A DNA stretch of 32,924 bases from a virus. This document shows, piece by piece, positions 1-32,924 of this stretch. The translations under genes were made by a program, and so were the position numbers. The stretch spans positions 1-32,924 of the IMG/VR virus record IMGVR_UViG_3300035492_000062, one strand, 5' to 3'. A model generated the notes under the pieces. That model saw only the letters and a list, made by a program, of their open reading frames with translations, ran no database searches and had not been told where the DNA came from. Numbering within the stretch: the stretch's first letter is position 1; every line of letters starts with the position of its first letter.

Positions 1-1089
1 TACTGCAAACAGTCTCACTTTGATGAAGAAAAAGTTGAGATAAATGTCTCAACAATAGAAGAAATAGAAAAAGAAATTACTGATGTTAGTAGTAATCTAA
101 AACAAATTTCTGACGAATATGAAGATGTTTGTATTGTACTGGACTCAATGACCAATGACACCACAAACTGGAGTCAGGTAATTTCTGCGTTTGGAAATCT
201 TGATTATAAGCGAACTTTACAGAAAGACACTTATGATAAAACGATGGCTGACTATGAGAAACGTCTTTCGTATTTATGTGGTGATGATGACCAAGATAAA
301 GTTGTTGATTCACTGATTGAAGACATTGAGTATTTAAACTCAGAAAGAGAGAAAATGTCAAAAGAAATCAATGAGAAGAGAGCAAAACATGGTGCACTTA
401 GCTCAGAAATTCAGCAAAGAAAACTTGGACTAAAATTCAAATCTGTTGCAGAACTAGATTTGTATATGACTCAGAAAGAGAAGATGCAAACTCAGTTGGA
501 GACATTGCAGAAAGAAACCAATCCAAATATGGATAAGATTTCTGTTCTCGAAGAGACTTTGGTTGATGAATCAGAAATCAAGAATGAATGCGAAGAGTTG
601 GTTAACCTAGAGAAACACACAGGATACTTGATTAAGTTGTTGACTGATCCGAAAAGCTTCATTCGTAAAAATATTCTTGAGCAGTACATTCCGGCTGTAA
701 ACAAGAAGATTTTGGAGAATACTCAGGAGCTTGGTTTGGGTCATGTTTGCAAAATCAACTCAGACTTATCTGTTGATGTGACGTACATGAATCGTCCAGT
801 GAGTTATTACAACCTCTCACAAGGAGAACGGTTGCGGTTGAATCTGGCCGTATCATCAGCATTCAGGCATCTGATGGGACTGTTAGGTAAGTCGTGTAAT
901 ATTGCTCTAGTTGATGAATACTTGGACTCTGCTCTGGACTCTGAAGGTATGAGAAAGGCATTCTCATTCATCAAGAAACAAGCAAAGTCAGTATGGATTG
1001 TATCACACAAGGATGAGTTAAAAGGTCAGACAGACCGAACCATGACAGTGGTTAAACAGAACGGATTTTCTTCAATAGAGTGGGCTTAA
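1..1089 (+). CDS. gp46: Rad50/SbcC-like recombination endonuclease ATPase subunit (T4 gp46-like), 5'-truncated
   Basis: Frame 1 is open from base 1 (YCKQ, probably the end of the zinc-hook CxxC). Coiled coil, ABC signature LSQGE, Walker B/D-loop IALVDEYLDSALD and H-loop IVSH. Confidence 0.92.
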   Translation, partial: YCKQSHFDEEKVEINVSTIEEIEKEITDVSSNLKQISDEYEDVCIVLDSMTNDTTNWSQVISAFGNLDYKRTLQKDTYDKTMADYEKRLSYLCGDDDQDKVVDSLIEDIEYLNSEREKMSKEINEKRAKHGALSSEIQQRKLGLKFKSVAELDLYMTQKEKMQTQLETLQKETNPNMDKISVLEETLVDESEIKNECEELVNLEKHTGYLIKLLTDPKSFIRKNILEQYIPAVNKKILENTQELGLGHVCKINSDLSVDVTYMNRPVSYYNLSQGERLRLNLAVSSAFRHLMGLLGKSCNIALVDEYLDSALDSEGMRKAFSFIKKQAKSVWIVSHKDELKGQTDRTMTVVKQNGFSSIEWA

Positions 1090-1101
1090 TGCCCACTTTT
1101 T
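1079..1101 (+). terminator. Rho-independent terminator
   Basis: AGTGGGC-ttaat-GCCCACT followed by a T run, overlapping the gp46 stop. Confidence 0.6.
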
Positions 1102-1138
1102 CATTGGTAAATATAACCAATGAGAGAGGAAATTTAAA

Positions 1139-1690
1139 ATGACAAAGATTGCATCTATTGGCATCGACCAAGCCTTTGGTAAAACCGCAGTAGTAATAAA
1201 CATTTCTAAAGGTGGGTTTAGAGATATTCGACACAAGCTTATCTCAAGCGTCCCTCTCAATTCTCCTTATGAAAAGTTCTTCCGAGCAAAATACATCGCT
1301 GCCGAGATCATGGCCTATATTGAGACCATCCGTGAAGAGTTTAAGAATGAAGATTTGAAATGGTTTGTGGTTATTGAAGGTTTATCTCACGGATCTGCTG
1401 GAAAGATGGCATCTGCTAACCGAGACTTAGCAGGATTACAATTCATCATTATGGATCGTATTCTTGAGGTCATTAGTGCAAACAACTGTCTAATGGTTGC
1501 CCCAAAGCAGTTGAAGAAATTTGCAACGGATAACGGCAATGCAACCAAAGATGACATGGTTTTGGCTATTGAAAAAGACTACAAAAAGTTCTATGATCTG
1601 TTGATGTCATTGCCTAAGACTACAGGTAGATATGACCTAGCAGACGCATTCTGGCTATCAGAATTCGCACACGAGACTATTAAAATTTAA
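1139..1690 (+). CDS. RuvC-like Holliday junction resolvase
   Basis: N-terminal IGIDQ, VVIEG, PKQLKKFATDNGNATKDDM and DLADAFW match the RuvC acidic catalytic pattern; GAGGA RBS. Confidence 0.85.
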   Translation: MTKIASIGIDQAFGKTAVVINISKGGFRDIRHKLISSVPLNSPYEKFFRAKYIAAEIMAYIETIREEFKNEDLKWFVVIEGLSHGSAGKMASANRDLAGLQFIIMDRILEVISANNCLMVAPKQLKKFATDNGNATKDDMVLAIEKDYKKFYDLLMSLPKTTGRYDLADAFWLSEFAHETIKI

Positions 1691-1700
1691 TGGGGGAGTT

Positions 1701-1967
1701 ATGCAATACAACAAAGGTATGCTCTCTGATGCCAGAGAAACCTACGAAGCTAGATTGGAAAATAAGAACTCAGTTGAGATTTGTACTAAACTTATCAATC
1801 TGTTTCACTCAGTACCATTGAGAAAGAATCTCAGTGCTGGTGAAAAATCAGAACTGATAGGTCAGATAAAAAAAGAAATCACCAACTTAAAGCCTAGACT
1901 ACCCAAACACTTTTGTGCTAACATTCCGCAATGGTTGAACAACCGAGACAAGTGGTTATCACGTTAA
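1701..1967 (+). CDS. hypothetical protein (88 aa)
   Basis: Strong GGGGGAG RBS; tightly packed between its neighbours. Confidence 0.7.
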   Translation: MQYNKGMLSDARETYEARLENKNSVEICTKLINLFHSVPLRKNLSAGEKSELIGQIKKEITNLKPRLPKHFCANIPQWLNNRDKWLSR

Positions 1968-1983
1968 GTGTGACGGGGAGATA

Positions 1984-3936
1984 ATGGATTTATTAGAAGT
2001 AGCCTTGCGATATGCCAGAAACGGCATAAAGGTTTTTCCTTGCAATTCTAGCAAAATTCCCGCCGAAAGAGGCGGTAATGGGTATAAAGATGCCACAACA
2101 TCCGAGAAAATAATCACGGATTGGTGGACTCGTATGCCAAATTCACTCATTGGTGCACCAAATGATCAGTTTCTGGTTATAGACTCAGATGACTATGACT
2201 TGTGCTATCTTGGTAAGATGCTACACCAACAAGCACTAACCAGACTAACAGAAGAACAAATTATCACAGAAGATGCCATGAGAGTGAAAACTGTCTCTGG
2301 TGGTACGCACTACTATTTTAAAAAAGACAACATATCCACTCGCTCCATTAAATGTCTTCCATATTTTGATCTGCTGTCCACTGGTGGTTATACCATTCTT
2401 CCAGACCAGTTAAACTATGTAGCAATCAACACGGATGTGCCATGGGATAAGATTTTAGACCTCCCAAAGTTTAAGGTAAAGGAATTTACCTACTTGGTTG
2501 ACGAGTTTGAAGAAGCAACATTAGCAGCAAAACGTCTAAAAGTTGACTCCGGTACTAAGTTAAGAGAGAAAAAGAATCCATCAAAGACAATTACCTTTAA
2601 AAAGAAAGAACCAGAAGAACTGCCAGAAAAAACTGATCATGAACTATACACACCTGCTGAGAAAAGAGACAACCCCTTCGTCAATGAAAGTCTACTGACT
2701 AATGGGAAACTTTATCTGAAAAAAGGTGAACTAAACTCAGAACTGGTCAATCGACTTTTTTATAATCGAGAGATACAACAGAAATTAGGAAAGTTTCTTG
2801 GTCTGAAACAAACTGACGATAGGATAACTCAGAGATCTGTTTTCACTCACCATCAAGATAAAAAACCATCAATGGGTGTAAGGTGGTCAAAGGAAAAGAC
2901 ATATCTGATTGTAAGAGATTTTTCTCTATTTTTCAGTAAACAGAAAGAATCAGACTATGATTTGGTGCGTTTATACACATCAAATATGTACGGTAGATCT
3001 TACAAACCAACAAAGACTGAGTTTGTTTTATGGTTCACTAGGTTACTCCATGAAGCGGGTATTTTACAGGTAGATATAAAACCGCTACCAGAAATAAAGT
3101 TGACTAAGAATGAATCAAAAGTTCTCGGTGCGTTGTATACGTTAGATGCGTATAAATCACTGTATGATGGTTATTCTGGTATGACCACATTCTCGGTTAG
3201 TTTTGCAAAGGCATGGTTGGGTGTAAATATAGGAAACGCCCTCAGTAAAATTAAAAAGTCACTGGTAGAGAAGAAGCTGATAGAAATTGTGGGAGACTAC
3301 GATTGCGCTGCAACATATCGGACTGATGGGTTTTATAAAACAGAATTGATTAAATTATCTGAAGGTGAACCAATGAATAACAACTCAAAATTAGCAACAC
3401 AACAATCTCAAGAAAATGAGGTTGAGAAAAAATATCCAGATCTTGGTACTGTATACTCGTTGAAAGTATCAGAAAAGTCATATAAAATTTTAAAGAATTT
3501 CTGTGATGACTTTGACATCCCAAACACACCAGATCGTGACTATATGCACGCTCCACTTCTTGTATCAGACTCATTCATTGCTGATGTATTAGAGAAGCCG
3601 GAAACACAATACCTGATGAATGATTTAACTTTGTTTATTGTGGATGCTGATGACAGAAACATGCTCATGTGTGAGGGTAAGAGTACAGCGTTTGAAGAAC
3701 TTTGGCGAATGATAAATGATAAACATGGAAAACGTAGAGATGATTTCATTGAAGACCCCATCCCAGCGTTTGTTCTGAGTTATGATATTGGTGACGTTGA
3801 ATTAGACTTAAATGCGTTGGAATTGAAACTGAACGAGTACACTAACCCAGCAATCATGTTAAACGATTTTAAAACACACTATATTAATAATGACCAGATG
3901 GATGATGTTTTAGACGGAATCGCACCGGAGATTTAA
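1984..3936 (+). CDS. Bifunctional primase-polymerase (AEP prim-pol) with C-terminal gp57B/Acb1-like 2H domain
   Basis: N-terminal prim-pol motifs: ALRYARNGIKVFPC..K.P, GYKDATT, WW...PN..IG, LVIDSD, VKTVSGGTHYYF, GGYTILP. The C-terminal ~170 aa resemble T4 gp57B (see findings). Confidence 0.85.
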   Translation: MDLLEVALRYARNGIKVFPCNSSKIPAERGGNGYKDATTSEKIITDWWTRMPNSLIGAPNDQFLVIDSDDYDLCYLGKMLHQQALTRLTEEQIITEDAMRVKTVSGGTHYYFKKDNISTRSIKCLPYFDLLSTGGYTILPDQLNYVAINTDVPWDKILDLPKFKVKEFTYLVDEFEEATLAAKRLKVDSGTKLREKKNPSKTITFKKKEPEELPEKTDHELYTPAEKRDNPFVNESLLTNGKLYLKKGELNSELVNRLFYNREIQQKLGKFLGLKQTDDRITQRSVFTHHQDKKPSMGVRWSKEKTYLIVRDFSLFFSKQKESDYDLVRLYTSNMYGRSYKPTKTEFVLWFTRLLHEAGILQVDIKPLPEIKLTKNESKVLGALYTLDAYKSLYDGYSGMTTFSVSFAKAWLGVNIGNALSKIKKSLVEKKLIEIVGDYDCAATYRTDGFYKTELIKLSEGEPMNNNSKLATQQSQENEVEKKYPDLGTVYSLKVSEKSYKILKNFCDDFDIPNTPDRDYMHAPLLVSDSFIADVLEKPETQYLMNDLTLFIVDADDRNMLMCEGKSTAFEELWRMINDKHGKRRDDFIEDPIPAFVLSYDIGDVELDLNALELKLNEYTNPAIMLNDFKTHYINNDQMDDVLDGIAPEI

Positions 3937-3947
3937 TCTCCGGTTTT
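3924..3947. terminator. Hairpin between convergent genes, probable terminator
   Basis: ACCGGAGATT-t-AATCTCCGGT inverted repeat followed by TTT, between the prim-pol stop and the gp2 stop. Confidence 0.6.
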
Positions 3948-4458
3948 ATCTCACACCAAGTTTATATAAATTCTCATACGGGGATTTTACCTTTAAAACA
4001 TCCGGCCACTCATTCAGTTGGTAGGTTTTTTCTACACGAATACCAATAATTTTATACCGCCGAACAATTCCCTGAACCTGTGGGACCAAACGTTTCAAAC
4101 TGTCATAGTTTATAATTATTGGAGTGTTTCCTTTTATTCTAGCTGCGTTTGCATCCAACACGTATTTTAAAATCTTTCTCCTATAAAGTGGCGGTATATA
4201 ACGCAAATTTAACCCGATGACAGTATTGTACTGTGGCTCAAACCCCATTATTAATACTAATGGTGTCCTGTCATGATCATAGCCTGCATATGAAATGTCT
4301 GAGATCCCTCCCAAAACCATATTCTGAATTTTTTTCTTCTGGTACTGTCTGGTTGCATAGATATTCGGGTCTTGCATACCAAGACCAACTTTAGTCATAT
4401 CATACCCATCGTACATGTCCAACAGGTCTTTTGTTATTGCTTGGCTTATGACTGCCAT
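3946..4458 (-). CDS. gp2: DNA end protector protein (T4 gp2-like)
   Basis: HDRTPLVLIMG...GLNLRYIPP..R resembles the gp2 motif D.FPL...GLNLHY.PP; GGAGGAG RBS; the only credible minus-strand gene. Confidence 0.75.
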   Translation of the reverse strand: MAVISQAITKDLLDMYDGYDMTKVGLGMQDPNIYATRQYQKKKIQNMVLGGISDISYAGYDHDRTPLVLIMGFEPQYNTVIGLNLRYIPPLYRRKILKYVLDANAARIKGNTPIIINYDSLKRLVPQVQGIVRRYKIIGIRVEKTYQLNEWPDVLKVKSPYENLYKLGVR

Positions 4459-4480
4459 TTCTCCTCCATTGGATTCTAGT

Positions 4481-4505
4481 GTAAATAAGTGATGTAATTA
4501 TTTAT
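4481..4505. promoter_or_regulatory. Overlapping divergent late promoters (GTAAATA on +, ATAAATA on -)
   Basis: GTAAATA at 4481-4487 upstream of the portal; TATTTAT at 4499-4505 reads ATAAATA toward gp2. Both resemble the T4 late promoter TATAAATA. Confidence 0.55.
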
Positions 4506-4519
4506 TGTCGAGGAAAACG

Positions 4520-7453
4520 ATGACTGAAATATTAAAAGAGAGTGCGTGGAAGCCTGTGAGTTTGGGTAGGGCTAAAAATGGCTACGACATCACTGCAACC
4601 GCCGTAAGTTCATCTTGGTACAACACACAACTAGATAACTCTGGTACACGTCTGACTCGTCTGAGACGTTTTCATGATGCAGATTGCTGCTCGGTAGAAA
4701 TCAGTCGTGCTTTAGATATTCTTGCCCAAGATATCAGTTCATCAAATGCTGACGATGAACCTATTTTTTATTTAGACTATGACGAGAATATAGATTTCAA
4801 AAAATCAACAATTTCTCTTTTGAATGAAATGAAGAATCTTTGGGAAAAGAGAACTGAGTTTGAAGATAAACTTTTTGACCGTGTAAGAAAAGTTCTGAAG
4901 TACGGCTCGCAGTTCTGGAGACGCAATGCTGATGGCTCGTTAAAGTACTATCCGACTGAACGAATGATTGGATATATTTTAAATGAAGATAATGAAGAAG
5001 AAGTCACACACTACGTATATGATCCTAAAGCACAGTTGGTAGAACAAGATCACAACTTCATTAGAAACCTTAGCCAACAACAGAAGAAAAAAGAAGTAGA
5101 AGTTATCCCAGTATCAGAGTTAGTCATTTTAAAAATTGGTGATAAGCCATTTGGTGAGTCTGTACTGGAAAAAGTTTATTCAACATGGCGTCAACTTCAC
5201 ATGTTAGAGACTGCAATGGTCATCTATCGTGTTGTACGGGCACCAGAGCGCAGAATTTATTATATTGATACCGGAAACTTACAAGGACACAAGCGTGAAG
5301 CTGCTATTGAGAAACAGCGTTTACGCCTGATGCAGAAGCAAGTAACCAAGGGCAATACTGGCGACGTCTCAACTGAATATGATCCACATTCAACGAGTGA
5401 AGACATCTTCATTCCAACCAACTCACAGGGTAAAGGCTCTAGAGTGGAAACGTTACAAGGTGGATGTTTGGCAATGGACACCAAAGTTGCGCTTTTAGAT
5501 GGCCGCCATCTTTCAATAAAAGATATTGAAGATGAAATGAAGTCTGGAAAAACACTTTGGACATATTCCGCTTGCCCAGAAACGGGAAAACTAGCAGCAG
5601 GTCTAATCACTTGGGCTGGGGTAACTCAAAAATCAGCGAAAGTTATGAGAATCACCCTTGATAATGGTGAAACTGTCGTATGTACACTTGACCACAAGTT
5701 CCCTGTACAGCAAAAAGGTTTCCTGCGAGCTGATGAGTTGAAAATTGGCGAAAGTATGATGCCGTTTACTAAGAAATTTGAAAAAATTTCTGAAAAGACT
5801 GGCGATTATGAATTAGTTTATGACATCTCTACAAGAGAATGGATTTATACACATAGACTGGTTGCTGATTCTTTGCGCGGTGATGTTGTTGAAGTTAATG
5901 ACTATCTAAATGAAGGTGAAGATGCAAACTTTTATGTAAGACACCACAAGGATTTTGACAGATATAACAATGATCCATCAAATCTGTGTTTTATGACATG
6001 GCTCGGTCATATGAAACTGCATTCTGATTTTGGATTTAGTGAAGAAATGCAAGAAAAAGGCACCATTGCAGCCAAAGAGCGCTTGGTCAAAATGAAAGCG
6101 GAAGATCCAGATGCTTATGCTGAGCATGTAGAAAAAGTCAGACGCAATACCAAAGCATGGTGGGATAGTCTGACACAGACAGAACGTGATGATATGTCTA
6201 AGATTTTTTCTAAAAACATCAAAAATTATATAGAAAGTCTTTCTGAAGAAGAAAAAGAAGCTCGTGCTGAAATATCAAGAATAAACTTTAAAAAAGGTTC
6301 AGATGTTTTTCATGAGAAATTTGCGACAGATCCAGAGTTTGCTGAATTTATTATGAAAAAACGTATGGAGTACTGGACAGAAGAAAATAGAAAAGCTCAC
6401 GGTGCGAAATCATCAAAGAATATGAAAAAACTTTGGGATAACAACAGAGAGACTTTACTTAAAAATCATAAAGAACGGCAGAAGTTAGTATTCTCTCAGT
6501 CGATGATGGATTGCGCGATCTCTTTATGTTCAGGAAAAACAACGCACGAATACACAATTGAATCTTTAGTTAGTGACATGAATAACAACAGTGAAATTGT
6601 TGGTGAATTTTTAGAATTAAACTCTAAAAAATCAACACCAAACTTCAGTGTTGAAAACGGATTCACTAAGGGAAGTATCATTAAAATGTGTAAGCAGTAT
6701 GGTTATAAGACTTACCATCAATTCAGAAAAAATCTTAAATTGCACAACCACAAAATTGTGAATATTGAGATTCTTGATGATGAAATAGAAGTCGGTACTT
6801 TAACCATTGATGGTCAAGAAAAATATCACGACTATCACACATTTGCTCTTTCTTGTGGAATTTTTACTAAAAACTCTGCATTGGGTGAAGTGAGAGATGT
6901 AAAATACTTCCTTGATAAATTAGCAGCCGGTTTGAGAATCCCAAGCTCAATGATCGACTCTGGTGGAGAAGAAAGTAGAGATCAGTACTCAGACATGCGT
7001 GTAGGTCAAGTCTATCAAATAGAAATTCGTTACATTGGACACATCAAACGTATTCAAAGATACTTTGAAAAGGTTCTACATTGTGAGTTTGAAATGTTCT
7101 GTAAAAATCGTGAAGTCATGATTCCAGAAGGGATTAAGCTCATGATTAACGAACCAACATCATTTGCACTCTATAAAGAAATCGAAGTGAACCAAGCATT
7201 GTTAAACGTTTATAACAGCACAATGAGTATTCAGCAGCTGTCTAAAAAATATGCAATGAAGAAGTATCTTGGTTTTGATGATGAAGATTTGAGACAAAAC
7301 GAACGAGACAAGCTGATACAAATTGGTCTGGACGATAAGACCATCAAAGCATTAGATCAGCGATTGATTGAAAATATTGTATATGGTGATGGACGTGCTG
7401 CTGCTAATAACTTAGGTCTGCCACCAGAAACATTCCAACCGACAGGATATTAA
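4520..7453 (+). CDS. gp20: Portal protein (T4 gp20-like) containing an intein
   Basis: Portal motifs QLHMLETAMVIYRVVRAPERRIYYIDTGNL, EDIFIP, VETLQGG, DVKYF..KL...LRIPSS. ATG at 4520 preceded by GAGGA is preferred over TTG 4505. Confidence 0.95.
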   Translation: MTEILKESAWKPVSLGRAKNGYDITATAVSSSWYNTQLDNSGTRLTRLRRFHDADCCSVEISRALDILAQDISSSNADDEPIFYLDYDENIDFKKSTISLLNEMKNLWEKRTEFEDKLFDRVRKVLKYGSQFWRRNADGSLKYYPTERMIGYILNEDNEEEVTHYVYDPKAQLVEQDHNFIRNLSQQQKKKEVEVIPVSELVILKIGDKPFGESVLEKVYSTWRQLHMLETAMVIYRVVRAPERRIYYIDTGNLQGHKREAAIEKQRLRLMQKQVTKGNTGDVSTEYDPHSTSEDIFIPTNSQGKGSRVETLQGGCLAMDTKVALLDGRHLSIKDIEDEMKSGKTLWTYSACPETGKLAAGLITWAGVTQKSAKVMRITLDNGETVVCTLDHKFPVQQKGFLRADELKIGESMMPFTKKFEKISEKTGDYELVYDISTREWIYTHRLVADSLRGDVVEVNDYLNEGEDANFYVRHHKDFDRYNNDPSNLCFMTWLGHMKLHSDFGFSEEMQEKGTIAAKERLVKMKAEDPDAYAEHVEKVRRNTKAWWDSLTQTERDDMSKIFSKNIKNYIESLSEEEKEARAEISRINFKKGSDVFHEKFATDPEFAEFIMKKRMEYWTEENRKAHGAKSSKNMKKLWDNNRETLLKNHKERQKLVFSQSMMDCAISLCSGKTTHEYTIESLVSDMNNNSEIVGEFLELNSKKSTPNFSVENGFTKGSIIKMCKQYGYKTYHQFRKNLKLHNHKIVNIEILDDEIEVGTLTIDGQEKYHDYHTFALSCGIFTKNSALGEVRDVKYFLDKLAAGLRIPSSMIDSGGEESRDQYSDMRVGQVYQIEIRYIGHIKRIQRYFEKVLHCEFEMFCKNREVMIPEGIKLMINEPTSFALYKEIEVNQALLNVYNSTMSIQQLSKKYAMKKYLGFDDEDLRQNERDKLIQIGLDDKTIKALDQRLIENIVYGDGRAAANNLGLPPETFQPTGY
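5465..6874 (+). mobile_element. Intein (470 aa) with HNH homing endonuclease, inside the portal
   Basis: Block A CLAMDTKVALLDG, block B VCTLDHKF, HNH motif RHHKDFDRYNNDPSNL...H..LH, C-terminal VGTLTIDG...HTFAL..GIFTKN followed by Ser+1. Confidence 0.93.
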
Positions 7454-7456
7454 ACT

Positions 7457-7888
7457 ATGAATGAAGAAAAATTAAAACTAAAAATTAAGAGAAAAATCCA
7501 AGACAGAATAATTCAAGAATCTCGGTTAGCTAATGTAGGCAGGGTAGTTGGTGCTAGTTTATTAGGAGCTGCGTCTGGTGCTGCTGTTTCTGCTGGAGCA
7601 GCTGCTCTACTTGGAAGCAATAAAGTATCAGTCGGTATGAGTGCTGCGCGTGGTGCATTGGCCGGTGCTGCTCTTTCTGCCAAGAACCAATATGATAAAA
7701 ATAAAACTCATGCAGAACACTATCGGGTTAAGGATTTAAAGAAGATGATCGAGCGAGGCATAAAAGAACTACAAAAGATCAGGAATTCTAATGACTCCGA
7801 TAAAGATGAGCGTATGAAAAATAAAACAGAACAGATAAGAAAATGGACTGCTGAAATGCAAGAAATCATTTCTCGCAACAATAAATGA
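7457..7888 (+). CDS. Glycine-zipper protein, putative internal head protein
   Basis: Gly/Ala-rich hydrophobic segment; IQE-S possible protease site; C-terminus paralogous to 8536..8892; lies between portal and protease. Confidence 0.6.
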   Translation: MNEEKLKLKIKRKIQDRIIQESRLANVGRVVGASLLGAASGAAVSAGAAALLGSNKVSVGMSAARGALAGAALSAKNQYDKNKTHAEHYRVKDLKKMIERGIKELQKIRNSNDSDKDERMKNKTEQIRKWTAEMQEIISRNNK

Positions 7889-7932
7889 CAAAGTAGTAAA
7901 TAAAGTTAGAATTTGAATTTAAGGAGCAATAA

Positions 7933-8526
7933 ATGAGTAACACAATCAAAGCACACGTATCTGACATGATTTCCAAGTATCTAGCAGAAAGCTTCGCTCA
8001 GCAACCTATTGAGTATGAAGTAGACTTGAATGAATCTTTTATTGGTTCTGTAAAAGGTGCAGCTGCTGGCACCGGTGCAGCAATCATCCAAATGGCTGGT
8101 GGTGCATTAACTTTTATTAATGGAGCACCAATTACAGGTACTGTTATTTTCGCATCAAGTATTCTGACAGGTACATTAGTCGGACGTTTAGTTAAAGTTG
8201 GCTATGAAATGGGCACAGTACGCAAATTAGATGCCGAGCTTGCTCAGAACGTAGCAAAACGAGATGAATTGCTTTCAGCATATACGTCTGCAACTGCATT
8301 AGGTTTTGCTGATCCAAAGCAGTATCAATCCAAGGTTGCTCAATTGACAAAAGAACAGCAAAAAATCGGTGACAAGTTAATGAAACATTTAATGAGTTCT
8401 AAGATGACTCTTGAACAACATATCCCGAATGAAGTAATGGACAAGCTGTTCACGATTGCTGATTTAGCAAAGAAAGGTTCAATCACGAGTGTACAAGAAG
8501 CGGCCAAATACCGTGTGTCTTTATAA
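7933..8526 (+). CDS. Putative internal head/virion protein with Gly/Ala-rich hydrophobic helices
   Basis: AAGGAG RBS; GTAAATA at 7896; LAE-S and LNE-S motifs before a hydrophobic hairpin. Confidence 0.6.
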   Translation: MSNTIKAHVSDMISKYLAESFAQQPIEYEVDLNESFIGSVKGAAAGTGAAIIQMAGGALTFINGAPITGTVIFASSILTGTLVGRLVKVGYEMGTVRKLDAELAQNVAKRDELLSAYTSATALGFADPKQYQSKVAQLTKEQQKIGDKLMKHLMSSKMTLEQHIPNEVMDKLFTIADLAKKGSITSVQEAAKYRVSL

Positions 8527-8535
8527 GGAAAAATT

Positions 8536-8892
8536 ATGAAAAATGATATTTTAGATACAATTATTTTAGAAGCAGTCAAAACAACAATAGGTCAGAAAGT
8601 CGGTGCTGCTGCAATGGGTGCTCTTGGTCTTGGTCTTGGGACAGTTGGCAGTGGAAGTTATAAAGTTGGTGCTGCGACTGGTGCAGCTATGGGTGCTGCT
8701 CAGCTTGCAGCATCTAGGAGTAAAAATAAGAAAAGAGCAACAGAACTTCAGGGAATGATTGATCGTGGCAGTGATTTATTGATGAAATGGAAAAAAGAAC
8801 GCAATCCTAGTGATGAAACTAAAAAAGACATTGCTAGAAAAGAAGAACAGATGCGCAAATGGAAAGCTGAACTATCAAAAATCCAGAGCTAA
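8536..8892 (+). CDS. Glycine-zipper protein, paralog of 7457..7888
   Basis: GAAAMGALGLGLG...GAATGAAMGAA; MIDRG...EQMRKWKAEL matches MIERG...EQIRKWTAEM in the paralog. Confidence 0.65.
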   Translation: MKNDILDTIILEAVKTTIGQKVGAAAMGALGLGLGTVGSGSYKVGAATGAAMGAAQLAASRSKNKKRATELQGMIDRGSDLLMKWKKERNPSDETKKDIARKEEQMRKWKAELSKIQS

Positions 8893-8933
8893 TAATTTAT
8901 AATAATTTGCATATTCATTAAGAGGAAAACAAA

Positions 8934-9378
8934 ATGAGTGAAGATTTAAAAGAAATTATTGCAAAAAAAGTACAATTGGCGCTGTTAGAAGGGTGCAAAT
9001 ACACCAAGAAAACGAATGAAGCTGAAGAAGATGATGAACTGGATGATGATGCAGTAGAAGAAATGTCAGTTAGACGTGCAGCAGTCATTGGGGGCTTAGT
9101 TGGTGGACCAGTTGGTGCCATGGTAGGTGGTATGTATGCAAAAGGCAAACAACACACACTAGACGATCAAATTCGAGCTGCTGAGAAAAAAAGTTCAAGA
9201 TTGGTCTAAAGATCCAAAGAATAAATAGAAGGTTGAGAAGAAGCGCAAACAAATCAACCAATGGAAGCGTCAATTAGCAGATCTTAAGACTAAAGGTAAG
9301 GGCGAGGCCGGTGCTGCTCGTACAAAAATGGCTACCACAGATCGTGGTCGCGATCAGGATAATGCATCAAAGAAATAA
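8934..9378 (+). pseudogene. Glycine-zipper paralog interrupted by a frameshift (A7 run) and an in-frame TAG
   Basis: The 0-frame ORF stops at 9209. The +1 frame from 9193 reads VQDWSKDPKNK*KVEKKRKQINQWKRQLADLK...KK to TAA at 9378, matching the paralogs' QIRKW.AE motif. Confidence 0.6.
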
Positions 9379-9387
9379 GGAACCATC

Positions 9388-10011
9388 ATGATCATAATTG
9401 AAGAGAATTTCACTGACATTCGAGGTCAGATTATAACAGAAGGCGAAACACAAGAAAAGAAATTTTTCTTGGAAGGTGTTTTTGCTGAGGCTGAAACCCG
9501 AAATCGGAATGGTCGCCGTTATTCTCTGAAAGAGATGGTCAGAGAAACTGAAAAAGTAAATGCTGCGGCTAAGGAAGGTCGTCATGTTCTAGGTGAACTA
9601 GATCATCCTAACGTTCTTGAGGTACGTCTTAAAAACGTATCTCACCGCATTACAAAAATGTGGATGAATGGAAATAAAGCTTATGGTAAAGCAGAAATAT
9701 TACAACATCATCCTAATGGTCAGATTGCCATTGGTCTGATGAAAGACGGTGTGCAATTGGGAGTATCAACTCGTGGCTCTGGTAAAGTTAAAGCAGATGG
9801 TTTAGTTGAAAACTTTAACATGGTTACTGTTGATATTGTAGCAACCCCATCAGCTCGTTCTGCATATCCACAAACAATTCAAGAACAACTTGAGATGTAT
9901 GGTCGAGGTGAAATTGTGACAGATTTAGCTGAGGCAGTTATCCATGACCCTGTTGCACAAAAGTATTTCCAGAAAGAATTGAAAGCATTTATTTCTACAT
10001 TTTATAAATAA
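9388..10011 (+). CDS. gp21: Prohead maturation protease (T4 gp21-like)
   Basis: LEGVFAEAE..NRNGRRY, LGELDHP, VSHRI, GVSTRGSG, DIVATPSA. Confidence 0.95.
   Translation: MIIIEENFTDIRGQIITEGETQEKKFFLEGVFAEAETRNRNGRRYSLKEMVRETEKVNAAAKEGRHVLGELDHPNVLEVRLKNVSHRITKMWMNGNKAYGKAEILQHHPNGQIAIGLMKDGVQLGVSTRGSGKVKADGLVENFNMVTVDIVATPSARSAYPQTIQEQLEMYGRGEIVTDLAEAVIHDPVAQKYFQKELKAFISTFYK
10003..10010 (+). promoter_or_regulatory. T4-type late promoter TATAAATA
   Basis: Exact TATAAATA upstream of the scaffold gene. Confidence 0.7.
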
Positions 10012-10042
10012 GTAAATAGAACAGTAATCATTTGGGAGAATT

Positions 10043-10921
10043 ATGATGAAAGACGATTTAAAGGCCATTTTCGAAAGCGCCGTATTGACTGATGAAACTA
10101 AAGCAGTGTTACAGGAAGCTTTTGATGCGGCTGTATCTGCTAAAGAAGTAGAACTGCGCGAACAGTTCGAACAGACCGTTGCTGATGAAGTTAAACAACT
10201 TTCAGAAAGCGCACAAGAAATGATTGAAGAAGCTATTGCTGATCATTTAGAACAGTTTGCTGATGAAATTGCTCATGCTCGTACTTTAGAAGTCCAGTAT
10301 GCAGACAAGTTAGAAATGTTCAAAGAATCATTTGCTGAGCGCAATAATGAGTTAATTTCTACTCTGGTAGCTGAATCAGTTGCTGAAGAAATTACAGAGC
10401 TAAAAGAATCAATTGAAGAAGCTAAACAAATTAAATTTGCCCTGCATCTGTTTGAGTCATTCCGTGATACCTATGCAAAATTATTTGGTGGCGAAGAGTC
10501 TGTAGCTGCATTAGAAGAACTGAAAGAAGCTAAGGCTGAATTAGATTCTCTGAAACGCGCACAGAAGATTGCTGAATTAACCGAGTCATTAGTTGGTTCT
10601 AAGAAGAAAGTTGCTGAGACTGTATTAGAGTCAGTTGCTTTTGATAAATTAGAAGAACGTTTTGAATCAATCAAACATTTACTTGTTGCTGAGTCTAAGG
10701 AAGAAAAAGACGAAGATGCAGTAGAAGAAATGGAAGATCAAGATGAGATGTCTGATGAAGATAAAGCCAAAATGAAAGAAGGCAAAGGTAAAGGCAAAGC
10801 CAAGATGGTTAAAGAAGGCGTAGTCGTTATTGAAGAATCTGAATCAGATGAACCAGTTCTAACTGAGAAACAACGTCTGGCTGCTGAGCGTATCCGTAAA
10901 TCTTTACGTGCTATTCGCTAA
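10043..10921 (+). CDS. gp22: Prohead core scaffold protein (T4 gp22-like)
   Basis: Acidic coiled coil with many xES/xEE sites; position between protease and capsid gene. Confidence 0.85.
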   Translation: MMKDDLKAIFESAVLTDETKAVLQEAFDAAVSAKEVELREQFEQTVADEVKQLSESAQEMIEEAIADHLEQFADEIAHARTLEVQYADKLEMFKESFAERNNELISTLVAESVAEEITELKESIEEAKQIKFALHLFESFRDTYAKLFGGEESVAALEELKEAKAELDSLKRAQKIAELTESLVGSKKKVAETVLESVAFDKLEERFESIKHLLVAESKEEKDEDAVEEMEDQDEMSDEDKAKMKEGKGKGKAKMVKEGVVVIEESESDEPVLTEKQRLAAERIRKSLRAIR

Positions 10922-10945
10922 TTAAAACAGTTTTTTGACAATTTG

Positions 10946-10953
10946 TATAAATA
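10946..10953 (+). promoter_or_regulatory. T4-type late promoter TATAAATA
   Basis: Exact TATAAATA upstream of the major capsid gene and its AGGAG RBS. Confidence 0.75.
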
Positions 10954-10979
10954 AATAAAAATACTTTCAGGAGTTTAAA

Positions 10980-12224
10980 ATGGAAAATCAAGTAAAGAAC
11001 TGGGGCGAATATAAAGCTCAGTTGTTAGAAGGCTTAAACGAGAAACAAGCCGCAATGTTAGGTACTGTTTTAGAAAGTACTCACAAAGAGAACTTAGCTG
11101 ACAAGGACTCAACTAACTATATGGTTGTTGAATCTACAGCTCCTGGTTCTACAGTAACTTCTAATATTAGCCGTTACGATACAATCTTCATGCCACTGAT
11201 TCGCCGTACCATGCCTGCTCTGTTGGCAATGGATCTGGTAGGTGTACAACCAATCACCACTCCTCGCGGTATCGTGCGTACTCTGCGTTTCCGGTTCTCT
11301 GAAGATACTGAAACCACTACCGGTTCAGGTGTAAATGCAGTTGATGCAGGTACTGAAGCATCAGGTGTTAACGTATTCGAGAAGTACTCTAAACTGGCTT
11401 TAGGTGGTGCTTATGATGAAGTTGACGCTCTGAACCCATTTGAGCAAACTGTTTATCTGGAAGGTAATCGTGGTAAGCCAATGGATCTGGAAGTTGTTAC
11501 TCAGACTTCTGAGCCTATGTCTCGTAAACTGAGTGCTGCTTACTCTCTGGAAGCTGCCGATGATTTACAAGCATTAGATGGTCTGGATATTGAGACTGAA
11601 ATTACTCAAACTCTGGGCGACCAAATTCTGCGTGATTTAGACCGTGAGCTGATTGGTGAATTGAATAGCTTGGCAGGTACTGTAGAAGCCTTCGATTTTG
11701 CAAATGTAGATGGTAGATATGCAGGCGAAAAACTAGCTGCACTTACGATTTCCATAGACAATCTTTCTGCACAGATCGCAATGAAAACTCGTAAAGCTGG
11801 TGCTACTTGGATGGTTGTTTCTCAACGTGTATTCACTGCACTGAAGAACGCATCTAACACCACTTTCGTGCCAGTAAATGCAATGTCTGCTGCTAACGGT
11901 GGTGACTTACGTATCGGCTCAAGCCTGTTTGTTGGTACTTTTGGTGCTAACGTTAAAGTGTATGTTGACCCATATGCTGAAGGTGATGTGCTGTTAATGG
12001 GTTACAAAGGCTCTGAATTAGACGCTGGTCTGGTATATTCTCCATATATCCCTCTGTCAAGTTCAGGCGTGGTCCGAAATCCAGAGTCGGGGGACTTCCG
12101 TGTTATGCTGCGTACTCGTTATGCACTGACTAGCTTCACCAACACTTCAACAAGCTTAGGTGACAGCCCCGATTATTTTGCTCGTGCTACTGTTGCAAAC
12201 CTGCAATTAGGCTTCACTAACTAA
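10980..12224 (+). CDS. gp23: Major capsid protein (T4 gp23-like)
   Basis: LIRRTMPALLAMDLVGVQP, SRKLSAAYSLEAADDLQALDGLD, VYVDPYA, MGYKG.ELDAGLVYSPYIP, RTRYAL; strongly biased codon usage. Confidence 0.97.
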   Translation: MENQVKNWGEYKAQLLEGLNEKQAAMLGTVLESTHKENLADKDSTNYMVVESTAPGSTVTSNISRYDTIFMPLIRRTMPALLAMDLVGVQPITTPRGIVRTLRFRFSEDTETTTGSGVNAVDAGTEASGVNVFEKYSKLALGGAYDEVDALNPFEQTVYLEGNRGKPMDLEVVTQTSEPMSRKLSAAYSLEAADDLQALDGLDIETEITQTLGDQILRDLDRELIGELNSLAGTVEAFDFANVDGRYAGEKLAALTISIDNLSAQIAMKTRKAGATWMVVSQRVFTALKNASNTTFVPVNAMSAANGGDLRIGSSLFVGTFGANVKVYVDPYAEGDVLLMGYKGSELDAGLVYSPYIPLSSSGVVRNPESGDFRVMLRTRYALTSFTNTSTSLGDSPDYFARATVANLQLGFTN

Positions 12225-12244
12225 TTGATTTAGTTAATAATTTT

Positions 12245-12269
12245 AAAGCCCTCCCTGTGAGGGCTTTTT
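12245..12269 (+). terminator. Rho-independent terminator
   Basis: AAAGCCCTC-cctgt-GAGGGCTTTTT after gp23. Confidence 0.85.
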
Positions 12270-12391
12270 ATTTTGTACTAATTTCTATCAAGTATAATTA
12301 ATATAATAATTTCTACATTTTATTTACATAAACAATCCCAAACCAAAAAACTACTAAGTTTATACATGCATAAACTATTTTCTATCTAATA

Positions 12392-12420
12392 TTGCACATG
12401 CATAACCCCTGTGTTATACT
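12392..12420 (+). promoter_or_regulatory. sigma70-type promoter of the homing endonuclease gene
   Basis: TTGCAC-17 bp-TATACT with TGn extension; the direct repeat ACATGCATAA occurs at 12364 and 12396. Confidence 0.55.
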
Positions 12421-12451
12421 AAATATAGTCAACCTAAACTAAGGAATAACA

Positions 12452-14686
12452 ATGGGAAAGCATGTATCAAAAAATCTACCAGAGCATGAGTTCTGGACAA
12501 CATCTCAACTTCAGGATTATCTACGTCCACTGAAAAATGTCGCTTATGTGTCAAACTACTTTTCGTATATGACAAAAAACATAAATGACAGAACATCATT
12601 CTTGGATGTAATATATCCAGAAAAATATGTAAGTTTTGCAATGAGATGTAGATTTATTTTATTAGGTATAGAATCACTAGATCAGATACCAAAGTGTACT
12701 GTTTGTGGAACTCATGCAAAATTTGATACACGAGAGAACTCATTTGGTGATACTTGCTTTAGTAAGTCATGCATCAATGCTGTTAAAAATAGTAGAATAA
12801 AAGAAGCTCACTTAACTATGTTCTCTGATGAAGAGAAGAAGAAGGAAGTAGTATCAAAGCGCAAGAACACGAAAGTTGAGCGATATGGCAAAGAGAGCCC
12901 GACTGTTGCTGATTTATTAAAATATCAGGGAGAGAGTGATAATAAACCAGAGCATAGGACTTGGACGGTACAACAAATCCAAGAATTTTTATTGGGACTG
13001 AAAAAGTATGACACACGAGTTTTCACCTATTACACTAACCTTTTGGAAAACATAAAAGAGAAAACTACATGGTTGGATGAAATTTACACATCAGAAAATG
13101 TAACTCAACAAATGCGTGTTGCATCTATAAAGCATGGACTATTCACAAAAGATCACATACCTTTATGTACTGTTTGTAATACTCGTCATGCTTCTTTATT
13201 GAGAAGAAACGGATATACACCTAGTCCATATTGCCTAGATGAAGAATGTATTGCTAAGTACCAGAGACAAATAACCGACCAGACATGGGAAGAAATTTAT
13301 CCAGAAGGACATCCGACTCGAAACAAAGAAGTTGTAAAGAAATTTAAGACAACCAACCAGAACATATATGGTGTTCCTTATCCTGCGATGAATCCTGATA
13401 TCCATGAAAAAGCCAGAAAAACATGCATGGAAAGATTTGGTGCCCCTTCACCAATATTAGATCAACATATTCGAGAAAAAATTGAAAAAACAAATATACA
13501 AAGATACGGACACGCTACTTCTTTAAAAAATAAAACTATACGTAGTAAAATATTAATGACAAATAGAGAAAAATACGGTGTTGATAATCCTATGAGTAAT
13601 GTTGGTGTACAAAAGAAGGTTGAGAGCACCAACATGCAAAGATATGGAGTATCTAGTGCCAAGCAGAAAAATCTCGGCGTTGGTGTTTTGGATAAATTGA
13701 ACTCCAGTCAATTTATGCAGTTTGAATATGAGAAAAAAGGTGGAGTGCGATTGGCCAAGGAATTAGGAGTAGATAACTCAACCATATACAACTACTTAAA
13801 AAAACACTCAATCCCAATCAACCCTCTAGTCGGCTCCTCTTTTGCTGAACGAGAGATTGCTGAGTATGTTGAATCACTAGGTGTTGAGATCATCAGAAAT
13901 GATCGTACCATCCTTAATGGTAAGGAGTTGGACATCTACATTCCATCTCATAATCTCGCCATTGAATATAACGGGATCTTCTGGCACTCAACTAAGTTCA
14001 TCCCACAGAGAACTCACCTAGATAAAACTCTGGCTTGTGAAGCGCAAGGCATCAGACTTATCCAGATTTTTGAGGACGAATGGAATGATCGCCCAGAGGT
14101 AATTAAGCGTAAGATTGCCATGCTTCTGAATAAATCAGATCTTCCTCGTGTGTACGCCAGACAGTGTACAGTTAAAGAGATTGATAATGACACAGCCAAG
14201 CCATTCTACAAGACCTATCATGTCCAAGGTCATGCAGCAGGAGGTACAGTACTTTCACTGGTAAAAGATAATGAGATTGTTGCTTGTATGTCGTTTAAGG
14301 TACATTTTGGATACATGGAGCTGATTAGGTACGCATCTAGTGCTCATGTGGTTGGTGGATTCACCAAGCTACTAAACCATTTTATGAAGTGTAATCCAGA
14401 TGTTGAGTATATCATCTCTTTTGCTGACAGACGTTGGTCAGATGGTAATGTTTACACCAAGAACAACTTTTACTTGGTAGATACAACATATCCAAACTAT
14501 TACTATGTGATAGATGACAGACGAGTGAAGAAACAAAAGTTCAGACACAAATATCTTGCTGAGATTTTAGAGGGATACGACCCAAATCTGTCCGAGAGAG
14601 AAAACACAGAAGCACATGATATTTGGCGCATCTACGACTGTGGTATGTTCAAGTTCCGCATTGACAATCCATATCACAATGTCTAA
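12452..14686 (+). CDS. Free-standing Hef-like homing endonuclease with repeated N-terminal modules
   Basis: Two ~120-aa CxxC-containing repeats, multiple KTN..RYG repeats, an HTH-like LAKELGV...TIYNYLKK, then a PD-(D/E)xK-type region ELDIYIP..NLAIEYNGIFWHS...IQIFEDEW and the typical tail ARQC..., FADRRWSDGNVY, RIYDCG. Confidence 0.8.
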   Translation: MGKHVSKNLPEHEFWTTSQLQDYLRPLKNVAYVSNYFSYMTKNINDRTSFLDVIYPEKYVSFAMRCRFILLGIESLDQIPKCTVCGTHAKFDTRENSFGDTCFSKSCINAVKNSRIKEAHLTMFSDEEKKKEVVSKRKNTKVERYGKESPTVADLLKYQGESDNKPEHRTWTVQQIQEFLLGLKKYDTRVFTYYTNLLENIKEKTTWLDEIYTSENVTQQMRVASIKHGLFTKDHIPLCTVCNTRHASLLRRNGYTPSPYCLDEECIAKYQRQITDQTWEEIYPEGHPTRNKEVVKKFKTTNQNIYGVPYPAMNPDIHEKARKTCMERFGAPSPILDQHIREKIEKTNIQRYGHATSLKNKTIRSKILMTNREKYGVDNPMSNVGVQKKVESTNMQRYGVSSAKQKNLGVGVLDKLNSSQFMQFEYEKKGGVRLAKELGVDNSTIYNYLKKHSIPINPLVGSSFAEREIAEYVESLGVEIIRNDRTILNGKELDIYIPSHNLAIEYNGIFWHSTKFIPQRTHLDKTLACEAQGIRLIQIFEDEWNDRPEVIKRKIAMLLNKSDLPRVYARQCTVKEIDNDTAKPFYKTYHVQGHAAGGTVLSLVKDNEIVACMSFKVHFGYMELIRYASSAHVVGGFTKLLNHFMKCNPDVEYIISFADRRWSDGNVYTKNNFYLVDTTYPNYYYVIDDRRVKKQKFRHKYLAEILEGYDPNLSERENTEAHDIWRIYDCGMFKFRIDNPYHNV

Positions 14687-14730
14687 ACTTACACTGTAAA
14701 TAAATTTGAGAGATTCCTAAAGGGGGAAAT

Positions 14731-15177
14731 ATGTTTGGGTACACTACTGTAAAAACGAGCGAACTTAAGCAGTTGGATGAATTAATTGAAAAATGTCAAA
14801 ATTCACATAGAGAAACTGCTGTTCAACTACTTAAAGAGAGAGAAGAGCACCAGACAGCTATACAAGATAAAGATGCTGAGATTCTGGCTCTTAAATTAGA
14901 GTTAGGGAAGAAGACCAAGGAAGCTGAGCACCTATCAGAAATTATCCAGAAAGAGAGAAGCCAGAACAGTGTCACATTGACCATTGGAGATGATTTGACG
15001 ACTGTGACACCAGTAGTAAGGTCAAAACCTAATGCATTTGAAACACTGTTTCAGAATGGGTACTTGAATGATGCTCAGAACAGCCAACATGCAATTGAAC
15101 TTTCACTTATGTTAATTGCTAATGAAGCACTGACACAGTTATTGGAACAGTTTGAATCACCTGTGCGGGGTGACTGA
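14731..15177 (+). CDS. hypothetical coiled-coil protein
   Basis: GGGGG RBS; GTAAATA at 14696; TGATG overlap with the next gene. Confidence 0.75.
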   Translation: MFGYTTVKTSELKQLDELIEKCQNSHRETAVQLLKEREEHQTAIQDKDAEILALKLELGKKTKEAEHLSEIIQKERSQNSVTLTIGDDLTTVTPVVRSKPNAFETLFQNGYLNDAQNSQHAIELSLMLIANEALTQLLEQFESPVRGD

Positions 15178-16067
15178 TGAAGTTGTTTAAGAATCTACTG
15201 GTGGATTTGAATAACCTCGCATTCACCACTCGTCACTCAATTGGTTTAAAACCAGTAGTGAGTGTAAGACGAAAAGAACAATTTGTTAGAGAGAAGATCT
15301 TTAAAGATTGTCTCTCTTCAATCCTATTCCACTCAAATAAATTTGGTGTAAATGGATTGGTTGTCGTATCTGACTCTAAGAATGTCTGGAGAAAAGACAT
15401 TTATCCAGAGTATAAGTCAAATAAAGATCCGAGTGAAGATGCATACTTTGAAGATGTCATTGGTGCTATTGACATGCTCATTGAATTTATCACACACTAC
15501 ACTGCTGGATACCATTTAAACGTCCCTAGATGTGAGGGAGATGACCTAATTGGGTACTGGTGCATCAACTCACAGAATGTTGAGAATATCATCATGTCGT
15601 CTGATACAGACTACATCCAGTTGATAAATGAGCAAACCTCATTATACTCACCTACTCAGAATAAGTTTAGAGAATCAAATGATCCTCAGTACGATTTATT
15701 TTTAAAGTGCATTCGTGGGGATAAGAATGATGCAATTGAATCTGCATTTCCAAGAGTGAGAGAGACTAGATTGATTTCTGCTTGGAATGATGAAGTTGAG
15801 ATGTTGAATCTATTAAATGAGAGGCGTCCAGACGGCAGAACTGTTGGAGATGTTCTTGATTTGAATGTACAGTTGATTGATCTCTCAGAACAACCATTGT
15901 TGATTAAACAAAAAATCCAAACTCAGATTGACAACTATACCCCAGCTGTATTTGATGAAATCAAATGTATGAAGTATTTTAATGACAACAATCTTAAAGC
16001 CTTCAATGAAATGCTACGAAATGCTGTGGTTTTAAAGAAATCCCCAGTTTTCAGAAGTTATAAATAA
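15177..16067 (+). CDS. rnh: 5'-3' exonuclease / T4 RNase H-like flap nuclease
   Basis: LLVDLNN, D....WRKDIYPEYK, EGDDLI, SSDTDYIQL, GDKND motifs. Confidence 0.9.
   Translation: MKLFKNLLVDLNNLAFTTRHSIGLKPVVSVRRKEQFVREKIFKDCLSSILFHSNKFGVNGLVVVSDSKNVWRKDIYPEYKSNKDPSEDAYFEDVIGAIDMLIEFITHYTAGYHLNVPRCEGDDLIGYWCINSQNVENIIMSSDTDYIQLINEQTSLYSPTQNKFRESNDPQYDLFLKCIRGDKNDAIESAFPRVRETRLISAWNDEVEMLNLLNERRPDGRTVGDVLDLNVQLIDLSEQPLLIKQKIQTQIDNYTPAVFDEIKCMKYFNDNNLKAFNEMLRNAVVLKKSPVFRSYK
16059..16066 (+). promoter_or_regulatory. T4-type late promoter TATAAATA
   Basis: Exact motif upstream of the acidic protein gene. Confidence 0.65.
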
Positions 16068-16098
16068 TGTGTATATAATTTAACAAGGAGAACTCACC

Positions 16099-16515
16099 AT
16101 GAGTCATAAAGAACTTTTAGAGGTTCTGATTAAAGAATCTGTAAAAACAAAGTTTGAATCAAAGATTGATACAATCATTGAAGAAAAGTACAAAAAACAC
16201 GTCAAGGAAGAAGACGAAGAAGATGAAGACATGGATGATGAGGACGAAGACGATTCTGATGATGACGAAGATGACGATGAAGATTCTGATGAGGATGACT
16301 CGGACGAAGAAGACCTTAAAGAATCAATGTCAGTTGAGTACGTAGAGAAGGGCAAGAAAGGCACAAAAACCACCACCATTAAAAACCACTCGGAGTTAGT
16401 TAAAATGGCAAAAACTGGTAACTATGAATGGTTCATGGTAACTAAGAAAAATGGTGAAGAAGTAGAATACACAATCGACTGGGATGGAAAAACACCTAGT
16501 TTGGTTGAGATGTAA
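16099..16515 (+). CDS. Acidic protein, possibly gp67-like prohead core/internal protein
   Basis: Long D/E tract; IKE-S and LKE-S motifs; late promoter; AAGGAG RBS. T4 gp67 has a similar acidic tract. Confidence 0.5.
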   Translation: MSHKELLEVLIKESVKTKFESKIDTIIEEKYKKHVKEEDEEDEDMDDEDEDDSDDDEDDDEDSDEDDSDEEDLKESMSVEYVEKGKKGTKTTTIKNHSELVKMAKTGNYEWFMVTKKNGEEVEYTIDWDGKTPSLVEM

Positions 16516-16554
16516 ATAAATTTGTTTGACATTACAGGATAAAAGGAGAATATT

Positions 16555-17109
16555 ATGTTAAAACGCTTTAAAATTGACGGTCGGATGCAAGAAGTTTTTG
16601 TTTTACGTCAGACCGAAAACCGTATCGTTTATGTACCAGTAAAATCTATGCACCGTGTAGACTATGAACGTTTCAAAGAGATGTCTGCACAGAAACCTCC
16701 ACGGGTGGATTTGTTAGACTACATGGCTAAGTACAAACTGAAGAATGGTGTTAATGCACTGGTGCAGTATGACAAAATTATTCATGTAGCAAACGTACAT
16801 AACGAAATCGGTACTCGTGTTAAGAAGACTGAGGAAATCATTGATAAGTTTGAACACATGTCAAATACCAATCAAGAACCGCAGCCTAAACGTGCAGTAG
16901 AACCACAACAAGTGAATGAACCAGTTGCACAACAAGTAGCTGTTCAGCACTTGCAAGATGTGACTACTGGTGATGATGAAAAACCAGTCTATCAGTTCAC
17001 CAATAAACATGGTAAATTGCAGCAATGGTTTGGTCAAGGTCGTGTACCAGACTTCTTAAAAGACCACATTGAAGCTGGTGGTGATATTGAAGATTACCGA
17101 CTTAAGTAA
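16555..17109 (+). CDS. Protein with C-terminal H-NS-like DNA-binding domain
   Basis: C-terminus YQFTNKHGKLQQWFGQGRVPDFLKDHIEAGGDIEDYRL matches the H-NS motif Y...G...TWTGQGR.P...G..L.DF; the N-terminus is not recognisably H-NS. Confidence 0.75.
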   Translation: MLKRFKIDGRMQEVFVLRQTENRIVYVPVKSMHRVDYERFKEMSAQKPPRVDLLDYMAKYKLKNGVNALVQYDKIIHVANVHNEIGTRVKKTEEIIDKFEHMSNTNQEPQPKRAVEPQQVNEPVAQQVAVQHLQDVTTGDDEKPVYQFTNKHGKLQQWFGQGRVPDFLKDHIEAGGDIEDYRLK

Positions 17110-17127
17110 ATCCTCTTAAATAAAAAC

Positions 17128-17151
17128 AAAGCCCTCTCTTGAGGGCTTTTT
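17128..17151 (+). terminator. Rho-independent terminator
   Basis: AAAGCCCTC-tctt-GAGGGCTTTTT; the stem is identical to the gp23 terminator. Confidence 0.85.
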
Positions 17152-17195
17152 CATTTCATGCTATCATCTTTAAAACTTAAATGAGGGGGAGTTTA

Positions 17196-18917
17196 ATGGA
17201 TAAAAGTTACATAGATGTACACCACAATCCATACGAAGGGCAGATCCATGTCTGGACACGAGATAAGTCTGGAAAATTAGAATACGAGGTTGTCTCGGAT
17301 GCTGATTACCTGTATCTTTTTGTCCCAGACAATACTGGCAAAACTGAATTCGTAAACATGAAGCGCAAGCCAATGAAGAAGTTGTATTTTGACAATTTAC
17401 GGGAACTTCATGACTACGGCAAACACTATCCAAACGTACACGAGTCAGATGTACCAATTGAGTACAAATACATTCTGGACAACTTCATCAATGCACCATT
17501 TGATTGTCCAATTAATATCGGTTTCTATGACATTGAGGTTGACTTTGACCTGAATGAAGGTAGAGGCTATCCAAGCATCAGAGATCCATTTGGTGCCGTA
17601 AATGCTATCTCTCTTTTTGATCTACATAAGAAAAAGTATGTAATGTTGACTCTTTCTGCTTTGGATGATCTGGATTTAAAAGATGCAGATTTCCCAGTAG
17701 AGACCAGACAATTTTTGTCCGAAAAAGAACTTCTTAGATTTTTCTGTGATAAAGTAGTAAAAGATATTGACATACTTGTTGCTTGGAACGGGGATGCGTT
17801 TGACTTGAACTATATCATGGAAAGACTAATAGTGCTGTTTGGGGAGAAAGATGCAGTAAGAATGCTTTGTAGGGATGGGCAGAAAGCAATAAAAAAAGAA
17901 TTCACTAACGAATTTGGCGAAGAAATTTGGAAATGGCGTCTTGTTGGAAGAAACCATGCCGATATGATGCTGTTGTTTAAAAAATTCCACCCATCATCAC
18001 AGGAATCTTTTTCTCTAAATTCTATCTGTGAAAAGTATTTGGGGATGGAGAAAATAGATTATGATGGCGACCTTGGTGAGTTGTATAGAGAAAATCCGCA
18101 CAAATTTTTTGAGTACAGTTTACACGATACTAGGTTATTGGTTGAGTTGGATAAATCACAGCAGATAATGAAGTTAGCCATCGGTATGACAAGAAACGCT
18201 TGTGTTTTTCTACATGATGCACTTGGTGCCATAAAACTAATAGAGACAGACTTTATAAAATTCTGTCGAAAGAAAGGAAACATAGTATTACCGGATAAAA
18301 TCACTCATAAAAAACAAAGTTATGATGGTGCTATTGTGTACGACACTATTGCAGGATTGCATAATTGGATATTTGGTGTAGACTTACGATCACTGTACCC
18401 ATTCACTATGATAATGTTGGGGCTTTCTCCAGAAACTATGGTTATGCAGTGTTCTGGGGGGTATGAAGATTACATCCATATCATGACAAAAAATGACAGT
18501 TATGGCGAAATCGAAATAGAAATAATAGACACAGGTGAATTCGCAAAAATAAAACCAAGCGAACTGTATGAGATAATCATTGAGAGTGGTATGACTATCT
18601 CTGCGAACGGGACTATCTTTGATGGCAGTCTTGGGCTTTTGGCAGAATACGCGCAAGAAGGATTCAATCTGAGGGCACATTATAAAAAGCTGAAAAAAGA
18701 AGCAGAGAAGATTGGCGATGATCTTATGGCGGCAGTATATGATCTCTATCAGTTAATTGCCAAGATTAAGATAAACTCAATCTATGGTGCTACCGGTAAT
18801 GAGTTTTTTAGATTGTTTGATATTAGGTTGGCGCAGAGTATTACTTTGTCTGCACAGATAGTAAGCAAACAACAGGCATACTCAGCCAACTACTTTTTAG
18901 ATGAGTTGGCTGCATAA
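17196..18917 (+). CDS. gp43A: Family B DNA polymerase, N-terminal subunit (exonuclease, motifs A and B)
   Basis: Exo I YDIEV, Exo II WNGDAFDLNYI, Exo III YSLHDT, motif A DLRSLYP, motif B KIKINSIYG. ATG at 17196 follows GGGGGAG. Confidence 0.92.
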   Translation: MDKSYIDVHHNPYEGQIHVWTRDKSGKLEYEVVSDADYLYLFVPDNTGKTEFVNMKRKPMKKLYFDNLRELHDYGKHYPNVHESDVPIEYKYILDNFINAPFDCPINIGFYDIEVDFDLNEGRGYPSIRDPFGAVNAISLFDLHKKKYVMLTLSALDDLDLKDADFPVETRQFLSEKELLRFFCDKVVKDIDILVAWNGDAFDLNYIMERLIVLFGEKDAVRMLCRDGQKAIKKEFTNEFGEEIWKWRLVGRNHADMMLLFKKFHPSSQESFSLNSICEKYLGMEKIDYDGDLGELYRENPHKFFEYSLHDTRLLVELDKSQQIMKLAIGMTRNACVFLHDALGAIKLIETDFIKFCRKKGNIVLPDKITHKKQSYDGAIVYDTIAGLHNWIFGVDLRSLYPFTMIMLGLSPETMVMQCSGGYEDYIHIMTKNDSYGEIEIEIIDTGEFAKIKPSELYEIIIESGMTISANGTIFDGSLGLLAEYAQEGFNLRAHYKKLKKEAEKIGDDLMAAVYDLYQLIAKIKINSIYGATGNEFFRLFDIRLAQSITLSAQIVSKQQAYSANYFLDELAA

Positions 18918-18960
18918 GCAACACTTTATGTGGTAGTCTATTTATAAAAGTTGAGGTTTT

Positions 18961-19905
18961 ATGGAACACGGAAAATATACGGATTTATCAGAAAAAACAC
19001 CAAACACGATATGGTGCTTTCAAAAAGATGGGTCTTTTGGTAAATTTGTACTAAATCACGCAATCAGTGGGGACAGCGATAGTATATACTGTAAGATCCC
19101 AGAATCAATAACAACTGGACTCTCACAAGATGAGATAGTGCAAGTTGCTGATGAGGTCGCTGGTTACGTAAATGAGTCTTATCCAGATTTTTTGGCAAGA
19201 GCATTTAACTGCCCAAAAAGCAGACAAGATTCTATGCTGTCTAACCGAGAAATAGTTGCCAATGCTGGGTTACTTCTCACTAAGAAAAGATATATAATGA
19301 GGGTGGTGGATGATGAGGGGAAGAAAGTAGACAAACTTAAGATAATGGGCGTAGAAATCATCAAGTCTGATACATCACAGTTTACCAAGAAAATTCTGAT
19401 GGCTATGGTAAACTTGATTTTAGATGGCTGCCCAAGATCAGAAGTTCTATCTCGGATCGCTGAACACAAATCATCCATTTATGAGACACCTGTTAGTGAG
19501 TTAGCTACACCTGCTGGCTGTCGTACACTTTTAAAGGCGTACAAACAGCTTGAAGAGGTCGGAGATCTTAAGGGCATCCACCACACTGCAAGATCTGCAA
19601 TATTCTATAACTCGCTCTGTGGAATAAAAGATCAAAAAATTCGTGCTGGTGATAAGATTGGTATTGTTTACATAAAACATCCAAAGTCCAAGTATCTTGG
19701 GTTTCCAAAAGACGCAGCATACTTGCCAGAGTGGATGGATGATATTATAATTGACTATGCAACACACTGGGATAAGACCCTAGTCAAAATCACAAACTAT
19801 CTTGAAAGTATGGGATGGGATGATCGCTCTATGACTCAGAATTTACGCAGAGATTTGTTTGGAATACCAGAGAAGAAAGTAACCAAAAAGGGAAAGAAAA
19901 AATGA
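18961..19905 (+). CDS. gp43B: Family B DNA polymerase, C-terminal subunit (motif C, thumb)
   Basis: GDSDSIY (motif C), KKRY, LKIMGVEIIKSDT; own GAGG RBS; DLFG near the C-terminus may be a clamp-binding motif. Confidence 0.9.
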   Translation: MEHGKYTDLSEKTPNTIWCFQKDGSFGKFVLNHAISGDSDSIYCKIPESITTGLSQDEIVQVADEVAGYVNESYPDFLARAFNCPKSRQDSMLSNREIVANAGLLLTKKRYIMRVVDDEGKKVDKLKIMGVEIIKSDTSQFTKKILMAMVNLILDGCPRSEVLSRIAEHKSSIYETPVSELATPAGCRTLLKAYKQLEEVGDLKGIHHTARSAIFYNSLCGIKDQKIRAGDKIGIVYIKHPKSKYLGFPKDAAYLPEWMDDIIIDYATHWDKTLVKITNYLESMGWDDRSMTQNLRRDLFGIPEKKVTKKGKKK

Positions 19906-21296
19906 TTGAAGTTGTTATTTTAAACATGATTGCTGAGCTTAGTAGTACTACTAAGAAAAAGGAAAAAGAAGCAATCATCACAGAATATTACAATAAACAC
20001 GCAGATGATGGTTTAGGGAAGTTTTTTGATTTAACTCTTAATCCACGTAGATTATTTTACGTAAAATCATTAGAGCGCCTAAAGCCATCAGCAGCACCAG
20101 CATTTGTTCGACCAGAAGTGACTGCTGAATACATCATAGAAAAACTTTACTCAAATAAAAATAGAAGTGACATCATGAATACTTTGTTTGAGTGTATTCA
20201 CTACGCAACGTCTACAACTAAGAATATAGTCAACATCATTCTAGCCAAAGATCTAAACTGTGGCGTTGGCATCTCCACTGTAAACTCAGCAGTTGGATTT
20301 AAGATGATCAAAGATTTTGAAGTAGCCAAGGCAGAAGAACAAAAGAAAATTGAAGCATTCCATGCCTATGAAAAATTCTATTGGAATTTAAAAGTAGACG
20401 GCCAGCGTCTTATTGTTCTGGGAAACATCCATAATGATTTTCTGTTTTTATCTTCGTCTGGTAAAGAGATCACACAGCTTTACATCACAGAACTAGGTAA
20501 GCAACTACGATTATTAGTGCAGTGTTATTTAAAAGACACAGGTAAGAAATCAGTGTGCTTTGATGCTGAGTTACTTGGGGTAGATGAAAATTTAAAAGAA
20601 TTAGATCGGAAGAAATCAAACGGAATTTGTACTAAGATGCAAAACATGAACGCCACTCCAGAGGAAGTATACTGCATGAGGGCGTGGATTTTCGATGTCA
20701 TTGGATACGACACTGAAGAACTGGTTTATGAAGGAACCTCCAAACCACTTTATGAACGAGTTGGTGAACTGGATCGAATGAAGTTTATTCATGAAATGAC
20801 AAAGAATGATAAGCTGATTTTCTTACCATACACGATAGTGAACTCAGTTGATGAATTGATGGAACAATTTAAGATTCTCGTTCAGAATGGATATGAAGGA
20901 GTTATCGCTAAAAAATATGACAGCCCTTATGAAATCAAGCGTCAGAACCACTGGGTAAAGTTAAAAAAAGAAGTTGAGATTGATGTTGTTGTCACTGGAT
21001 GGACACCGCACAAGAAACGTGATGATATGATAGGCGCATTGCTCATTGAGTCGTCCTGTGGTAGCATTAAAGGTGCAATTGGTACTGGCACATGGTTGAC
21101 TGAACAAAAGCGCAGAGAATTGCATACAAGAGCTTTAATGGGTGAACTGGATGGCACTATCTTGGAAATTGGTGTAATGGAGATCACCAGTAACAAGAAG
21201 AATGATGAGCTATCGTTCTATCTACCTCGGATAACCAGAGAACGAACAGACAAGACAGAAGCAGATAGCTATGAGAAAATAATGTCTATGTTTTAA
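19902..21296 (+). CDS. gp30: ATP-dependent DNA ligase (T4 gp30-like)
   Basis: KVDGQR adenylation motif, FDAEL, IFDVI, YEGVIAK, WVKLK, LPRITRERTDK. Confidence 0.93.
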   Translation: MIEVVILNMIAELSSTTKKKEKEAIITEYYNKHADDGLGKFFDLTLNPRRLFYVKSLERLKPSAAPAFVRPEVTAEYIIEKLYSNKNRSDIMNTLFECIHYATSTTKNIVNIILAKDLNCGVGISTVNSAVGFKMIKDFEVAKAEEQKKIEAFHAYEKFYWNLKVDGQRLIVLGNIHNDFLFLSSSGKEITQLYITELGKQLRLLVQCYLKDTGKKSVCFDAELLGVDENLKELDRKKSNGICTKMQNMNATPEEVYCMRAWIFDVIGYDTEELVYEGTSKPLYERVGELDRMKFIHEMTKNDKLIFLPYTIVNSVDELMEQFKILVQNGYEGVIAKKYDSPYEIKRQNHWVKLKKEVEIDVVVTGWTPHKKRDDMIGALLIESSCGSIKGAIGTGTWLTEQKRRELHTRALMGELDGTILEIGVMEITSNKKNDELSFYLPRITRERTDKTEADSYEKIMSMF

Positions 21297-21300
21297 ATAG

Positions 21301-21328
21301 AAGCCCCAATACGGGGCTTTCTTCTTTC
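21301..21328 (+). terminator. Rho-independent terminator
   Basis: AAGCCCC-aatac-GGGGCTT followed by a T-rich tail. Confidence 0.75.
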
Positions 21329-21354
21329 TAGTAAATACTATAAGATCAAAACCT

Positions 21355-21765
21355 ATGGAGTTTAATACAATGAGTGATTTTTTAAAATTACTGGAAGAGA
21401 CATTAGAGGCAACCGACAATTTACTTTTTGAAGAGACGGTGTATAATGTCATTGAAGAGTACGGATTTACTGATGAAGAGATATTGGAGATCTTAGAGTC
21501 TGCTGAGCTGGATGATGAAGAGTACGATGCTGTGGTAGAGGCACTACAGAAAAGTGTCAAGTATACTGGAGATACGAGACGCAGAGCATCTAGGAAAGTT
21601 AGACAGCGTAGAGCTTCATTGACTACCGGTATGAGCAAATTGGCAAGGAAGTTAAGAGCACGTAAAGCTGCTAAGACTAAACGCAAGAATCCAGCTATCA
21701 AGCGCAAAGCAAACCGTAGACGCAGGAAAGCAATGAGAATTAGAAAGCAACGTGGAATCAAGTAA
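21355..21765 (+). CDS. gp68: Prohead core protein (T4 gp68-like)
   Basis: Acidic N-terminus and very basic C-terminus TTGMSK..RKLRARKAAKTKRKNP....ANRRRRKAMRIRKQRG typical of gp68; GTAAATA at 21331. The start may be 21370. Confidence 0.8.
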   Translation: MEFNTMSDFLKLLEETLEATDNLLFEETVYNVIEEYGFTDEEILEILESAELDDEEYDAVVEALQKSVKYTGDTRRRASRKVRQRRASLTTGMSKLARKLRARKAAKTKRKNPAIKRKANRRRRKAMRIRKQRGIK

Positions 21766-21767
21766 TT

Positions 21768-21915
21768 TGTCCCAGTCTCATTGACGTTTTCTGTCCCGTT
21801 TTTGTCGTTTTTGTGTCCCGTCCCATGTCCCAAAAATATGTTAAAATACCGTTAAAATACGGTAAAATTGGGACATTTTTCCCATTTTTGGGACAAATGT
21901 AAAAAATTTGGGACA
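21768..21915. repeat. Inverted array of TGTCCC / GGGACA motifs with a central GTTAAAATAC tandem
   Basis: TGTCCC at 21768, 21792, 21814, 21826 (plus GTCCC at 21820); GGGACA at 21870, 21890, 21910; GTTAAAATAC at 21840 and 21851. Confidence 0.85.
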
Positions 21916-21985
21916 TTTGTTATATTTTTGTAAATTCTACAACATAACGCGAACGATCATGCACGAGCATTATATACGCGAGGGC

Positions 21986-22002
21986 AACTGGTCTGACCAG
22001 TT
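21986..22002. promoter_or_regulatory. Perfect 17-bp palindrome, candidate protein-binding site
   Basis: AACTGGTC-T-GACCAGTT upstream of the first early promoter. Confidence 0.45.
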
Positions 22003-22077
22003 AGACAAAATGATCGAATTGGTTTAAGATGGTAGTCAGTTGGCAAGGACGGCCAGCCAGTCGGTAGAAAATACCGA

Positions 22078-22106
22078 TTGACAAACCTAGAAAACGGGTT
22101 TATTAT
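22078..22106 (+). promoter_or_regulatory. sigma70 early promoter P1
   Basis: TTGACA-17 bp-TATTAT. Confidence 0.8.
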
Positions 22107-22115
22107 GGAAATCAT

Positions 22116-22139
22116 GCCGCAAGGCGTTGCTCTTTAAAA
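22116..22139 (+). promoter_or_regulatory. boxB-like GNRA hairpin plus boxA antitermination site
   Basis: GCC-GCAA-GGC followed by TGCTCTTTAAAA (22128-22139); the rrn boxA consensus is TGCTCTTTAACA. Confidence 0.7.
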
Positions 22140-22142
22140 ACT

Positions 22143-22332
22143 TGGTTGCCAGTAGTATCTTTACTATCTGACCACAGATCCGCATATGTAAGACCGGCAG
22201 GCATTATACGGGTTTGGTTTGGCGGGATAAGGGCTTAAGCGCATTATCTGAAAGTTGTTAACGGTGAACCCGTCCAACTGGAAACGAAAAACAGGTTGAC
22301 AATATCGGTAAAGAATGTCACACTGGCAACCA
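22143..22332 (+). ncRNA. Putative ~190-nt structured RNA
   Basis: Closing stems TGGTTGCCAGT/ACTGGCAACCA and TCTTTACT/GGTAAAGA; inner stem ACGGGTTT/GAACCCGT; no credible ORF. Confidence 0.5.
22296..22324 (+). promoter_or_regulatory. sigma70 early promoter P2
   Basis: TTGACA-17 bp-CACACT with TGn extension. Confidence 0.6.
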
Positions 22333-22362
22333 TGAATTGAGCAAGCTACGCTGCTAAATTCT

Positions 22363-22374
22363 CGCTCTTTAACA
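22363..22374 (+). promoter_or_regulatory. boxA antitermination site
   Basis: CGCTCTTTAACA, preceded by the hairpin GAATT..AGC..GCT..AATTC. Confidence 0.75.
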
Positions 22375-22378
22375 ATCT

Positions 22379-22939
22379 GGTTTGAGTTTTCTGAAATAAG
22401 TCCGTTATTATTATAGGGGTTATTTTATGAAAAATGATAGAAAAGTAATTGTCGCTGTAGATGAACGCTATAATGACAATAACGGTGCATATCAAGTTGC
22501 CTATGTTTGGGACGGCGAAAGTGTATCTACTTTGGGCGGAATGTATGATAATACTCATTATTCCGTAAATTGTACTGAAGAAGAGTTTTTAGCTGCCAAA
22601 GCATGGCAACGGGAAAATACGCCAGAAACAATACCGTTTAACAAGTATTGTTACAATCGTTTGGGTGCTAATACCTTTATTGGTTGTATTGTAAAACTTG
22701 CCCGTAGTAGAAAAGCGCCTAATAAGGTTGAATTGCTAGTCGCTGACTTTCATGAATCTTATTATGATACCCGTTATAATCAGTACGTTACTGAAAAAGT
22801 GACTGTAACAGACGGCGTTACTAGCTGGATTGTTGCTAGTAGCTGTATAAATGAGATCGTGAAAGGCGTAAAAGAATACGTATTCTGGGCAAGTTAGTGT
22901 TTTAAGGCTTAGCGGCCTTATTTCAGAAAAACTCAAACC
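22379..22939. repeat. ~29-bp long-range inverted repeat bracketing ORF 22427..22897
   Basis: GGTTTGAGTTTTCTGAAATAAGTCCGTTA (22379-22407) pairs with TAGCGGCCTTATTTCAGAAAAACTCAAACC (22910-22939), with one bulge, one mismatch and one G-U pair. Confidence 0.9.
22427..22897 (+). CDS. hypothetical early protein (156 aa)
   Basis: AGGGG RBS; downstream of P2 and boxA. Confidence 0.8.
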   Translation: MKNDRKVIVAVDERYNDNNGAYQVAYVWDGESVSTLGGMYDNTHYSVNCTEEEFLAAKAWQRENTPETIPFNKYCYNRLGANTFIGCIVKLARSRKAPNKVELLVADFHESYYDTRYNQYVTEKVTVTDGVTSWIVASSCINEIVKGVKEYVFWAS

Positions 22940-22947
22940 GATATAGG

Positions 22948-22976
22948 TTGACAAGGGCGAAATAGTCAGGTAAACT
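22948..22976 (+). promoter_or_regulatory. sigma70 early promoter P3
   Basis: TTGACA-17 bp-TAAACT. Confidence 0.75.
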
Positions 22977-23065
22977 GGCTACATATTCCTCCGAAGCGTC
23001 CAGTAGAAACTTACTGGACACTAAGGCAAAGTACCATGGCCTTGCCGGTACTTTCCTGAAACAAC

Positions 23066-23077
23066 CGTTCTTTAACA
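23066..23077 (+). promoter_or_regulatory. boxA-like site
   Basis: CGTTCTTTAACA after two hairpins (GTCCAGTA/TACTGGAC and AAAGTACC/GGTACTTT). Confidence 0.65.
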
Positions 23078-23305
23078 TTGCTGGAAATGGGGTATTATTG
23101 CGTTTTGATAATACTCAAGTCTAAACAGGTCTAAGACCATCTAGGCGGGAATTTTATGAGATCTGGCCCAAGATCTGCATTTATTGGGATGGTCAGAGAT
23201 TGCAAAATTTAACGGTTGACAATATCTGAGACGTGGATTTTTAAAGCCTATTTGATTTTTGAGTAGGCTTTGTAAACACCATGTAACCAAAAACAGGTAC
23301 TTTTT

Positions 23306-23491
23306 ATGCCTAAATTGACTAAAAAAGAAGTTATTTCACAATGCCGTGAAGTTTTCCGTAGCCCTTCTTGGGGCTTTGATAAAACAGATCGGGATGCCAA
23401 AGCTCAGTATTGGAACGATTATACCGATATGTTGTGCAAAGATCGCCAGATCACGAATCATCAGTATGATACTTGGTCTAATCCTTTCTAG
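23306..23491 (+). CDS. hypothetical early protein (61 aa)
   Basis: AGGT RBS; its stop TAG is the first triplet of repeat copy 1. Confidence 0.75.
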   Translation: MPKLTKKEVISQCREVFRSPSWGFDKTDRDAKAQYWNDYTDMLCKDRQITNHQYDTWSNPF

Positions 23492-23534
23492 TTGACTTTT
23501 CAGTACCATTCCAGTAGAATGGTACTCATAAAGT
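23489..23534 (+). promoter_or_regulatory. Repeated promoter/stem-loop element, copy 1
   Basis: TAGTTGACTTTTCAGTACCATTCCAGTAGAATGGTACTCATAAAGT: TTGACT-17-TAGAAT with a 10-bp stem AGTACCATTC/GAATGGTACT. Confidence 0.9.
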
Positions 23535-23562
23535 TTACTTCTAACCTGAAATGGTGAATAAA

Positions 23563-24159
23563 ATGGCTATAAAAACAATTCTTACGCTCGATGTTATTGC
23601 GGATCTTCTGGAACGTCATGGTGAATTTGTCCGATTCACTTCCAAAGTATATGGTGAAGATTCTTCAGAGGTCGAGGCGTATATTTTCGCCAACTGGAAT
23701 AATGTCCCATCGTATTTACAGTCATGGTTAGAAAAAAGGGGATTCGTCTTACTGTGGGATGATGAATATGTATTTGATTACAGTCAAGACACTGCATACA
23801 GATGCATCCCGACTCATTATGGTTGGACGCCTGACTATATCTGCAACGACTGGACGAATGGCGAAGTGATCGGACGGGATGATCTGATCGATATTGCTGA
23901 CGAATATATTGATGAATGTTTGCTGAATGATCCAACGCAAGCAAACCAATTACTTGGCGATGATGTTTTAGAAAAACATGGATTCGTTCGCCTCGAAACT
24001 GGTGAAAATGGATTTCATGCACACCAGACGGATGATCCGTCTATGATGTTGAAAGAAGCTCAAACAACGCATCCTAATGCTGACTTTGTATTCAGCATTG
24101 ATAGGACTGGTCAATTTGATGTACATTTTTCGCTGTGGATGCGAGAAAATAATAGTTGA
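23563..24159 (+). CDS. hypothetical early protein (acidic, ~198 aa)
   Basis: GGTGA RBS before ATG 23563; stop TGA lies inside repeat copy 2. Confidence 0.8.
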   Translation: MAIKTILTLDVIADLLERHGEFVRFTSKVYGEDSSEVEAYIFANWNNVPSYLQSWLEKRGFVLLWDDEYVFDYSQDTAYRCIPTHYGWTPDYICNDWTNGEVIGRDDLIDIADEYIDECLLNDPTQANQLLGDDVLEKHGFVRLETGENGFHAHQTDDPSMMLKEAQTTHPNADFVFSIDRTGQFDVHFSLWMRENNS

Positions 24160-24198
24160 CTTTTCAGTACCATTCCAGTAGAATGGTACTTATAAAGT
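24153..24198 (+). promoter_or_regulatory. Repeated promoter/stem-loop element, copy 2
   Basis: One substitution relative to copy 1; followed by a 15-nt tandem duplication GTTTACTTCTAACCT (24197-24226). Confidence 0.9.
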
Positions 24199-24240
24199 TT
24201 ACTTCTAACCTGTTTACTTCTAACCTGAATGGTGAATGAA

Positions 24241-24612
24241 ATGAAAAAATCAGTACAATCTAAAATTATTCCGACTGTAACCATTAACTTGGATTTCAAC
24301 GGCTGGTGGTTAACTAATGAAAACGGAACAACCAATTCTCCAATGGAGTTAATCAGCGATGAATACCAGCGCAAGCTGGTTATGGCAGAAGCGAACGATC
24401 TTTGCTGGCCTCTGCCATCCGGTTTAAACGTTGCTACAGTACGGTATAAAAAGAAAAACGGCAACATTGATAGTTACCGTACTGATATAAACGGATCTCG
24501 GTTGGAAGTAACAAAATATTTTCTGAATCGGGCGATCAATATCGGTTCTGTGGATGATGATTTGGTTTTTGTGGTTGACGTACAAGTTCAGCCAAGTAAT
24601 TTGAAAAAGTGA
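24241..24612 (+). CDS. hypothetical early protein
   Basis: GGTGA RBS before ATG 24241 (the ORF track starts at 24229). Confidence 0.75.
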   Translation: MKKSVQSKIIPTVTINLDFNGWWLTNENGTTNSPMELISDEYQRKLVMAEANDLCWPLPSGLNVATVRYKKKNGNIDSYRTDINGSRLEVTKYFLNRAINIGSVDDDLVFVVDVQVQPSNLKK

Positions 24613-24623
24613 GGTGAACAATC

Positions 24624-24875
24624 ATGCAAGTTTTTTACTTTGAAATGACTGATACATATGGCGGTGAATTGAATTATTGTTGGTTAAAACGCTTCAAAAT
24701 CACTGCAAAAAACTTGAAAGGTGCGCTAATCAAGCTTAGTCGGGAAACTGGTTTTAATTTCCGCAATAATGGTCTGTATTACAAAGCAAAAACCGCCTGC
24801 ATTGGTGCATATGAGCTTGAATTTTTTGAGCCTGAGCACAACCAATACTGGCTAGAAAAAGCGAAAGAAATTTAG
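24624..24875 (+). CDS. hypothetical early protein (83 aa)
   Basis: GAGGTG RBS; TDTYGGELNYCW motif; stop TAG is the start of repeat copy 3. Confidence 0.8.
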   Translation: MQVFYFEMTDTYGGELNYCWLKRFKITAKNLKGALIKLSRETGFNFRNNGLYYKAKTACIGAYELEFFEPEHNQYWLEKAKEI

Positions 24876-24918
24876 TTGACTTTTCAGTACCATTCCAGTA
24901 GAATGGTACTCATAAAGT
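24873..24918 (+). promoter_or_regulatory. Repeated promoter/stem-loop element, copy 3
   Basis: Identical to copy 1 over 46 bp. Confidence 0.9.
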
Positions 24919-24951
24919 GAATTAACCCAAAACAAAGCAAGGTGAAACAAG

Positions 24952-25248
24952 ATGATTGGAAACTTTACAGGCAAAACTGGCGTATACCGCTTAAACTACG
25001 CCAAAGAATTAATTACTGTCCGCATCATGGAATCACCAGAGATGATGCAAGATCCGCACAGAGATCCAGCTGTTTATGTTGCTCTGGTGACTTTCATGAA
25101 AGATGGCGTAAACCATCGGAATGATGTTGACGTTTTAACTCAGTCACAAAAAGAACACTGTGTTAAATGGGCAATGTCACAAGATCCAAAAATGGGTGAT
25201 GAATTTCTGAGCTTTGTTGCTCAAGCATATTGGAGGATCATCGCATGA
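24952..25248 (+). CDS. hypothetical early protein (98 aa)
   Basis: AAGGTG RBS. Confidence 0.75.
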   Translation: MIGNFTGKTGVYRLNYAKELITVRIMESPEMMQDPHRDPAVYVALVTFMKDGVNHRNDVDVLTQSQKEHCVKWAMSQDPKMGDEFLSFVAQAYWRIIA

Positions 25249-25571
25249 TCACTTATAATGAATACATGAAAGATAGTGAAAATTTACATCATGATTTTTT
25301 TGCTCAGTTTATTACTGAGCAAACAAAACAGTTTGTTAAAACTCGAATTGGTATTGATAAACTTAAATCAAGTAAGTGCCTATACTTCAACGATATTATT
25401 AAGCACAATTCTGGTGGTGGTTGGTTGTGGGATGCTTCGCCATTTAATACCACACTGGCGAAAGAAGCGGGTATGATTCATATCAATACGCCATCGGTTC
25501 ATACTTGTGTCGGAAAGGCGTGTGCTAGAATTTTACTAAAGATGGAAATCGAAAATGAACAGACCGCCTAA
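25245..25571 (+). CDS. hypothetical early protein
   Basis: GGAGG RBS and ATGA overlap at 25245. Confidence 0.75.
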   Translation: MITYNEYMKDSENLHHDFFAQFITEQTKQFVKTRIGIDKLKSSKCLYFNDIIKHNSGGGWLWDASPFNTTLAKEAGMIHINTPSVHTCVGKACARILLKMEIENEQTA

Positions 25572-25716
25572 TTACAAAGAGATTGACGGGTATCGGTATC
25601 AGTTGGATCGCTGGTGGTACAATGATGATTATACTGTCTTTATCTGCGAGTATGTACCGGAAGATGATATTCCTTATATTGACCAAAGAAAATTTATCAA
25701 TATTCCCGTAGAGTAG
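25555..25716 (+). CDS. hypothetical early protein (53 aa, absent from the ORF track)
   Basis: MNRPPNYKEIDGYRYQLDRWWY...IPVE; its stop TAG is the start of repeat copy 4. Confidence 0.65.
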   Translation: MNRPPNYKEIDGYRYQLDRWWYNDDYTVFICEYVPEDDIPYIDQRKFINIPVE

Positions 25717-25759
25717 TTGACTTTTCAGTACCATTCCAGTAGAATGGTACTTATAAAGT
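25714..25759 (+). promoter_or_regulatory. Repeated promoter/stem-loop element, copy 4
   Basis: Identical to copy 2 over 46 bp. Confidence 0.9.
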
Positions 25760-25788
25760 GAATTAACCAACAAAGCAAGGTGATTAAG

Positions 25789-26292
25789 ATGAAACAAGAA
25801 TTTTATGCTGGCGCAATCAAGGCGCACAACACTGCCGGTGAGATCATGTTACAGCTACAACCAAAGATAGTAAAGATCATGAAATCTGCAAAAAGAACCG
25901 CAACCGGAAAATTGTTTCAGAAAGACAAGGATATTATCAGAGATATTTGTAAACAATATGAACAGGTTAAAATTGATATTGCATTCTTTGAAGAGCTTTC
26001 AGATTATGCACCACCGAGATATAGTTTAGAAATCAGATACATTTATCCGCATGGTTACTACTCGGATAATTCAGTAAAAATGAAAACTGATAAACTATAT
26101 TTTTCTTGGTGGTATAATACGGATGAAGATCGGAAGTTTTCATTCACAGAATTACCAGACGAAAGTGTAATTCTTGAACAGCAAAAACGTCATGCGGCTT
26201 TACGAAAACAGATGGATGATCTTAGAAGCGAAATCAACGCTATTCAGCGAGATTTCGGTATCAGTGAGTATAGTGAATTTATCGGGAAATAA
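25789..26292 (+). CDS. hypothetical early protein with C-terminal coiled coil
   Basis: AAGGTG RBS before ATG 25789. Confidence 0.75.
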   Translation: MKQEFYAGAIKAHNTAGEIMLQLQPKIVKIMKSAKRTATGKLFQKDKDIIRDICKQYEQVKIDIAFFEELSDYAPPRYSLEIRYIYPHGYYSDNSVKMKTDKLYFSWWYNTDEDRKFSFTELPDESVILEQQKRHAALRKQMDDLRSEINAIQRDFGISEYSEFIGK

Positions 26293-26293
26293 T

Positions 26294-26340
26294 TAGTTGA
26301 CTTTTCGGTGTCAGTAGATGTATACTGACACTCATAAAGT
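26294..26340 (+). promoter_or_regulatory. Repeated promoter/stem-loop element, copy 5 (variant stem)
   Basis: Same flanks (TAGTTGACTTTTC...CATAAAGT) but stem GGTGTCAGTA/TACTGACACT; TTGACT-18-TATACT. Confidence 0.85.
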
Positions 26341-26371
26341 GAATTAACCAACAAACCGGAGTATCCGAGAT

Positions 26372-26461
26372 ATGAAGAAACACAACTTAAGTAAAGACCA
26401 GAAGAAAGCAAGCCGTGAACTGCGCAATCTGCGCCGTAACAAAAAGAATCTGTGGAGCTAA
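26372..26461 (+). CDS. small basic peptide (29 aa)
   Basis: MKKHNLSKDQKKASRELRNLRRNKKNLWS; GGAG upstream; first ORF after copy 5. Confidence 0.55.
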   Translation: MKKHNLSKDQKKASRELRNLRRNKKNLWS

Positions 26462-26465
26462 GTTT

Positions 26466-26657
26466 ATGTATGAAGAAATTGAAGAAGTAGTGGCAACTAT
26501 CTGTGAAAGCTGGATTAACGGACAGAGAAAGCAAGCAGCAAACCAGATGTTAGGTGCTGATGATTATAATGAGATAGTTCGCGGTGTAGCTCAGAGCGAC
26601 TTGCTATCGGAACAAGAGAAAATTGATTTCTTTGCTTATGTTCTGATGCACTCATAA
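26466..26657 (+). CDS. hypothetical early protein (63 aa)
   Basis: GGAG RBS before ATG 26466; ESWINGQRKQA motif. Confidence 0.7.
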   Translation: MYEEIEEVVATICESWINGQRKQAANQMLGADDYNEIVRGVAQSDLLSEQEKIDFFAYVLMHS

Positions 26658-26659
26658 AT

Positions 26660-26705
26660 TAGTTGACTTTTCAGTACCATTCCAGTAGAATGGTACTTAT
26701 AAAGT
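26660..26705 (+). promoter_or_regulatory. Repeated promoter/stem-loop element, copy 6
   Basis: Identical to copies 2 and 4 over 46 bp. Confidence 0.9.
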
Positions 26706-26738
26706 GGATTGGCCAACAAACAGAAACAAGGGGATGAA

Positions 26739-26843
26739 ATGAAAAAGCCAAAGAAAGATGATTTACATTTTGCATTGATTCTGGTGATAGTTTTCATTGC
26801 AGTACCAACAGTTGATTACGTTTTAAGTTTATTTGGATTATAG
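26739..26843 (+). CDS. small membrane peptide (34 aa)
   Basis: AGGGG RBS; basic N-terminus followed by a hydrophobic stretch FALILVIVFIAVP. Confidence 0.6.
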   Translation: MKKPKKDDLHFALILVIVFIAVPTVDYVLSLFGL

Positions 26844-26853
26844 GAGAAAAATA

Positions 26854-27006
26854 ATGGAAAAATATCGTTTTGACCAATATGGCTCTGTTTATAAATTGAA
26901 CGGAGATCATTATATTTTCATTGGTAAGTTGAATGGAAGAACAGAAGCTGAATTTATTAGCGAATATGAACAGCGAGATTTATTTGATGGTGGTGAGGAC
27001 GAATAA
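26854..27006 (+). CDS. hypothetical protein (50 aa)
   Basis: AGGAG RBS; MEKYRFDQYGSVY... Confidence 0.65.
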   Translation: MEKYRFDQYGSVYKLNGDHYIFIGKLNGRTEAEFISEYEQRDLFDGGEDE

Positions 27007-27225
27007 ATGCATATTCTAACAATCCGATCTAAAAAGCTGAAACAAGATTTTGAGTTCGTACAAAAAGGACTCTATCTTTACTGTAATGACTATCAGATCT
27101 GTCATGGCGGCGGATACCAAGGTTCGACTATGTGGTGTGCAAAAGGTGACACTCAGATGGCAGAAAAGATGTGTAGAAGCTGGTATAAACAGATGATGAT
27201 CCGTCAAATTACAATTGGTTTATAG
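27007..27225 (+). CDS. hypothetical protein (72 aa)
   Basis: GAGG RBS; QICHGGGYQGSTM motif. Confidence 0.7.
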   Translation: MHILTIRSKKLKQDFEFVQKGLYLYCNDYQICHGGGYQGSTMWCAKGDTQMAEKMCRSWYKQMMIRQITIGL

Positions 27226-27234
27226 GAGAAATTT

Positions 27235-27411
27235 ATGAAATCTTACAAATTGCCAGAATTCAAAACTCGTGAACAGGCTCGGAAATTCCTGAAACGTGCA
27301 AAAGCGTTTGATGTTGGCTCTACTTTGATTGTAGGTGATAAGCAGTCTGATGGCGTCTGGCCGATTAAGTTTAAAGGTGGTACACTTTCATTACCACAAC
27401 AAGCACAATAA
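27235..27411 (+). CDS. hypothetical protein (58 aa)
   Basis: AGGAG RBS; FKTREQARKF motif. Confidence 0.65.
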   Translation: MKSYKLPEFKTREQARKFLKRAKAFDVGSTLIVGDKQSDGVWPIKFKGGTLSLPQQAQ

Positions 27412-27423
27412 GGAGAATATCAA

Positions 27424-27666
27424 TTGAGTCGATTTTTTAAAACAAATGGTGACACAATTTCAAACATGATCCGCAATCTTGCACCAAATGAAAGTATCGT
27501 TGTGGAGCTTGCAACAAATGAAGGGTTTGATAAACCAATGCGAACAATCACCTCACTCATTGTGCCAATGGGTATTAAGGTTGAGCAGAGTGCAATCAAA
27601 GCAGTAGAACATAAGCCAACCAGTGATGTTGTGGTGCGTTTAATCCGCATAACCAGAGTGGAGTAA
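27424..27666 (+). CDS. hypothetical protein (80 aa)
   Basis: AAGGAG RBS, TTG start. Confidence 0.65.
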   Translation: MSRFFKTNGDTISNMIRNLAPNESIVVELATNEGFDKPMRTITSLIVPMGIKVEQSAIKAVEHKPTSDVVVRLIRITRVE

Positions 27667-27669
27667 TGT

Positions 27670-27900
27670 ATGGAAATTTTTAATATTATGCTGATGGTAT
27701 CTGTGGCGGTTTACAGTATACTTGGTTTAAAAAACTGGATCACTCGATTGATAGTACTATTCACATCAAAAGCAAAATACATACAGAGTCCTGCTGGTAA
27801 GGTAATGGACATGGCTTGGCTACTATCAATTATCTATCTGTACTTTGTTTTAAAATATGGTACAGAAAATGTGGTTGCATTCTTAGTGGGGTTGGTGTAA
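27670..27900 (+). CDS. small membrane protein
   Basis: GGAG RBS; two to three hydrophobic segments. Confidence 0.7.
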   Translation: MEIFNIMLMVSVAVYSILGLKNWITRLIVLFTSKAKYIQSPAGKVMDMAWLLSIIYLYFVLKYGTENVVAFLVGLV

Positions 27901-27901
27901 T

Positions 27902-28066
27902 ATGGTGACAGTAACGATTACACATAAACAAGGCATCCTCTTACGAACGCCACGAGTCATTCAGCATCGAAGTCCAGCATTAGCCAGACAAGAAGCAGAG
28001 AATAACAACTGGGATGGCAAAATGTCGTTCAGCGGGAGGGCGCTACCACTACGGATTAAGCGATGA
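27902..28066 (+). CDS. hypothetical protein (54 aa)
   Basis: Fills the gap between genes; GGTG upstream; ATGA overlap with the next ORF. Confidence 0.5.
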   Translation: MVTVTITHKQGILLRTPRVIQHRSPALARQEAENNNWDGKMSFSGRALPLRIKR

Positions 28067-28242
28067 AGTCTTGGCAACCAAACCATGTAGTTTTATCTGA
28101 TGAACCCGTTTTACTCGATACTGATGTAGCGGAAGTCGATCCAGAAATGTTTAAAGCCTGTAACACTGCAAATTTCTGGATTGAAAAAATAGTTGAAAAT
28201 AAAGATTGTAGAGACGACCCAGACGTGCTAGAATTCTTCTAG
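28063..28242 (+). CDS. hypothetical protein (59 aa)
   Basis: Open frame MKSWQPNHVV...LEFF, coupled to the upstream ORF. Confidence 0.55.
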   Translation: MKSWQPNHVVLSDEPVLLDTDVAEVDPEMFKACNTANFWIEKIVENKDCRDDPDVLEFF

Positions 28243-28258
28243 TGAATTGGAGGAATCT

Positions 28259-28411
28259 ATGCTGACAATCTTAGGATTTATTTTAATGAGAGTGACTGGT
28301 GATGGTGAATTGGTTACTGGAATGCTACTCTTTTTGGGATTTATTGATTTTTGTTTAATCGGTGTGTTGGAAGAATATTTAACAGCAAAGGTGGAGAAAA
28401 AGAATGAGTAA
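28259..28411 (+). CDS. small membrane protein (50 aa)
   Basis: GGAGG RBS; hydrophobic sequence. Confidence 0.6.
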   Translation: MLTILGFILMRVTGDGELVTGMLLFLGFIDFCLIGVLEEYLTAKVEKKNE

Positions 28412-28559
28412 TGGTAGTAATAAACAACCAGCCAATAAAGATTGGTCGAATGATCGTAAAGGTGCGTTTGAATTTGTGTTTAACTCCCATTTTTGGGGCA
28501 ATCGCTCAAATGCTGGTAAGAATTACAGTCGCAGCAGCAAGAAAACTGTCTCTGAATAA
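28404..28559 (+). CDS. hypothetical protein (51 aa)
   Basis: GGAG RBS; overlaps the upstream stop. Confidence 0.5.
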   Translation: MSNGSNKQPANKDWSNDRKGAFEFVFNSHFWGNRSNAGKNYSRSSKKTVSE

Positions 28560-28577
28560 GAGAATAAGGAGAACGAA

Positions 28578-29003
28578 ATGAGTTTACAACAATTAGCACG
28601 TAATGACTGTCGTAACCATGTAGAAGTTGTCTACGCTTCTGGCGAGACATACAAGATGCGGAATGTGGCATCTGTTTTATACAGTCAACAGGATGGTAAA
28701 GTTTCAATTCAGAAGATTACGACTTCTGGTGGCGTTGAAGCGAAAGGTGTGGTAAAATCTCAAATTGAGATGGAAACTGTTGAACTGGATGTTGGTGTAC
28801 TTGCTGGTCTTGTAGTAAGTCACTGTTCAAATGAGGCTATGAACCGATACACCATGAATACGTTTTTGACATTTGTTGACCGTGGTGAGTTGTTTGGTGG
28901 TGTTATGCCAAAAGAAAACTTCATTGAAGTTGGTGAGTTGGTTGAGCAGTTGGAATCTGGTGAGTACCTGAATACAGGTGCAGTAATGCACGTAAGTGTT
29001 TAA
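28578..29003 (+). CDS. hypothetical protein (141 aa)
   Basis: TAAGGAG RBS. Confidence 0.8.
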   Translation: MSLQQLARNDCRNHVEVVYASGETYKMRNVASVLYSQQDGKVSIQKITTSGGVEAKGVVKSQIEMETVELDVGVLAGLVVSHCSNEAMNRYTMNTFLTFVDRGELFGGVMPKENFIEVGELVEQLESGEYLNTGAVMHVSV

Positions 29004-29215
29004 TGGGCAGAGATACCATTGAGCAGCCATCTGAACAAGAGATACAGAATTGTTTAAATGGTATAAAGATTCAGGCTGAGTTTTATCTAGGTAAGACTCA
29101 GTTCACTGAACAAGAAGAAAAATTCATGATTCATATGGCAAAGGTTTTTGCTAACAAGAATAAGTGGATTGATTTTTATCAAAATATTTTACATAGTCAT
29201 ATTGAAAGTGAGTAA
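29003..29215 (+). CDS. hypothetical protein (70 aa)
   Basis: TAATG coupling to the upstream gene. Confidence 0.65.
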   Translation: MGRDTIEQPSEQEIQNCLNGIKIQAEFYLGKTQFTEQEEKFMIHMAKVFANKNKWIDFYQNILHSHIESE

Positions 29216-29300
29216 ATAAAGCTATATAATGAAAGACATAAGCACAATATCCGTTTGACGGTGTACTAAGAAGTAACTTAGCTCTATGTGTTTATAATGT

Positions 29301-29375
29301 TGCGGGTGGGAGGTAAGGTATCTCGCTGGTCTCATAAGCCAGAAGAACGTGATTCGATTTCACGACCCGCATCCA
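29301..29375 (+). tRNA. tRNA-Met (CAT), initiator-like
   Basis: Acceptor TGCGGGT/ACCCGCA, anticodon arm CTGGT-CTCATAA-GCCAG, T arm CGTGA-TTCGATT-TCACG, encoded CCA. Confidence 0.85.
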
Positions 29376-29380
29376 AATTT

Positions 29381-29444
29381 GCCTGTATAGTGTCAGTGGT
29401 AACACGCCGTCCTTCCAAGTCGGAATGATCGATTACAGGCTCCA
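29381..29444 (+). tRNA. tRNA-Gly (TCC)-like RNA lacking the T arm (64 nt)
   Basis: Acceptor GCCTGTA/TACAGGC, U discriminator plus CCA, intact D arm, loop CTTCCAA; only 10 nt between anticodon arm and acceptor stem. Confidence 0.7.
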
Positions 29445-29526
29445 ATCTAAAGATGAAGGGCACATGGGATAATGTTTGATACAGAACCACCAATTTTAGA
29501 CATGAAATGACGAAACTTAGTCTGAC

Positions 29527-29591
29527 GTAAGCTGAACTCATAGACCCTTTCTTTGACTGGGTAGACCGGAGATAGGCACCGGCCAGCTTAC
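29527..29591 (+). ncRNA. Small tRNA-like structured element
   Basis: Closing stem GTAAGCTG/CAGCTTAC enclosing hairpins ACCC..CTTTGAC..GGGT and CCGG..CCGG. Confidence 0.35.
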
Positions 29592-29602
29592 AAGTTTAAA
29601 AG

Positions 29603-29700
29603 ATGTCAGAGCGAAGGTGTATCGCACCCGTCTTCTAAACGGGCGTTAATCGCGTAAGTGGAGTATGTGGGTTCGAGTCCCTCCACCTTCGCTCTGATAT
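29603..29700 (+). ncRNA. Atypical tRNA-Arg (TCT)-like RNA
   Basis: Anticodon arm CCCGT-CTTCTAA-ACGGG and T arm with GGTTCGAGTCC; no normal D arm, long variable region, 17-bp closing stem, no CCA. Confidence 0.6.
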
Positions 29701-29713
29701 TTTAATGAGTTCT

Positions 29714-29788
29714 GTCCCTTTAGCTCAGTGGTAGAGCGTACCCCTCATAAGGGTAGGGTCGGTGGATCGTAACCACCAAGGGACACCA
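29714..29788 (+). tRNA. tRNA-Met/Ile2 (CAT)
   Basis: Acceptor GTCCCTT/AAGGGAC, D arm GCTC/GAGC, TACCC-CTCATAA-GGGTA, T stem GGTGG/CCACC (loop ATCGTAA), ACCA end. Confidence 0.88.
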
Positions 29789-29794
29789 ATCAAT

Positions 29795-29833
29795 AAAAGC
29801 CAAGAATATACAAATTCTTGGCTTTTTCTTTTT
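29795..29833 (+). terminator. Rho-independent terminator of the tRNA cluster
   Basis: AAAAGCCAAGAAT-atacaa-ATTCTTGGCTTTT followed by a T-rich tail. Confidence 0.8.
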
Positions 29834-29874
29834 CTAAATCTATGTCATAATACAATCTCAAACAGGAGAATTTT

Positions 29875-30216
29875 ATGAAATACTTTCTAGCAATTATCAT
29901 TTCTGTACTAACCGTAATTTTATTACTTAGCTGTCAACCACCACAATCAGACTTCCAGCCAGAGTGGGATAGAAATCACTCTACGCTAATAATCACCATC
30001 AATCTATACCAGACTGAGGATGAGATGATTAAAGCACTGGAGGCTCGTCTACAGCGTTCTGTATCGCCCAATCAGCTGGGGATGGCAATCATGTCTCCAG
30101 ATGATAATGTATGTGAGATCTATTCAACCAAACCACGCAGGGTAGATGATAAGCGCACAATGACTCTAGGCCATGAATTTTTGCACTGTGTCTACGGAAG
30201 ATACCATAAGGAGTAA
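29875..30216 (+). CDS. Putative lipoprotein with zincin HExxH motif
   Basis: Signal peptide with lipobox LLSC; TLGHEFLHC; AGGAG RBS. Confidence 0.7.
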   Translation: MKYFLAIIISVLTVILLLSCQPPQSDFQPEWDRNHSTLIITINLYQTEDEMIKALEARLQRSVSPNQLGMAIMSPDDNVCEIYSTKPRRVDDKRTMTLGHEFLHCVYGRYHKE

Positions 30217-30220
30217 CAAA

Positions 30221-30592
30221 ATGTTTACCCCAGACTACATCAAAAAATGTATGAAGATGGTGTTTGAAAATCTGAATAGGAATTTATCAGGTACTGGTTT
30301 TTCAGTAGAAATTACTCAGCATTGTTTAGATAGACTGCATGAGAGACTAGAATCAGACCAAGATCTCTCAAACACGATTGTTCTAATCAAGAAATCTATC
30401 AATGAATACCTGTGCCAGATCTTATTCAGCTTTCACATTCCCTATCAAAATGTTTGGGTGTTTCATAAAGATCTAAAAATTGTATGGACTTTTAATGAGA
30501 AAACGAATAAGATAACACTAAGAACTTTCGTTAAAAACTTTTCTTCTGGAGACGAGTGTGCGCTCTCCAGATACACGATATTCATGGAGTAA
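30221..30592 (+). CDS. hypothetical protein
   Basis: AAGGAG RBS before ATG 30221; TQHCLDRLHER...TLRTFV pattern. Confidence 0.7.
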   Translation: MFTPDYIKKCMKMVFENLNRNLSGTGFSVEITQHCLDRLHERLESDQDLSNTIVLIKKSINEYLCQILFSFHIPYQNVWVFHKDLKIVWTFNEKTNKITLRTFVKNFSSGDECALSRYTIFME

Positions 30593-30595
30593 GCA

Positions 30596-31558
30596 ATGAG
30601 TAAACTGATTTGTAAAATTTTGCATGGTTCGCATTTATATGGCACCAATACCGAAAACTCAGACACGGATTATAAATCAATTTTCTTGCCGGATTTTGAT
30701 GATGTATTGTTGTGCAATGTCAAACACGCAAAGAATGAGTCTACTGGAACCAGTTTTTCTAAAAACGGAAAAAATGATGTGGATAATGGTGAGTTTTCTA
30801 TTCATAAGTTTGTTCAATTGTTGACTGTTGGCGACATCATGGCGTTTGATATGCTGTACGCATCAGACACCTTTATTGTTGAACGTGGTGAATATTTTTG
30901 GATGTTTGAAGAGCTGAGAAAGAATCATCAATTATTCATTTCCAAAAATATCTCAGGCTACATTGGGTATGTACGTAAGCAGACTGCGAAATACTCAGCT
31001 AAAGGTAGTCGTCTTGCAGTTGTGCGAGAGGTGATTAAGATCTTAGAAACCATTGAAGACGAAAATGGTTATTTCTCTACATTGCGGATTGAAGATGTAA
31101 AGAATAAATTACCAACAACCGAGTACTCTTTTTATGATGAGAAGGGATACAATATCATTGGCAAGTGCTTCCAGCACCGAGACTACCCAGAGAATATGTT
31201 AGTCGTGTTGAGAAAATATTTTGATGAATATGGTGAGAGAGCAAAACAGGCCGAGAGAAACGAAGGTATTGATTTTAAAGCTATCTCTCATGCAGTTAGA
31301 GCCTGTTACCAACTAATCGATCTATACAAACATGGACAAATGTTTCTTCCGCTGCCAGAACATAGCAGACAGATTGTTCTGGACATAAAACAAAGTAAGA
31401 TGAATTACAAAGCAGAAGTAGAACCGCTGATCGAAAATTTACACTTAACAGTGGAGAGCTTGGCTAAAAATTCATCATATCCAGAGCAAGTAGATGTACA
31501 GAAAATCTCTACTTTACTTTCAGATTTATTAAAAAGGGCTTATCGAAATGACTTTTAA
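30596..31558 (+). CDS. Pol-beta-superfamily nucleotidyltransferase (T4 NrdC.11-like)
   Basis: HGSHLYGTNTENSDTDYKSIFLP (GS...DxD motif); DFKAISHAVR. Confidence 0.85.
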   Translation: MSKLICKILHGSHLYGTNTENSDTDYKSIFLPDFDDVLLCNVKHAKNESTGTSFSKNGKNDVDNGEFSIHKFVQLLTVGDIMAFDMLYASDTFIVERGEYFWMFEELRKNHQLFISKNISGYIGYVRKQTAKYSAKGSRLAVVREVIKILETIEDENGYFSTLRIEDVKNKLPTTEYSFYDEKGYNIIGKCFQHRDYPENMLVVLRKYFDEYGERAKQAERNEGIDFKAISHAVRACYQLIDLYKHGQMFLPLPEHSRQIVLDIKQSKMNYKAEVEPLIENLHLTVESLAKNSSYPEQVDVQKISTLLSDLLKRAYRNDF

Positions 31559-32138
31559 AACAAGACCAATCGCACTGATTGACTGTGATGAAGTTCTAGT
31601 TGAGGCCGCTATCGACTGGGTAGCCCATTTAAACAAATTGGCTGGTACAAATTATTCGTTGGAAGACTTGAACTACGACTACAACCTTGGTAAATTCTTC
31701 AAAGACAACCATGGTATTAAAGATCCGATGGAATTCTGGTACTGTGATAATCTGTATGAATCGCGGGTTCCTAAACCATTTGCAGTAGATGGTCTAAAGT
31801 TCTTGCGAGATGCTGGTTTTGACATTTACGTTGTTACGTACTGTGTTGGCAATCACTACCGATCTAAACAGGAATTTATTGAACGTTGGTTTGGAGACTA
31901 TGTTATTGACATGATTGCAACTGGTTCTAAGCATATGGTGCATGGTGATTTGATTGTTGATGATAGAGACGATCATTTGGCAAAATTTGATGATTTTGTT
32001 TTTACAGTGAGAATGGACACACCTTATAAACAAAAGGTTGTCTACGAGCCGAAACACATCTTGAACAGTTGGAAAGATGTTGATAAGATGGTAGAAGAAT
32101 TTGATAAACATCGTGAGGAACTGATTTATGGAAAATAA
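31548..32138 (+). CDS. HAD-family 5'(3')-deoxyribonucleotidase
   Basis: IDCDEVL (DxD), YVVT, K...GDLIVDD, PY motifs. Confidence 0.85.
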   Translation: MTFKTRPIALIDCDEVLVEAAIDWVAHLNKLAGTNYSLEDLNYDYNLGKFFKDNHGIKDPMEFWYCDNLYESRVPKPFAVDGLKFLRDAGFDIYVVTYCVGNHYRSKQEFIERWFGDYVIDMIATGSKHMVHGDLIVDDRDDHLAKFDDFVFTVRMDTPYKQKVVYEPKHILNSWKDVDKMVEEFDKHREELIYGK

Positions 32139-32532
32139 AGCTCAAATTATCTACAACGCTATTCGTTGTCCAGATGGCACTGTAATCGAATCTAAGCATC
32201 GTTGGGACTATGTTGAACATCTACAAGAAGATGGTCGTAGATACGCCGTAGACGGTGGTGATGCGTATTTAAGACGTGCCGTGTCTGATGATAAGTATGA
32301 AGAAATTTCTTTAACAACATCAGCACCACATGAGGAGATCCGTGAGGTATTTTCTTGGACATCAATCAAGGGTAAAGATGGCGAAGAACTGCCAGAGCCA
32401 GTAACCAGAAAACTGAAAGATTTGGATGATGGTCATGTTCTCGCGTTAGTGGAATTTACAGAGTCTGGCTATCCGAAATACATCCAACAGATCTTTATCA
32501 ACGAGAGTAAATTCAGAGGTTTAACTTCATGA
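32128..32532 (+). CDS. conserved phage hypothetical protein
   Basis: NAIRCPDGTVIESKHRWDY...AVDGGDAYLRR pattern. Confidence 0.75.
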   Translation: MENKAQIIYNAIRCPDGTVIESKHRWDYVEHLQEDGRRYAVDGGDAYLRRAVSDDKYEEISLTTSAPHEEIREVFSWTSIKGKDGEELPEPVTRKLKDLDDGHVLALVEFTESGYPKYIQQIFINESKFRGLTS

Positions 32533-32924
32533 GTAAAGTTATTATTGGAGATGCGGTAAAAGCAGTTATTGATGGAGACATTGATTTTCTCCTACATGTG
32601 ACGAACAATGTCGGAATTATGGGCAGTGGTATAGCTGCCCAGATTAAACGAGAGGTGCCAGATGCGTTTAAAGAATACTCTATGTTTCATGAACTTGGTG
32701 ATGTAACTTATGGCGAAACAGAGAATGGTAAAGGTGTGGTGATCAATCTGACCAGCCAAACACTTTCCAATCCAGTGAATGGAAGATTCTTGAACTATGG
32801 TGCATTTGCAAAGTGCCTGATGGATGCTGTGGAGTTAATCCATAATTTCTGTGAGACTGACCAAGTAGAACTAGAAACAGTCAAAGTCGGATTGCCTGTT
32901 AGACTTGGTGCTTGTAGGGCGGGT
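32529..32924 (+). CDS. Macro-domain (ADP-ribose processing) protein, 3'-truncated
   Basis: MSKVIIGDAV...LLHVTNNVGIMGSGIAAQIKREVP is a macrodomain signature; ends in GLPVRLGACRAG; the frame is open to the window end. Confidence 0.8.
   Translation, partial: MSKVIIGDAVKAVIDGDIDFLLHVTNNVGIMGSGIAAQIKREVPDAFKEYSMFHELGDVTYGETENGKGVVINLTSQTLSNPVNGRFLNYGAFAKCLMDAVELIHNFCETDQVELETVKVGLPVRLGACRAG

Follow-up and report, generated by a model that had tools for sequence, protein, structure and literature searches.

Acb1 and its T4 relative gp57B (PF23474, PHROG 755; structures 7t26 and 7t27) are phage anti-CBASS proteins of the 2H fold. [quoted passage not shown] In Acb1, residues H44, T46, H113 and T115 are catalytic, Y12, W74, F107 and W147 are stacking residues, and E141 reads adenine (Hobbs et al., PMC9117128). 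Among divergent viral 2H phosphodiesterases, some of which are also fused to other domains, Doherty et al. retained 75/84 with intact histidines and the core fold (bioRxiv 10.1101/2025.08.21.671373). The main text of that work does not use the word "primase", and its supplementary tables may list hits that were discarded or similar fusions. For 2H domains that phages carry as fusions to MuF or portal proteins, packaging in the head has been proposed, as has a function as active, injected anti-signal enzymes (PMC9503650). The available portions of PMC8076793, PMC13577500 and PMC7824862 hold nothing on inactive copies, and no description of a dead Acb1-fold domain was found in the literature searched, which covered few subscription papers.

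Here we describe such a domain at the end of a phage primase-polymerase (prim-pol). It has the 2H fold of Acb1/gp57B and a sequence that can be aligned to it, but it lacks the HxT/HxT tetrad and the stacking aromatics, has a predicted helix in place of the Acb1 lid and an extra predicted helix ending in LNEY, is fused to a prim-pol with a putative internal start, and is a core gene where the distribution of Acb1 is patchy. As an Acb1 homologue that fails the defining residues of the family, it was not filed as Acb1. Like the MuF and portal fusions, it may tie a 2H domain to head or packaging functions, but without an active site. The prim-pol part has the AEP domain and intact motifs in common with prim-pols of the pRN1 ORF904/NrS-1 type (PF09250). 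In contrast to these, no helicase domain was detected in its 650-aa ORF, which instead ends in a winged helix followed by the Acb1-fold tail. It belongs to a T4-like phage with its own gp61-like primase and gp41-like helicase.

A prim-pol with a C-terminal extension in a T4-like myovirus

The window, the whole stretch of 32,924 nucleotides analyzed here, opens a virus record of 99,445 bases that is 63% complete. It contains T4-like genes for gp46, a RuvC-like resolvase, gp2, portal, protease, scaffold, capsid, a B-family polymerase and ligase. The nearest cultured relatives are the Alishewanella myoviruses Slickus01 and Slicko01 (isolation in PMC10507051), with ~50% identity over both parts of the protein. 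The ORF and its parts are as follows.

1984..3936 (+): 650-aa ORF comprising prim-pol, middle region and Acb1-fold domain (open frame; AF2)
1984..2532 (+): AEP primase-polymerase domain (PF09250, E 8e-18, 65.8 bits against a cut-off of 22.8)
2716..3072 (+): middle region, a zinc-ribbon-like lead (Atlas feature matches of 0.91-0.92 to Zn_ribbon_DnaG clusters)
3088..3372 (+): winged-helix domain, residues about 369-463 (VIA against 4pta)
3373..3936 (+): 2H domain of Acb1/gp57B fold, lacking the catalytic and base-stacking residues; 187 aa if stand-alone
3924..3944 (+): terminator-like hairpin between convergent genes (consensus match only)

The first part belongs to the AEP prim-pols: it passes the Pfam cut-off, its catalytic motifs DxD (D67, D69), SGGxH (H109) and D129 are intact and invariant in 20/20 sequences, and it matches the pRN1 prim-pol structure at Z 10.9. 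Residues 245-460 resemble a cluster of prim-pols of 423 aa in the Atlas (TM 0.67), and residues 231-461 have a net charge of +11. The middle region is probably a degenerate DnaG-type zinc-ribbon-like domain, which we treat as a lead only, and the winged helix superposes on 4pta with a VIA Z of 8.8 and an rmsd of 2.5 over 83 residues, followed by many further winged-helix rows. In the full-length AF2 model, the units are folded separately with low-confidence linkers, one of them at 462-471, and the pTM is 0.41.

We also considered whether the prim-pol could be the sole primase of the phage. This was rejected, since a gp61-like primase, with weak matches (E 3e-6 and 3e-10), and a gp41-like helicase are encoded by Slickus and by the window's genome (75 selected ORFs scanned). 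The prim-pol is thus an extra. Between the resolvase and the prim-pol, the window also holds an 88-aa ORF (1701-1967) of no known family, detected in about half of the loci.

The C-terminal domain has a predicted Acb1-type fold

The first-pass annotation had aligned the domain with T4 gp57B/Acb1 and suggested a structural check on residues 464-650. The AlphaFold model of these residues (pLDDT 93, pTM 0.85; alignment of 18 sequences) shows the two-lobed 2H fold. In a Foldseek search of the PDB, FBB1 Acb1 (7t26) ranks first (E 1.1e-7), and VIA superposes the model on it with a Z of 15.6 and an rmsd of 2.2 Å across 139 residues. Judged by title or family, each of the 21 highest VIA rows is a 2H-fold entry (Z 5.9-15.6), and the next, unrelated row is at 4.0. 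The best viral structural match is also named Acb1, and BCSR5 PDE-9 falls in the same structural group at Z 13.4 (9q2y; bioRxiv 10.1101/2025.08.21.671373).

By sequence, the domain is only 16-18% identical to Acb1, and its Pfam match lies below threshold (PF23474, E 0.015, 15.5 bits against a gathering cut-off of 27), as does that of its best-scoring relative, P0010, at 25.8 bits. Despite this weak score, the likeness goes beyond chance: tblastn finds a canonical Acb1, that of Ralstonia phage RsoM2USA, at E 1e-5, and a profile-profile comparison of the domain family with four intact Acb1 proteins gives a probability of 96% (E 3e-9), alongside Foldseek and VIA. Acb1 is the closest relative in both structure and sequence, and the predicted structure and the profile together make an Acb1-type 2H fold almost certain. 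The first-pass alignment was correct, and the segments quoted in it are present in the translation (HAP at residues 522-524, AFV at 595-597). Searches with the domain by phmmer against PDB sequences, in PHROGs and by Atlas features returned nothing informative, as did a single-protein scan of viral contigs and a tblastn search of the L007 split form against phages; a search of genome contigs gave only one match, a weak unrelated AEP.

Catalytic and nucleotide-stacking residues are absent

To map residues, Acb1 positions were carried through RB32 gp57B onto 31 dereplicated members in a sequence-based alignment. The features that stand out are listed below.

3496..3510 (+): family-specific NF(C)xD helix, F in 30/31 and D in 31/31 (alignment)
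3547..3555 (+): degenerate motif 1, HAP instead of HxT (sequence)
3766..3774 (+): degenerate motif 2, AFV instead of HxT (sequence)
3808..3843 (+): predicted extra helix ending LNEY (Y in 29/31), aligned opposite a gap in RB32 gp57B
3889..3918 (+): predicted C-terminal helix ending LDG (G in 31/31), replacing the Acb1 lid

Both HxT motifs had been noted as altered, and this extends to the whole family: a full motif at either site is found in 0/31 members, and the two HxT/S motifs of 2H enzymes are thus missing. H44 is retained in 4/31, T46 in 2/31 and T115 in 1/31; the H113 column is gapped in 27/31, and the position two before T115 is a His in two members, both HFV. The motif-1 His, where present, is always followed by xP, and the four members that carry it form one nested clade (95% SH-aLRT), so that the His in HAP probably arose by reversion. 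Retention of a half-active site was rejected on the same grounds, the His being limited to this clade and followed by Pro. Judged from these residues, the domain very probably has no 2H hydrolase activity.

The loss reaches the nucleotide pocket, where Y12, W74, F107, E141 and W147 (PMC9117128) are each retained in 0/31 members in the alignment to RB32 57B and the F107 column is Glu or Asp in 28/31. This bears on the suggestion of the first-pass annotation that the domain is a sponge or sensor, its dead pocket holding cGAMP or cA3 and thereby hiding it or switching the prim-pol. The nearest fold is indeed Acb1, a 2H fold can bind nucleotide non-catalytically, as in the AKAP18-AMP structure among the Foldseek matches, the first-His column is aromatic in 15/31, and the charge is compatible. 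With every stacking aromatic and the adenine-reading residue gone, an intact Acb1 in the same genome, and a core-gene distribution steadier than that of the intact enzyme, we nevertheless consider this reading improbable.

The net charge of the domain ranges from -15 to -37 in 31/31 members, with a median of -22, and no basic residue is conserved in at least 60% of them. Acidity was dropped as an argument against nucleotide binding and given no weight, since the canonical Ralstonia Acb1 is equally acidic (-20) and the charge next to the pocket is similar in the dead-domain and intact-Acb1 groups. Charge does speak against another early suggestion, a nucleic-acid-binding module, which would hold RNA or DNA in the old 2H groove. 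Several 2H proteins are nucleic-acid binders or parts of ribonucleoprotein particles (Usb1, ASCC1 and a mitoribosome chain are among the VIA matches), and the domain is fused to a replication enzyme, but a family this acidic throughout makes such a module very improbable.

The domain family has its own set of near-invariant positions (T, D, M, S, Y, D and G). Together with purifying selection, these might indicate an enzyme that acts on a new substrate through a new active site. The conserved residues, however, lie on helices and at the terminus and not on the strands of the two motifs, whose columns vary and are hydrophobic; we see very little likelihood in a new enzyme.

Fused, split and stand-alone forms

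Loci were counted after near-duplicates (L002, L015, L020, L021, L023, L025, L026, P0011 and P0027), the incomplete L018 and the unrelated L027-L029 had been dropped. P0023 and P0024, in which an unrelated tail follows the prim-pol and for which DNA context is lacking, were left out of the split count, and P0009 and P0003 were taken as one split pair from their equally long contigs (12,029), not from DNA. The domain is present in all 18 distinct prim-pol loci with downstream sequence, fused in 12 and split in 6. Whether relatives conserve the fusion had been proposed as a check, and it proves real in these 12/18 loci of Alishewanella-phage-like T4 myoviruses, including the isolated phages Slickus and Slicko. 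Contigs from other runs span the junction gap-free, with substitutions incompletely listed and a stop still possible there. With conservation in the isolates and in two-thirds of loci, and a junction spanned by independent contigs, the fusion as an artefact was rejected. A near-identical fragment assembly (P0006 and P0026) has a frameshift ~20 codons upstream of the ATG, within the winged helix; at this site, contigs X3 and X6 show no indel.

The split forms are not a single clade (rejected at p-AU 2e-6), and the window's nearest relative, P0009 (70%), is one of them: it stops behind the winged helix, and the domain is a separate protein, P0003. At L013:5998-9238, a prim-pol ORF of 1007 codons overlaps a separate Acb1-fold gene out of frame for ~500 bases, and long unrelated tails are found on the prim-pol in other split forms as well.

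A search through the gp2 neighbor returned 19 loci, 12 on contigs already known and 7 on new contigs. The domain is present in 17/19, and in the two misses the sequence breaks off inside gp2 or about 1.5 kb past it. The new contigs comprise two fusions (L062 and L063), one that begins at the domain (L059), two uninformative ones, and L047/L048. In the latter, which represent one lineage, the domain is a stand-alone gene with no adjacent prim-pol, a TAAATA at -33 and a Shine-Dalgarno (SD) energy of -5.6; these contigs are 24% and 39% complete, and a prim-pol elsewhere in the genome is possible. The usual place of the prim-pol (L047:7580-8155) is a 576-base gap with no gene-strand ORF of at least 30 aa, with a 120-base core of 12-15% GC and no match in Rfam. 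It is possibly an origin or a remnant.

The fusion thus appears dispensable, the domain being separate in 6/18 loci and kept without an adjacent prim-pol in one relative. At the fused loci, the linkers of 7-35 codons are unalignable and open in frame, and alternative frames are open in 3/24. Fused loci are open by definition, yet the frame kept across such divergent linkers suggests that the fused form may matter, and a role centered on the prim-pol fits this too. In one such role, the domain would be a late regulator, an acidic DNA mimic that docks, in cis or in trans, on the basic zinc-ribbon-like/winged-helix region and stops or redirects priming late in infection. The two are fused in 12/18 loci and adjacent in the other six, their charges are complementary (-20 versus +11), and the linker frame is kept. 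Against this, L047/L048 retain the domain without an adjacent prim-pol, the full-length model gives a low pTM and a low-confidence linker between the parts, and the similar 423-aa prim-pols, too short to carry the domain, form their own cluster. We regard a prim-pol regulator as unlikely.

The domain is a core gene next to gp2

The gene order gp46-RuvC-prim-pol-domain-gp2-portal holds in all loci, as far as each reaches, with gp2 as a near-constant neighbor.

3946..4458 (-): T4 gp2-like DNA end protector, candidate partner

gp2 is basic in 14/14 members, with a net charge of +3 to +13. At one locus (L016:8228-8734), it lies on the same strand as its neighbors, inverted relative to all other loci. 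The domain is under purifying selection (dN/dS 0.067, 0.011, 0.083 and 0.30 in four pairs; a fifth pair was saturated). It is also the more constant gene, persisting in L047/L048 without an adjacent prim-pol, which does not fit the early view of the domain as an accessory of the prim-pol.

The window's genome also encodes an intact Acb1 (G000:63101-63613, -; 100 bits), with both HxT motifs and an alignment to 7t26 (E 3e-10). This gene closes a run of gp15-like and gp3-like tail genes, as does a further intact copy at L030:1495-1986 (-), and the one in Slickus is labelled hypothetical protein. The two copies recall the RB32 cluster 4-2-3-1-57A-57B, the dead copy adjoining gene 2 and the intact copy the gene-3-like tail gene. 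Among complete genomes, the dead copy is found in 4/4 and the intact Acb1 in 2/4 (Slickus and G001); in G002 and G003, none was found with three models at loose, first-look sensitivity. A long branch separates dead and intact copies in the tree, where a long-branch artefact is possible.

Co-occurrence with the intact enzyme in the window's genome, Slickus and G001 could mean that the dead copy shields its paralogue, as a decoy for a host sensor or for an inhibitor of Acb1. Its presence in the complete genomes G002 and G003 without a detectable intact Acb1, its low identity to Acb1 and its fixed core position leave this reading hardly credible.

A putative internal start and late expression

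The first-pass annotation had pointed to an in-frame ATG with an RBS-like sequence, and to a possible stand-alone product.

3362..3375 (+): Shine-Dalgarno-like AAGGTG (3362-3367) and in-frame ATG (3373), spacing 5 nt (sequence)

Both elements are there, and the ATG opens a frame of 187 aa. The SD duplex of the window is modest (-4.4 kcal/mol; sliding-window p 0.08). Across fused loci, a linker ATG with an SD of -3 kcal/mol or lower is found in 12/12, compared with 24/124 ATGs inside the prim-pol part, and an SD reaching -4 in 11/12 compared with 10/124. The best ATG per linker was used and the loci are related, so that P values from this test are optimistic.

TAAATA is the core of the T4 late promoter. 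It occurs within 200 nt upstream of the domain in 8/18 loci, which are related, against 2.1 expected (P 0.0004, likewise optimistic); in Slickus it is at -26. The window has no TAAATA upstream of the domain, only TATAAAAC at 3334-3341, which falls within the codons of a conserved peptide. TAAATA precedes 9/18 chosen structural genes in the window's genome and 16/21 in Slickus, which also encodes a late sigma factor; a sigma-70 promoter scan gave chance level. The conserved internal starts and the separate genes in relatives thus lend support to a stand-alone product, and a late one, found as a separate gene in relatives, is likely made from the window as well.

A leader M-[KRN]-h-x-E-h, defined post hoc, opens the intact Acb1 here and the internal product in six relatives, is absent from the window's internal product, and occurs in 1/120 ORFs of the window's genome and 2/170 of Slickus. 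RB32 57B directly precedes three internal-head-protein genes, and internal head proteins enter the head via a conserved capsid-targeting sequence (PMC3012670). The leader pattern may be a further, weak hint that links the domain to the head.

A possible role in DNA packaging or head assembly

We propose, with moderate confidence, that this Acb1/gp57B paralogue has become a non-catalytic core late protein that binds other proteins during DNA packaging or head assembly. The clade keeps, as a core gene, a second fold copy that has lost the catalytic and nucleotide-stacking residues, and a 21-kDa product would be made late from the ATG at 3373 beside the 650-aa read-through. The fusion may be a frequent, dispensable read-through that tethers the prim-pol to the docking site of the domain. 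For a core late gene beside gp2 and portal that persists longer than either the prim-pol or the active Acb1, packaging or head assembly is a better fit than defense. From its timing, position and conservation, we give an even chance to the domain binding a phage late protein, via the NF(C)xD helix, the LNEY helix and the terminal LDG helix. The basic gp2 DNA-end protector is the first candidate partner, tentatively and with the chances against it. In a bolder and quite unlikely version, a duplicated anti-CBASS enzyme would have become essential as a protein of the virion or of packaging, and its nested gene, with a late stand-alone product and a prim-pol read-through, would load the prim-pol into the head or onto packaged DNA ends for delivery at the next infection.

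Under the packaging or head reading, the fold of a phage anti-defense enzyme was apparently turned into a conserved, non-enzymatic core gene beside an active paralogue, hinting that the gp57B lineage also serves late morphogenesis, separately from its cleavage of cGAMP. Annotation is affected in either case, as fold-based screens would count the domain as anti-CBASS and histidine filters would discard it. With Slickus, Slicko and their host in culture, the internal start, the location in the virion and the partner are directly testable.

Other features of the genomes

Several further features were observed in the window and in related contigs. The portal gene of the window (4505-7453) is split by an intein with an HNH domain, and there is no such insert in the Slickus portal. 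The B-family DNA polymerase consists of two ORFs (window 17181-19905), likewise in Slickus, and a protein with an H-NS C-terminal DNA-binding domain (E 2.6e-6) is encoded at 16555-17109. On another contig, a 1088-aa ORF (L037:5595-8858) stands where Slickus has a 767-aa nrdA, with a possible insert, and an RNA ligase carries a LAGLIDADG insert (L037:12028-14373). Between portal and prohead protease, the window has four small ORFs (7457-9209) with Gly/Ala-rich segments and I/L-x-E words near their starts, which are possibly internal head proteins.

Follow-up and report, generated by a model that had tools for sequence, protein, structure and literature searches.

The window, that is, the whole stretch of DNA analyzed here (32,924 nt, positions 1 to 32,924 of the IMG/VR virus record IMGVR_UViG_3300035492_000062), contains a long-range stem that starts directly behind a boxA and encloses an entire protein gene, much as the leader-trailer helix of a ribosomal RNA (rrn) transcript does with its rRNA. 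The finding is real and conserved, and represents a variant of the rrn-type stalk without published description in the literature searched. Since relatives keep the stem and swap the gene, the phage likely borrows the host's rRNA machinery for its first messages; by analogy with rrn operons we favor, at a probability of roughly 0.6, a scheme in which Nus/SuhB-assisted closure of the stem would be followed by a double cut by RNase III and release of a stalk-closed mRNA.

The virus and its early region

The virus contig is 99 kb long (63% complete) and the window makes up its first third, in which profile scans of the PHROG/Pfam type find genes for a T4-like portal, protease, capsid, split polymerase, and ligase. 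Among named phages, the Alishewanella myophages Slicko01 and Slickus01 (isolation described in PMC10507051) are the closest, the capsid proteins being 86.5% identical and the next best only ~35%; judged by these sequences, the contig is that of a related myophage. Three further relatives were located via the capsid gene and searched together with two other records (G001–G005).

The stretch of interest is largely non-coding and lies between a head-scaffold gene (end at 21765) and a run of small genes (23492–26691), each preceded by a repeated sigma70 promoter and hairpin, from which we infer that it sits at the start of the early region. The promoter repeats (23490–26720; five near-identical and one divergent, each ahead of small early genes) have a hairpin that spans the spacer and the -10 and is followed by TAAAGT; relatives show the same early-promoter layout in other sequences, and we take the repeats to resemble the promoter-early-stem-loop cassettes of T4-type phages. 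Upstream of the first promoter discussed below (P1), a 6-mer occurs seven times (21768–21915; four TGTCCC, then three GGGACA, 20 nt apart), and repeat tracts of different sequence occupy the same place in Slicko01, G001, G002, and G004; the array looks like the iteron array of an origin or packaging site.

Elsewhere in the window, the portal gene (4505–7453, 982 aa) contains an HNH-like segment at residues ~440–525, which is probably an intein or homing-endonuclease insertion, and a 744-aa homing-endonuclease-like gene (12452–14686) directly follows the major capsid gene. The family B DNA polymerase is split into two ORFs of 578 and 314 aa (17181–19905), likewise in Slicko01 and Slickus01. A tRNA cluster (29301–29788; tRNA-Met, tRNA-Arg, tRNA-Met) includes an unassigned spacer RNA between tRNAs (29376–29598) and a long helix flanking tRNA-Arg (29606–29619 with 29684–29697).

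A gene enclosed by a long-range stem

The stem is the middle one of three promoter-hairpin-boxA units, a series missed in the earlier note; its features are as follows, all on the plus strand.

22078..22106, P1, sigma70-type promoter, TTGACA-17-TATTAT, 11/12 (promoter scan)
22114..22139, unit 1 hairpin (22114–22127) and boxA1 (22128–22139) (folding, boxA match)
22143..22332, unit 1 stem, 22143–22165 with 22307–22332 (pairing prediction)
22296..22324, P2, inferred sigma70-type promoter, TTGACA-17-CACACT; weak -10, under the threshold of the consensus scan
22334..22361, hairpin before boxA2, in the boxB position of rrn leaders (-8.5 kcal/mol)
22363..22374, boxA2, CGCTCTTTAACA; exact match, unchanged in Slicko01 and Slickus01
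22379..22407, 5′ arm of the unit 2 stem (pairing); predicted RNase III cut after 22394
22415..22419, Shine-Dalgarno-like AGGGG, in the loop, outside the stem and 7 nt ahead of the ATG
22427..22897, ORF of 156 aa (the cargo) for a conserved phage protein; relatives have unrelated ORFs in its place
22910..22939, 3′ arm of the unit 2 stem; 8 nt separate its end from the -35 of P3; RNase III predicted to cut after 22924
22948..22976, P3, sigma70-type promoter, TTGACA-17-TAAACT (promoter scan); position kept in Slicko01
22995..23077, unit 3: hairpins 22995–23022 and 23024–23057, boxA3 23066–23077 (folding, boxA match)
23078..23300, non-coding RNA after boxA3, predicted to be folded; no clear long-range stem

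Positions 22379–22407 pair with 22939–22910 over 29 columns, 28 of which are pairs (27 Watson-Crick and one G.U at 22405/22912); the defects are one U.C mismatch (22401/22916) and one bulged A in the run 22927–22931. Alignment and folding thus agree with the earlier note, which had given the arms these coordinates with one bulged A, one mismatch, and one G-U pair, and they equally bear out its observation that the stem starts 4 nt after boxA and surrounds the 156-aa ORF. When 22335–22985 was folded, the stem was present in both the minimum free energy and the centroid structure (z = -6.06, 20 shuffles), and the mean pairing probability of the 5′ arm was 0.95 in the context of the P1 as well as of the P2 transcript. 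For comparison, 281 arms of 35 nt were taken from along the 99-kb contig (mean -20.5, sd 4.0 kcal/mol); the duplex energy of -39.3 kcal/mol was bettered by a single one of them, located at a tRNA gene.

The ribosome site, the ATG (22427), and the stop codon (22897) all lie within the loop; occlusion of the ribosome site by the stem was rejected because site and start codon are looped out, though a local hairpin partly pairs them. P2, whose -10 is weak in the window, has TACAAT as the -10 counterpart in Slicko01, and the hairpin ahead of boxA2 recurs with other sequence at the same fold position in Slicko01 (-8.4 kcal/mol) and in E. coli rrnB (-12.5 kcal/mol).

The enclosed protein itself has 28 homologues, and at none of seven phage loci with a homologue does a boxA or stem adjoin the gene. 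It matched no Pfam, PHROG, PDB, or viral-library fold at E ≤ 0.001, the best fold match (1.6e-3) being an uncharacterised phage protein, while its predicted structure is confident (pLDDT 93.8); as structure and profile matches are absent, the cargo gives no functional clue.

Three units in series

Exact matches to boxA occur only three times in the whole 99-kb contig (22128, 22363, and 23066), all within 940 bp, and each is preceded by a sigma70-type promoter and a hairpin. The unit 1 stem encloses ~140 nt of non-coding RNA that is predicted to be folded, and its 3′ arm (22307–22332) is made up of the spacer, the -10, and the start of P2; in Slickus01 the corresponding helix differs in sequence and its 22 bp are perfectly matched, and in a related strain (run X3) the loop is swapped for 150 other letters. 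Invasion of the next promoter's open complex by the RNA was considered for unit 1; it is inapplicable to the unit 2 stem because there the 3′ arm lies upstream of the -35 of P3. In unit 3 the hairpins covary in Slicko01, and a search downstream of boxA3 did not find a clear long-range stem. A terminator-like call at 22114–22127 was rejected, being the hairpin before boxA1 plus the T run of boxA itself.

The predicted folded non-coding RNAs at 22165–22306 and 23078–23300, whose loops differ among relatives, match no Rfam family and are candidates for early small RNAs. Two Rfam hits in 21766–23320 were rejected (E 0.72–0.75, far below the family cut-offs); in the window as a whole Rfam finds tRNAs only, nothing credible in 21766–23320, and the RNA enclosed by unit 2 is not 16S or 23S rRNA.

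Related loci keep the stem and exchange the gene

All three units recur at the corresponding place in Slicko01 and Slickus01. Between the window and Slicko01, 22 pairs of the unit 2 stem and the mismatch are identical, and all six changed pairs still pair (three double and three single changes); since the arms of Slicko01 and Slickus01 are identical they were counted once, and the covariation therefore amounts to one independent comparison. Their loop encloses a 71-aa ORF unrelated to the window cargo. In G002 the slot has three boxA copies, the first of which is followed by a long stem around an 81-aa ORF, and by pairwise comparison the 156-aa, 71-aa, and 81-aa products are mutually unalike. 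Both expectations attached to the earlier proposal, that pairing is conserved and that different ORFs occupy the loop, are therefore borne out in these relatives.

Other relatives carry the unit in part. G004 (also found as locus L009, which matches none of the named phages) has three boxA variants and a weaker stem that closes on a downstream promoter, in G001, whose capsid is 77% identical, the slot holds a single exact boxA without an ORF-enclosing stem, and neither G003, a 7-kb fragment, nor G005 has a match to the units. Contigs from sequencing runs X3 and X4, which stem from other strains as they were matched at 80% likeness, diverge from the window where the 5′ arm has its inner end (22403), and bring a new ribosome site and ATG; the X3 contig rejoins the window sequence at 22914, and in one X4 contig 300 unread letters separate the 5′ arm from an early-promoter repeat, no 3′ arm having been placed there. 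Parts of the stretch have no cover in X2, X3, X4, X6, and X11, and this was given no weight.

Among 12 loci found through the head-scaffold gene that lies upstream of the units, boxA copies are nearby in L009 alone. Exact-pattern scans for close kin returned nothing from viral_contigs (two patterns) or genome_contigs (one pattern), a search with the ligase as query gave no loci, and a metagenome scan gave nine loci, none with the unit, which were read as chance matches. Taken together, the comparison of these sequences indicates that selection maintains the pairing and not the cargo.

Recurrence in other phages

A scan for boxA plus AATYTGG matched ~240 viral stretches, 119 of which were among the matches listed, 80 of these with full flanks. 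Over all loci except rrnB, 104 distinct boxA sites had ≥700 nt downstream; a long-range stem, defined as an inverted repeat scoring ≥28 within 1 kb, starts at 27 of the 104, compared with 2 of the 103 arms that were sampled 300 nt upstream as controls, and 77 of the 104 lack such a stem, all these counts being biased by search pattern and kinship. Addition of SP6, K1-5, and T7 and removal of cargo and chance loci gave 31 stems with 16 arm types. The stems are 17–33 nt long, start within 5 nt of boxA in 30 of the 31, and have a 3′ arm that overlaps the next promoter in 14 and ends ≤15 nt from it in two.

Phages with such stems include Vectrevirus ACG-C91, Pseudomonas phage Alpheus, SP6, and K1-5, the latter two with two units each; in SP6, a 30-bp stem encloses genes 2–4. 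The boxA-adjacent stems of SP6 (L152:925–1521), K1-5 (L153:709–1227), and Alpheus (L084:882–1346) are 29–33 bp long and surround the first small genes, and their 3′ arm is the next host promoter. The Alpheus arm is a near-perfect reverse copy of that promoter with the mismatches inside the -35 and -10 hexamers, as would be expected if the RNA is to pair without an antisense promoter being created. The podovirus arms are unrelated in sequence to those of the window, so that the units are either convergent or ancient.

A prophage-like group, related to Shigella SfIV as judged from one locus checked, also carries stems. In seven loci (L060, L030, L042, L027, L059, L080, and L102; boxA at 1801), a boxA-adjacent stem of 17–27 nt closes a loop of 530–790 nt with an antisense ORF of 148–175 aa, possibly a way to excise the antisense copy of an accessory gene from the early transcript; a translatable released mRNA is therefore not the purpose everywhere. 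Of the 20 loops of at least 150 nt outside this group, 19 have a longer ORF on the sense than on the antisense strand.

Probable pairing as RNA and predicted cleavage by RNase III

We consider it very probable that the arms are selected to pair as RNA. Mismatches over the 27 related stems are G.U rather than A.C in 26 versus 8 cases (p 0.003), and over the 16 arm types in 13 versus 5 (p 0.096), a strand test that is suggestive only; the energies of plus- and minus-strand stems differ little (window -39.3/-35.2, Slicko01 -36.2/-35.3 kcal/mol). A role at the DNA level, which the earlier note gave as an alternative, finds no support: tyrosine recombinase and resolvase (PF00589, PF00239) have no match in the 63%-complete contig, no strand-switch joint was seen in the run contigs (which show presence only), and the stem flanks have no target-site duplication. 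Were the arms to bound a cassette that inverts or is excised, or to serve as sites of recombination by which cargo is shuffled, exchange of cargo close to the arms would be accounted for, and the strand asymmetry is not significant after de-duplication; yet, besides the missing enzymes and joints, the cargo keeps its sense orientation, the arms tolerate G.U pairs, bulges, and double changes, and in other phages the 3′ arm simply is the next promoter. A DNA-level role is unlikely, and arms acting as such dedicated elements would be quite surprising; conserved arms can serve as passive crossover points without selection for it.

Susceptibility to RNase III was scored with the in vivo pair-count matrix of PMC6212723 including its Table S4 (threshold -25.5); the same source gives a footprint, or substrate size, of ~22 bp, a value that the 17–33-nt phage stems bracket. 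The window stem scores -19.5 and the rrnB 16S helix -19.8. Pair-shuffled stems match the window score in 0.6–1% of cases (p ~0.01), the best register placing the cuts after 22394 and 22924; the Slicko01 stem has the same register (p ~0.05), and 6 of 18 phage stems, several of them kin, reach p < 0.05. The matrix discriminates poorly, the true rrnB 16S helix and the G002 stem having p values of 0.32 and 0.33 against their own shuffles, and with reversed orientation it scores the window stem almost as well (-20.1). In rrnB the top-scoring sites lie within a base or two of the 17S ends. By this model the window stem is a good candidate for an RNase III substrate, and the predicted product is an RNA of 530 nt whose ends would be held by ~12 terminal pairs (-10.9 kcal/mol, pairing probability ~0.7) with a 2-nt 3′ overhang.

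Proposed mode of action and alternatives

The order of elements (promoter, hairpin, boxA, 5′ arm, ORF, 3′ arm, next promoter) and their rrn-like spacing are observed, and the comparison of relatives shows the pairing, rather than the cargo, to be under selection. Extrapolating from work on rrn operons, host RNA polymerase starting from P1 or P2 would load NusB/E, NusA, NusG, and SuhB on boxA, and this complex would tether both boxA and the 5′ arm at the RNA exit channel; with the ORF looped out in the meantime, the 3′ arm would meet its partner on emerging. Boxes of the rrn type behave in this way: NusB bound to boxA holds the following strand at the exit channel and the RNA loops out (PMC10250234, PMC8632103, PMC4807359), which would explain why the arm starts right after boxA, and with the assembled rrnTAC co-transcriptional cleavage by RNase III rises almost 5-fold, from 12% to 56% (bioRxiv 10.64898/2026.03.17.712431). 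RNase III would then cut after 22394 and 22924 to give the 530-nt RNA with its ~12 bp of paired ends. The first cut, 20 nt after boxA, might detach the ORF from a translation-blocking boxA loop, a reason suggested because the loop between boxA and polymerase can repress translation from afar, as it does in suhB and lambda N (PMC5725501); the paired ends might shield the released mRNA from decay, and boxA might protect from Rho both the early region, which has no terminators, and the non-coding units 1 and 3, these last three steps being the weakest of the scheme. With pairing kept and cargo exchanged, the stem would thus be a fixed socket for swappable genes or RNAs that are expressed first.

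The same stem could form and stay uncut, insulating a folding domain or acting as a nuclease shield, with boxA only preventing Rho termination in the leader. What the comparative evidence shows throughout is pairing and not cleavage, the RNase III score has little power to discriminate, and the rrn helix itself functions without RNase III (PMC10250234); on the other side, at 28 bp the near-perfect helix is longer than the ~22-bp substrate and its score lies well over the threshold, stem lengths cluster at 17–33 nt, and long-range mRNA stems of like size are cut in Bacillus subtilis (PMC11780869), and we hold an uncut stem to be improbable. Slightly less probable still is that the cut silences or resets, the loop decaying, read-through from upstream being uncoupled from the next promoter, and the pulse of the first gene staying short. 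RNase III cleavage often initiates decay (PMC5371410), an antisense gene is looped out in the prophage-like loci, and where the 3′ arm is the next promoter itself (14 of the 31 stems) cutting leaves transcripts from upstream with the 5′ region that transcripts started downstream also have; yet the ends of the predicted product would remain joined by ~12 pairs, the loop contains both the ribosome site and the stop codon in full, and the sense ORF is longer in 19 of the 20 loops outside the prophage-like group. That the units, three strong promoters with boxA and long helices, serve mainly as decoys, with an incidental cargo and with host rRNA synthesis starved by the sequestration of NusB/E, SuhB, or RNase III, would explain three boxA in 940 bp with none elsewhere in 99 kb (G002 and G004 likewise have three) and the fact that two of the three units are non-coding; we think it distinctly unlikely, however, as a decoy does not need a covarying stem that spans the cargo, as few templates per cell would presumably titrate little, and as G001 has a single exact boxA in the slot.

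A wider and more tentative proposal, which we rate at a little short of even odds, is that unrelated lytic phages of Gammaproteobacteria (this myophage clade, the SP6/K1-5-like phages, and Pseudomonas podophages) each built mini rRNA-operon cassettes, in which the host rRNA complex acts as an RNA chaperone that closes a stalk around the first-expressed genes or RNAs and RNase III frees end-protected, possibly circularized units, the arm often being an antisense copy of the next promoter. The Nus/SuhB complex is regarded as a ribosomal-RNA chaperone with a few side targets; if true, the proposal would mean that the rrn machinery is used generally, and without N, to produce mRNA. A cassette of boxA, helix, and swappable cargo of reporter size would permit a direct test of whether boxA delivers the 5′ strand to a distant partner, and of the coupling of transcription to RNase III by boxA apart from ribosome assembly. 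It would further imply a dependence on nusB, suhB, and rnc in the first minutes of SP6 and K1-5 infection, would mark the enclosed genes and RNAs as the earliest products of host takeover, and would offer a design for end-protected bacterial mRNAs.

Comparison with known systems

The RNase III sites of T7 are local hairpins between genes and differ in this from the gene-enclosing stem described here; T7 has an exact boxA at 812, behind the A promoters, and the long-range pairing there is weak and interrupted. The likeness of the T7/T3 early mRNA to the present case is that an early transcript made by host RNA polymerase is cut by RNase III (PMC5371410). Long-range RNase III sites in mRNAs of B. 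subtilis are comparable in size, with duplexes of 10–36 bp and up to 505 nt between the cuts; the part of PMC11780869 available reports neither a link to boxA nor a gene-enclosing exchangeable unit. Units of the same kind, boxA-arm-gene(s)-arm, were detected computationally in SP6, K1-5, Alpheus, and Slicko01/Slickus01, whose stems carry no annotation in the record stretches examined.

In phage lambda the RNase III site lies upstream of N and does not enclose the gene, and the repression of N translation is reportedly relieved by RNase III. Lambda nutL/N and E. coli suhB are alike to unit 2 in having a boxA upstream of the first gene with a Nus-dependent, translation-repressing loop (PMC5725501). 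The order in lambda is boxA, then boxB, with a requirement for N, whereas in the window the hairpin precedes boxA, as it does in rrn, where boxB comes before boxA (PMC8632103); a lambdoid N-dependent nut site was rejected on this order, and no N protein is found among the 36 window ORFs scanned against PHROGs.

The literature searched, to which older subscription papers did not belong, nor the original genome papers of SP6, K1-5, T3, and T7 with their possible mentions of boxA or RNase III sites, holds no account of gene-enclosing boxA stalks in lytic phages, and the available part of the paper on the Slicko phages (PMC10507051) does not mention such units.

In layout the unit resembles the rrn operon. 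In E. coli rrnB, the 5′ strands of the 16S and 23S helices begin 1–2 nt after each boxA, and from the -10 to boxA, with the hairpin in between, it is 38 nt in unit 2, 35 nt in Slicko01, and 37 nt in rrnB (counted from the P2 -10); boxA2 differs from the leader boxA of rrnB (TGCTCTTTAACA) in the first base only. The likeness extends to the leader and spacer as a whole (promoter, hairpin, boxA ~37 nt past the -10, and immediately the 5′ strand of a helix) and to the repetition of boxA-helix units in one transcript; the rrn leader-trailer helix has 25–40 bp (PMC10250234). As a model, the pre-rRNA stalk invoked in the earlier note is supported by this common helix register and spacing. The 5′ arm has no boxC-like sequence and is unlike the rrnB leader strand 18–19 nt after boxA; in rrn the helix matters more than the boxC sequence (PMC10250234). 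Unit 2 would work like an rrn leader-trailer unit and is not a member of that class, having no rRNA and no boxC: it differs in enclosing a protein gene or, in related units, a small non-coding RNA, in that each unit has its own promoter and an exchangeable cargo, and in a 3′ arm that abuts or overlaps the next promoter.
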